Assembly (NCBI GenBank): GCA_036166315.1
Contig: JAYZHS010000068.1
Coordinates: forward strand, 1-45,882
Origin: Fidelibacterota bacterium
GTDB taxonomy: Bacteria > Fidelibacterota > Marinisomatia > Marinisomatales > TCS55
Direction of reading: 5' to 3'
Length of the DNA: 45,882 nucleotides
Below are positions 1 through 45,882 of this stretch, in pieces (within the stretch, counting starts at the first letter, position 1; each line of letters opens with the position of its first letter). The position numbers and the translations under genes are program-made. Under the pieces are notes generated by a model. That model was not told where the DNA came from and did not search any database. It saw nothing but the letters and a program-made list of their open reading frames with translations.

Positions 1-246
1 CCTTCATCACCAAAATCACTATCGCTATCATCATCTTCACCATCTTCACCACCATTTTCACCATCTTCACCATCTTCACCATCTTCACCACCATTTTCAC
101 AATCTTCACCATCTTCACCATCTTCACAATCTTCATCATTTCCAACACCTCCTGCTGCCAGAGATTCAGCACTTGCTACAAATGTAGTTGTACCAACTGG
201 TTTGTTTTTAAAACAACGTCTGCAAAGGTATACTTTACATTTATAA
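1..246 (+). CDS. 3' end of a truncated ORF with a Ser/Pro-rich low-complexity tail (strand assignment uncertain)
   Basis: Plus frame 1 is open from the window edge to TAA 244..246 and reads ...SSPSSPPFSPSSPSSPSSPPFSQSSPSSPSSQSSSFPTPPAARDSALATNVVVPTGLFLKQRLQRYTLHL*. The stop overlaps the AAGGAG Shine-Dalgarno (246..251) of the next plus-strand gene, which fits an operon. The minus strand is also open here and reads GEDGEDGENGG repeats, so the strand is not settled. Confidence 0.3.
   Translation, partial: PSSPKSLSLSSSSPSSPPFSPSSPSSPSSPPFSQSSPSSPSSQSSSFPTPPAARDSALATNVVVPTGLFLKQRLQRYTLHL
32..136. repeat. Tandem 9-bp repeat CATCTTCAC (about 9 units) interrupted twice by a 12-bp variant CACCATTTTCAC, giving a 39-bp higher-order period
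   Basis: Direct reading: catcttcac x2, caccattttcac, catcttcac x3, caccattttcac, aatcttcac, catcttcac x2, aatcttcat. All units are multiples of 3, so the repeat is in-frame coding low complexity. Confidence 0.9.
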
Positions 247-255
247 AGGAGATTT

Positions 256-663
256 ATGTACGAATTACAGATTGATAATATATTAATTCCAGTTTTAGGC
301 ATCGTCGCAGGAATGATCATTCCAATAGCAGCTTTCATCATGATTTATTATGAGAGCAAACACAAGAAACAAACTATAATGGAAATAGCAAAACACCTTG
401 ATAATCCACTCAAGATAAATGAGTTAGTAGGTATTTTAGATGAAAGGAAAAAGGAGCCATTGGACTACCGCAGAGGTGGAATAATTACCATGTTCGTAGG
501 TATCGGGATATACTTGTTTGGGCTAGTGGCAATGGGATCGCTATTTAAAGGAGTTGGTCTTTTGGTTGGTGTAATTGGAGCTGGAGTGATGGCGGCTGGT
601 TATCTCTATCCAAATACGAGCGAAGAACTAACCAGTGCCGTTGAAAAATTTGAAAAGAAGTAA
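256..663 (+). CDS. Small integral membrane protein (3 predicted TM segments) with a conserved acidic C-terminal tail
   Basis: Strong SD AAGGAG 4 nt upstream of the ATG. Hydrophobic stretches are ILIPVLGIVAGMIIPIAAFIMIYY, IITMFVGIGIYLFGLVAMG and GVGLLVGVIGAGVMAAG. The tail AAGYLYPNTSEELTSAVEKFEKK is shared with the next ORF. Confidence 0.8.
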   Translation: MYELQIDNILIPVLGIVAGMIIPIAAFIMIYYESKHKKQTIMEIAKHLDNPLKINELVGILDERKKEPLDYRRGGIITMFVGIGIYLFGLVAMGSLFKGVGLLVGVIGAGVMAAGYLYPNTSEELTSAVEKFEKK

Positions 664-672
664 GGAGATCAA

Positions 673-915
673 ATGACAAATTCTACAAGCAATGAAATAG
701 TAAAAGAGCCAAACAAACGACTTAGAGCCGGATTGGCGATCATGTATGTTGGCCTTGGAATTAATCTATTTGGTTTTGCATCTTTAGGAGACTTTTATGA
801 GGGCGTTGGGTTATTGGTGATGGCGCTAGGTGTGGGTATGGTGACTGCTGGTTACATATACCCAAATACCGGTGAAGAACTAACAAGCGCTGTTGAAGAA
901 TTTGAAGAAGATTAA
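673..915 (+). CDS. Small membrane protein (2 TM), paralogue of the C-terminal half of the preceding ORF
   Basis: SD AAGGAG upstream. The segment LRAGLAIMYVGLGINLFGFASLGDFYEGVGLLVMALGVGMVTAGYIYPNTGEELTSAVEEFEED aligns with residues ~72-135 of ORF 256..663. The last 23 aa are 17/23 identical by hand count. Confidence 0.8.
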   Translation: MTNSTSNEIVKEPNKRLRAGLAIMYVGLGINLFGFASLGDFYEGVGLLVMALGVGMVTAGYIYPNTGEELTSAVEEFEED

Positions 916-918
916 TTT

Positions 919-1131
919 GTGGGCAAGCACCATAAAAAACTTTTAAATAATCTTGAGGAGCTTCGAAAGTCAGCTGGACTCACCCAACAAGAGCTTTCCG
1001 AAAGTGCCGGTGTATCAAGAGTGAGTATCAATGGAATTGAAAATGGCGTATATGTTCCATCTACCGTCCTTGCATTAAAGATCGCAAAGACTCTCAAATG
1101 CAACGTTGAGGATGTATTTCAACTGCCTTAA
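919..1131 (+). CDS. XRE/Cro-family helix-turn-helix transcriptional regulator (70 aa)
   Basis: GTG start 3 nt after the previous stop. Classic HTH_3 pattern: LRKSAGLTQQELSESAGVSRVSINGIENGVYVPSTVLALKIAKTLKCNVEDVF. Confidence 0.85.
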   Translation: MGKHHKKLLNNLEELRKSAGLTQQELSESAGVSRVSINGIENGVYVPSTVLALKIAKTLKCNVEDVFQLP

Positions 1132-1134
1132 TTA

Positions 1135-2100
1135 TTAATATATAGTTATTGGAACCAAATGCTCAGGTAAGATAATCTTTGTTCTTGGCGCGGTAGCTTT
1201 GATATCTTCAACAAACGGTAAAGCTTTTGACTCTAATGCTTTTTGCTGTGGCGCATCATACTGAACCCTAAAATCATCCCAATGTGTTGGTATAACTGTT
1301 TTTGGGAATCCAGTAGCTTTTAGCAATCTTCTAGTATAGTTATATATCTCTTTTCTTGAATTTGCACTTCCTGCAATAAGTATATCTGGCCTAAGACCAT
1401 TAATTTCTTTTTCAATAAAATTCATAGAGCCCATTGTCATCACTTTATGATGTTTAAATCTAAAGAAAAACATCAAGGAGCCACCTTCAACATATTCCTT
1501 GATTTGAAGCGGAACTTTGATATCGCTTGGAATCTTTTCTGAACTAAAATATTGTTTATCCCCAAGAGCCGAGTGTAAGGAGGGTAATATTTTTACAGAA
1601 AAATCTTCAAAGTCATAATCTTCACCACCTTGAACAGTAATTATTTGTTTTTCGGGTACACCGTGTGCTTTTAAAAGATTGGCAAGACTCTCAGTTCCGA
1701 TTACTCGAGCTCCAGTTTTCATCGCGATGTAAGGTACATCTGCTGCGTGATCAAAATGCGTGTGGTGGACAAAAATATATGCGCTAGAATCAATAGCGTC
1801 TCCATTAATCAAATAATTAATAATTGTTGTATCGGGCTCAAATCGATCATCACGGTAATATTTTTTTCTAGTATCTGAACCCCAATCTCGATTTTTCGCT
1901 GCATTAGAAATTTTACTAGATGTGCTTCTACCAACTAATTTGATTCTTGAAAGATAGGGGTCAACTAAGACTTTGGTTCCTCCATCAGTAATTACCCATC
2001 CTGCAGCGCCTAAATATTTTAATTGTATCTGTTCATTTGATTTTTGACAGGCTGAAAGAAGTAATATTAATAAGGTAATAATGATAAGATAATTTCTCAT
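1135..2100 (-). CDS. MBL-fold metallo-hydrolase, lipoprotein
   Basis: Signal peptide plus lipobox (LLLSAC). HxHxDH zinc motif (HHTHFDH). Later His/Asp ligands are consistent with the beta-lactamase fold. Confidence 0.75.
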   Translation of the reverse strand: MRNYLIIITLLILLLSACQKSNEQIQLKYLGAAGWVITDGGTKVLVDPYLSRIKLVGRSTSSKISNAAKNRDWGSDTRKKYYRDDRFEPDTTIINYLINGDAIDSSAYIFVHHTHFDHAADVPYIAMKTGARVIGTESLANLLKAHGVPEKQIITVQGGEDYDFEDFSVKILPSLHSALGDKQYFSSEKIPSDIKVPLQIKEYVEGGSLMFFFRFKHHKVMTMGSMNFIEKEINGLRPDILIAGSANSRKEIYNYTRRLLKATGFPKTVIPTHWDDFRVQYDAPQQKALESKALPFVEDIKATAPRTKIILPEHLVPITIY

Positions 2101-2101
2101 T

Positions 2102-3151
2102 TTATTTTCCTTTCAATTTCATACCAAATAATGGTCGCAACCAATTAGCGCGCTTTATCATGGATTCATAAATGGTGAAGCTTACACCAAAAACACACAA
2201 TACAAGTAAGATGAATTTAATGAATGCAGAAGTTGGAAGCGGTAAGATGTACAATGAGAAGAAATATTGTATTGGGAAATGTAGAATATATATGGGGTAA
2301 ACAGCAGCGCTTAGATAGCCTAATCTTTTAGAAGGCTGATTTAGATATTTTGCACTGTATCCCAATATTGCTATCATCCAATTAAATGATTCAAAAGCAA
2401 TAAAAATACTAGGTGCCCATAATTCCATCGTTAATAATCGATACATATATAAAGAAAAAGCCACTATAAGAGAAAAGCTTTTTATCTTTTCAAGGGCATT
2501 CCAAAAATAATCCTTAAGAGATACAAATATAAATCCACACGTAAAACAAATCAGTCCAAGTACCCATCCATGTAATGTGGTCGCATAGGAAGGGTAATCC
2601 TGAGGATCAATAACCAGCGCTTCAATTAAAAATGGAAGTGCAAAAATATAGATTCCAAATCGTAATGATATTATTGATTGTAATTTTGTAAATAAAAAAT
2701 TATTTGGTCTATTTTGCAAATATAAGAATAAAGGCAAAAGAACACAGAAATAGATCCAAATATTCAACAGAAACCAAAGATGGAATAGGCTTGGGTACCA
2801 CGCTAATTCTTCATCATAAAAAAGCATGCCAAAAAATGCTGTTAATGGACCAATAAATAAAAAACCAAAAAGCATGGGTAAAAAAATGCGCTTGATACGG
2901 TCGTTTACCATTTGTTTCCAATTTCTGCTTTGCATTGCAAAAAATATACCCATGCCAGAAATCATAAATAAAATAGGGATGCGCCAAATGTTGATCAAGC
3001 TCATGAGGATTCCCATGGGTATTAAAAAGTCTTCGTTTTGAGGCATGAAGATTGATTTAGCAAATGGCATGAAGCTAGCCCAGGCATGATAGAAAATTAA
3101 AATGCCAAGCACGATAACCCTTATCCAATCAATGTCATAGCGTCTATCCAT
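2102..3151 (-). CDS. Acyltransferase family 3 (OpgC/OafA-like) integral membrane protein
   Basis: About 10 TM segments. The N-terminal RYDIDWIRVIVLGILIFYHA is typical of the Acyl_transf_3 family. Confidence 0.75.
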   Translation of the reverse strand: MDRRYDIDWIRVIVLGILIFYHAWASFMPFAKSIFMPQNEDFLIPMGILMSLINIWRIPILFMISGMGIFFAMQSRNWKQMVNDRIKRIFLPMLFGFLFIGPLTAFFGMLFYDEELAWYPSLFHLWFLLNIWIYFCVLLPLFLYLQNRPNNFLFTKLQSIISLRFGIYIFALPFLIEALVIDPQDYPSYATTLHGWVLGLICFTCGFIFVSLKDYFWNALEKIKSFSLIVAFSLYMYRLLTMELWAPSIFIAFESFNWMIAILGYSAKYLNQPSKRLGYLSAAVYPIYILHFPIQYFFSLYILPLPTSAFIKFILLVLCVFGVSFTIYESMIKRANWLRPLFGMKLKGK

Positions 3152-3156
3152 AATAT

Positions 3157-4626
3157 CTATATTTTACCTGCATAATTTTTTACTAACCACAATGTATAGG
3201 TTGCTACAGATGAATTATTTCTTGATTCCTCAGATTTAAGAATTAGTTCATAATTATCAAAGTAAGGCTTTAGTTTTTCTGGGAAGACGTCTTTGTCATG
3301 AATATAAATGAAGTCTTCCCCCTTAATACTATTTTGATCATATAAGAAAGAATACAAGGTTTCATGGTAATCGATCGAAAGACAAATTGCTTCCATTGTA
3401 GGGTTTAAATAAAAATTGATCATGGATGGAATTTGAAATTCGTTACTCACAATTCTCAGCTTTGCTAAATCTGGCTGCTCGTTCAGCATTTTTTTTGTAT
3501 CGTCGATCAAATTTGAATACATATAATATCGATTGGTTGGATCAGATTTCCCTTTTAATGGAAGTATTGGGTAAAAGGATTGAGCCATTATCAGGCTAAT
3601 TAACACCAGCGAGTAAATAATTTGAATACGAAACCCTTTCTTAAGTTTTTTTATAGAATCTAATTCTAGCCCCAATAGGAATAGACCGCCAAAAAATACT
3701 GGAGCCACCCAATTTAGCTCAAATCTCGAAAATAGGGAATGAATCATAAAGTAGCATAAAGGAACTGCAGTAACCAAAGTAAAATATTTCTTTTCATCGC
3801 TTATCTGTTTCCAATTTTTAAGGTTAGCGATTGGTTTAAATACTGAATAATAGAAATAGAGAGGTCCAATTAATAGCGCTACACCCAGCCAAAGTTCAAT
3901 GAAATGATTAAAACCTCCCCGCTGGACAATATGCGCTCCTTGATATCTAACAAACGCCATATCATTTTGTAAATTCCATACTGCAAATGGAATAAAGAAT
4001 ATCAAGGCCAGCAAAAAAGAGCCATAATAGTGAATATTTTTCAACCAATATCTTTTATCTTTTATAATTACAGGGAATAAAACAATTCCAATTGCAGGAA
4101 ATAGTGCAGAAACTTTTGATAATACCGCAAGCCCTAACATTGCTCCACCTAAATAGATATATTTTTCATTTTTAAAATAAGCGATATAATAAAAAAGGAT
4201 AGAAGTGATTGAAAAAAAAGCAAGCGGTACATCAGGTGTAATAATGATTGAATTGGTATGAAATAAAAGATTGGCAGCAACTAATAAAGAAATTGTCAAT
4301 GCGGTAACTTGATTGAAATATTTCTTTCCAAAGAAATATAATAAGTATGCCAAGGATGTCATCATTACAACAGAACCCAATCGTACAGTGAAGCTAGACT
4401 CAAATAATTGGGTAAAGAACCAAATTACAAATGCAACCACAGGGCCATGGTCAATATAACCCCAAGACAGATGTCGAGCGTACATTGCATAATACGCCTC
4501 ATCATCAACAAGGAATGTATTTGATATAAATATTAAACGAACTGTCAAAAGTACAGCAGATAAAATAAATACTCTTTTTGTGAAGCGATTAATTTCTTGC
4601 ACGAAACACCCAAAGCTTTGAGCCAT
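3157..4626 (-). CDS. Glycosyltransferase family 39/83 (ArnT/PMT-like, polyprenyl-phosphate-sugar dependent)
   Basis: Polytopic membrane protein. The first-loop motif VDDEAYYAMYARHLSWGYIDHGPV (DExYY...GY.DHxP) is typical of ArnT/PMT_2 enzymes. Its start overlaps gtrA by 38 nt. Confidence 0.75.
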   Translation of the reverse strand: MAQSFGCFVQEINRFTKRVFILSAVLLTVRLIFISNTFLVDDEAYYAMYARHLSWGYIDHGPVVAFVIWFFTQLFESSFTVRLGSVVMMTSLAYLLYFFGKKYFNQVTALTISLLVAANLLFHTNSIIITPDVPLAFFSITSILFYYIAYFKNEKYIYLGGAMLGLAVLSKVSALFPAIGIVLFPVIIKDKRYWLKNIHYYGSFLLALIFFIPFAVWNLQNDMAFVRYQGAHIVQRGGFNHFIELWLGVALLIGPLYFYYSVFKPIANLKNWKQISDEKKYFTLVTAVPLCYFMIHSLFSRFELNWVAPVFFGGLFLLGLELDSIKKLKKGFRIQIIYSLVLISLIMAQSFYPILPLKGKSDPTNRYYMYSNLIDDTKKMLNEQPDLAKLRIVSNEFQIPSMINFYLNPTMEAICLSIDYHETLYSFLYDQNSIKGEDFIYIHDKDVFPEKLKPYFDNYELILKSEESRNNSSVATYTLWLVKNYAGKI

Positions 4627-4975
4627 AGTAATTAATTAGCGTACCTGCAACGATCCCGATGCATTGGCCAATAACCTTCGGTTCTGGCTGGAATTCAATT
4701 AAAATATATTGCAGAACAAATAAATTAACCGATAATGCAATTAAAGCGATTCCTAGATATTTGAGGTAGTCATTGGTAGCTATCGAGCGATCTTTAGTAA
4801 TATGATTAAATGTCCAATTATGATTTAGGACATAATTTTGAAAGCTAGCCAAAAGAAATCCAACAGCTGATACTTGGAGTGGCTTGTAGCCTAATATATC
4901 AACAAATGTATAGAATATAATTACATTCGTAATAGCCCCAAGAATACCAACAATAATAAATTTTGAAAATTTCAT
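4589..4975 (-). CDS. GtrA-family membrane protein (polyprenyl-phosphate-sugar handling)
   Basis: 128 aa, 4 TM. N-terminal FIIVGILGAITNVIIFY and C-terminal LINYYGSKLWVF are GtrA hallmarks. Confidence 0.8.
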   Translation of the reverse strand: MKFSKFIIVGILGAITNVIIFYTFVDILGYKPLQVSAVGFLLASFQNYVLNHNWTFNHITKDRSIATNDYLKYLGIALIALSVNLFVLQYILIEFQPEPKVIGQCIGIVAGTLINYYGSKLWVFRARN

Positions 4976-5026
4976 TTTATATATGATGTGAAAGTTACAT
5001 TGGTGTACTTTTAATTTAATCTGACA

Positions 5027-6055
5027 ATGCTAATTTCTTTACTACAAAAACAAATTCCATTCATAGATGTAAGAGCGCCAGTTGAATTTTCTAAAGGAGC
5101 TCTTCCAACAAGTACTAATCTTCCAATACTATTTGATGAAGAACGTGAATTAGTTGGAAAAGCATATAAGAAATTAGGAGGGCAGTCTGCAACGGAGCTA
5201 GGGCACGCAATCGTTAAAGATAAAGTTAAAGAAAAACGCATTGAAGCATGGGTAGACTTCATTGAAGAAAACCCATCAGCGCATCTATATTGCGCCAGAG
5301 GAGGCCAGCGCTCTGAAATTGCTCAAAGCTGGATTGCAGAAAGAGGAATTGATATACCAAAGATTGAAGGAGGTTTTAAATCTTTAAGAAATTCTTGTTT
5401 AACAATTCTTGATAAGGCTGCAAATGATCCAAAAGAGTGGATTATTATTGCAGGTAAAACAGGTTCAAATAAAACAGGATTGGTTTCAAAATTGATCAAT
5501 GGGATTGATCTTGAAATGCATGCAAATCACAGAGGCTCTGCATTTGGCGGGTTTCAAACTCCTCAGCCATCACCGATTGATTTTGAAAATAGCTTAGCAT
5601 GCAATTATTTAAAGATTCCAAATAATACAATTATACTTGAGGATGAGTCGAGAGCGATTGGCAAGTTGGTTATTCCTGAAAATTTCTATCATAAAATGAT
5701 TAATTCGAAAATTGTAATTATTGATCAGCCTCTAGATCTTCGATCTGATCATATTTATAATGAATATGTTCTTAATGCATTAGAGAGTCAATCATCCATT
5801 AGCCTATGCAATAAGTTAAAAGATCAATTAGAGAAAATTTCAAAAAGATTAGGAATGGATAGTTATAACAAAATAGATAAACAAATTAGCATCGCTTTTC
5901 AAAGCAATAATAAAGATGAGCATCACAATTGGATCCAGCAATTACTTCAAAATTATTATGATAAAATGTATGACTATCAATTAGATAAGAAAATGAGTCG
6001 CTGTATTTATAGAGGATCATGGAATGATGTAGAAGCTTTTCTTTTAGAATATTAA
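5027..6055 (+). CDS. selU: tRNA 2-selenouridine/geranyl-2-thiouridine synthase
   Basis: Collinear with E. coli SelU (YbbB) as I remember it. Shared features: IDVRAPVEFSKGALPTSTNLP, rhodanese active-site loop YCARGGQRS, P-loop AGKTGSNKTG, HRGSAFG, LEDESRAIG, and C-terminal YYDKMYDYQL. Confidence 0.9.
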   Translation: MLISLLQKQIPFIDVRAPVEFSKGALPTSTNLPILFDEERELVGKAYKKLGGQSATELGHAIVKDKVKEKRIEAWVDFIEENPSAHLYCARGGQRSEIAQSWIAERGIDIPKIEGGFKSLRNSCLTILDKAANDPKEWIIIAGKTGSNKTGLVSKLINGIDLEMHANHRGSAFGGFQTPQPSPIDFENSLACNYLKIPNNTIILEDESRAIGKLVIPENFYHKMINSKIVIIDQPLDLRSDHIYNEYVLNALESQSSISLCNKLKDQLEKISKRLGMDSYNKIDKQISIAFQSNNKDEHHNWIQQLLQNYYDKMYDYQLDKKMSRCIYRGSWNDVEAFLLEY

Positions 6056-6115
6056 GCATGCTACAAATAATAGTTTTTTTGGTGAAAATGCTTACTATTG
6101 AAACTATATTACCAT

Positions 6116-9070
6116 ATGAATAAAACATCAATAGCTATCTTATCATTTGCTATATTATTTATAGTGAGCTGCTCAAGAAATGATGCGAGCTATACTGTAG
6201 AAGACAGAATCATTTCTACATATCCCTTTTCTGACCCGAATCCTATTCCAATACTTACTAAAGATAAAAGATTGTATCCTTATCATGCTTTTATGGGGTA
6301 TAGCTCAGAAAGCGAACCGCAAAGTTGGCAAGTAATTAAAATGGAGAATGATTATATAGAAGTTTTTATGCTACCTGAAGTTGGTGGTAAGGTATGGGGT
6401 GCAGTTGATAAATCAAATGGAGAAGAATTTATTTATCGTAATGAGGTAATGAAGTTCCGCAATATTGCTCTCCGTGGTCCATGGACATCTGGAGGTATTG
6501 AATTTAATTTTGGTATTATTGGCCATACACCCGCAACAGCAACCAAGGTAGACTATTTAGTTCGAAAAAATAACGACGGTAGTATATCCACTTTTGTCGG
6601 TGGGATGGATTTACCCTCTAGAACTTTTTGGAGGGTAGAAGTAAATCTTGAGAAAGATAGATCAAATTTTAAAACTAATACGAGTTGGTATAATTCCACA
6701 TCAATGGTTCAACCTTATTATAATTGGATGACGGGGGCAGCTTTTGCTAAGGATGATCTAGAGCTTGTTTTTCCAGGAAACCAATATTTGAAACATAATG
6801 GAGAAGTAAGAAAATGGCCGATCGATAATAAAGGGAGGAACCTTTCTCTATACACTAATAATCAATTTGGTGGCCATAAATCTTATCACGTCATTGGTTA
6901 TTGGAAAAATTTCTTTGGTGGTTATTATCATAATGATGGATATGGATTTGGGCATTGGGCAAATCACGATGAAATGCCTGGCCAGAAATTATGGCTGTGG
7001 TCTCTTTCTGATCAGGGCGGTATTTGGGAAGATCATTTAACTGATACCGATGGGCAATACATCGAGTTCCAGGCTGGTAGGCAATTTGTTCAGTATCGTG
7101 AGGACCAAGCTAATAATAATCCAGTCAGAAAAGCCTCGTTTGATCCATATGCTTCTGATCAGTGGACTGAATATTGGTTTCCTGTCCAAGCAATAGGAGG
7201 AATAAGTGAAGCATCTGAAAATGGTGTATTAAATATTCAATCGGTACCTGATAGCGGTAATATTTCAATTAAACTGCATTCATTTATTTCTATTGATGGA
7301 GTGGTCAATGTTTTATCTAATTCAAAATTGATTGCTTCAAAAGAGATTAGCTTTAAGCCCATGGAAATTCATACGCTACTAGTAGATAGTATTTCCATCG
7401 ATGGCATGGAGGTCATAGTAGATGAACTCAACCTACATTTTAATACTAAGCTTCAAACAAAATTATTAGATCGCCCATTTAAGCTTGATAAAAAAGCAAT
7501 ATCAGCAATGTCCAAATACGATCAGGAATATTTCCAAGGATATGAATTATTAAAAGAAAGATTTTATCAGGAAGCGAGAGATATTTTTGAAAAAGTCTTA
7601 TCCAAAGAACCGTACCACCTGCAAACCAGAACAGCGATGGCAGATCTTTATTATAGAAGCGGTCAATATGAAAAAGGGTTAGAGATGATCAATCCCAGCC
7701 TTCAATTAAATACCTACGATCCGGAATCAAATTTTATTGCGGGAAACTTATATAGAGCGCTTGGAAACCATATTAATGCTAAAGAATCATATGGCTGGGC
7801 TGCAAGATCCATGAGTCATCGTTCCGCAGCATTTTTAGAGATGGCCGAAATTTATTTATATGAGAAACAGTATGATCTAGCTATAGAGTATGCCCAGAAG
7901 TCTTTACAATTTAATCAGTTAAATATGAGCGCTCGCCAAGTATTGACGATGGCCTATAGAATGAAGGATGACCCAGTTAAGGCTCGGCGTGAAATCGCAT
8001 CATTATTATCTATTGATCCCTTGCATCATATTGCGAATCTAGAATCTTACTTTCTTAATCCTACCGATCGAAATTGGAATCATTATTTATCATTGATTAA
8101 CAATGAATATCAGGGTCAAACACATTTAGAAAACGTTATTTCATATTATAATCGCGGATTTAATAATGATGCTAAGAATTTATTTGTTCGTTTAAATAAT
8201 AGCATTACGCTTGATCCTATTTCTCAGATATGGTTAGCCTACATAACGCAAGATTCTCAAATGTTAAAAAATATCAAAGATATATCTGCTGATTATGCTC
8301 ATCCATTTAGAAGAGAAACTATTCAAGCTTTAGAATGGGCTGTAAATAACACTCCTGACTGGAAGCTAAGATACTACCTTGGTTTGAATTATTGGGCAAA
8401 AGATAGAAATGAAGAAGCAATGGCTTTATTTAATAGTCTTGAAAATACGCCTGATTCAATGCCGTTTTATATTTCGCGCGCAAAATTGAATGATACCTAT
8501 GGGAAGAAAGATCAAACTGAAAAGGACCTTGAAAGAGCAATCAGTTATGCTCAAGATTCATGGATTGCTTATTTATATGCTGTTCAGTATTACCAAGAAA
8601 ATAAAATGTGGAAAAAAGCTGAAAGTTTTTCGGAAAAAGCTTATCTAAAATTTTCAGATAATTTTAACGTCCATGTATTGCATGCTAAATCATTACTATA
8701 CCTTGGTAAAGTTGATGAATGCATAAACATTTTAAATAATACAAAAGTTCTACCATCTGAAATGGGTAAAGAAAGTCGCCAGTTATATGAATGGGCACTG
8801 CTTGAGAAATCTATACGATTAATTCGCAGCAAGCAGCTTACTGAAGCACGTAAAATTATTAAAAAAAGCAGAGAGTGGCCAAAAAACTTAGGCATTGGAA
8901 AACCTTATGAAACTGATGAAAGAATTCAGGACGTATTAGTTGATTATATTAATAATCCTTTAAGTTCAGCAAAATATCAAAGGTATTTAGATAGCATCGC
9001 AAAAACTAGCGATAGCTATACATTGACGCTGATAAGATCAGCCAAGTCAATGATGAGGTCGCTAAACTAA
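6116..9070 (+). CDS. Large secreted lipoprotein: N-terminal DUF5107-like beta-rich domain plus C-terminal TPR repeats
   Basis: MNKTSIAILSFAILFIVSC lipoprotein signal; I prefer ATG 6116 over the TTG 6098 in the ORF track. The N-terminal half (YPFSDPNPIP, EVGGKVWGAVDK, LRGPWTSGGIEFNFG) matches my memory of DUF5107. The C-terminal half has repeated TPR-like helices (e.g. AMADLYYRSGQYEKGLEMINPSLQLN). Confidence 0.55.
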   Translation: MNKTSIAILSFAILFIVSCSRNDASYTVEDRIISTYPFSDPNPIPILTKDKRLYPYHAFMGYSSESEPQSWQVIKMENDYIEVFMLPEVGGKVWGAVDKSNGEEFIYRNEVMKFRNIALRGPWTSGGIEFNFGIIGHTPATATKVDYLVRKNNDGSISTFVGGMDLPSRTFWRVEVNLEKDRSNFKTNTSWYNSTSMVQPYYNWMTGAAFAKDDLELVFPGNQYLKHNGEVRKWPIDNKGRNLSLYTNNQFGGHKSYHVIGYWKNFFGGYYHNDGYGFGHWANHDEMPGQKLWLWSLSDQGGIWEDHLTDTDGQYIEFQAGRQFVQYREDQANNNPVRKASFDPYASDQWTEYWFPVQAIGGISEASENGVLNIQSVPDSGNISIKLHSFISIDGVVNVLSNSKLIASKEISFKPMEIHTLLVDSISIDGMEVIVDELNLHFNTKLQTKLLDRPFKLDKKAISAMSKYDQEYFQGYELLKERFYQEARDIFEKVLSKEPYHLQTRTAMADLYYRSGQYEKGLEMINPSLQLNTYDPESNFIAGNLYRALGNHINAKESYGWAARSMSHRSAAFLEMAEIYLYEKQYDLAIEYAQKSLQFNQLNMSARQVLTMAYRMKDDPVKARREIASLLSIDPLHHIANLESYFLNPTDRNWNHYLSLINNEYQGQTHLENVISYYNRGFNNDAKNLFVRLNNSITLDPISQIWLAYITQDSQMLKNIKDISADYAHPFRRETIQALEWAVNNTPDWKLRYYLGLNYWAKDRNEEAMALFNSLENTPDSMPFYISRAKLNDTYGKKDQTEKDLERAISYAQDSWIAYLYAVQYYQENKMWKKAESFSEKAYLKFSDNFNVHVLHAKSLLYLGKVDECINILNNTKVLPSEMGKESRQLYEWALLEKSIRLIRSKQLTEARKIIKKSREWPKNLGIGKPYETDERIQDVLVDYINNPLSSAKYQRYLDSIAKTSDSYTLTLIRSAKSMMRSLN

Positions 9071-9984
9071 GAATTTTGATTATTGATTTTTTTCAGAAGC
9101 TTTGAAGTAAGGTGAATGCCATCGTATTCAGAATGCTTGTTTCCTTCGTATTCAATACCCACATAGCCACTATAGCCTGCATCTAAAACTATTTTCATCA
9201 TTTTATAATAATCGGTCCGCACTTCATTTCCATTTGCATCAAACTCGTGGCTTTTTGCACTGACTGCTTTTGCAAAAGGCATAAGCTCCTTAACGCCTTT
9301 ATAGCGATCATACCAATCTTCATTTTTAATCAAAAAATTTCCAAAATCTGGAAGGGTACCTGCACGTGGATGATTTATTTTTTTCATTAAACTAGATAGC
9401 CAAGCACCGTTTGATGAAAGGCCACCATGATTTTCAACTATTGTATTGATATTCATTCCATTGCAAAATTCAACAAGCTTAGTTAACCCTTCTGCTGCTA
9501 AATCTAGCTGTTCTTGATATGGCAAGCTATCATCGCTTCTGGCGTTAACTCTAATGGAATGACAATCTAAAAACTTTGCAGCTTCAGCCCATTTATAGTG
9601 ATTCTCCACCGATTGATTTCTTTTGTTAGGATCAGGATCGCCAAGATTACCTTCATTGTCACACATAATCAATAAGCTCTTTACACCATAATCGTTTGCC
9701 CTAGTTTTCATTTCATTCAGATATTTTTGATCTTTCGCTTTATCAAAAAAGAATGAATTGACATACTCTACAGCATCAAGACCAAACTCCGTTTTTGTTA
9801 AAGAAATAAAATCTAAATGATCAATACTCTTCGATCGCAAAGCACGGTGCAATGACCATTCTGCTAAAGAAATTTTAAATGCAGGCTGATTGGAACAACC
9901 TGATAGAAATGATGAACCAACAAAAGGTAAAGACAGTCCACCAATTAAGAATGAGGTATCTTTAATAAATTTTCTTCTTTTCAT
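9067..9984 (-). CDS. Xylose-isomerase-like TIM-barrel protein (sugar phosphate isomerase/epimerase family) with TAT/lipoprotein signal
   Basis: I chose internal Met52 of the listed ORF as start. MKRRKFIKDTSFLIGGLSLPFVGSSFLSGC has a twin-Arg motif and a lipobox, and this start lies 1 nt after the upstream gene's stop. The body has AP_endonuc_2-like features (VENHGG, GYVGIEYEG). Confidence 0.75.
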   Translation of the reverse strand: MKRRKFIKDTSFLIGGLSLPFVGSSFLSGCSNQPAFKISLAEWSLHRALRSKSIDHLDFISLTKTEFGLDAVEYVNSFFFDKAKDQKYLNEMKTRANDYGVKSLLIMCDNEGNLGDPDPNKRNQSVENHYKWAEAAKFLDCHSIRVNARSDDSLPYQEQLDLAAEGLTKLVEFCNGMNINTIVENHGGLSSNGAWLSSLMKKINHPRAGTLPDFGNFLIKNEDWYDRYKGVKELMPFAKAVSAKSHEFDANGNEVRTDYYKMMKIVLDAGYSGYVGIEYEGNKHSEYDGIHLTSKLLKKINNQNS

Positions 9985-9985
9985 A

Positions 9986-10675
9986 TTACAACTTTCGTAT
10001 CCTAATATTTCTATACCATACTTCTTCACCATGATGTTGAAGACCAATATGTCCGGAGGTGGCTTTTGCAAAATAAGGCATATCTTTAAATTTACTTTTA
10101 TCAACGAGCTCCCACATTGCATTACTTTGATAAACATATTCTAATATCTTTACACCATTCAACCAATGCTCAACTCTATTTTTTAAAACCTTAATTTTAG
10201 CTTTATTATATTTACCAACCGACTTGGTCTTGCCATTGTTAGGTGCAATTAAAGCAAATAAGGAACCAGCTGAAGTGAGCGGGTTTTTCCCATCTGGATG
10301 ATTGTCATTATCGAGAACTTGCATTTCAGGAGCTGATTGCCATATGTAGCTTTGCGATTCTGAAGCAAAATAAAAAATTCCACTATTACCCGCTTTAGAA
10401 ACTTTCCATTCTAGCTCTAATTCAAAATTCTGATATTTATCTTTAGTTATAATATCTACGGTATTGTTTAACCTGGGAATAGTTTTTAGGGAATTGTTTT
10501 CTATCTTCCAATTATCATCAGGAAAATTTTCTTTACCAAATCCTCTCCATTGTTCAGTATTTGTTCCATCAAAAAGAATTTGCCAATCGTTACTTGATGA
10601 AGAACATCCTATAAAACAGGCAAGGATTGATGGCAATATAGTAAGTTTGATTTGATTCATTTTTCTGATATTCAT
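9986..10675 (-). CDS. DUF1080 (3-keto-disaccharide hydrolase family, PF06439) lipoprotein, copy 1
   Basis: Signal plus lipobox (ILACFIGC). Motifs: WQILFDG, W...NSLK, FELELEWKV..GNSGIFY, EMQVLDN, and C-terminal GHIGLQHHGEEVWYRNIRIRKL. Confidence 0.85.
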   Translation of the reverse strand: MNIRKMNQIKLTILPSILACFIGCSSSSNDWQILFDGTNTEQWRGFGKENFPDDNWKIENNSLKTIPRLNNTVDIITKDKYQNFELELEWKVSKAGNSGIFYFASESQSYIWQSAPEMQVLDNDNHPDGKNPLTSAGSLFALIAPNNGKTKSVGKYNKAKIKVLKNRVEHWLNGVKILEYVYQSNAMWELVDKSKFKDMPYFAKATSGHIGLQHHGEEVWYRNIRIRKL

Positions 10676-10680
10676 AGTTG

Positions 10681-11340
10681 TTATAATTTTCTTATTCTAA
10701 TATTTTTATACCAAACCTCTCCATGATCACCTTGAAGTCCGATAGATCCCTTAGTGGCTTTTGCAAAATAAGGCATATCCTTAAATTTACTTTTATCAAC
10801 GAGTTTCCACATCGCATTGCTTTGATAATCATACTCTAATATTTTTTCTCCATTCAGCCAATGCTCTATATGTTTATTTTTTGATATAATTACCACCTGA
10901 TTGTATTCTCCAGCAGGTTTAACATTTTTAATAACTGGCTTAATCAGATCATACAGGGCACCCGCAGACGTCTTTGAATTTTTCCCATCAGTATGAAACT
11001 TATTATCTAGCACTTGCATTTCAGGAGCAGTGTGCCATATTTCATCGGATTTTTCTGTAGCAAAATAGAAAACCCCACTATTTCCACCTTCTTCAACTTT
11101 CCATTCTAATTCAAGTTCAAAATCTTCAAAAATTTCTTCGCTGATCAAATCAATACCGTTTTCAGGGATACTTTTTAAAGCGCCATCAACAACCGCCCAA
11201 GAGTCTTTTGGGAAACCTGATTGTTTATAACCCCGTAAGCCTTCAACAGTTTTACCATCAAATAGTACAATCCAATTTTTATTGGAAGAACAGCTCATAA
11301 ATAGGCTTAAAGATAAAATAAAGCTAATTTTTGTAATCAA
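10681..11340 (-). CDS. DUF1080 (3-keto-disaccharide hydrolase family) lipoprotein, copy 2
   Basis: TTG start overlapping the upstream stop (TTGA). Lipobox LFMSC. Same motif set as copy 1 (FELELEWKV, EMQVLDN, GSIGLQGDHGEVWYKNIRIRKL). Confidence 0.85.
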   Translation of the reverse strand: MITKISFILSLSLFMSCSSNKNWIVLFDGKTVEGLRGYKQSGFPKDSWAVVDGALKSIPENGIDLISEEIFEDFELELEWKVEEGGNSGVFYFATEKSDEIWHTAPEMQVLDNKFHTDGKNSKTSAGALYDLIKPVIKNVKPAGEYNQVVIISKNKHIEHWLNGEKILEYDYQSNAMWKLVDKSKFKDMPYFAKATKGSIGLQGDHGEVWYKNIRIRKL

Positions 11341-12590
11341 TTAGCTTTTGGATTCCAATTACCCTGTGATACAGCAGGTATGAAATCTTCAATATTAGAA
11401 TTAGGAAGTTTTATAGTCTTACCTTGTTCTGCGCTCATATAGGCAGCCATCAATAATCGAGTTACATCTAATCCATCATCAAAATTTTCTTCAGGCCTTT
11501 TTCCGCTAAGAAAACTTTCAACCATATGGCGGTTTTCTGCAGTGTAGCCATAAACCTCAGCTTCATTGCTTACGACAGGCATACCACCCGATTCAGCATT
11601 TTGCTTCTCAACCAAATCCTCACCCTCACTACCAACTACTTTTCTACTAAAGAATACTTTGAGATCTGGATCTAAGGTGTTGACAAACATGGAATATTCT
11701 GGACCAAAAAGCTCCATACTCAATCTTAAGCCTTCACCAACAAAACACCAGGATGTTGTTGTTTCAACAATTAACTTATTTCCATCTTCATCTAGATATT
11801 CAATCAATGACCTAGCAAAGTCTTCAGAAGGCTTATTGATATAATCTGTTTTTCCATCACTATTATCAGAAAGAATTTTTGCATATTCTGGGCGTTGCCA
11901 TTTTAAACAATCCATATGAGCGCTGATACTGATTGGAGTTAAGGAATCTCTAGGTTTGCCGGGTTCGGTTAGCATAAACCTAGCCTCCTCAACTGAATGA
12001 CACATCATGTCATTTAATACACCGCCACCCTGAAGCGAACCTTCCCAAAACCATGGCATATGAGGACCACTATGTTCTTCCGCGGCTCTAGCAAGATAAG
12101 GCCTTCCGGTCGTAGCTGCACCTCTAGCCCAAACAATTTCTTTTCCTCTTGTTATTGAAGGCGAGAAAACTTGATTTTCAAGATAGCCATCAAGTAAACC
12201 TACACTTTTTGTAAGCTCAACTACTTTCTTTGCTTCTTGATAATTTCTACCCAATGGTTTTTCACAGGTTACCCCAATTAACTCGCCTTTGCCTGATGAA
12301 ATAGCGTTAGCAATCTCTTCAAAGGTTTCAATTCGAGCAAAATTAGGAGAGCAAATCCACAAGGCATGTATTTCAGGGTCAGCGATCATATCGGTAATTG
12401 AATCATAGGCCTTTGCATTGTTGCCAACACCAATCGTACGCGCAAGGCTCGCCGATTCCTCTGCTGATTTCTTTGTGCGAGACATTACCCCTACAACATC
12501 TACATTTCTTACCCCAATCAAAGATTGGATATGAAATCGAGTAATAAATCCTCCGCCAACAAAACCTATTCCAAGATGTCTTTCACTCAT
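11337..12590 (-). CDS. Gfo/Idh/MocA-family NAD(P)-dependent oxidoreductase (cytoplasmic, no signal peptide)
   Basis: N-terminal Rossmann GIGFVGGGFITRFH. The EKP motif (CEKPLG) is typical of the family. Confidence 0.85.
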   Translation of the reverse strand: MSERHLGIGFVGGGFITRFHIQSLIGVRNVDVVGVMSRTKKSAEESASLARTIGVGNNAKAYDSITDMIADPEIHALWICSPNFARIETFEEIANAISSGKGELIGVTCEKPLGRNYQEAKKVVELTKSVGLLDGYLENQVFSPSITRGKEIVWARGAATTGRPYLARAAEEHSGPHMPWFWEGSLQGGGVLNDMMCHSVEEARFMLTEPGKPRDSLTPISISAHMDCLKWQRPEYAKILSDNSDGKTDYINKPSEDFARSLIEYLDEDGNKLIVETTTSWCFVGEGLRLSMELFGPEYSMFVNTLDPDLKVFFSRKVVGSEGEDLVEKQNAESGGMPVVSNEAEVYGYTAENRHMVESFLSGKRPEENFDDGLDVTRLLMAAYMSAEQGKTIKLPNSNIEDFIPAVSQGNWNPKAN

Positions 12591-12596
12591 AAATTT

Positions 12597-13811
12597 CTAA
12601 ACCCCTTTTAAATCTTCTTCAGTTACTTTTGGATCATCTCTGAAAAAGGCTAAAAATACCAATCCCATAATGATACAAAGCGTTGCTGGTACTAGGAAAA
12701 ATTGCCACCAGATTGTTTCACCGGATGGTGTTTTAAAGGTATCCCATATATATCCAGTAAATAAAGTGCCTAGGTAATTTCCCATTCCCCATGTTGCAAA
12801 GATAAATAGTGCTTGAGCCGAGGCGCGCATATCATCAGAAGCCTTTTTATTGGTATAGATATTTCCTGTGACCATGAAAAATGCATATCCAAACCCATGC
12901 AAAGAAAGGGCTGCTACAATTACAGGAAGACTTGGGATCGTAAATAAAAGATATCTTAAGGGCCAGGCCATTATTCCAATGAACATTGTCCAGCGAACCC
13001 CAATCTTTTTTATTGCGATATGCAGTAAAAAAGTTAGCACCAATACTTCAGAGATTTGAGCAACGGTTTTGGTTGCTGTCAACCAAGCTTCGGTTGCCCC
13101 CATATCTAATAGAAATGGTCCTGTCGGTATATAATAGAATTGCATTTCCGTTGTAACAACAAATGCTACAAGCATAAAAATCAAAAAATTTCTATCCTTA
13201 AGCATTCCAAAAGCTTTAATAAAGGCAAGCGGGTCTTGTGAGTCTTTTATAGGTTCAGTCTTAGGAAGTGTAAAGCTATAAATTCCCATTATAGCAGAAA
13301 CTACAGCTGCAATTACAAGCAAGTCGCTCATACCGGTTAAATTTTCAGTTTGCCAATTACTCCTAACAAACGTAACTATCCAACCGATTGCAATCCAGCC
13401 TATGGCACCCCAAACTCTAATTTTACCAAATTCTTCATCTGCATTCCCTAAATGTCGAAAGCAGATAGAATTTGTTAAGACCAAGGTAGGAGCATACAAA
13501 AGACAGTGCGCCATCATATACCACCACATTGGTGTAAAATCAGTTTGAATAGATGTTTGATAAAGAAGGTATGCTCCAGCGATATGGGCAATACCAAGAA
13601 ATTGCTGAGACTGCATTAACCTATCAGCTACTTGCCCTCCAATGAATGGTGCTACAATGCAGGCAAGCCACATACACCCATAGATTCCTGCAATTTCAGA
13701 GCCAGAGAATCCAATTTTCTCAAGATGGGCGCCCAAGGCAGTAGTCCACGCCCCCCAAATAGCATATTGGAGGAACATCATGATTGAAAAACGAACTTTA
13801 TTTGTCATCAT
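12597..13811 (-). CDS. MFS transporter of the nucleoside:H+ symporter (NupG/XapB/YegT-like) family
   Basis: 12 TM. N-terminal FSIMMFLQYAIWGAWTTALGAHL parallels the NupG stretch LSFLQFCLWGSWLTTLGSYM. Confidence 0.75.
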   Translation of the reverse strand: MMTNKVRFSIMMFLQYAIWGAWTTALGAHLEKIGFSGSEIAGIYGCMWLACIVAPFIGGQVADRLMQSQQFLGIAHIAGAYLLYQTSIQTDFTPMWWYMMAHCLLYAPTLVLTNSICFRHLGNADEEFGKIRVWGAIGWIAIGWIVTFVRSNWQTENLTGMSDLLVIAAVVSAIMGIYSFTLPKTEPIKDSQDPLAFIKAFGMLKDRNFLIFMLVAFVVTTEMQFYYIPTGPFLLDMGATEAWLTATKTVAQISEVLVLTFLLHIAIKKIGVRWTMFIGIMAWPLRYLLFTIPSLPVIVAALSLHGFGYAFFMVTGNIYTNKKASDDMRASAQALFIFATWGMGNYLGTLFTGYIWDTFKTPSGETIWWQFFLVPATLCIIMGLVFLAFFRDDPKVTEEDLKGV

Positions 13812-13822
13812 ATATTTGACCG

Positions 13823-15427
13823 TTAAATCAGTTTACGATTTTTTGCATCGTATTCAACTCGTCTGCCCGTTAGGTAAGATTCTGTAGCCATTGCACAGGC
13901 AACACCTTCATGATAAGCAACATCAATATTGCACCTAGGCTGTGAGCCATCTCTAATCGAATCCAACCAATCTTTAACATGAAGATGAGTAGGATCAACC
14001 CTTTTACCTTCACGATAGGTATATAATAGACCTTTGTTTGCAAAGTACTTAGAGGTTGCGGAAGTAACACCATCAATGTCCTTAGATCCTGGCGAATAAG
14101 TTAGGATTGGATAATTTGGATTGATTACTCCGCTCTTTAGTCTTTCTTTATATTGTGTAGATAATTCATCAGCTGTGACCGCAAATCCATGAATTGATCC
14201 ACCACCACTTTGTCCACCCATTTGCATGGTTGCATCATGACCCATAATTCTATTTCCGCGAGGATTTGCGCTGGAGAGGGTAGCGCTATAAAGTAAAGTT
14301 AGGCCGCCATCTTTATGATCTGGATATTCAAAGGTTGCATTCCATACATCCGGAACATCTCGGCCATCTTTGTAAAAATAAACACCACCAGTGGATGAGG
14401 CATATTTTGGTATACCAATTTCCATGATCTGATTAATGGCGTCAAAGTCATGTGATAATAAATCACCGGAAAGACCTGTTCCATAATCGTACCAACACCT
14501 CCATCTAAAAAATCTTTTTAACGCTTCCTCTCCAAATGGAATCTTGTTTGGTGAGGGCTTTTGAAATGTTTCCCAATCAATTGTTTTTGCATTTCCTTTA
14601 GGATGAATATCCCATACCCATGCACCCCAAGGAGAATTACGATTAGTAGCAATTTCAACTAAGTTAACCGGCCCTAACAAACCTTGTTTATAAATTTGTT
14701 TTGCTTTTTCATTTGCTTCAACTTGACGATTCTGATGTCCTAATTGAAACGTGATACCTGTCTCCTTAACTGTATCATAGACATCTATAACTTCATCAAA
14801 GGTCCTGGTTAATCCTTTTTCACAATACACATGTTTTCCAGCTTTAGCAGCATCAGTCACAATTTTAGCATGCCAATGGTCAGGTGTTGCAATAATTACA
14901 GCATCAATTTCATCGTTTGCTAACAGATCTTGATAGCGGCGATATTTTTTTGCAGATGATTTTGGTTTTCCTCCAGGGCGAGTTTCATTCTTTGAAGCAT
15001 CAATTCCTTGATCTGCGCGAACATCAAATAAATCTGATACCCCCACTAAAGAGCAGTTCAAATCCTCTTGAGTCATAAATGTTTCAAACTGTTTATCCAG
15101 TTTATTTTTTTGAGCATTTTCCGATGCCCTATTTGTCCAGCCAGTTGTTGCAAAACCCGCACCGCGTACCAGATGTCCTCCACGACCACCATATCCAATC
15201 ACGCCTATATTTAAATGACGAGAATTTGATAATGATTTAACTACAGCTGGCGCTTTCTTCTCATTCACCAGGTTGGATAGGAGGTTAGATTTTTTTATTT
15301 TATCTCTTTTTACTTTTTGCCAAAGATTAAGTAAGAAAAAACCGGCAACAGGTACACCAGCTAATCCTTTTAGTAGATCGCGTCGTTCCAAATTAGTTTT
15401 ATTGGTTTTTTTATTTTTCTTAGCCAT
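13823..15427 (-). CDS. Gfo/Idh/MocA-family oxidoreductase with twin-arginine (TAT) signal, periplasmic
   Basis: LERRDLLKGLAGVPVAGFFLL TAT signal. Rossmann IGVIGYGGRGGH. CEKG motif. Long C-terminal domain. Confidence 0.85.
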   Translation of the reverse strand: MAKKNKKTNKTNLERRDLLKGLAGVPVAGFFLLNLWQKVKRDKIKKSNLLSNLVNEKKAPAVVKSLSNSRHLNIGVIGYGGRGGHLVRGAGFATTGWTNRASENAQKNKLDKQFETFMTQEDLNCSLVGVSDLFDVRADQGIDASKNETRPGGKPKSSAKKYRRYQDLLANDEIDAVIIATPDHWHAKIVTDAAKAGKHVYCEKGLTRTFDEVIDVYDTVKETGITFQLGHQNRQVEANEKAKQIYKQGLLGPVNLVEIATNRNSPWGAWVWDIHPKGNAKTIDWETFQKPSPNKIPFGEEALKRFFRWRCWYDYGTGLSGDLLSHDFDAINQIMEIGIPKYASSTGGVYFYKDGRDVPDVWNATFEYPDHKDGGLTLLYSATLSSANPRGNRIMGHDATMQMGGQSGGGSIHGFAVTADELSTQYKERLKSGVINPNYPILTYSPGSKDIDGVTSATSKYFANKGLLYTYREGKRVDPTHLHVKDWLDSIRDGSQPRCNIDVAYHEGVACAMATESYLTGRRVEYDAKNRKLI

Positions 15428-15438
15428 CTTTTTCTCCT

Positions 15439-15933
15439 TTAATTTTTTGCTTCATTATTTAAGAAGCGATCAATGCCTATATGTTGACTAGTAGGAAAAG
15501 CATACAATACCCATAGCGCACAGGCTTCAATTAAATTTTTATTAACGACAATGTAGCTACCTTCATTGGGTTTGCCGTATTCCAACCCTACAAGAGGAGG
15601 CGCAAAAAGATAATACATTATTATGAACCCCATACCAACAAGTGCACCATATCTACTAAATATGCCGAACAATAATGATACGCCCACCAAAGTTAATCCC
15701 CACATATTAATATAGTCTGAAAGAGTTAAAAGTGTTGGATTGGAAACGATAGTTTCAGCGATTCCAGAAAAGATCCATTTTGAATCTAACAGGTAAGCCG
15801 CGGAAGACCAATAGGGGTTGAGTAGTTTTGAAATTCCTTCATAAAGAAAGTGCCAACCAATCAAAAATCTTAATGTAACTAATCCATAAAATTGATATTG
15901 ATTTGATTTAATTGATGCATCTAAAGAATTCAT
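15439..15933 (-). CDS. DoxX-family membrane protein
   Basis: 164 aa, 4 TM. LRFLIGWHFLYEGISKL is typical of DoxX. Confidence 0.7.
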   Translation of the reverse strand: MNSLDASIKSNQYQFYGLVTLRFLIGWHFLYEGISKLLNPYWSSAAYLLDSKWIFSGIAETIVSNPTLLTLSDYINMWGLTLVGVSLLFGIFSRYGALVGMGFIIMYYLFAPPLVGLEYGKPNEGSYIVVNKNLIEACALWVLYAFPTSQHIGIDRFLNNEAKN

Positions 15934-16094
15934 TACTTGCTCCCTCTTTTGAATTGAATCGTTCTAAAATAGAACCATAAAGCATAATGGCAAACTGTTC
16001 TATAAATCAAGGCTCAATTTATTATTTTTAAGTCGATTATTGTTAAACATTCAAAATGACATTATCTTCTGTTGGTAAATAGAAATAGATAACA

Positions 16095-17540
16095 TTGTAT
16101 AGAAAAAAAATCATCCCTATTTATTTGATACTTATATTTTTTGGCTTTCACTCAGTTTTTAGTCAGTATAATTATCAGACTGATTTTCCACCAGAGGAAT
16201 TTAAAAGCCGCTGGCAGGGTGTTTTTGAGAAAATTGGAGATAATGGCATAGCTATCATCCAAGGATTCCCTCAGCCCAATGGGTATATCATGCCGAGACA
16301 GACCAATGCATTCTATTACCTTTCTGGAATTGAAACTCCTCATTCTTACCTGGTTTTAGATGGCCGAAGCAAGCAAGCAACGCTTTACATGCCTCCCGCA
16401 AACAAAAAACTGGAAAAAAGCGAAGGCAAAGTTCTGAGCTCAAATGATGGCCCTTTAATCAAAAAGCTTGTTGGTGTAGATCAAGTCAAGTCAACCAATG
16501 ATATGAAAAATAATTTTCCACCTAATTTGAAAAGAAGTGATATCCTCTATACAATGTTTACCCCAGCAGAGGGCCAAGGTCAAAGTCGCTATGAACTTGA
16601 GGTTGCTAATGCATCTATCGCTAAAGATTATTGGGATGGGCGTTCAAGCAGAGAAAGTAGATTGGTGGAGCTATTGCGTAATCGCAACCCCAGGAATGAA
16701 GTTAGGGATTTAACTTCTGTAATTGATGGATTAAGAAGTGTAAAAAGCCCAAAAGAAGTTGCGCTAATTCGAAGAGCATCTCAATTAGCGGGCCTTGCAA
16801 TGATTGAAGCGATACGAAGCACTGAAGTAGGTGTTTGGGAATATCAACTTGACGGAGTAGCGAGATACATTTTTTTAATCAATGGGTCTAGAATGGAAGC
16901 CTATCGGTCGATAACAGCATCCGGGGTTAAAAATATTAGTAATGGCCACTATTATCGTAATAACAGCCAATTAAAAGATGGCGACTTGGTGTTGATGGAC
17001 TATGCCCCAGACTTTAGGTATTACGTTAGCGATATTGGAAGAATGTGGCCAGTGAATGGTACCTATCAGCCTTGGCAAAGAGAATTGCTTCAAATTATTT
17101 TGGAATATCGAAATGTAGTATTAGATATACTGAGACCAGGAATTACTACCGATCAAGTATTAGAAGAAGCGCGTGAAAAAATGCAACCAATCATGCGAAA
17201 GTACCAATTTTCAAAAAATATTTATCGAAAAGCAGCTGAAAAAATGATTCAAACGGGTGGCGGAGTTCTTTCGCATCCGGTTGGACTGGCAGTACATGAT
17301 GATGGCCCCTACCGCTATGGACCGCTAAAAGTTGGACATGTGTTTGCAGTAGATCCGCAAATGTGGGTTCCTGAAGAAAATTTATATTTACGCTATGAAG
17401 ACACAATTGTAATTACGGAAGATGGGAATGAAAACTTTACTGATTTTTTACCCTCAGAGCTCAATGAATTGGAAGACCTGGTTAAAGAAAAAGGAATTTT
17501 ACAGAGCGTGGGACCAGATTCAATGCGCTGGGATTATTAA
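16095..17540 (+). CDS. Secreted Xaa-Pro aminopeptidase (peptidase M24B with AMP_N domain)
   Basis: TTG start and signal peptide IYLILIFFGFHSVFSQ. AMP_N motif QTNAFYYLSGIETPHSYLVLDG. M24 metal ligands in LVLMDYAPDFRYYVSDIGRMWPVNG, SHPVGLAVHD and YEDTIVIT. Confidence 0.85.
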   Translation: MYRKKIIPIYLILIFFGFHSVFSQYNYQTDFPPEEFKSRWQGVFEKIGDNGIAIIQGFPQPNGYIMPRQTNAFYYLSGIETPHSYLVLDGRSKQATLYMPPANKKLEKSEGKVLSSNDGPLIKKLVGVDQVKSTNDMKNNFPPNLKRSDILYTMFTPAEGQGQSRYELEVANASIAKDYWDGRSSRESRLVELLRNRNPRNEVRDLTSVIDGLRSVKSPKEVALIRRASQLAGLAMIEAIRSTEVGVWEYQLDGVARYIFLINGSRMEAYRSITASGVKNISNGHYYRNNSQLKDGDLVLMDYAPDFRYYVSDIGRMWPVNGTYQPWQRELLQIILEYRNVVLDILRPGITTDQVLEEAREKMQPIMRKYQFSKNIYRKAAEKMIQTGGGVLSHPVGLAVHDDGPYRYGPLKVGHVFAVDPQMWVPEENLYLRYEDTIVITEDGNENFTDFLPSELNELEDLVKEKGILQSVGPDSMRWDY

Positions 17541-17541
17541 A

Positions 17542-18060
17542 ATGGATGAATTAATCAATGAATTAAAAGAACTTTCGATGAATAATTTTCCAAACGAGAA
17601 GGTTTATGATTTACTTGAAAATTCACATTTGGACCATAAAGATATAGAAGATTATATTCAATTTAGCGAAGAAAAATATACGCGCCACCTAATCTATAAA
17701 GATAACAATTTTGAGCTACTGTTAATGTGCTGGAAGTCTGGACAAAAAGCACCGATACATGGACATGAAGGTGAAAAGTGTTTTATGCGGGTAGAAAAAG
17801 GCGCCCTTCAGTTTACCAATTACAACTTAGTTTCTACCGATCCTCTTAAATTGACAAAAATAGAATCCTTGAAAGGTGAGGTTGGGTTTTTAGATGGACC
17901 TGCAGATGTGCATTCGGTCGAAAATATTTACAGTGAAGATTCTATCACGTTTCATATTTACGCAAAACCGTACAGCGCTTGTGACATTTACGATATAAAT
18001 ACGGGCAGTATTTATCGCAAGGAACTAACCTACGATTCCATGTTTAAGAAAGCTTGCTAA
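17542..18060 (+). CDS. Cysteine dioxygenase type I (cupin), 172 aa
   Basis: I chose Met41 of the listed ORF, an ATG 1 nt after the aminopeptidase stop. Collinear with mammalian CDO motifs: YTRHLI (YTRNLV), LLLMCW, PIHGHEGEKCF (IHDHTDSHCF), VHSVEN (LHRVEN), FHIY (LHLY). Confidence 0.75.
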   Translation: MDELINELKELSMNNFPNEKVYDLLENSHLDHKDIEDYIQFSEEKYTRHLIYKDNNFELLLMCWKSGQKAPIHGHEGEKCFMRVEKGALQFTNYNLVSTDPLKLTKIESLKGEVGFLDGPADVHSVENIYSEDSITFHIYAKPYSACDIYDINTGSIYRKELTYDSMFKKAC

Positions 18061-18266
18061 GTCATAAGTGATCTATTAAAAAGAATTAATGGGCAGGCAA
18101 TTCATTCAAGAAGGAGAGAGTGAATAAATAAACAGAAGTTTTATAGCCTACCCATTAAAGTGCATAAATAATACTAAAATATACTAAATAATATAATATT
18201 ATTAGTATAATATAGTAAAATAATGTACTATTCCACTATTAAATTAACAGAAATTATATAAAAAGC

Positions 18267-19529
18267 ATGAATCGCTCAGAAATCTTTATCTTTCTACTAG
18301 GCAAAAAACCTTGGACAGACTACGAATGGGAAAAACAAACAGGTATTACCCGTGCAACGTTTGGCAATAATCGAAAAAATAGCGGTAAAAATGTTAAGGC
18401 AAAAACATTAGAGGTGATGGCAGGGGTATGTGGCTATAAATTAATGCATTCTAATGCAAAAGACGGAATAGGTCCCAATGATAGCGAAGCACAATTCCAG
18501 CTAGATGAAAATCAAATTGAAAAAATAAGAATAGGCCTTTTTGGTTTTGGGCGTATTGGAAGAAATATTTTCCGCATAGGATACAATGACCCTCGCTTTG
18601 AATTTGTTGCGATCAGCGATCTTGGCAATGTAGAGGCTATGCATTATCTTTTAATGAGAGATTCCATTCATGGAGCTATGCAAGACGATATTATTCTTGA
18701 AGGTAAAGACCTTATATATAAAGACTCAAAGACAAGATTACTTCCAGGTGCCGCACCTGGCAGTATCCCATGGGATGCATTTGATGTTGATCTAGTAATT
18801 GACTCCACCGGTGCTTATAGAAAAAAAGACGAGTTGCAATTGCATATTGATTCAGGGGCTAAGCGTGTATTGGTTTCTAAACCACCAATCAATGAAATTG
18901 ATCGAGTAGTTATTCAAGGCGTCAATCATAATGATATTCAATATAGCGATAAAATTATTTCCACTACATCATCAACAACTCAAGTTCTCGCCTTAATGAT
19001 GAAAATACTAGATGGGTCTTTCGGTGTTGATCGGGCGATGATGACAACGGTACATGCTTACACGTCAGATCAGCCCCTTGCTGATGCTGTCAGATCTGAC
19101 TTAAGACGTAGCCGTTCGGCCGTAGAAAATATTATTCCCAATGAAACCTGGGCTCCAGAATATGTTTCTCAGTTAATGCCAAAGTTCAAAGATAAAATTT
19201 CTGGTATTGCGATGAATGTGCCTGTCGCCAATGGATCATGCATTGATTTAACCACGGAAATGAAGAAAATGCCAACGGTTGATGAGGTAAATAAATGCTT
19301 TGAAGACGCAAGTTTAAATAATTTTAAAGGACTGGTGCGATATACAGAGGATCCAATTGTCTCTAGCGATGCGATTGGCGGAGGAGAGACCATGTTATTT
19401 GATAGCCAAGCTACAATGATTGCATCAAACAAACTTTTAAAGACTATTGCTTGGTTTGACAATGGATGGGGATTTGCATCTAGAATTCTTGAACTAGCAG
19501 AGTCTTACTCCCAATTGGAGAGAAGTTAA
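18267..19529 (+). CDS. GAPDH-fold paralogue lacking catalytic residues, with an N-terminal ~85-aa XRE-like HTH extension (putative regulator)
   Basis: Residues ~86-420 align throughout with the downstream GAPDH. GFGRIGR and TVHAYT are kept. SCTTNC is replaced by SSTTQV (Ser236, TCA 18972..18974), TTGAA by ETWAP, and the RVP Arg by Asn317 (19215..19217). The N-terminal stretch WTDYEWEKQTGITRATFGNNRKNSGKNVKAKTLEVMAGVCGYKL has HTH spacing. Confidence 0.7.
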   Translation: MNRSEIFIFLLGKKPWTDYEWEKQTGITRATFGNNRKNSGKNVKAKTLEVMAGVCGYKLMHSNAKDGIGPNDSEAQFQLDENQIEKIRIGLFGFGRIGRNIFRIGYNDPRFEFVAISDLGNVEAMHYLLMRDSIHGAMQDDIILEGKDLIYKDSKTRLLPGAAPGSIPWDAFDVDLVIDSTGAYRKKDELQLHIDSGAKRVLVSKPPINEIDRVVIQGVNHNDIQYSDKIISTTSSTTQVLALMMKILDGSFGVDRAMMTTVHAYTSDQPLADAVRSDLRRSRSAVENIIPNETWAPEYVSQLMPKFKDKISGIAMNVPVANGSCIDLTTEMKKMPTVDEVNKCFEDASLNNFKGLVRYTEDPIVSSDAIGGGETMLFDSQATMIASNKLLKTIAWFDNGWGFASRILELAESYSQLERS

Positions 19530-19530
19530 G

Positions 19531-20532
19531 ATGCGAGTTGCAATCAATGGTTTTGGACGTATTGGACGTTCAGTTTTTAGAATTCTAAATTTTAGAGAAA
19601 ATTTTGACGTAGTTGCAATCAATGACATTGCAGATAATGAAGCTATGGCCTATTTGCTCAAGTATGACACGGTAATGGGGCCATTTAATGATTTAGTAGA
19701 AATCAAAGGGGATGTGCTTAATACTTCTCACAACGCTGTTAAAATGCTAGCTGAAAAAGATCCAAATCAATTACCATGGGGGGAAATGGGTGTTGACGTT
19801 GTCATTGAATCTACCGGAATATTTAGAACAAAAAATGAGCTAGAGCAGCATTTGCGCTCTGGTGCTAAAAAAGTAATATTAACTGTTCCCTCTAAAGATG
19901 AAATTGACTATACCTTGGTAATTGGTGTAAACGATGGCGGGTTAACCGATGAGCATAAAATCATTTCAAATGCGAGCTGCACAACTAATTGCCTTGCGCC
20001 GATCGCTAAAATCTTAAACGATAATTATGGAATTGAGTATGGGGTGATTAATACGATCCATGCATATACAAACGATCAACGCCTTGCAGATGTACCCCAT
20101 TCAGACTGGAGAAGAAGTCGCGCTGCTGCTGAAAATATTATTCCCACCACTACTGGGGCAGCGCGAGCAGTTGGCAAAGTACTTCCAGAGCTAGACGGGA
20201 AACTTGATGGAATCGCAATGCGCGTTCCGGTTCCTGACGGCTCTGTTGTAGATAGTGTATTTCGTTTAGAAAAACGTGTTACTACCGATGAGATAAATCA
20301 AATGGTTAAACATGCCGCAGATGAACCTAGCATGAGATCTGTAATGGAATATTCTACCCTACCTGTTGTTTCAACAGATATTATTGGTAATCCGCATTCC
20401 TCGATCTTTGATGCACCTTTCACCAAGGTTATTGATGGGACTTTAGTTAAAACCGTTAATTGGTATGATAATGAGTGGGGATACTCAAATCGTGTTGTAG
20501 ATTTAGTCAGTATTTTAAAAAAGTTTAATTAA
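19531..20532 (+). CDS. gap: Glyceraldehyde-3-phosphate dehydrogenase, type I
   Basis: INGFGRIGR, active site SNASCTTNCLAP, TIHAYTNDQ, IIPTTTGAARAVGKVLP, AMRVPVPDGS, WYDNEWGYS. Confidence 0.95.
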   Translation: MRVAINGFGRIGRSVFRILNFRENFDVVAINDIADNEAMAYLLKYDTVMGPFNDLVEIKGDVLNTSHNAVKMLAEKDPNQLPWGEMGVDVVIESTGIFRTKNELEQHLRSGAKKVILTVPSKDEIDYTLVIGVNDGGLTDEHKIISNASCTTNCLAPIAKILNDNYGIEYGVINTIHAYTNDQRLADVPHSDWRRSRAAAENIIPTTTGAARAVGKVLPELDGKLDGIAMRVPVPDGSVVDSVFRLEKRVTTDEINQMVKHAADEPSMRSVMEYSTLPVVSTDIIGNPHSSIFDAPFTKVIDGTLVKTVNWYDNEWGYSNRVVDLVSILKKFN

Positions 20533-20554
20533 TTTTTAGCTTAAAATATAAATT

Positions 20555-21748
20555 ATGAAAATTGCCTTTCTTACCGCTGGCGGTATTGCACCGTGTCTTT
20601 CTGCTTCTATGGGTGGATTAATTGAAGCCTATAATATTTTAGCGCCAGATGCTGAACTAATTGGTTATTTAAATGGGTACAAAGGACTTCTAACCAATCA
20701 AAGCATAGCTATACCTGAATCTGTAAAAGGAAAATCCAATACTCTATATAACTTTGGCGGAAGCCCCATAGGTAATAGTCGAGTTAAATTAACTAACGTT
20801 GAAAATTGTATTAAAAAAGGATACATAAAAGAAGGTGAAAATCCTCTTCAAGTTGCCGCCCAACAATTGGTAAATGATGAGGTTGATATCCTGCATACCA
20901 TTGGTGGCGATGATACCAATACGATGGCAGCTGAGCTTTCATTTTATTTAAAAGAAAATAATTATGAATTAACTGTTGTGGGGCTACCTAAAACTGTTGA
21001 TAATGATGTTTTTCCTATCGCCCAAACCTTGGGAGCGTATACCGCTGCAGAGCAGGGTGCTATTTTCTTTGAAAATATTTCCAATGAAAATACTACAAGT
21101 TCACGTCAATTAATCATTCACGAAATTATGGGAAGAAGTTGTGGGTGGCTCACTGCTTATACAGCCAAAGAGTATAGATCTAGATTAAGTCAAAGAGAAT
21201 TTCTACCCGAGATCCTTATCGATCAGCAGCGTTGGGATATTGATGCCGTCTATGTGCCTGAAATGCCTATTGATTTTAGCTTAGAGTGTGAACGCCTCAC
21301 AAAAAGAATGGATGAAAAAGATTCGGTCAATATTTTCTTAAGTGAAGGCGCTGGAACCGAGACGATCATTAATGAATTAGAGTCTGAAGGTAAGCATGTG
21401 GAGCGAGATGCTTTTGGCCATGTTGCGTTGGACTCTTTAAATCCAGGGCAATGGTTTGCTAAACGGTTTACTGAAAAACTTTCTGCAGATAAAACCTTGG
21501 TTCAAAAAAGTGGCTATTTTGCTAGGAGCGCTGCTCCAAATGCAAGAGATTTAGAGCTGATACAATCATCCTGTAAGCTTGCTGGAGAATATGCTTTAAA
21601 TAAACAAAGCGGCGTGGTTGGATTAGATGATGCGAATAATAACAAAATGAGTTTAATTGATTTTAAAAGAATCAAGGGCGGTAAGCCATTTGACATAAAC
21701 CAAGAATGGTACACATCTCTGCTTACTGAAATTGGTCAACATAAATAA
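20555..21748 (+). CDS. pfp: Pyrophosphate-dependent 6-phosphofructokinase
   Basis: PFK-fold motifs GGDDTNT (Asp where ATP-PFKs have the Gly of GGDGS) and PKTVDND (Lys where ATP-PFKs have the Gly of PGTIDND). This is the classical PPi-specificity pair. MGR motif present. Confidence 0.85.
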   Translation: MKIAFLTAGGIAPCLSASMGGLIEAYNILAPDAELIGYLNGYKGLLTNQSIAIPESVKGKSNTLYNFGGSPIGNSRVKLTNVENCIKKGYIKEGENPLQVAAQQLVNDEVDILHTIGGDDTNTMAAELSFYLKENNYELTVVGLPKTVDNDVFPIAQTLGAYTAAEQGAIFFENISNENTTSSRQLIIHEIMGRSCGWLTAYTAKEYRSRLSQREFLPEILIDQQRWDIDAVYVPEMPIDFSLECERLTKRMDEKDSVNIFLSEGAGTETIINELESEGKHVERDAFGHVALDSLNPGQWFAKRFTEKLSADKTLVQKSGYFARSAAPNARDLELIQSSCKLAGEYALNKQSGVVGLDDANNNKMSLIDFKRIKGGKPFDINQEWYTSLLTEIGQHK

Positions 21749-21763
21749 AATATAGGATTAAAA

Positions 21764-22789
21764 ATGAGTCTGAATTTAGATAATATGAATGATGTAGCAG
21801 AGGCAATGACCGCTTCTGGTAAAGGAATACTTGCAGCGGATGAAAGCACAGGAACGATCGGTAAGCGTTTAGATCAAATCAATACCGAGAGCACAGAGCA
21901 GACAAGAAACGCGTATCGAGACTTGCTTTTTACAGCTGATGGCCTTAATCAATATATAAGCGGTGTGATTATGTATGATGAAACGTTTCATCAATCTTCT
22001 TTAGATGGAGGTGTTGTTTATCCTGAATATTTAGCTTCAAAAGGAATTATTCCTGGAATAAAAGTTGATGCAGGCGCTCATAACCTTTCTGGTTCAGAAG
22101 ATGAAAAGATTACCCTTGGTCTTGATGGCCTTGATGAGAGATTAAGCAATTATAGAAAATTAGGTGCTCGATTTGCAAAATGGAGAGCAGTGATTAATAT
22201 TACAGAGCTAAACCCTAGCGATTATTGTATCAAAGCAAATGCGCATGCCTTGGCAAGATATGCAGCCCTATGTCAGTCAAATGATGTTGTGCCAATTGTA
22301 GAGCCTGAGATTTTAATGGATGGCGGTCATGATATTGAAGATAGCTTTGTTGTAACGGAAGAAGTCCTGCATACTGTTTTTGATGAGCTTTATACGCAAG
22401 GTGTTCAGTATGAGGAGATGGTTTTAAAGCCCAATATGGTCTTATCAGGGTACGACGCAAATGATAGAGCTGGGGTTGATGAGGTTGCATCCGCAACTGT
22501 TCAATGCTTTTTAAGAAGTGTGCCTGCTGCGGTTCCTGGAATTGCATTCTTATCAGGAGGCCAATCCGATGAAGACGCAACTGCGCATTTAAATGCCATG
22601 AATCAGATTTTGGGTGATAATAAACCTTGGCATCTTTCATTTTCTTATGGTCGTGCTCTTCAACAACCTGCCTTAAAAGCATGGCAAGGGTCAGGCGAAA
22701 ATATTTCAAACGCGCAAGCAGCGCTCATGAAAAGAGCCAAGCTTAATAGCCTGGCAACGCAAGGTAAATACTCAACCGATTTAGAATAA
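21764..22789 (+). CDS. fba: Fructose-bisphosphate aldolase, class I (eukaryote-type, Schiff base)
   Basis: GILAADESTGTIGKRL, VVPIVEPEIL, Schiff-base Lys context MVLKPNMV, FLSGGQS, SFSYGRALQ. Confidence 0.9.
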   Translation: MSLNLDNMNDVAEAMTASGKGILAADESTGTIGKRLDQINTESTEQTRNAYRDLLFTADGLNQYISGVIMYDETFHQSSLDGGVVYPEYLASKGIIPGIKVDAGAHNLSGSEDEKITLGLDGLDERLSNYRKLGARFAKWRAVINITELNPSDYCIKANAHALARYAALCQSNDVVPIVEPEILMDGGHDIEDSFVVTEEVLHTVFDELYTQGVQYEEMVLKPNMVLSGYDANDRAGVDEVASATVQCFLRSVPAAVPGIAFLSGGQSDEDATAHLNAMNQILGDNKPWHLSFSYGRALQQPALKAWQGSGENISNAQAALMKRAKLNSLATQGKYSTDLE

Positions 22790-22795
22790 GATAAA

Positions 22796-23683
22796 TTAAA
22801 GCTCGTTAGTTAGGCAATGAACAGATCCACCGCTTAGTCTGAATTGAGTGGTTGGAACTGTGATATGCATCACATCTAGCTCTTTAAGTAATTGATTTGC
22901 TTTTAAGGATCTAAACCTTGTTGGGCCAATTAAATAGCCTGGCAATGGACAGCAATTAACAGCAAACTCACCAAGCTGTTCTTTTGTGCCAATGGAATCT
23001 TCTGGATCAACCTCAACAAGTTCTACCGCCATTTTATTTGAAAAACTTCTCAAATTATTTATTGATTCTTTATCCATTAACGAGGTGCAGGCAATCATTG
23101 CCCCTAATTGATTATCTTTTTTGATGACTGGAGTAAATAATGTATCAAGATGGAAAACATTGGATTTCATAATTACTAATTCATTCACATCAAATTCCTG
23201 CGCAACCCATTCTGCGCCCTTTATATTATTTCTACAGGCTCCCGAAAAAAGGATTTTTGGTCCTGAGCAATAGTAGAATTCACCACCTTCAGCTTTAGCA
23301 TCTATGGCATCAGGAATTCGGATGGTTTGATACCCCATTGAATCAAGCATTATTTCCATCATGTCGCTTTCTACTTGTCGAGCTTCTTCGCTAAATTTTG
23401 AAATAATGACTTTCCCATTTTGGTCACTAATAAAAAGATCCCTGACAAAAACAAAATCATGCTTCCTTTTTTCTGTATTTTGCTGATCTAAGAAATTTGG
23501 AAAATCAACTTCTATTACTTCAACCGGGAGACGATTGAATAGCTGTGTTAACATATGCATTTCAACTTCAACCAGTTCTTGATTAGGAATCATGCCTTGT
23601 TTCATCGCAGGGTTATCTTTATAAATAGGAGTGCCATGACCCCACCATTTATGTTTAGGCAGGTGTGAAATAAGGATCTTCAT
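22796..23683 (-). CDS. Guanidino-group-modifying enzyme superfamily protein (amidinotransferase/DDAH/arginine-deiminase-like)
   Basis: The C-terminal catalytic-Cys motif SGGSVHCLTNEL, FHLDT and AEGGEF correspond to the EGGD / HLD / GG.HC signatures of the superfamily. The substrate cannot be inferred. Confidence 0.55.
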   Translation of the reverse strand: MKILISHLPKHKWWGHGTPIYKDNPAMKQGMIPNQELVEVEMHMLTQLFNRLPVEVIEVDFPNFLDQQNTEKRKHDFVFVRDLFISDQNGKVIISKFSEEARQVESDMMEIMLDSMGYQTIRIPDAIDAKAEGGEFYYCSGPKILFSGACRNNIKGAEWVAQEFDVNELVIMKSNVFHLDTLFTPVIKKDNQLGAMIACTSLMDKESINNLRSFSNKMAVELVEVDPEDSIGTKEQLGEFAVNCCPLPGYLIGPTRFRSLKANQLLKELDVMHITVPTTQFRLSGGSVHCLTNEL

Positions 23684-23686
23684 TCT

Positions 23687-24307
23687 TTAGATATTAAATT
23701 TAACAACCATAGTATAGGTATGTACCCAAGCACCATTAATATAATCAGAAATATGTTTATAATAAATTGTTGGAGCGGTTAAGCCGATTTTTGATAGATC
23801 AAATCCAACAACAATCCAGTTCTTATTATATTCATTTTTTTCCATATCATAAAAAAATTCATTCCCAACAAAAGGCTTAAGGCCGTTCCAATTTTGATTA
23901 GATTTTGCCATCACCCTCACTCTATTTCGAAGAGCATCTTTTTTCCCAGTTCTGATGCGGTACTCTTGAAGACTGCGAACCGACCATTTTAATTGCTGGG
24001 TATTGATAGTTTTTTGAATTTGAGCTTTTGGTCTTTTTTCAAGTTTCCATTTTTCAACGCTTTTAGTATAGATATTTCGATATTGCAAAGAGGCAGACCA
24101 TGTTTTGCCGATTGGTATTATTGTGCCGGTTTCAAAATGCCTATAATATAAGCCTCGATCATTTGTTGTTCTAAAATCAATATCACCATAAACACTAAAA
24201 TTAGATAGCTTTCGTTTAATTGTGACTTTTTCTGAACGATTTAGTAATTGTTGGGTGTAGATAGGAACCAGACTACATAATAATAAAACATGCATTTTTT
24301 TAATCAT
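23687..24307 (-). CDS. Small putative outer-membrane beta-barrel protein (function unknown)
   Basis: Signal peptide MHVLLLCSLVPIYTQQ. Alternating aromatic/polar beta-strand pattern (YGDIDFRT, WSASLQYRNIY, WIVVGFDL, VHTYTMVVKFNI). Its start overlaps the upstream gene by 8 nt. Confidence 0.4.
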   Translation of the reverse strand: MIKKMHVLLLCSLVPIYTQQLLNRSEKVTIKRKLSNFSVYGDIDFRTTNDRGLYYRHFETGTIIPIGKTWSASLQYRNIYTKSVEKWKLEKRPKAQIQKTINTQQLKWSVRSLQEYRIRTGKKDALRNRVRVMAKSNQNWNGLKPFVGNEFFYDMEKNEYNKNWIVVGFDLSKIGLTAPTIYYKHISDYINGAWVHTYTMVVKFNI

Positions 24308-25151
24308 TTAAAACCTCTTTTATTCGAAAATATGTTGCTCCAAGATTTTCATTATCCGTCATTAAAACTAATTCACCTTTATCAAAAAGCATCGCCTCTA
24401 CTTTTTGATTATCAATCATGATTAGCGGTTTTAAAAGGGATGGGTGATTGAAATCGAAGGTACCCACATTGCTCATTTGCCCTATTTGATAAATTGCAGT
24501 TTTAAATGGTCCATCATTTCCTGGGTCTGAAGTTGCCGAGGTCCATACAGCACCATTGTTATCTATTGTTAAATCTGCAATATTTCTTTTATCATTCTTT
24601 GGAACGGGTAAATCTATAACAAATTTATTTACTTCATAGATTTTATGATTATCCGGTTCATAAAACGCAGTAATTAAGGTTGAAGATCTTTTAGTCGAGC
24701 CTCTATCTCCATAGATGAATATTTGCCCTTGAGCCGAATTATAAACTGCCAGTCCTTCTAAATTCATTTTACTTGTGATGCCTGGTAGGGTAAGCGTTTG
24801 AAGTAATTCAATTCTAAAATCAAAAGGATCAATAAGAAAAATATAGGCCTTACCAGTGCTTTCCATTGCAATGAATTTGTTTGAGTAATTTGGCATTTTA
24901 TACAATGCCTCTAGATCATATGGCAATTTTGACTCAGGCCAAACTAGCTTTCTAAGCTTGAAGGATTTGTCCAAATAGCTTATTCTTGCCTGCTTTTTCT
25001 TTTTGTTGTCATGTACCACAAGGAAACCTTTTTCAAATTTTGCCATACCGCTGATTGAAAATTGTCTTGATCCATGAATTTGAATCCATCTATCTTGAGA
25101 GACGACTAAAGAAAATAAAGTAAAAATTAAAAGATATTTTATTCTTTCCAT
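24300..25151 (-). CDS. Secreted hypothetical protein (beta-rich, possibly propeller-like)
   Basis: Signal peptide YLLIFTLFSLVVSQD. Coherent ORF coupled by overlaps on both sides. I recognise no family with confidence. Confidence 0.5.
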   Translation of the reverse strand: MERIKYLLIFTLFSLVVSQDRWIQIHGSRQFSISGMAKFEKGFLVVHDNKKKKQARISYLDKSFKLRKLVWPESKLPYDLEALYKMPNYSNKFIAMESTGKAYIFLIDPFDFRIELLQTLTLPGITSKMNLEGLAVYNSAQGQIFIYGDRGSTKRSSTLITAFYEPDNHKIYEVNKFVIDLPVPKNDKRNIADLTIDNNGAVWTSATSDPGNDGPFKTAIYQIGQMSNVGTFDFNHPSLLKPLIMIDNQKVEAMLFDKGELVLMTDNENLGATYFRIKEVLND

Positions 25152-25606
25152 ACGCTATAAGGATGTAGGCAAAGATAAGAGTTATAATACTTTTTATCTT
25201 TGGATACTTCTTCCATTAACCAATTTGGTTTAATAAAATCTTCCTTCTCATCAGTTAATTCTATCTCTGCAAGCCATAATCCTTTATTTTTACCATGAAA
25301 CTCATCCACTTCCCATGTTTTATTTTCGTATTCAATTACACTTCGAGTTTTATGGATTACCTCTCCTTGGCTTAGATTAATTAGCCGAAGTGCATCTTCA
25401 TAAGGAATATCATATTCAAATTCATCGCGACTTATTTCAACCGTTTTGGATTTGATAGTTAATACAGCCTTATCGTTTATTATTCGAATTCGCGTTACAC
25501 CTGAATCGTTAATTGATAAGTAGCCTTGTTGATAATCTATTCCAATTAGATCATTAGGCAGCTTAGCTGGGTCAACTATAAATTTTCGTTCTATTTCTTT
25601 AGCCAT
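25139..25606 (-). CDS. CYTH-domain protein (triphosphate tunnel metalloenzyme)
   Basis: N-terminal ExExK signature in MAKEIERKFIV. 155 aa with alternating beta-strand acidic/basic pattern (EFEYDI, WEVDEF, LAEIEL). Confidence 0.8.
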   Translation of the reverse strand: MAKEIERKFIVDPAKLPNDLIGIDYQQGYLSINDSGVTRIRIINDKAVLTIKSKTVEISRDEFEYDIPYEDALRLINLSQGEVIHKTRSVIEYENKTWEVDEFHGKNKGLWLAEIELTDEKEDFIKPNWLMEEVSKDKKYYNSYLCLHPYSVWKE

Positions 25607-26964
25607 TTAACAGAGCATATAATTATTGAAGTAAATATTCCCGGATAAAAAGGTTCTAAGTTCAATGGGTAACTACCAGAAATATTTTTTATTAATACCC
25701 ATAAAATACTAATGAATATAGGCGCAACCATCAAACTAATTACGTCCATTTTTTTCTTAGTGAATGATATTAAAAAAGGTAATAGCAACCCAGGTACAAT
25801 TATTGAGCCCAACGTGTACCACAGTTCAACAACAGAGGGGATACTTATTGCAAGCATTAGTGATATCGTAGCTGTAACTAAAAGCCCTTTTTTTATTAGC
25901 GGTATTGAATCATCATCGTTTAGCTGATGGTCTTTTTCAGTTCTAGATTGAACTCTCCACAAAATATCTCGACCGAAGGTACTGGCACTAATGAATGAGA
26001 AAGAATCAACTGAAGACATAATTACGGATAGGATACCGATAAAAAATAACCCAAATGCGAAAGGCGGTAAAACTAACTCAGCTAATTTGATATAAGCTAG
26101 TGTTGGCGCGCTATTAGTTATTAATAGCTTAGCATAAATTCCAGAAAATAGAGTAAGCATATCAAAGACAAACCAAAAACCAATTGATATTAGGATACCA
26201 TTGCGAGCCGTAGTAGGTGATTTTGCAGCAGCGCATCTTTGATAAAAGCCTGGATCAACAAAAGTCCACAGAGCAATAAAAAACCAAGCAAAGATATACT
26301 GCAAAGAGGCGCCTCCAGTGAATGATAAAAAATTTGCTGGGAGTTCTCTAAAAATATCAATCGATGAATTCGTATAGCGAATGCTAAAAAAAACTAAAAC
26401 TATAAAACCTAAAAACATTACTATGAATTGTAATACGTCAGTGCGTACCACTGCTTTTAAGCCGCCATTCCAAATATAGCTAAGGCTAATTGCAGTGATG
26501 ACCACTAAAGAAAGTTCATGCGGTAAGCCGGTTATTTGATTTACTATGATGCCAATGCTAAGGATGTATGGTGCAGGGCTAGAGAGTAAAAATATATAAA
26601 TGGCGCTTATGGCTCCAGCTACACTTCCATAGCGTTGATAAAACTGATCTGGCAAAGAAATTGATTTTAATTGATTGATTCTACCTGCGATAAAAAAAGC
26701 AAAGATTAGGGCAAAGAGATAATAAGGCAGGCCAAAGATTGTCCAGGTTTGCAAGCCATGAAGATAGGTATTTTCGCCAATTCCTAAAATTCCACCATAC
26801 CATGTGGCCACTAGAGTAACAACAAAACCTGGAAGACTGAGTTTTCTGCCAGCTAGTAGATAAGCTTTTGGATCGAATTGATTTTCGCCAGTTTTCCTTG
26901 AAAATCCAATCGCGATTATTGCTATGAAATAGATAGCAATAATTAAAAGATCAATTACGTGCAT
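25591..26964 (-). CDS. Sodium:solute symporter (SSS) family transporter
   Basis: About 12-13 TM. N-terminal SSS signature YLLAGRKLSLPGFVVTLVATWYGGILGIGE. Confidence 0.8.
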   Translation of the reverse strand: MHVIDLLIIAIYFIAIIAIGFSRKTGENQFDPKAYLLAGRKLSLPGFVVTLVATWYGGILGIGENTYLHGLQTWTIFGLPYYLFALIFAFFIAGRINQLKSISLPDQFYQRYGSVAGAISAIYIFLLSSPAPYILSIGIIVNQITGLPHELSLVVITAISLSYIWNGGLKAVVRTDVLQFIVMFLGFIVLVFFSIRYTNSSIDIFRELPANFLSFTGGASLQYIFAWFFIALWTFVDPGFYQRCAAAKSPTTARNGILISIGFWFVFDMLTLFSGIYAKLLITNSAPTLAYIKLAELVLPPFAFGLFFIGILSVIMSSVDSFSFISASTFGRDILWRVQSRTEKDHQLNDDDSIPLIKKGLLVTATISLMLAISIPSVVELWYTLGSIIVPGLLLPFLISFTKKKMDVISLMVAPIFISILWVLIKNISGSYPLNLEPFYPGIFTSIIICSVKWLKK

Positions 26965-26966
26965 TA

Positions 26967-27593
26967 TTAATGTTCTTTATGGCCTCTAAATATAATAATA
27001 GGATCTGAGCACGAAATAGTAAACCAATCATCAGTGGATTCGTTTGATAAAAGAATTGAAGATCGATGAACTTTGCCGTTGATCTCATACTTTAAATTTT
27101 TAGTTACAATACTACAATCATCTTGTTGTGAGAAGAGTGAAATTCGTTGCCCTGGAAACGAGTCGTAGACCTTTTCACCAACAAAACACTCTATCGTGAA
27201 GTAATCACTTATTATTATCAGATTAATTTTCTTAAAATAATTAGATAAGATCGACAGGTTTGCAATCGCCATATCTTCACGAAGACCCATTACCCCTAAA
27301 ATTATAACTTCATTTATCGAATTCATTATTAACCACTCTATCGCTTTTTCAAGATCTGTGTTATTTTGATTTGGATCCTGAATCATTAAACCCTTAAAAG
27401 ATCCCTTTGCTTTGATGGAGTCGAAATCTCCAATGATGACATGTGGTTCTAGATTGATTGATTTTAAATAGTTTGCCGATCCATCCGTACAGATCACGGT
27501 TCCAGCTGATAGCAAAATGTCATGGGGGTAGTCATGTAATGGAAATGCTCCATTTGCAAGAATTACGATTGGTGTTTTGAAAAAATCTGCCAT
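26967..27593 (-). CDS. thiN: Thiamine pyrophosphokinase
   Basis: 208 aa. Catalytic-domain motifs VICTDGSANYL, VIIGDFDSI and QNNTDLEKAIEW, plus a C-terminal thiamine-binding beta domain of appropriate length. Confidence 0.8.
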   Translation of the reverse strand: MADFFKTPIVILANGAFPLHDYPHDILLSAGTVICTDGSANYLKSINLEPHVIIGDFDSIKAKGSFKGLMIQDPNQNNTDLEKAIEWLIMNSINEVIILGVMGLREDMAIANLSILSNYFKKINLIIISDYFTIECFVGEKVYDSFPGQRISLFSQQDDCSIVTKNLKYEINGKVHRSSILLSNESTDDWFTISCSDPIIIFRGHKEH

Positions 27594-27631
27594 TTTAATG
27601 TATTAAAGTTATAAGATTTATTTTTTAGTAG

Positions 27632-27662
27632 GCATAAAAATGGTTTGTAATCATTTTTATGC
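27632..27662. promoter_or_regulatory. Perfect 11-bp inverted repeat GCATAAAAATG-N9-CATTTTTATGC in a divergent promoter region
   Basis: Read directly. On the plus strand it is followed by ATTTTTTA, so it could also fold as a weak AT-rich hairpin plus U-run. Confidence 0.5.
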
Positions 27663-27675
27663 ATTTTTTAAATTA

Positions 27676-27701
27676 GAAACGATATAAACGCATATCGTTT
27701 C
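27676..27701. promoter_or_regulatory. Perfect 10-bp inverted repeat GAAACGATAT-N6-ATATCGTTTC, candidate TetR operator
   Basis: Read directly. It ends 22 bp upstream of the tetR-family ATG at 27724. Its size and symmetry are typical of TetR-family operators. Confidence 0.55.
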
Positions 27702-27723
27702 CATTTAGCATATCTATTTATCT

Positions 27724-28344
27724 ATGAAAAAAGAACAACAAATTAATCAAATCCTATCTGAAGGTTTTGCTTCAGTTTCTAAATCAGGCGTTAGAGCTTT
27801 TACAGTAGACGCTTTTTCTAAACATATTTCAATGAGCAAAAAAACGATTTATAAATTTTTTCCTACTAAAGAGAATTTAATTAACAGCATTGTATCATTT
27901 GTATACCAACAATTAAATGATTTTCACAATAAAGTAATGAAGGAAGAAAATAATCCTTGCGTACAATTCATAAAAATCATGGAATATCATTGTGAATTTG
28001 TTGGCAAAACCAATGTTAATAGACTGGCCGAGCTAAAAACATTATATCCAAGAATATGGAAACGTACCCAGTCTTTTTGGCTTAATCAGGAAGATAATTT
28101 TTATACTATTTTACAATCAGCTCAAGAAAAAGGATATGCATCAAATAAAAATGTTGATATGAAAGCTGCTTCAGTAATTTATATCAATGTAATCAATAAT
28201 ACATTCCAACCAGAATTTTTTATAAAAAATAATTTACCCTTAAAAGAGACAATTCATGGATTTGTTAATGTGGTAGCAAAAGGATTGTTTAATGATAAGG
28301 GAATGGGGGCAATTAAAAAATATTATGAGCGCAATAGAAAATAA
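27724..28344 (+). CDS. TetR/AcrR-family transcriptional regulator
   Basis: N-terminal HTH FTVDAFSKHISMSKKTIYKFFPTKENLI and an all-helical C-terminal domain. Confidence 0.85.
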   Translation: MKKEQQINQILSEGFASVSKSGVRAFTVDAFSKHISMSKKTIYKFFPTKENLINSIVSFVYQQLNDFHNKVMKEENNPCVQFIKIMEYHCEFVGKTNVNRLAELKTLYPRIWKRTQSFWLNQEDNFYTILQSAQEKGYASNKNVDMKAASVIYINVINNTFQPEFFIKNNLPLKETIHGFVNVVAKGLFNDKGMGAIKKYYERNRK

Positions 28345-30646
28345 ATACTCATCTCATCCATTAAGGAAATGGTTCATTAAGCAAAGCTTGGATCATCCAA
28401 TCAGGTCAATCATTGTATCTTTAATTGCTACCATTAGTGTTGGCTGTGGAGTTTTATCATTTATGATTGATGATGATATGATGAAACTTTTGCCTTCAGA
28501 TCTTGATTCGAAAATTGCTTGGGATGAAATTCAAGATGAGTTTGGTAGTACAGAGTTAATCTATATCGCATTTGGTGAAAAAGGAAAATCGGTTTTTAAT
28601 TCTAAGACTTTTGCGGATATGTGGGATCTATCAAAAACCTTAGAAGCTACTGATCAAATCGAAGAAGTCTTTTCATTGGTCAACACAAATAGAATTGATA
28701 ATGTAGATGATTTTATGGAGGTTGACGATCTACAGACAAAACGTGACTTAACCCAAGCTGAGATTGATGATATTCAAAATTATCTATTAAAAAATCCTTC
28801 ATTAAAAAAACGATTTATTAGTGAAAATGATGAATATTTTGTTATTACTGCACAGCCCTATACTAATGAAGAATTTGATGTATTTTCAAAAATTGTAGTG
28901 GATAAATCTGATAAGATACTTGAAGGTTATGAAATTCATTATGGAGGCAATGCTTATATTTCAGGAATTATGCCTGGGCTCATTCGCGATGATGCATTTA
29001 GCTTGATGCGTTTTGGGATGTTGATCATGGTATTCACTTTGCTTTTAAATTTGAGAAGTATAGCTGGGGTTGCGATGGTTTTGATGGTAATAATCCTTTC
29101 TTTGTTTTCCATGATAGGCGCAATGGGGTGGATATATTATTTCACTGGATCAAATAAGTTCTTGTTTACCCTAGCCAACACCTCAATGCCTATTATTTTG
29201 CTTACGATTGCAAATTCAGATGGAGTGCATATTGTTTCAAAGTTTTTTAGGGAAATGCGTTCAAAAAAAGATACTAGAAAAGCTGTGGCGTCAACCATGG
29301 ATTCCCTATTAGTGCCAATTTTTGTGACGAGCGTTACTACAATCTCTGCCTTTCTAATTATGACAACCTCTCCAATCCAACCATTAATTGGGTATGGAAT
29401 ATCAATGTCAATCGGAATAACATGGGCCTGGTTTTTGAGCTCACTACTACTTCCAGCTGTAATTAGCTTAAAAACATGGGATCCTGAAGATACAGCTTTT
29501 ACCAAGCCTAGCTTTTTTGAAAAATTAGTAGATAAGCTTGGTTCGGCAGTTCTAAATCATCCCAAGCGTGTATTTGGTACAGGAATAACGATTGTAATTA
29601 TTGGATTATTTGGAGTAACCAAAGTCACGGTAGATGTTAATATGCGCAATTTTTTCAAACCCGGAACGGAAATACGCGATAGTATGGATTTTATGGATAA
29701 TGAAATGAATGGCACAGTTGATATCCGTGTTCGTGTTGAGGGAGACATAAAAGATCCACAAACCCTTTCAAGCATGGATGAGTTGCAATCATTTATGGTT
29801 AAAGATGAACAGGTCTCAACAAGTTTTTCTATTGCTGATGTTGTTAAGCAGATGCACCGCACAGTAATGAAGGATGATCTCAAGTATGAAACTATACCTG
29901 AAAATCGAGGTAAAGTGAATAATCTCTTTACGATGTATTCTATGTCTGGTGATCCCGATGATTTTGAAGCACTGGTAGATTATGAATACAAAATTGGGTT
30001 AATTACAGCCTTCGCAGATGTGATGTCTACTGAACAAATTTTTTCTTATACAAATAAATTGAATGAGCATATAAATAAAAACTTTAATGATAACTCAAAA
30101 ATTGATGTAACCGGAATGATCGTTGTCTTTAGAGATTTGGTCATTCTAATCGTACGATCATCATTTGTAAGTATTTTTGCCTCCTTGCTTGTCATTGGTA
30201 TTTTGGCATCTCTTTTCTTCAAACGAGCTTTGTGGGGGCTATTAGCTGTTGTTCCGCTAACTTCAGCAGTGATCATCAATTTTGGCTTTATGGGATTTTT
30301 TGGCATTGAGCTTAGTCACGTAACCGCTATTCTTTCATCGATCATAATTGGCGTAGGGGTTGATTTTGCTATTCATTATATATCGCAGTATAGAAGATTA
30401 TCTCGCACGATTAGTAGTAAAACGGTCAGCAAGGAAGTGGTTGAAGATGTTGGTTATCCGATCGTGCTAGACGCAGCTTCAAATATGGGATTTGGCGCAT
30501 TGGTATTCTCTACGTTCGTGCCTATTCAGTATATCGGAGGATTAATGGTTTTTGCAATGCTTTCTACTTCTTTAGGGACGCTAACCATTTTATCGGCTTT
30601 AACCGAGTTAATGAAAAACAGATTAATTAAAGGAGAAATATCATGA
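28325..30646 (+). CDS. RND-superfamily MMPL-type transporter (12 TM, two periplasmic loops)
   Basis: I prefer the start at Met12 of the listed ORF (MSAIENKY), which overlaps tetR by 20 nt. There are two TM bundles, each preceded by a large soluble loop, as in MMPL/HpnN-like exporters. Confidence 0.75.
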   Translation: MSAIENKYSSHPLRKWFIKQSLDHPIRSIIVSLIATISVGCGVLSFMIDDDMMKLLPSDLDSKIAWDEIQDEFGSTELIYIAFGEKGKSVFNSKTFADMWDLSKTLEATDQIEEVFSLVNTNRIDNVDDFMEVDDLQTKRDLTQAEIDDIQNYLLKNPSLKKRFISENDEYFVITAQPYTNEEFDVFSKIVVDKSDKILEGYEIHYGGNAYISGIMPGLIRDDAFSLMRFGMLIMVFTLLLNLRSIAGVAMVLMVIILSLFSMIGAMGWIYYFTGSNKFLFTLANTSMPIILLTIANSDGVHIVSKFFREMRSKKDTRKAVASTMDSLLVPIFVTSVTTISAFLIMTTSPIQPLIGYGISMSIGITWAWFLSSLLLPAVISLKTWDPEDTAFTKPSFFEKLVDKLGSAVLNHPKRVFGTGITIVIIGLFGVTKVTVDVNMRNFFKPGTEIRDSMDFMDNEMNGTVDIRVRVEGDIKDPQTLSSMDELQSFMVKDEQVSTSFSIADVVKQMHRTVMKDDLKYETIPENRGKVNNLFTMYSMSGDPDDFEALVDYEYKIGLITAFADVMSTEQIFSYTNKLNEHINKNFNDNSKIDVTGMIVVFRDLVILIVRSSFVSIFASLLVIGILASLFFKRALWGLLAVVPLTSAVIINFGFMGFFGIELSHVTAILSSIIIGVGVDFAIHYISQYRRLSRTISSKTVSKEVVEDVGYPIVLDAASNMGFGALVFSTFVPIQYIGGLMVFAMLSTSLGTLTILSALTELMKNRLIKGEIS

Positions 30647-31029
30647 TTGAACATTTTCTTTCCTGTATGCAAAAATACTTTGTATTTAGAGGTAGAACAG
30701 CGCGCAACGAATATTGGTATTTCATTCTATGCACAATTGTAATTGGAATCACCATGGCCTTATTGAGTGAGGTGATTGGATGGAAAATAGATAACCCCAG
30801 TTCATTTGGGGGCCCTATATACCCTTTAGTTGAATTAACGAGATTAGCATTTTTCTTTCCCAGTATTGCTGCAGGAACTAGGAGATTACATGATATTAAT
30901 CGGACAGGTTGGTGGATGTTACTATGCCTTCTTCCGGTAATTGGCTGGATCGCATTGATTGTGATGCATGCAACAAGTGGCGATGAAAATGAAAATCAAT
31001 ATGGACCTAGGCTAGATCAAGAAAATTAA
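30643..31029 (+). CDS. DUF805 (YhaH/YhaI-like) inner-membrane protein
   Basis: ATGA start/stop overlap with the MMPL gene. Signatures FRGRTARNEYWYF and RRLHDINRTGWW. Confidence 0.85.
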   Translation: MIEHFLSCMQKYFVFRGRTARNEYWYFILCTIVIGITMALLSEVIGWKIDNPSSFGGPIYPLVELTRLAFFFPSIAAGTRRLHDINRTGWWMLLCLLPVIGWIALIVMHATSGDENENQYGPRLDQEN

Positions 31030-31049
31030 AATTTATAAGGACAATTAGT

Positions 31050-31799
31050 ATGATAAAATATTTTTTTCTACCTTTCATTTATCTATCAGTAGGCTTCAGT
31101 CAAACCGGCAGGGAGATAGCGGTAATGATGGATGAGTCTCCATCGCCAAAAGATATGAGCAGCCAAACCACAATGATATTGACAAACTCTAAAGGAAAAA
31201 GCCGTACCAATAAGATGGTTTCCAAGACGGTTGATAATAGTGAAAAGCAAATTACATGGTTTTTAGAACCAAAAGATGATAAGGGTGTAGCTTTTTTAAA
31301 GATTGAACACTCTGATCGTGATGATGAAATGCGAATGTGGCTTCCAGATTTTAAAAAGATTCGTAGAATATCATCTAAACGCAAAGGCGATTCATTTATG
31401 GCTTCAGATTTGAGCTATGAAGATCTTTCTAGCCGCGAGTTAGATAAGCATGAATATGATCGTAAAGCTGATGAAGTAATCGATGGAAAGGAATGTTATG
31501 TGGTTGAAGTGATTCCAACGGCAAAAGCAGAATCATCCTATTTAAAGCATAAATCATGGATCAATAAATCAACACTCAGCGTTGTCAAAGAAGAGTCTTT
31601 TGACAAAAGAGGAGAGCTAATTAAAATAAAAAAGTTCTCACATAAAAAAATTAAAGATTACTATGTTATGAGTGAAATCTTTGTTGAGAATGTGCAAAAA
31701 AACCATACGACAAAATTGACTTTTGATAAGGTGGAGGTAGATACGGGAGTGAAGCCATCCCTTTTTCAGGAAAAAAACTTAAAACGATTGCCAAGATAG
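31050..31799 (+). CDS. Outer-membrane lipoprotein-sorting (LolA-like, PF17131-type) protein, copy 1
   Basis: Signal peptide. Family motif MRMWLPDFKKIRRISSKRKGDSFMASDLSYEDL. Confidence 0.75.
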   Translation: MIKYFFLPFIYLSVGFSQTGREIAVMMDESPSPKDMSSQTTMILTNSKGKSRTNKMVSKTVDNSEKQITWFLEPKDDKGVAFLKIEHSDRDDEMRMWLPDFKKIRRISSKRKGDSFMASDLSYEDLSSRELDKHEYDRKADEVIDGKECYVVEVIPTAKAESSYLKHKSWINKSTLSVVKEESFDKRGELIKIKKFSHKKIKDYYVMSEIFVENVQKNHTTKLTFDKVEVDTGVKPSLFQEKNLKRLPR

Positions 31800-31809
31800 G
31801 CTCATTCAT

Positions 31810-33105
31810 TTGTCAGCGCTCAATAAAAAAATAATACTAAGCCTTAGCGCATTCTGTGCGATCCAGGCACAGATAGACATAGCAGGGGAGCTTAACCCTT
31901 ACGTAATGACGCGAACATCAGACCGCTCGCAGATTAATTTGCCGTTTCGTTTATTATCCCTAGATGCGAGTTATTCATTTGAATCATTTGATTTTAAAAC
32001 AGTTAGCGGGATGGAGTACCGTTACAGCACTAGTCAATATTCGGTTGAACTAAGGGAGGCATATTTAGCTTTCTACCCTGAATGGGGAGAAGTCAAAGTA
32101 GGAAAGCAAATTCATTCATGGGGTGCTGCAGATGCTGTGAACCCAACGGATAATTTGAACCCTTATGATTACTATTATATGCTCAAAGCAGGAGCGGGAA
32201 AAAAAATAGGTATGCTCTCAATGTCTTCAGTATTGTATAGGGAAAATTTTCAAGTCGAGCTAATTGTCAGCCCTAATCACGAACCAAATAGGATTCCCTA
32301 TGGGGAAAAAGATTTTCCACTTGCTGTTGAACAAAAACCGCTAATAGAAAACCAAATAAAAGACGAGATGGAAGCCGGAATTCGTTTTCAAACATCGCTT
32401 GTCGGAAGCGATATAAGTTTTTCATATTTTATGGGTAATGATCGTATGCCAAGTGTGCATTCTGTATTTTCACCTAAAGATCCAACAGCCAATTCTAAAT
32501 TTAATTTGGGATATAGAAAAACAACGGTTTTTGGATCAGACTTTGTAACATTTATCGGAGATTTAACTATTAGAGCGGAAGGTGCAGTGTACAATACTAA
32601 AAGTGGCTCTACGGATGATGAAATTTTATCAGACAACTACTTCGCCCTTAATCAAGATGTAACCTATTCTCAATATGTTATTCAGCTAGAGTACACAACA
32701 GCAGCAGATATCATGATATCAGGTCAATTCATTGGTAGCAGTACGATCGATGAAACGAATCAATGGTTTAGCCCAAAAAAACCATCTTACAAAATTGATT
32801 TTATACCAATTTTACCATTTAGCCCAGGAATGGGAACTCCGCTTGCAATGTTCACCAATAAAGCTGCATTAATTAGCTCAAGTGGGGTTATGATGGATGA
32901 CCAGTTAGAATTATCAGGGTCTTTAATGATCAATTTAAATGAGTCTGGATCAATGCTTAGCGCTACGATTGGATATTCTCCAATACTGAATTGGAAATTT
33001 GAGTTGGCGACTACCCAGTTTCAAGGAAATGCAGATCAACTCAACCCGTTTACATTGATGCAGGACTTTAATCATGTAAGAATGGGTATAATGTATAATT
33101 TTTGA
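31810..33105 (+). CDS. Outer-membrane beta-barrel protein (porin-like, function unknown)
   Basis: TTG start and signal peptide LSLSAFCAIQAQ. Amphipathic beta-strand pattern. Terminal MGIMYNF has the C-terminal Phe typical of BAM substrates. Confidence 0.6.
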   Translation: MSALNKKIILSLSAFCAIQAQIDIAGELNPYVMTRTSDRSQINLPFRLLSLDASYSFESFDFKTVSGMEYRYSTSQYSVELREAYLAFYPEWGEVKVGKQIHSWGAADAVNPTDNLNPYDYYYMLKAGAGKKIGMLSMSSVLYRENFQVELIVSPNHEPNRIPYGEKDFPLAVEQKPLIENQIKDEMEAGIRFQTSLVGSDISFSYFMGNDRMPSVHSVFSPKDPTANSKFNLGYRKTTVFGSDFVTFIGDLTIRAEGAVYNTKSGSTDDEILSDNYFALNQDVTYSQYVIQLEYTTAADIMISGQFIGSSTIDETNQWFSPKKPSYKIDFIPILPFSPGMGTPLAMFTNKAALISSSGVMMDDQLELSGSLMINLNESGSMLSATIGYSPILNWKFELATTQFQGNADQLNPFTLMQDFNHVRMGIMYNF

Positions 33106-33121
33106 TTCCTTATATTCTTGC

Positions 33122-33898
33122 ATGGCAAGAATATCATTAGCACTCCTTTTTGTATATCTTTCTATTTCTTATGCGCAGCCCTCTGGAAAATCTATCATTT
33201 TGAAAATGGAACAACAAATGAAGCCAGTTGATATTGAAATGGATTTCAAAATGACCCTTATATCAAAGAATAAAAAAAATAAAAAGAAAACCCACTTTCG
33301 TAAAATGAAACAGTTCGAAAAACGCTATCAAGATGGAAAGTTTAATTCCAAATTATTATTACGATTTATAGAGCCTAAGGAAGTGCGAGGGTACAGTTTG
33401 CTAAACTGGGATTGGGCTGGAGAAAAAAATGATGATCAATGGCTTTACATACCAAAATTAAGAAAAGTAAAACGAATTAAGCCATCAGAAATATCTCGAA
33501 ATTTTCAAGGAACTGAATTCACATATGGAGATTTTGTAGGTCGGGAAGTTAATTTAGATAATTATGAACTTATTTCTAATGATGTGTTCAATGGAGATGA
33601 ATGTTATTTAATCAGGGCAACCCCGAATGATGATTCAAGTTATAAAGCAAGAATACTTTGGATTGATAAGAAATTCTACCTTATACGAAAGATAGAATTT
33701 TATAATTCTAAAGATGAAAAAGTTAAAATTTTAGAAATACCTAATTATGTAAAGAATAATCAATACTGGACACCTACTAAAAAAATTATGGAAAACCTAT
33801 TGAATGGAAATATCACAGAGATGGAGGTATTAAAGGTTAGCTATGATCAAGGATTGAAAGATAATCTTTTTTCAGAAAAAGGCTTGAAGAGATTTTAA
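33122..33898 (+). CDS. Outer-membrane lipoprotein-sorting (LolA-like) protein, copy 2
   Basis: Signal peptide LALLFVYLSISYAQ. Motif DQWLYIPKLRKVKRIKPSEISRNFQGTEFTYGDF is paralogous to copy 1. Confidence 0.75.
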   Translation: MARISLALLFVYLSISYAQPSGKSIILKMEQQMKPVDIEMDFKMTLISKNKKNKKKTHFRKMKQFEKRYQDGKFNSKLLLRFIEPKEVRGYSLLNWDWAGEKNDDQWLYIPKLRKVKRIKPSEISRNFQGTEFTYGDFVGREVNLDNYELISNDVFNGDECYLIRATPNDDSSYKARILWIDKKFYLIRKIEFYNSKDEKVKILEIPNYVKNNQYWTPTKKIMENLLNGNITEMEVLKVSYDQGLKDNLFSEKGLKRF

Positions 33899-34057
33899 AT
33901 TAATAATCGGTATCAAGTTTAAAATCATTAATTAATAGATAATTAACATAGCGTTAATATAAACAAAAGGTAAAGTGTGTATTTTAGTCAAATAAATAGA
34001 TTATTAAATGCGAAACATTTGCTTTTGGTATTAACATAGAATAAATAATAATTACTG

Positions 34058-35095
34058 ATGAATATTGTATATGGCGTTCAAGGAACTGGAAACGGCCACC
34101 TGACAAGAGGTTTAGCGCTAATTCCTAAATTGCGATCTCAAGGTCACAATGTAAGAGTTGTAATTAGCGGTAGAAAAAAAGACACACTGTTTGGCGTTGA
34201 ATCATTAGAACCTTTTGAAACGTTCGAAGGATTATCATTTGAAGTCAAAAAGGGTAAAATTAATTATATTAAATCATTCTCCAACCTTCGCCTTTTAAAA
34301 TTTTTTAGAGACGTCCGTCAATTTAATCTTGAAAATATAGATTTAGTGATAACCGATTTTGAACCCGTAACAGCATGGGCTGCAAAATATAACAAAGTAA
34401 ATTCAATTGGTATTGGTCACCAATATGCATTTTCTTATGATATTCCAATGGCAGGTGAAAATTTTATTACCAAATTAATTTTAAAAACATTTGCACCGGC
34501 TAATATAAATATTGGAGTGCATTGGCATCATTTTGACCAACCAATTGTTCCGCCAATCCTTCCATTTATCAATCGAAATAATAACAAACCAATTTCTAAA
34601 AAAATATTAGTCTATCTTCCTTTTGAAGATTTAAATGATATCGTGGAATTATTAAAACCATTTAAAAACAATTCTTTTTATGTATATCATGATATTGAAA
34701 AGCCTAAAACTATTGGCAATATCAATTTAAAACCTTTTTCAAGGTCTGGCTTTGAAGGTGATTTACTCAGCTCAGAAAAAGTATTATGTAATGCAGGATT
34801 TGAATTACCAAGTGAGTCACTAATCTTAGGAAAAAATATTCTTTTAAAACCACTTATTGGGCAAATGGAACAATTATCAAACGCCGAGGCAATGAAAAGA
34901 TTAAACTGGGGTTATGTAATGAATGATCTTAACCCAAAAATCATAAGCGAATGGATTGATCAGCCCCCATCTAATCCAGTGAGTTATCCTGATACAGCGC
35001 AATCAATAGTTGAATGGATTAACTCAAAATCATTTAATAATATCGATAAGCTATCATTGAATTTATGGAAACAAGTATCCGGAAGAGAAATATGA
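34058..35095 (+). CDS. Glycosyltransferase of the MJ1255/TIGR00661-like (GT28-related) group
   Basis: The N-terminal IVYGVQGTGNGHLTRGLAL (GTGNGH.TR) matches that family as I remember it. About 345 aa, two Rossmann-like halves. Confidence 0.6.
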   Translation: MNIVYGVQGTGNGHLTRGLALIPKLRSQGHNVRVVISGRKKDTLFGVESLEPFETFEGLSFEVKKGKINYIKSFSNLRLLKFFRDVRQFNLENIDLVITDFEPVTAWAAKYNKVNSIGIGHQYAFSYDIPMAGENFITKLILKTFAPANINIGVHWHHFDQPIVPPILPFINRNNNKPISKKILVYLPFEDLNDIVELLKPFKNNSFYVYHDIEKPKTIGNINLKPFSRSGFEGDLLSSEKVLCNAGFELPSESLILGKNILLKPLIGQMEQLSNAEAMKRLNWGYVMNDLNPKIISEWIDQPPSNPVSYPDTAQSIVEWINSKSFNNIDKLSLNLWKQVSGREI

Positions 35096-35172
35096 AACAA
35101 GCAGAATCATCAATTTCAATAAATTCTAAAGTTAAAGTGATTTGATTAACTAAAAAACTGTGAACCTATCAA

Positions 35173-35856
35173 ATGAATAAAAAATTAGTTTTAATTGTTG
35201 ATGACGAAAAAGATATCCGAAATATTATTCAATACAATCTTGAACAAGAAAACCTAAAATGCATTACAGCTAGCGATGGAGATGAAGCGTTAAAAAAACT
35301 AAATGAAAGTCCCGATCTAATCATTCTAGATATAATGATGCCTTCATTGGATGGCTATGAAGTTTGCCGCACTATTCGTAATCAGGGCAATACAGTTCCC
35401 ATCATTTTTTTAACTGCTATGGACAGAGAATTTGATGAAGTCAAAGGTCTTGAGTATGGTGGAGATGATTATATTCGAAAACCCTTTAGCCCTAAACTGT
35501 TGATTGCTAGAATTAATGCTATTTTTCGAAGAATTGATAAAATTAAAGAAAAAGGTGAAATTATTGAACATGAAGGTCTAAGGATAAATATAAATAATTA
35601 TTTAGCAGAAGTAGATGGTAAAGAAATTACCTTACCAAGGAAAGAATTTGAGTTGCTAGCTTTTTTTATGAGCCAGCCTAATAAAATTTTTACTAGAGAA
35701 ATTTTATTATCATCCATTTGGGAAGATGATGTTTATGTTGTTGATCGAACTATTGATGTTCATATAAATCGCATCAGATCTAAACTTTCAAATTATAAAA
35801 ATTGGATTGAGACCGTAAAAGGTGTAGGTTATAGATTCAGACCAAAAAAAAATTAG
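35173..35856 (+). CDS. OmpR/PhoB-family response regulator
   Basis: Receiver domain (VDDEKD, DLIILDIMMPSLDG, IRKPF) and winged-helix output domain (VDRTIDVHINRIRSKL, VKGVGYRF). Confidence 0.9.
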   Translation: MNKKLVLIVDDEKDIRNIIQYNLEQENLKCITASDGDEALKKLNESPDLIILDIMMPSLDGYEVCRTIRNQGNTVPIIFLTAMDREFDEVKGLEYGGDDYIRKPFSPKLLIARINAIFRRIDKIKEKGEIIEHEGLRININNYLAEVDGKEITLPRKEFELLAFFMSQPNKIFTREILLSSIWEDDVYVVDRTIDVHINRIRSKLSNYKNWIETVKGVGYRFRPKKN

Positions 35857-35862
35857 TTTTTA

Positions 35863-37284
35863 TTGTTTAAACTTCGCCAAAAATTATTTCTTACACTCTT
35901 TGCTCTTCTTTCAATAGGGCTAATCACTCCTACCCTTTTAACTAATAGATATATCGATCGTGAAGTTAGAGAAGAGATAGCTAATACTTTGCTTTCACAC
36001 GGGAAGGCTTTTTCATTATTTTTGTCAAATAATAATAAACTTTCAATGATTCAGGCTGCATCTTATTATTCTGATGCTACAGGGCTGCGAATTACTCTAA
36101 TAAATAAAGATGGAAAAGTATTAGGCGAATCTGGTTTAAGTGCAAATGAAGTTTCCTTGATGGATAATCACCTTGATCGGCCTGAAATCCAGCAGTCAAA
36201 TAATAAAAAATTCGGTATTGCAACACGATATAGCAGCACTTTAAAAAAAGATTATATATACGTTGCATTAAAAATTGATCTAGAACCCATAACCTATATT
36301 CGAGTTTCTCAGACTATGGATTTTGCAAATACTTTAATTACTCATAGGCAGGCTTATCAATACAGAATAATTTTTCTTATTTCACTAATTTTAATTGCGT
36401 TTACGTTTTTGCTTGATCGCTGGGTTACATCACCAATTCGAAAAATTTCTAAAGTTGCCCAAAAGATTAAAAGTGGAGACTGGTCATCAAGATCAGAAGT
36501 TAAAGGGTCTGATGAAATAGCAGATCTAGCAATTAGTGTAAATGAAATGGCGGAAACTCTGGGTACTGATATTTCAAAAATTATAAGTATGAGCGAAGTT
36601 CGATCAGAGTTCCTTATCAATGTTACGCATGAATTAAAAACGCCAATAGCGTCGATTAGTGGCTATTTAGAAACCTTACTAGATGGAGCATTGGATGATA
36701 AAGAGGTGAATAAAACATTCCTGAAAAGATCATTGAAAAATATAAAAAGACTTGAAGTTCTTGTTACTGATCTTGTAGATATTTCAAGAATAGAAACCGG
36801 TGAGTTAATTATGAATATGTCACAAGTTGATATATTAACATTGATTGAAGAAATGGTTAGTGATGCTAACAGCACTAAAAAGAATAGTAAAATTGATATT
36901 AAAATAAATAATAATTTGAATGAAAAAGTTTTTGTTAACGCAGACCCTGATCGCATCCATCAGGTATTTAATAATCTATTATCAAATGCAATCAGATATA
37001 CCGATGAAGGGCAAATTGCAATATCAATAGAAAAAAATGATAATAAGGTTTATCTTTCAGTTTCTGATACAGGGGTAGGAATTGAAACAGAGTCAATTGA
37101 AAGAATTTTTGAACGTTTTTATCGTACTGATAATGCAAGAAGTCGAGCTAAAAATGGTACAGGGCTAGGATTGTCTATCGTAAACCATATAATCAAAGCA
37201 CACGGTTCAACAGTAAAAGTCGAAAGCCGGCTAGGAGAAGGAACCGAGTTCTCTTTTGAATTAGAAGTTTACTCAAAAGACTAG
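35863..37284 (+). CDS. Sensor histidine kinase (periplasmic sensor, HAMP, HisKA, HATPase_c)
   Basis: TTG start 6 nt after the RR stop. Two TM segments flank a ~140-aa loop. H-box HELKTPIASISGY, N-box LLSNAIRYT, G-boxes DTGVGI and GTGLGLSIV. Confidence 0.9.
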   Translation: MFKLRQKLFLTLFALLSIGLITPTLLTNRYIDREVREEIANTLLSHGKAFSLFLSNNNKLSMIQAASYYSDATGLRITLINKDGKVLGESGLSANEVSLMDNHLDRPEIQQSNNKKFGIATRYSSTLKKDYIYVALKIDLEPITYIRVSQTMDFANTLITHRQAYQYRIIFLISLILIAFTFLLDRWVTSPIRKISKVAQKIKSGDWSSRSEVKGSDEIADLAISVNEMAETLGTDISKIISMSEVRSEFLINVTHELKTPIASISGYLETLLDGALDDKEVNKTFLKRSLKNIKRLEVLVTDLVDISRIETGELIMNMSQVDILTLIEEMVSDANSTKKNSKIDIKINNNLNEKVFVNADPDRIHQVFNNLLSNAIRYTDEGQIAISIEKNDNKVYLSVSDTGVGIETESIERIFERFYRTDNARSRAKNGTGLGLSIVNHIIKAHGSTVKVESRLGEGTEFSFELEVYSKD

Positions 37285-37287
37285 TTT

Positions 37288-38364
37288 ATGATGAAAATTA
37301 TAGCGCTTAACTCATCGAAAAATTGGGGCGGAAACGAACGATGGTTGACATCAGCGATGAATGCCTTGGCTCTCAATAATCATTCTATATTTTTAGTGCA
37401 TCGCAAACATGCAACGCATTGGAACAATCTCCATCCATCCATAAAATTAATTGATGCACCTTACACTAATGAATTAAGTATAAAAACAAAATCGATTATA
37501 AGAGAAATTATTGATGAAAATGATATAGATATTTTGCTGTCAACCAAGCGTAAAGATTACATTCTTGCTGCTCAGATAAAAAATAAGGTAAACGTTTCGC
37601 ATATAATGAGATTAGGAATATCAAGACCGATACTTAAAAGAGACTTTATTCAAAGATATATTATTTCCAATCAGGTAGATGGGATAATTGTTAATGCAAT
37701 AGCTTTAAAAAAGGAATTACTATCCTATAAATTTATTAAAAGAAATTTCAATTCAGATAATATAGTATGTATTCATAATGGTTATGATACTCTAAGAGCG
37801 CATAATGATAATGAGGTAAATAAAAATAGAATTTTTAAAATTAGAAGTGCCGGAAGATTAACAGTACACAAAGGTTATGATATTTTAATTGAATCATTGA
37901 GAAAATTTGATGAATTTAATATTAAATATAAAATTGAAATTGCAGGTGATGGCCCTGAGTTCAATAATTTAAATAACCTTATCAATAAATATAATCTTCA
38001 AAATAATTGCGAGCTTGTTGGTTTAAATAACGACATCGTTAGTTTTTTTAATGGAGCTGATTTGGTTGTTATACCTTCTAGATCAGAGGGCATACCCAAT
38101 ACTTTATTTGAAGCCTGGATGGCAAAAAAGCCAGTTATTGCAACAAATGTTGGAGGAGTTTCAGAAGCTATTGATCATGAGGTAAACGGAATAATATGCG
38201 AACCTAAATCAGATGAATTGCTTACTGCTTTCAAAAATTTTATTAATAATAAAAATCTCTATAAAGATATGGGGAGAAAAGGTTACAATACATTGATAGA
38301 ATCATTCTCAATGGAAACCATGACAAAAAAGCTAGAAAGCTATTTTCAAAGTTTTATAAAATAG
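37288..38364 (+). CDS. Glycosyltransferase family 4
   Basis: GT-B C-terminal motif PSRSEGIPNTLFEAWMAKKPVIATNVGGVSEAIDHEVNGII (EX7E type). Confidence 0.85.
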   Translation: MMKIIALNSSKNWGGNERWLTSAMNALALNNHSIFLVHRKHATHWNNLHPSIKLIDAPYTNELSIKTKSIIREIIDENDIDILLSTKRKDYILAAQIKNKVNVSHIMRLGISRPILKRDFIQRYIISNQVDGIIVNAIALKKELLSYKFIKRNFNSDNIVCIHNGYDTLRAHNDNEVNKNRIFKIRSAGRLTVHKGYDILIESLRKFDEFNIKYKIEIAGDGPEFNNLNNLINKYNLQNNCELVGLNNDIVSFFNGADLVVIPSRSEGIPNTLFEAWMAKKPVIATNVGGVSEAIDHEVNGIICEPKSDELLTAFKNFINNKNLYKDMGRKGYNTLIESFSMETMTKKLESYFQSFIK

Positions 38365-38377
38365 AATTTTTGTAATT

Positions 38378-39430
38378 ATGTCAAAAAATTTATCAACACA
38401 ACTGAAACACAAATTGCATCGAAGAATAATCGTTAATCTATTGAATAGATTATATCGTCGTGCTAATCCTAAAGAATTACCCGATTCGATTAATAGTATA
38501 ATCATTTTTGCACAAGAAAAATTGGGTGACGCAATCTTATTGCTTCCATTTTTAAATGCTTTACATAAACGTTTTCCGGATGCAGTAATTGATTTATGCT
38601 GTACCAGCTACAATAAAAAAATATTTGAAGGGATTCCATTCATTAGAAACTGTATAAGCTACAGACCATTCAATCTTAAATTTGCAAAACTAATTAGATC
38701 TGAAAAATATCAAATTTTATATAATCCAAAGAGCGGTCCTTCATCAACTTTTCATCATTTAGCAAATACAATCAAAGCTGATGTAAAAATATGCTTAGAT
38801 AACGTATATAATAATCCAATCTATAACTATCATCTACCCAATGAAGAGTCTAAACACATTGCTGAGAAGTATTGTGAATTGCTATTTAAATATGGCTTAA
38901 CTACACCAGTAGATAATTGGCTACCTGATTATTTTTATCAATTCCCATCTTCTGTCAAAGAAAAAAAGTATGTTGCGATAAACATGAGCGCTGGACACCA
39001 AGATAGGAGTTTTCCTATAGATAAATGGAAAAAGGTAATCACCTATATTTTAGAAGATGATCTAGAAATGCAGATTGCATTATTTTCATCAGAAAAAGAA
39101 AAAAATCAAGCAAAGCTGATAAAAAATATATTCAAAGAAAGGATACATTATCCTTTAGAATCGCCTAATCTTTATTACGCCTCAGGTATACTTAATGAGG
39201 CAGAAATTTTGATTTCAGTTGATACATCTTTGATTCATTTGGCAGCAGCATTAAACAAACCAATCATCGGCCTTTACAACAATGATAAAGTAGCTCATGC
39301 GCGTTATCATCCATATAATAATATTAGCGACTCAGTGATTTCTTCTACTAAATATATAAGAGATATACAGCCAGAATCAGTAATCAAATTGTATAAATCT
39401 TATAAAAATAAATCCAAACCAAGTAGTTAA
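38378..39430 (+). CDS. Glycosyltransferase family 9 (LPS heptosyltransferase-like)
   Basis: N-terminal KLGDAILLLPFLNALHKRFP and C-terminal SVDTSLIHLAAALNKPIIGLY are GT9 hallmarks. Confidence 0.75.
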   Translation: MSKNLSTQLKHKLHRRIIVNLLNRLYRRANPKELPDSINSIIIFAQEKLGDAILLLPFLNALHKRFPDAVIDLCCTSYNKKIFEGIPFIRNCISYRPFNLKFAKLIRSEKYQILYNPKSGPSSTFHHLANTIKADVKICLDNVYNNPIYNYHLPNEESKHIAEKYCELLFKYGLTTPVDNWLPDYFYQFPSSVKEKKYVAINMSAGHQDRSFPIDKWKKVITYILEDDLEMQIALFSSEKEKNQAKLIKNIFKERIHYPLESPNLYYASGILNEAEILISVDTSLIHLAAALNKPIIGLYNNDKVAHARYHPYNNISDSVISSTKYIRDIQPESVIKLYKSYKNKSKPSS

Positions 39431-39468
39431 TTAAGTTCAAAAAATTGTTAAATAATATTTTTTAGAAA

Positions 39469-40242
39469 ATGGATCAAAACTATAATCATCCAGTAATATC
39501 GTATATTGTTGTTACTTATAACTCACAGATTCATTTTCCAGAATTAATCAATAATCTCAATAGATGCACTCCGTTAGATCATGAAATAATAATTATTGAT
39601 AATAATAGTGATGATAAAGAATACCTATCTCCTTACAAAGTTATTTACAATAAAGATAACACCTATTTTACGAGCGCGGTTAATCAAGGGTTAAAATTAA
39701 TTGATAATAATTCAAAATATATTATACTTATCAATCCAGATGTTAGAATAAATAAAAACACTGTAGAAAAACTAATAAGTGATACACAAAAACTTAATGC
39801 CGGAATTGCAGGAAGTATTCTTTTGCGATCAAATCTTTCGGTCCAGCACGCAGGTGGGCAAAAATACGATACTAAAGATATTAACCCATTAGAGCTAAAT
39901 AGCCATCAGCATCTACATGATAAAGACAAGCTCAGAACTATCATAAATAATTATCCGAAAAAAGTTCAATGGGTTACTGGAGCTTTGCTATTAATAACCA
40001 AAAAAGCCTTAAAAGTATTGGGTGAATTGGATGAGAGCTACAATCATTACAAATCAGATCTAGAGTACTGTCTGAGGGCCAATGATGAAAAAATTAATGT
40101 TATCTGTTCATCTAGTATAGCTTTACATTTTCACAAAAAAAGTTCTAAATCTAAGAAAGGTAAATTAAATTTCTTTTTTACAAAGCTGAAATATTATCTG
40201 GCTCGAAAATACTTTGAATTAATTATGAATCTCAAAAAATAA
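39469..40242 (+). CDS. Glycosyltransferase family 2
   Basis: ISYIVVTYNS, IIIIDNNSDD and the INPD (DxD-like) region. Confidence 0.8.
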   Translation: MDQNYNHPVISYIVVTYNSQIHFPELINNLNRCTPLDHEIIIIDNNSDDKEYLSPYKVIYNKDNTYFTSAVNQGLKLIDNNSKYIILINPDVRINKNTVEKLISDTQKLNAGIAGSILLRSNLSVQHAGGQKYDTKDINPLELNSHQHLHDKDKLRTIINNYPKKVQWVTGALLLITKKALKVLGELDESYNHYKSDLEYCLRANDEKINVICSSSIALHFHKKSSKSKKGKLNFFFTKLKYYLARKYFELIMNLKK

Positions 40243-40249
40243 ATTTGTT

Positions 40250-41407
40250 TTGAATGTTGCAATAATCACAGGACACTTTCCACCAATGAGAGGAGGAGGT
40301 ATAGCAGAATGGGCTTTTGGAATAGCAAAGGAACTCCCAAATCTTGGCTATAAAACCTCTGTATATGCTAGACATCGTAAAGACCTTGATCTAGAAACTC
40401 ATAGAGATGAGAATTTTGAAATTTACCCAATGTATGGAAGAAACTGGCATGAATTTCATCGCTTTTACTCAGCTTATTATATGTGGAAAATTTTAAGAAA
40501 AAATAATGATACAATTTTTATTGCGACAACTTGGGAAATGGCAAAACCATTTAATTTCTTAAAAAAAAGATTTCCAAAAAGTAAAATGATAGTTGTAGCG
40601 CATGGCCTTGAAATAACACGCATAAAGTCGTCAAGTGAATTAAAAGTTATTAATAATGTTATTTCTTCTTCTGATATAGTATTAGCCGTTAGTCGATTTA
40701 CCAGAGATGAAATTAAAAATAAATTAAAGGATATCGATACGAGCCATGTAAAATTCTTACCTAATGGAGTGGATACAAATAGGTTTTACCAAACTGAGGT
40801 TGAAGCTGATTTTTACAATAAATATAAAATCCCACAGAATTCAGATTTAATTCTGACTCTAGCTAGAATTATTAAGAGGAAAGCACATGATGATGTTTTA
40901 AGAGCCCTGCCTGATGTCTTATCACAATTTCCTAAAGCACATTATATTATTGCTGGTCCACATCGCAAAGAAGATTCTTATTTTAGTTCACTTAATAAAT
41001 TAGTTGGTGAGCTCTCCCTTCAAAAGCATGTAACATTTATTGATTTCTTACCAGATAAAGATTTAAAAAAGATATACTCGATAAGCAAGGTTTACGTTAT
41101 GCCAAGTAGAAATTTACATGAAACAGGAGATAGCGAAGGTTTTGGAATCACATTTTTAGAAGCAAACGCTTGTGGCTGCCCTGTTATTGGGAGTTATGAA
41201 GGTGGAATTCCAGATGCTGTAGAGAATGAAGTAAATGGATTATTAGTCTCATCAGATAGTCCGCCGGAGATAGCATCAGCAATAAAGAAAATGTTTTCAG
41301 ATGAAGACTATAGAATGAATTTGGTTAAACAAGGAAAAGATAGGGTTTCTGAAAGATTTACATGGGAGAAATTGACTTTTCAAATGATCAAAATGTTAAA
41401 AAAATAA
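40250..41407 (+). CDS. Glycosyltransferase family 4
   Basis: TTG start. MPSRNLHETGDSEGFGITFLEANACGCPVIGSYEGGIPDAVENEVNGLLV. Confidence 0.85.
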   Translation: MNVAIITGHFPPMRGGGIAEWAFGIAKELPNLGYKTSVYARHRKDLDLETHRDENFEIYPMYGRNWHEFHRFYSAYYMWKILRKNNDTIFIATTWEMAKPFNFLKKRFPKSKMIVVAHGLEITRIKSSSELKVINNVISSSDIVLAVSRFTRDEIKNKLKDIDTSHVKFLPNGVDTNRFYQTEVEADFYNKYKIPQNSDLILTLARIIKRKAHDDVLRALPDVLSQFPKAHYIIAGPHRKEDSYFSSLNKLVGELSLQKHVTFIDFLPDKDLKKIYSISKVYVMPSRNLHETGDSEGFGITFLEANACGCPVIGSYEGGIPDAVENEVNGLLVSSDSPPEIASAIKKMFSDEDYRMNLVKQGKDRVSERFTWEKLTFQMIKMLKK

Positions 41408-41414
41408 AAGCGGT

Positions 41415-41858
41415 TTAATTTATCTGTAATTTTTCCCCCGTTAATCTTTTGTAAGCTTTCTTATATTTTTTAATTTTTTGCAAGTCAACTTTTGAAGCCT
41501 TCTTGTATCCTTTCCTCCTAGAAAAGTTATCAATTAAATCAGCTAACTTTACAGTTACAGCAAGATTATTATCCTTTAATCGATCGATGTAATGATTATA
41601 TTTTTCACCTTTTCTTCTAGATAACAAATCTACTGCTTTACATATTTTTTTATTAAATCCTGCCTGTTTTAATTCGGGTATTGAGATTTTCCCAGACTCA
41701 ACAACGTCATGTAAGACAGCCACTGTTCGCGAGTTATTATCATTCATCATTCCCATTACTCGAATAGGGTGCATAATAGCAGGCTCACGATTGCGCCCTT
41801 TTTTCCCTTTATGTATTTTGGCAGCAATAATAATTGCTTTATTTAATTGATTCTTCAT
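41415..41858 (-). CDS. Small HD-domain hydrolase related to the RelA/SpoT (p)ppGpp hydrolase domain (SAH/Mesh1-like)
   Basis: AAKIHKGKKGRNREPAIMHPIRV ... AVLHDVVE ... KLADLIDN gives the H...HD...D metal triad in SpoT-like spacing. No synthetase domain. Confidence 0.65.
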   Translation of the reverse strand: MKNQLNKAIIIAAKIHKGKKGRNREPAIMHPIRVMGMMNDNNSRTVAVLHDVVESGKISIPELKQAGFNKKICKAVDLLSRRKGEKYNHYIDRLKDNNLAVTVKLADLIDNFSRRKGYKKASKVDLQKIKKYKKAYKRLTGEKLQIN

Positions 41859-41943
41859 ATTGATAATATATTAAGGTCGTATTATAATATTGTATATAAA
41901 ATTCATTCGAAAGTTAGTATTTAAAATTATCTTATAAATAATC

Positions 41944-42885
41944 ATGATTATAATTACAGGAGCTGCGGGATTTATTGGGTCTAATTTGGCAAAAAAGCTA
42001 AACGATATTGGTAGAAATGATTTAATATTGGTTGATGATATAAATCATCCATTAAAAAAAGATAATATTGATCAAATCAAGCATTATGAGCTCATAGGAA
42101 TTAATGATTTTTTATCTTGGATTAAGAAAAGTAAAAATCAAAAAATAAGTTCAGTATTCCATCTTGGAGCGTGCTCTGATACCCTTGAAAGAAATTATAA
42201 ATATCTAACACAAAATAACGTAGTCTACTCTCAAAAAATATGGCAGTATTGTATTGAGGCTGATGCTGAATTCATTTATGCCAGTAGTGCAGCAACATAC
42301 GGTGATGGAATGAATGGTTTTTCAGATAGGCATGATTTAATCACCAATCTCAAACCCCTTAATGAATACGGTCAAAGCAAACAGGATTTTGATGAATGGG
42401 CATTATCACAAAATAATGCACCAAATTTTTGGGCAGGTCTTAAATATTTTAATGTATATGGACCTGGCGAAGCGCATAAGGGTAGGATGGCAAGCGTAGT
42501 ATGCCATTTTCTTGATCAATTAAAAACTAGTTCTGAAATAAAACTTTTTGATTCATCGCATGGGGTTGGCCCCGGAGAGCAGAAAAGAGATTTTGTGTAT
42601 ATTGATGACGCTATTGATATGACATTGTTTATGATGAACAAGAAATTTAAATCAGGTATCTATAATATTGGTTCAGGAACTACAAGTACTTTTAATGAAT
42701 TAGCAGAGATATTTTTAGAAGAAAAGCTAGCAAAAGCGATCAAATATATACCTTTTCCAAAAGACCTAATATTGAACTACCAGGCATATACTTGCGCTGA
42801 TATGGATAAACTCAGATCTATTGGATATAATATTGAGAGCACATCTTTAGCCAGCGGCATTAAATCTTATATAAATCAAAAATAG
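41944..42885 (+). CDS. hldD: ADP-L-glycero-D-manno-heptose 6-epimerase
   Basis: Collinear with E. coli HldD/RfaD: IIITGAAGFIGSN, FHLGACS, IYASSAATYG, YGQSK, LKYFNVYGPGEAHKGRMASVV, KRDFVYIDD, YQAYTCADM. Confidence 0.9.
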   Translation: MIIITGAAGFIGSNLAKKLNDIGRNDLILVDDINHPLKKDNIDQIKHYELIGINDFLSWIKKSKNQKISSVFHLGACSDTLERNYKYLTQNNVVYSQKIWQYCIEADAEFIYASSAATYGDGMNGFSDRHDLITNLKPLNEYGQSKQDFDEWALSQNNAPNFWAGLKYFNVYGPGEAHKGRMASVVCHFLDQLKTSSEIKLFDSSHGVGPGEQKRDFVYIDDAIDMTLFMMNKKFKSGIYNIGSGTTSTFNELAEIFLEEKLAKAIKYIPFPKDLILNYQAYTCADMDKLRSIGYNIESTSLASGIKSYINQK

Positions 42886-42956
42886 TAAAATATTTCATTT
42901 CATTTTTATATATTGTAGATAACGAGGTAAGCAACTTTTAATTTTTTAAACTAATT

Positions 42957-43790
42957 ATGATAATTTATAATAGAACAGAATATTCTGAGCTAAATAACCA
43001 GCAGTATCAAAAAGAAAAAAGACGCCTGCAGATTGAGTTGCTTAAATTACAGGAATGGACAATTCAATCTGGTCAGAGAATCGCTATTTTACTTGAAGGC
43101 AGAGATGCGGCTGGAAAAGGCTCAACGATAAAAAGATTCATTGAAAACTTAATGCCTAAAGCAATCAAGATTGTTGAGCTTGGAGTGCCAAGTAAAAAAC
43201 AAGAAAAAAATTGGTTTAAAACTTGGGAAAAGAAACTCCCAAATCAAGGAACTATCGTTTTTTTTGACCGCAGTTGGTATTCAAGAGCTATAATTCAGCC
43301 TGCAATGGGTTATTGCACAGAAAGCCAATACAAATACTTTATGAAAAAAGTTAATGCCTGGGAAAAAGGACTTATTGATAGCGGTATTATCTTAATTAAA
43401 ATTTATTTATCTATTTCTAAAGAAAATCAAAAATTACGTTTTCAATTTAGAAAAGATCATGACTTAAAATATTGGAAACTATCCTCAAACGATTGGAAGG
43501 CTCATAAAAATTGGCAGCTATTGACAGACTATAAAGAGCAAATGTTTGAAAAAACTTCTACTGTTGATGCGCCATGGGTTGTAATTAATTCTGATAATAA
43601 AATGATAGCGAGACTCAATGCCATTAGATATGTGTTATCAAATATCAATTATTCTAATAGGAAAAATCTAAAGCCTAAGAAGTGGTCAAAAGAATCGCCT
43701 GTTTATAATATCTCGCTTTTTAATACAAGGTTTGATGACTTGAGCAGAGAGCAATATGAGCTTTTAAATAAGCTAAAGGCTCATGAGTAA
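42957..43790 (+). CDS. ppk2: Polyphosphate kinase 2 (single-domain)
   Basis: Walker A LLEGRDAAGKGSTIKRF, FDRSWYSR, and a lid region. 277 aa. Confidence 0.85.
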   Translation: MIIYNRTEYSELNNQQYQKEKRRLQIELLKLQEWTIQSGQRIAILLEGRDAAGKGSTIKRFIENLMPKAIKIVELGVPSKKQEKNWFKTWEKKLPNQGTIVFFDRSWYSRAIIQPAMGYCTESQYKYFMKKVNAWEKGLIDSGIILIKIYLSISKENQKLRFQFRKDHDLKYWKLSSNDWKAHKNWQLLTDYKEQMFEKTSTVDAPWVVINSDNKMIARLNAIRYVLSNINYSNRKNLKPKKWSKESPVYNISLFNTRFDDLSREQYELLNKLKAHE

Positions 43791-43812
43791 TCATTTAACC
43801 TGATATATTCAA

Positions 43813-43847
43813 TAAAAAAAGGCCGGAAATATTCCGGCCTTTTTTTA
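43813..43847. terminator. Bidirectional rho-independent terminator
   Basis: AAAAAAAA-GGCCGGAA-ATA-TTCCGGCC-TTTTTTT. The 8-bp GC-rich stem (43821..43828 / 43832..43839) is flanked by an A-run and a T-run. It lies between convergent ppk2 (+) and the lipoprotein gene (-). Confidence 0.9.
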
Positions 43848-43867
43848 TTGAAAACTATTATCCTGCT

Positions 43868-45100
43868 CTACTTAGCCCAAGATGATTTCAAAAGAGCAAC
43901 AGAAGGATCTTCCGTATTTGATACTAGTACGTACCCATCTTTGTAAGCAAGGCCTTCAGGCTCTCCCTCACTTGTTCCACCTGACCCAGAAGTATAATCA
44001 TTCATTTCTGTAATTGATCCTGAATCGTACTTTGGATTGTTTGGATCTGTAATATCATAAACAACCACCGCTCCAGCATCTTGAAGGGTTGTTAGGACAA
44101 AAACTTTTCCACCCGCTTCAACGATTACTACTTCCTCAGGCTCAATCCCTTTTCGCTTGTCTTCCCAATCCCAGTTACTAGGTAGATCTTCAGCCATTCT
44201 TATATAGCTTTGAGTAGATGGTTTTCCTGATGAGTCAAGCTGGTGAACTCCAATAGTGCCATCGTATTCACCTGCAGTGCAGATCAAGGTACCATCAGAA
44301 TTAACCCATATTCCATCTGGTTCATGTTCAGGATTTGTGAAGGTAACCTTATCCACAAGGACATCAGGGGGATTATTTATTGAAAACCAGCCCAACTCAT
44401 TTGATTCTTGAAGCGTCATGTAAACCGTTGTTCCGTTAGGTGCGATCTTCACACCTTCAGGCTCAGCAAGATTTCCATTAGATCCAGTATGTGATATCTT
44501 CATATCTTTTACTAGTACCGCTTTATCAATTCCCGAACTAATATCGTAAATGGAAACTCCTGGAAATCCTAAGTTATCGCATCCGCCATCAACGCCATCT
44601 TCATAATCAAATTCATTAACGACCACCACATATTTATTATCAACAGCAATATCAACAGCATCTGGATTGTACCCAAGCTCATAAGGACCTGATTTTTGCA
44701 GACTAGAAGTATTGATTAGATAGAGTTCACCCCTTTTACAAGCACCTTTAGAAACAACCACCGCTAAAATAGATTCATCTACACTTACATCGATAGATGA
44801 GGCATCTGCATCAGCGTCATTGGTTATTTGAACGCTTTGACCGCTCATAGATATGCTGGTTGATGTGATATTTATAAAATCTACTGTATTCTGCTTAGAG
44901 TTTACAATTACACCAAGATCTTTGTTGATGAATCGTATGAGCTCAGGTTGCGATTGAGACCCATCGCCAGTCGTGATTTTGTCAACAAGGGTAATGCCAA
45001 AATTATCCACAACAAGCTTTTCTTCGGCTACCTTATCTTCGCAGGAAGTTAAAAGAAAAGCAAGGGATAAACTTATTCCTAGTAATAGTTTTCTGATCAT
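43868..45100 (-). CDS. Surface/periplasmic lipoprotein with beta-propeller-like repeats (LVIVD-like)
   Basis: I prefer Met9 of the listed ORF (MIRKLLLGISLSLAFLLTSC has a lipobox, and GGAG lies ~11 nt upstream). Recurrent EPEG/EPDG blades (EPEGVKIAPNG, EPDGIWVNSDG, EPEEVVIV, EPEGLAYKDG) and AVVVYDITDPNNP. Confidence 0.5.
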   Translation of the reverse strand: MIRKLLLGISLSLAFLLTSCEDKVAEEKLVVDNFGITLVDKITTGDGSQSQPELIRFINKDLGVIVNSKQNTVDFINITSTSISMSGQSVQITNDADADASSIDVSVDESILAVVVSKGACKRGELYLINTSSLQKSGPYELGYNPDAVDIAVDNKYVVVVNEFDYEDGVDGGCDNLGFPGVSIYDISSGIDKAVLVKDMKISHTGSNGNLAEPEGVKIAPNGTTVYMTLQESNELGWFSINNPPDVLVDKVTFTNPEHEPDGIWVNSDGTLICTAGEYDGTIGVHQLDSSGKPSTQSYIRMAEDLPSNWDWEDKRKGIEPEEVVIVEAGGKVFVLTTLQDAGAVVVYDITDPNNPKYDSGSITEMNDYTSGSGGTSEGEPEGLAYKDGYVLVSNTEDPSVALLKSSWAK

Positions 45101-45181
45101 TTTAAAATTTTCTCCTATAATCATTTGAAATATTTTAAGCGCTCTATTTAAATAAATTATTAATGAGGTGTTAATTTAACG

Positions 45182-45882
45182 TTAGAAGTTGAGTTCAAAT
45201 TGAACAAGTAACTGATTGTCTTTAACTTCATATTGTGGCTTCCTGCCTTCATCATCAGCAATTTCTTGAGTATCACCAGTAACTTCACCAAGAAAGTAAT
45301 ATTCAACTTTTAATTTTGCATAATCTGTCAAGTTATAGATCGAAGCTAGTGTTAATAGTTTTCTGTCCCATGTTTGAGGATCTTTTAACATGGGGAAGAA
45401 ATCACTACCACTGGGATCGATCCTTAACTCACCATAGCGAGCTAATAATAAAAGATTTTTTTGTACTTTAGAACTGCCCTCAAAATAAAATCCTCCGCGT
45501 TTTAAAAACCCATCCACAGAACCAATGGCTTCAGCTCTGAATAATGAATTCACCACATTGATCTCACCTCTAAAGCCAAACCATGAATGGTCAATATTGG
45601 CATCCTTCGATAAGACCGTATCAGGTTCAACAGTTGCGTAATAATCAAAATCGTAATGCAATCTTTTTTTCCAGTCTTCATCATCAATCAATTTACCGGT
45701 GTAGTACCAACCTTTGAACCGCATGACTCCTAGCTCCATACCAGCTCTGAGCCCCATTTCATAGGTTTGGCCATCAACTTTTTCACTATCCCCATAAACA
45801 AGCATTCTAAATGATTTATCTTCAGCGGCGTCATCGTAATCGAGCGGTCTTTTGAGAGCAAGTGATGCCCCGTAGTTAAAAA
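45182..45882 (-). CDS. Outer-membrane beta-barrel protein, 5'-truncated by the window edge
   Basis: The frame stays open upstream of the listed Met to position 45882 (...FNYGASLALKRPLDYDDAAEDKSFRMLVYG...). Alternating beta-strand pattern. The terminal LLVQFELNF has a C-terminal Phe. Confidence 0.65.
   Translation of the reverse strand, partial: FNYGASLALKRPLDYDDAAEDKSFRMLVYGDSEKVDGQTYEMGLRAGMELGVMRFKGWYYTGKLIDDEDWKKRLHYDFDYYATVEPDTVLSKDANIDHSWFGFRGEINVVNSLFRAEAIGSVDGFLKRGGFYFEGSSKVQKNLLLLARYGELRIDPSGSDFFPMLKDPQTWDRKLLTLASIYNLTDYAKLKVEYYFLGEVTGDTQEIADDEGRKPQYEVKDNQLLVQFELNF

Follow-up and report, generated by a model that had tools for sequence, protein, structure and literature searches.

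A predicted helix-turn-helix domain fused to a non-catalytic GAPDH paralogue: a candidate autoregulator at the head of a gap-pfp-fba operon in Marinimicrobia

While GAPDH is among the best-studied enzymes, a conserved multi-phylum family of non-catalytic paralogues, co-translated with gap, still passes as GAPDH or as hypothetical proteins. We were particularly interested in one member of this family, a 420-aa protein encoded in the window (the whole 45,882-nucleotide stretch analyzed here), which carries a predicted XRE/Cro-type helix-turn-helix (HTH) at its N terminus and whose gene directly precedes an intact gap. On balance, we read this protein as an autoregulator derived from an ancient partner subunit of GAPDH that is itself non-catalytic. 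A sequence-only reading had proposed a transcription factor made from a retired enzyme and sensing NAD(H) or triose phosphate; the predicted HTH, the dead body, and a set of upstream repeats argue for the transcription factor, whereas an origin as a local ex-enzyme did not hold up and the triose-phosphate signal is disfavored.

The gene (18267 to 19529, plus strand) is an ORF whose 420-aa homologues are 76 to 99% identical, and codon-level analysis shows it to be under selection. Among the contigs that carry the gene, JBJKZX010000002.1 (1.25 Mb) and an ENA contig of 1.38 Mb (L006) are near-complete. It is followed after 1 nt by a canonical type I GAPDH gene (19531 to 20532, plus strand) with Cys, Arg231, and the TTTG loop all present. 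After another 22 nt comes a phosphofructokinase gene (20555 to 21748, plus strand; Pfam PFK), the translation of which contains GGDD and PKTVDND, which we take to be the signature of PPi-dependent enzymes, and 15 nt further on a class I fructose-bisphosphate aldolase gene (21764 to 22789, plus strand; Pfam Glycolytic, E 6e-139). The aldolase gene is the last of the operon, the gene beyond 22789 lying on the opposite strand. Upstream of the operon is a 206-bp A+T-rich intergenic region (18061 to 18266), with 82% A+T over its final 130 bp; spacings and intergenic length are as originally described. The start at 18267 is not preceded by a Shine-Dalgarno sequence, and no Rfam family matched anywhere in the window. 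The linkage of the gene to gap-pfp-fba, initially noted for the window, proved to be a property of the HTH-bearing clade: it was found in 8 of the 12 HTH-clade loci, as well as in L014, where an insertion of ∼1.1 kb separates gap from pfp, but in none of the 71 non-HTH loci (0/71), such that the three genes are contiguous in the HTH clade only. The HTH-clade loci L008, L016, and L046 are without pfp-fba and show a degenerate variant of the upstream motif described below.

Residues 87 to 420 (18525 to 19526, plus strand) constitute a GAPDH-like body. In agreement with the end-to-end alignment proposed before, residues 87 to 411 match the downstream GAPDH with 40% identity over 326 residues and a single gap (E 2e-89), and the Pfam models Gp_dh_N (E 7e-26) and Gp_dh_C (E 1.6e-46) match the protein along its full length. 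The NCBIfam model for type I GAPDH, TIGR01534, gives 315.3 bits, under its equivalog cut-off of 367.2, as opposed to 428.4 bits for the neighboring Gap. The codon readings of the active site could be reproduced: the position of the nucleophile Cys149 is Ser236 (TCA, 18972 to 18974, plus strand) and that of Arg231 in the Ps site is Asn317 (AAT, 19215 to 19217, plus strand). The active site reads STTSSTTQVLAL in place of SNASCTTNCLAP and the phosphate site IIPNETWAPEYV in place of IIPTTTGAARAV, where Thr207 of IIPT has become Asn292 (AAT, 19140 to 19142, plus strand), the opening residue of a rewritten Pi loop, NETWAP. Kept, as claimed, are GFGRIGR and HAYT, the latter containing His176, and in addition RRSR and the Asp of ISD (Asp32); by sequence, the NAD-site residues comprise GFGRIGR, Asp32, and Asn313 of FDN.

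These replacements are shared by the family at large. Among 80 members, the Cys149 position is Ala in 46, Ser in 33, and Thr in 1, and since it alternates in this way, Ser is no substitute nucleophile. Asn replaces Arg231 in 80/80 and Thr207 in 80/80 members, while Gly209/210 is variable. Both the resemblance to GAPDH and the substitutions are far beyond chance; the replacements are fixed in the set of 80 homologues. As the thiol nucleophile and both phosphate sites are lost, the body should be unable to oxidize glyceraldehyde-3-phosphate; the residues needed for GAPDH chemistry are absent, as had been proposed. At the same time, the family agrees with the partner Gaps in 67 columns conserved to at least 90%, among them GFGRIGR, Asp32, STG, His176, RRSR, and ENIIP, and the S-loop and many residues of the interface region are likewise conserved with Gap. 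A sequence search of the PDB returned ordinary GAPDHs as best matches and no solved structure for the Cys-less family. Full-length AF2 prediction from a 21-sequence alignment gave a mean pLDDT of 66, with large parts of the catalytic domain below 50, which we attribute to the shallow alignment and not to disorder; this model is uninformative on head docking and was left out of the fold search.

Cys-less GAPDH paralogues were found in Marinimicrobia, Bacteroidota, and Lentisphaeria and in two Gammaproteobacteria MAGs. Marinimicrobia, also known as SAR406, are abundant in the dark ocean and in oxygen-minimum zones. Our locus sample comprised 79 GTDB species-representative loci from several phyla, 74 of which could be assessed for pairing with gap. 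In every one of these (74/74), the stop of the dead paralogue and the start of the partner gap are −4 to +12 nt apart, with an ATGA overlap in 38 of the 74. Most family members have no N-terminal extension, the 86-aa form being limited to one Marinimicrobia subclade. Thus, of the recurrence asked about in the sequence-only reading, the Cys loss in synteny with gap was borne out across the family, while the HTH fusion recurs within that one subclade only. A local ex-enzyme made for regulation is not what we see: the family is old, spans several phyla, is mostly HTH-less, and is coupled to gap. Since most members lack an HTH and all are translationally coupled to gap, the ancestral role was not DNA binding; most likely it concerned Gap itself.

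The nearest relatives, which are 338 aa long, have merely 63 to 73 bp upstream of the gene, and tblastn finds no HTH in those loci, ruling out that this clade carries the HTH as a separate upstream gene. In databases, family members are annotated as GAPDH, as NAD-binding domain proteins, or as hypothetical, and full-text literature searches returned nothing relevant on Cys-less or pseudo-GAPDH, on Marinimicrobia GAPDH, or on bacterial GAPDH heterotetramers; the family is apparently undescribed. A Rosetta-stone search with a concatenated dead-plus-live query found no natural fusion of pseudo-Gap to Gap and gave no reliable evidence either way, as its long matches were either merged gene models from eukaryotes or, in bacteria, frameshift merges (P0262, P0263, P0279, and P0261) with garbled junctions. 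P0262 is a high-GC form that has kept the Cys.

An obvious concern is that the gene might be a degenerating duplicate or an annotation artifact, its long N terminus being an accident of an upstream ATG while true translation would begin at Met51 or Met60, if it took place at all. The missing Shine-Dalgarno sequence and the score under the GAPDH equivalog cut-off would fit such an explanation. However, dN/dS for the body is 0.03 to 0.07, and the HTH core (residues 1 to 54) shows a pN of 0.09 to 0.17 with saturated synonymous sites; the linker (residues 57 to 86) is less constrained (dN/dS 0.25 to 0.48). In addition, the substituted residues of the body are fixed across phyla in the 80 homologues, MNRS is encoded at the equivalent of the 18267 start in 12/12 HTH-clade loci, complete close homologues are all 420 aa long, and no start codon lies near the domain boundary in the HTH clade. 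Even in P0047, a homologue annotated as short, the reading frame begins at the MNRS start. Purifying selection on residues 1 to 54 excludes Met51 or Met60 as the start of the only product, and together with the conserved MNRS start it refutes the decaying-duplicate explanation, to which we give practically no credence. The N-terminal extension is thus translated, and purifying selection acts on it; the neighboring Gap lacks it, as noted earlier, and it measures 86 aa where ∼85 had been estimated.

Strong purifying selection would also be expected of a new enzyme. That is, the body might catalyze a thiol-independent, NAD-dependent reaction through His176 and the fixed Asn residues, in series with Gap and on a substrate that carries no phosphate or is bound in another way, and the HTH would then make the protein bifunctional in the manner of PutA. 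In line with this, the NAD-site residues and His176 are kept, and Asn207, Asn231, and an Asp at the position of His143 in the partner Gap are invariant across phyla, an invariance which points to a newly formed binding site more than to simple loss. Nevertheless, we consider a new chemistry improbable: Ser, Ala, and Thr are all tolerated at the nucleophile position, the remainder of the former phosphate loop varies across the family, which is unusual for a catalytic pocket, some members lack the third Gly of the dinucleotide loop or Asn313, and no family in Pfam, NCBIfam, or the PDB points to a reaction.

The N-terminal extension had been suspected to contain an HTH from its spacing, and structure prediction agrees. 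AF2 models the extension with a pLDDT of 89 and residues 1 to 56 (18267 to 18434, plus strand) at ∼93, as an XRE/Cro-like fold of four to five helices, of which helices 2 and 3 form the HTH. The predicted helices span residues 3 to 13, 18 to 25, 29 to 37, and 45 to 54, and the putative recognition helix reads TRATFGNNRKN; its region is basic and invariant, residues 26 to 48 having a pI of 12. Residues 57 to 86 (18435 to 18524, plus strand) are predicted to form a beta-hairpin (57 to 61 and 77 to 81) and a variable acidic linker. The top Foldseek matches in the PDB are all HTH repressors, namely, Stl, HipB, C.Esp1396I, DdrO, and SinR, with probabilities up to 0.94 and an rmsd of 2.2 to 2.9 Å over 52 to 55 columns, albeit with E values of just 0.2 to 1.5. 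HipB is also the sole PDB profile match to the head (E 0.12), aligned in register. Pfam HTH_26 has weak matches in 7 of 15 clade members (best E 0.012), under its 22-bit cut-off, and the window protein matches none of HTH_3, HTH_26, and HTH_31 above the family gathering thresholds. Searching 1.84e9 representatives, we found relatives of the head in HTH+coiled-coil and HTH+coiled-coil+PAS proteins (E 1e-31 to 1e-5), which are, by domain composition, transcription factor architectures. HppE and MPnS are also among the Foldseek matches of the head; XRE-like domains are found in these enzymes as modules that do not bind DNA.

If the head binds DNA, its target might be visible upstream of the gene. 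Motif scans of the 206-bp region revealed a dyad at 18172 to 18217. Its left arm (18172 to 18187, minus strand), reading TAGTATATTTTAGTA, consists of two TAGTA half-sites 10 bp apart and forms an inverted repeat (I1) with 88% complementarity to the right arm; the latter (18202 to 18221, plus strand) reads TAGTATAAT-A-TAGTAAAAT and overlaps −10-like TATAAT boxes. The right arm lies 54 to 64 nt from the ATG, an offset that is identical in L012, L013, L015, and L052. Repeats of the TAGTATAAT type occur upstream of the gene in 12/12 HTH-bearing loci, and in 11 of the 12 the sole cluster of TAGTATAAT-like 9-mers in the entire locus is located immediately before the gene. The layout [ATTATACTA]-N16-[TAGTATAAT]-N1-[TAGTATAAT] is common to nine loci; in seven of these, the inverted and the first direct copy are offset by 25 bp, whereas the offset is 24 bp in L014 and 35 bp in L010.

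The exact tandem TAGTA-N5-TAGTA is present in 8 HTH-bearing loci and upstream of one standalone HTH gene, and is absent from ∼600 kb of non-HTH loci. The 45.9-kb window contains two copies where 0.11 are expected, both of them here and on opposite strands, and a Markov control with local composition yielded P values of 0.0004 to 0.012 per region. Enrichment of the single motif in the window is not significant (30 matches versus 26 expected); clustering and tandem spacing alone are. The repeats also appear with the HTH outside the fusion: a standalone HTH+coiled-coil gene (L091) is preceded by the same repeat architecture, and P0125, whose recognition helix differs, has a TAGTC variant upstream. 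Several points bear on how far this association can be read. An exact scan of metagenome contigs showed the 19-mer TAGTATAATNTAGTATAAT to be common in unrelated DNA, with no HTH or gap gene at any of the 80 loci among the matches listed; the 19-mer alone is therefore not diagnostic, and our argument draws on position, phasing, and uniqueness within the locus. Because the repeat contains TATAAT, part of the signal could stem from promoter −10 elements in A+T-rich DNA, and because the HTH-clade loci are homologous, their upstream regions do not represent independent samples. A sigma-70 consensus scan of the plus strand of the intergenic region gave no convincing −35/−10 pair. Taken as sequence evidence, these patterns support the conserved repeat as a candidate operator that travels with the HTH domain.

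A pure regulatory or scaffold subunit of GAPDH would account for much of the above without any DNA binding. Similar to a prozyme, the dead paralogue would tune the activity, cooperativity, or partner binding of Gap in mixed tetramers, the head would serve in protein interaction or as a structural module instead of binding DNA, and the repeats would be promoter elements. The obligate coupled pairing with gap in all lineages, most of them HTH-less, fits this explanation well, as do the conserved S-loop and interface residues, the structural use of XRE-like domains in HppE and MPnS, and the sub-threshold HTH family matches. Speaking against it, the closest relatives of the head are HTH+coiled-coil and HTH+coiled-coil+PAS proteins, the recognition-helix region is basic and invariant, the repeats make up a phased dyad and not a single −10 box, and the same architecture precedes an unrelated standalone gene with only the HTH in common. 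We therefore regard a pure subunit as unlikely. On the body, it is compatible with the autoregulator that we favor; the two differ on the head only.

How might such an autoregulator work? With its overall fold, S-loop, and Rossmann NAD site retained, the body would most likely serve Gap as a partner subunit or a regulatory one. Within a single Marinimicrobia subclade, an XRE/Cro-type HTH (residues 1 to 56), presumably donated by a small HTH+coiled-coil regulator, would then have been fused to its N terminus, with the oligomeric GAPDH-like body taking the place of the coiled coil as the multimerization or sensor module. We infer that the heads of the oligomer bind the dyad of tandem TAGTA(TAAT) half-sites at 18172 to 18187 and 18202 to 18221, with a spacing of 10 bp between the half-sites of each arm and of about three helical turns between the two arms. 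As these sites overlap −10-like boxes ∼55 to 95 nt before the start codon, the operon of HTH-pseudoGAPDH, gap, PPi-PFK, and aldolase would be autoregulated, most likely by repression. The signal would most likely be NAD(H) occupancy of the dinucleotide site or the state of assembly with Gap; sensing of NAD(H) is plausible given the retained dinucleotide-site residues. Triose phosphate, the other ligand initially considered, is unlikely because both anion sites are destroyed family-wide. A broader scheme is possible yet doubtful: many FCB-group bacteria and some others might rely for glycolysis on a two-subunit GAPDH of live and ancient dead chains in mixed tetramers, which in the HTH clade, abundant in the sea, would sit on its own gap-pfp-fba promoter via four phased TAGTA half-sites, thereby coupling NAD(H) or assembly state directly to transcription. 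If the dead subunit does form a complex with Gap, GAPDH is counted twice in present metabolic models and annotations for Marinimicrobia, many Bacteroidota, and Lentisphaeria, and a layer of regulation goes unnoticed. The HTH clade would further offer a natural, datable case of a pre-existing pseudoenzyme recruited into a transcription factor by acquiring the head of a small HTH+coiled-coil regulator. With HTH-less sisters and standalone HTH relatives at hand for comparison and a candidate operator ready, it provides a testable system for enzyme-to-regulator evolution and for how an uncultured lineage might tie the expression of its lower-glycolysis genes directly to redox or flux state.

Several known systems resemble parts of this arrangement. 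Rex, a repressor sensing the NADH/NAD+ redox state, is a homodimer with a winged helix and a Rex-specific Rossmann domain that binds ROP sites. The likeness lies in the pairing of a Rossmann dinucleotide domain with one for DNA binding and in the control of central-metabolism genes, with NAD(H) as a plausible signal, whereas the protein described here combines an XRE-like HTH with a GAPDH fold, and the repeats are of the TAGTA type. CggR is a SorC/DeoR-type regulator that senses fructose-1,6-bisphosphate and autoregulates the Bacillus gapA operon as its first gene; the position at the head of a gap-containing glycolytic operon is shared, but CggR has no GAPDH homology. The 420-aa protein matched neither a Rex or CoA_binding model in Pfam or NCBIfam nor the SorC sugar-binding domain in Pfam, so that these two analogies, drawn by the sequence-only reading, hold for function and not for family membership. 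Chloroplast GapA/GapB, for which PDB entries exist, likewise represent a pair of paralogues, one with a regulatory terminal extension, and form mixed tetramers; GapB, however, is catalytically active, and its extension is a redox-regulated, CP12-like C-terminal tail that acts on the enzyme and not on DNA.

Prozymes, such as the trypanosomatid AdoMetDC prozyme, are dead paralogues whose known heteromers control activity (PMC6221367). As in the 74/74 loci here, a dead paralogue is kept under selection alongside an active one; those cases are eukaryotic, not operon-coupled, and free of DNA-binding domains, and the heteromer in our case is presumptive. A further parallel is BzdR of Azoarcus, a regulator of a catabolic operon in which a linker connects an XRE-type HTH with an effector domain resembling shikimate kinase (PMC3602430). 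In both proteins, an N-terminal HTH is attached to a domain derived from an enzyme of central metabolism and devoid of its activity, and with a predicted DNA-binding domain on an enzyme fold lacking catalytic residues, the protein studied here has the makeup of an enzyme-derived one-component regulator. In contrast with the P-loop kinase fold of BzdR, the fold here is that of GAPDH and likely tetrameric, the retired enzyme was already present as a family without HTH, next to an active paralogue, and the presumed target operon encodes this active paralogue itself; both effector and DNA binding are putative here. Finally, HipB, SinR, and C.Esp1396I are the best structural matches of residues 1 to 56, at sub-threshold sequence similarity, and HipB also has a beta element after its helices. 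Different from the simple palindromes of these proteins, the predicted site here consists of tandem direct half-sites arranged as a dyad, and multimerization would come from the GAPDH-like body.

ORF calling places the 420-aa gene for the helix-turn-helix (HTH)-headed GAPDH-like protein at 18267..19529 (+), first in its operon behind a 206-bp intergenic region, and followed on the same strand by the genes for canonical GAPDH (gap; 19531..20532, +1 nt), phosphofructokinase (PFK; 20555..21748, +22 nt) and class I aldolase (21764..22789, +15 nt). The sequence-only reading had described this ORF, its layout and its substitutions accurately. The protein matches Pfam Gp_dh_N and Gp_dh_C, and its residues 87-411 align with the neighbouring Gap at 40% identity with one gap (BLASTP, E 2e-89); against the NCBIfam type I GAPDH equivalog it scores 315 bits, below the 367-bit cut-off, and the neighbour 428. 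Codons read from the DNA give Ser236 (TCA, 18972-18974) at the Cys149 position, Asn317 (AAT, 19215-19217) at that of Arg231 and Asn292 (AAT, 19140-19142) for the Thr of IIPT, while GFGRIGR, the ISD aspartate, HAYT and RRSR are kept. By established knowledge of GAPDH enzymology, a protein that lacks Cys149, Arg231 and the Thr208-Gly209 loop has neither thiohemiacetal chemistry nor either phosphate site. The protein thus departs from true GAPDH in nucleophile, anion sites and equivalog score, and, as had been proposed, dehydrogenase chemistry appears to be lost. Triose phosphates, one of the two effectors suggested at the time, are unlikely to be sensed, since neither anion site is left.

The PFK carries GGDD and PKTVDND in translation, which we take to be signatures of PPi-dependent enzymes, so that the operon joins a PPi-PFK (pfp) and a class I aldolase (fba) with two GAPDH paralogues. 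Among the 12 loci of the HTH clade, the Marinimicrobia subclade with the 86-aa N-terminal extension, gap, pfp and fba are contiguous in eight; in locus L014, besides these, ∼1.1 kb (6264-7399) separates gap from pfp. None of the 71 loci whose dead GAPDH has no HTH shows this arrangement, and pfp, if nearby, lies 2 to 3 kb off. At 9500-10526 of L006, a long-read contig, two ORFs make up the aldolase gene, probably because of an assembly frameshift.

Scanning a single genome of each GTDB species for the family gave 79 loci, with identities from 88% to 41%, in Marinimicrobia (some records titled Fidelibacterota), Lentisphaeria, Bacteroidales, Lentimicrobiaceae and two gammaproteobacterial MAGs. 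Each contains two tandem GAPDH-like ORFs, the upstream one closer to the window's dead protein and the downstream one 58-87% identical to its true Gap. The dead GAPDHs form an old family, always paired with gap: in 74/74 loci with enough following sequence, the remaining five being contig ends, the start of canonical gap lies -4 to +12 nt from the dead gene's stop, with an ATGA overlap in 38. A second database search, with a Bacteroidales member as query, added a large Bacteroidota branch, all from MAGs and named GAPDH, hypothetical protein or NAD-binding domain protein. A PDB search found no solved structure from the family, and literature searches did not find it described.

Across 80 dead and 73 partner sequences, the nucleophile position of the dead set holds Ala (46), Ser (33) or Thr (1), an alternation that, on this alignment, rules out Ser as a substitute nucleophile. 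All 80 dead sequences carry Arg231→Asn and Thr207→Asn, and all have Asp for a His invariant among the partners; the remainder of the former Pi loop is variable. At the same time, 67 columns show ≥90% conservation and the same residue in the two sets, among them GFGRIGR, Asp32, STG, His176, the S-loop RRSR and ENIIP. A neofunctionalised enzyme body, itself compatible with an HTH, strikes us as quite improbable. The invariant adjacency and coupling to gap suggest that the dead GAPDH would be a partner subunit of Gap, and its body has parallels in prozyme-type pseudoenzyme partners and, loosely, in the chloroplast GapA/GapB pair. A search with a concatenated query for natural dead-live fusions yielded frameshift merges only. 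The main rival to a regulatory reading keeps this subunit role and denies DNA binding; we regard it as unlikely.

A high-GC lineage (proteins P0262, P0263 and P0279) also pairs an upstream GAPDH paralogue with canonical gap, both copies being merged in one gene call by apparent frameshifts; the upstream copy of P0262 retains the Cys (SNASCTAHC) yet already has Arg231→Asn and IIPQ, and may represent an intermediate. The dead GAPDH of the gammaproteobacterial Candidatus Azotimanducaceae locus L090 (3935-4996) has no HTH but a short N-terminal tail with PTRKG repeats. Finally, partner Gap N-termini are nearly identical across phyla (MRVAINGFGRIGR[SA]VFRIL), which hints at horizontal transfer of the gene pair as a unit.

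Homologues from Marinimicrobia (SAR406, Candidatus Neomarinimicrobiota) metagenome assemblies comprise 420-aa proteins (76-99% identical) and 338/339-aa proteins (73-76%) without the N-terminal 86 residues, with STTS[S/A]TTQVLAL, IIPN[E/D]TWAP.YV and A[M/I]NVPVANGSC fixed. In a codon analysis of four 420-aa genes with saturated synonymous sites (pS 0.56-0.86), dN/dS was 0.03-0.07 for the body, 0.07-0.15 where computable for residues 1-54 (pN 0.09-0.17) and 0.25-0.48 for residues 55-85, the pattern of a folded domain plus linker. All HTH-clade loci encode the MNRS start, including a homologue called as 413 aa, where it lies 21 nt upstream of the called start, and the 420-aa clade has no start codon near the domain boundary. 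Together, these data exclude translation from Met51 or Met60 only, which would leave no HTH. Decay or mis-annotation, raised earlier as a degenerating duplicate, is likewise refuted by the constraint on body and head and by the fixed substitutions.

The HTH first suspected from helix spacing is also predicted structurally. An AlphaFold2 model of residues 1-90 from 15 clade sequences (pLDDT 89) has helices 3-13, 18-25, 29-37 and 45-54 and a hairpin 57-61/77-81, all recurring in the full-length model. Foldseek against the PDB returned almost exclusively XRE/Cro-type repressors (Stl, HipB, C.Esp1396I, DdrO, SinR, P22 c2) at probability ≤0.94 and rmsd 2.2-2.9 Å across 52-55 columns, plus the HTH-like domains that serve structurally in HppE and MPnS; the E-values (0.2-1.5) were weak, which is common with a domain of this size. 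HipB was also the sole match, in register, of a PDB-sequence profile search (E 0.12), and Pfam HTH_26 was matched weakly by 7/15 clade members. Residues 26-48 (GITRATFGNNRKNSGKNVKAKTL) hardly vary and have a pI of 12. In the 338-aa relatives no more than 63-73 bp precede the gene, and there is no HTH gene nearby. On this evidence, one subclade gained an XRE-like HTH as its N-terminal extension.

Among 1.84 billion representative proteins, an exhaustive HMM search turned up no more than 21 head relatives, including fragments of the fusion. P0124 and P0125 (110-113 aa; E 1e-31 and 1e-29) consist of the head, MNRS...W[TS][DE]YEW..T.[IL]TR.T.GNNR.N, and a coiled coil, as do five relatives of 263-273 aa, three of which (P0132, P0135, P0138) add a PAS domain (E 1e-7 to 1e-10). 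Judged by domain content, these are transcription-factor architectures, and the fusion looks like a domain swap with the GAPDH-like body in place of the coiled coil.

TAGTATAAT-type repeats precede 12/12 HTH-clade genes. Defining a cluster as three or more such 9-mers with at most 1 mismatch within 80 bp, the sole cluster of the whole fetched locus lies directly upstream of the gene in 11/12, including the 45.9-kb window; the 604 kb of non-HTH loci hold one, not at gap. Anchored alignment gives [AATTATACTA]-N16-[TAGTATAAT]-N1-[TAGTATAAT] with variable flanks in nine loci, the inverted copy being offset from the first direct one by 25 bp in seven, 24 bp in L014 and 35 bp in L010; L008, L016 and L046 have the variant TTGTATAAT-N1-TAGTATATT-TACTATAAT. 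In the window the element forms a dyad, whose arms at 18172-18187 and 18202-18217, 88% complementary and 14 nt apart, each contain two TAGTA half-sites 10 bp apart. Exact TAGTA-N5-TAGTA occurs there twice, both at this dyad (expected 0.11), and is restricted to HTH-bearing loci among 93 examined. It is present in 9/12 upstream regions at P 0.0004-0.012 against a first-order Markov model of each 130-bp region, these loci being related and hence not independent samples for motif statistics. The exact 19-mer also turns up often in metagenomic DNA with no relation to these loci. The repeat contains a -10 consensus, and a consensus promoter scan placed no promoter upstream of the gene. The same layout (TTATACTAA-N5-TAGTATAAT-N1-TAGTATATT) precedes the standalone HTH-coiled-coil gene of L091, and P0125, which has a different recognition helix, is preceded by a TAGTC variant of the same spacing. 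The conserved repeat is a candidate operator that appears to travel with the HTH. L091 (1-410; TAGTA) and L092 (748-1154; TAGTC), short marine contigs of ∼1 kb encoding 110-113-aa relatives of the extension, have the inverted-plus-tandem architecture in common and an identical AAAAAGAGGTAAAATG ribosome-binding context.

On balance, we lean toward a DNA-binding autoregulator. The body would oligomerise as GAPDHs do, probably together with Gap, and present two to four HTH heads; these could occupy the four phased TAGTA half-sites, which overlap -10-like boxes, and autoregulate the operon, most likely by repression, possible modulators being NAD(H) bound where the dinucleotide site is retained, or the state of assembly with Gap. 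The protein would work like enzyme-derived one-component regulators, most closely like BzdR, in which an XRE-type HTH is fused to a shikimate-kinase-like domain without activity (PMC3602430). The analogy to Rex and CggR drawn from the sequence holds for the logic but not for membership: Pfam and NCBIfam gave no Rex match, and Pfam no SorC domain. New here are the enzyme family to which the body belongs, a dead paralogue that pre-existed as a widespread HTH-less partner of gap, and a candidate tetramer-matched operator.

Between the cysteine-dioxygenase stop and this candidate operator lies a conserved structured element (18086-18158; AATGGG[C/T]AGG...TCATTCA...GAGAGAG.GAATGA...CCTACCCATTAA; RNA fold z-score -4.1). 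It is absent from L008, L010, L016 and L046 and has no Rfam match; across eight related loci its stems hardly vary, and only 2 pairs covary. It may serve to terminate or insulate the upstream genes, or may be an RNA or DNA element of unknown kind. The cysteine-dioxygenase-like ORF itself, as listed (17422-18060), overlaps the M24 aminopeptidase gene (16095..17540) by 119 nt; because of this overlap and the 172-177 aa of its relatives, its real start is probably the internal Met of MDELINEL, near 17542.
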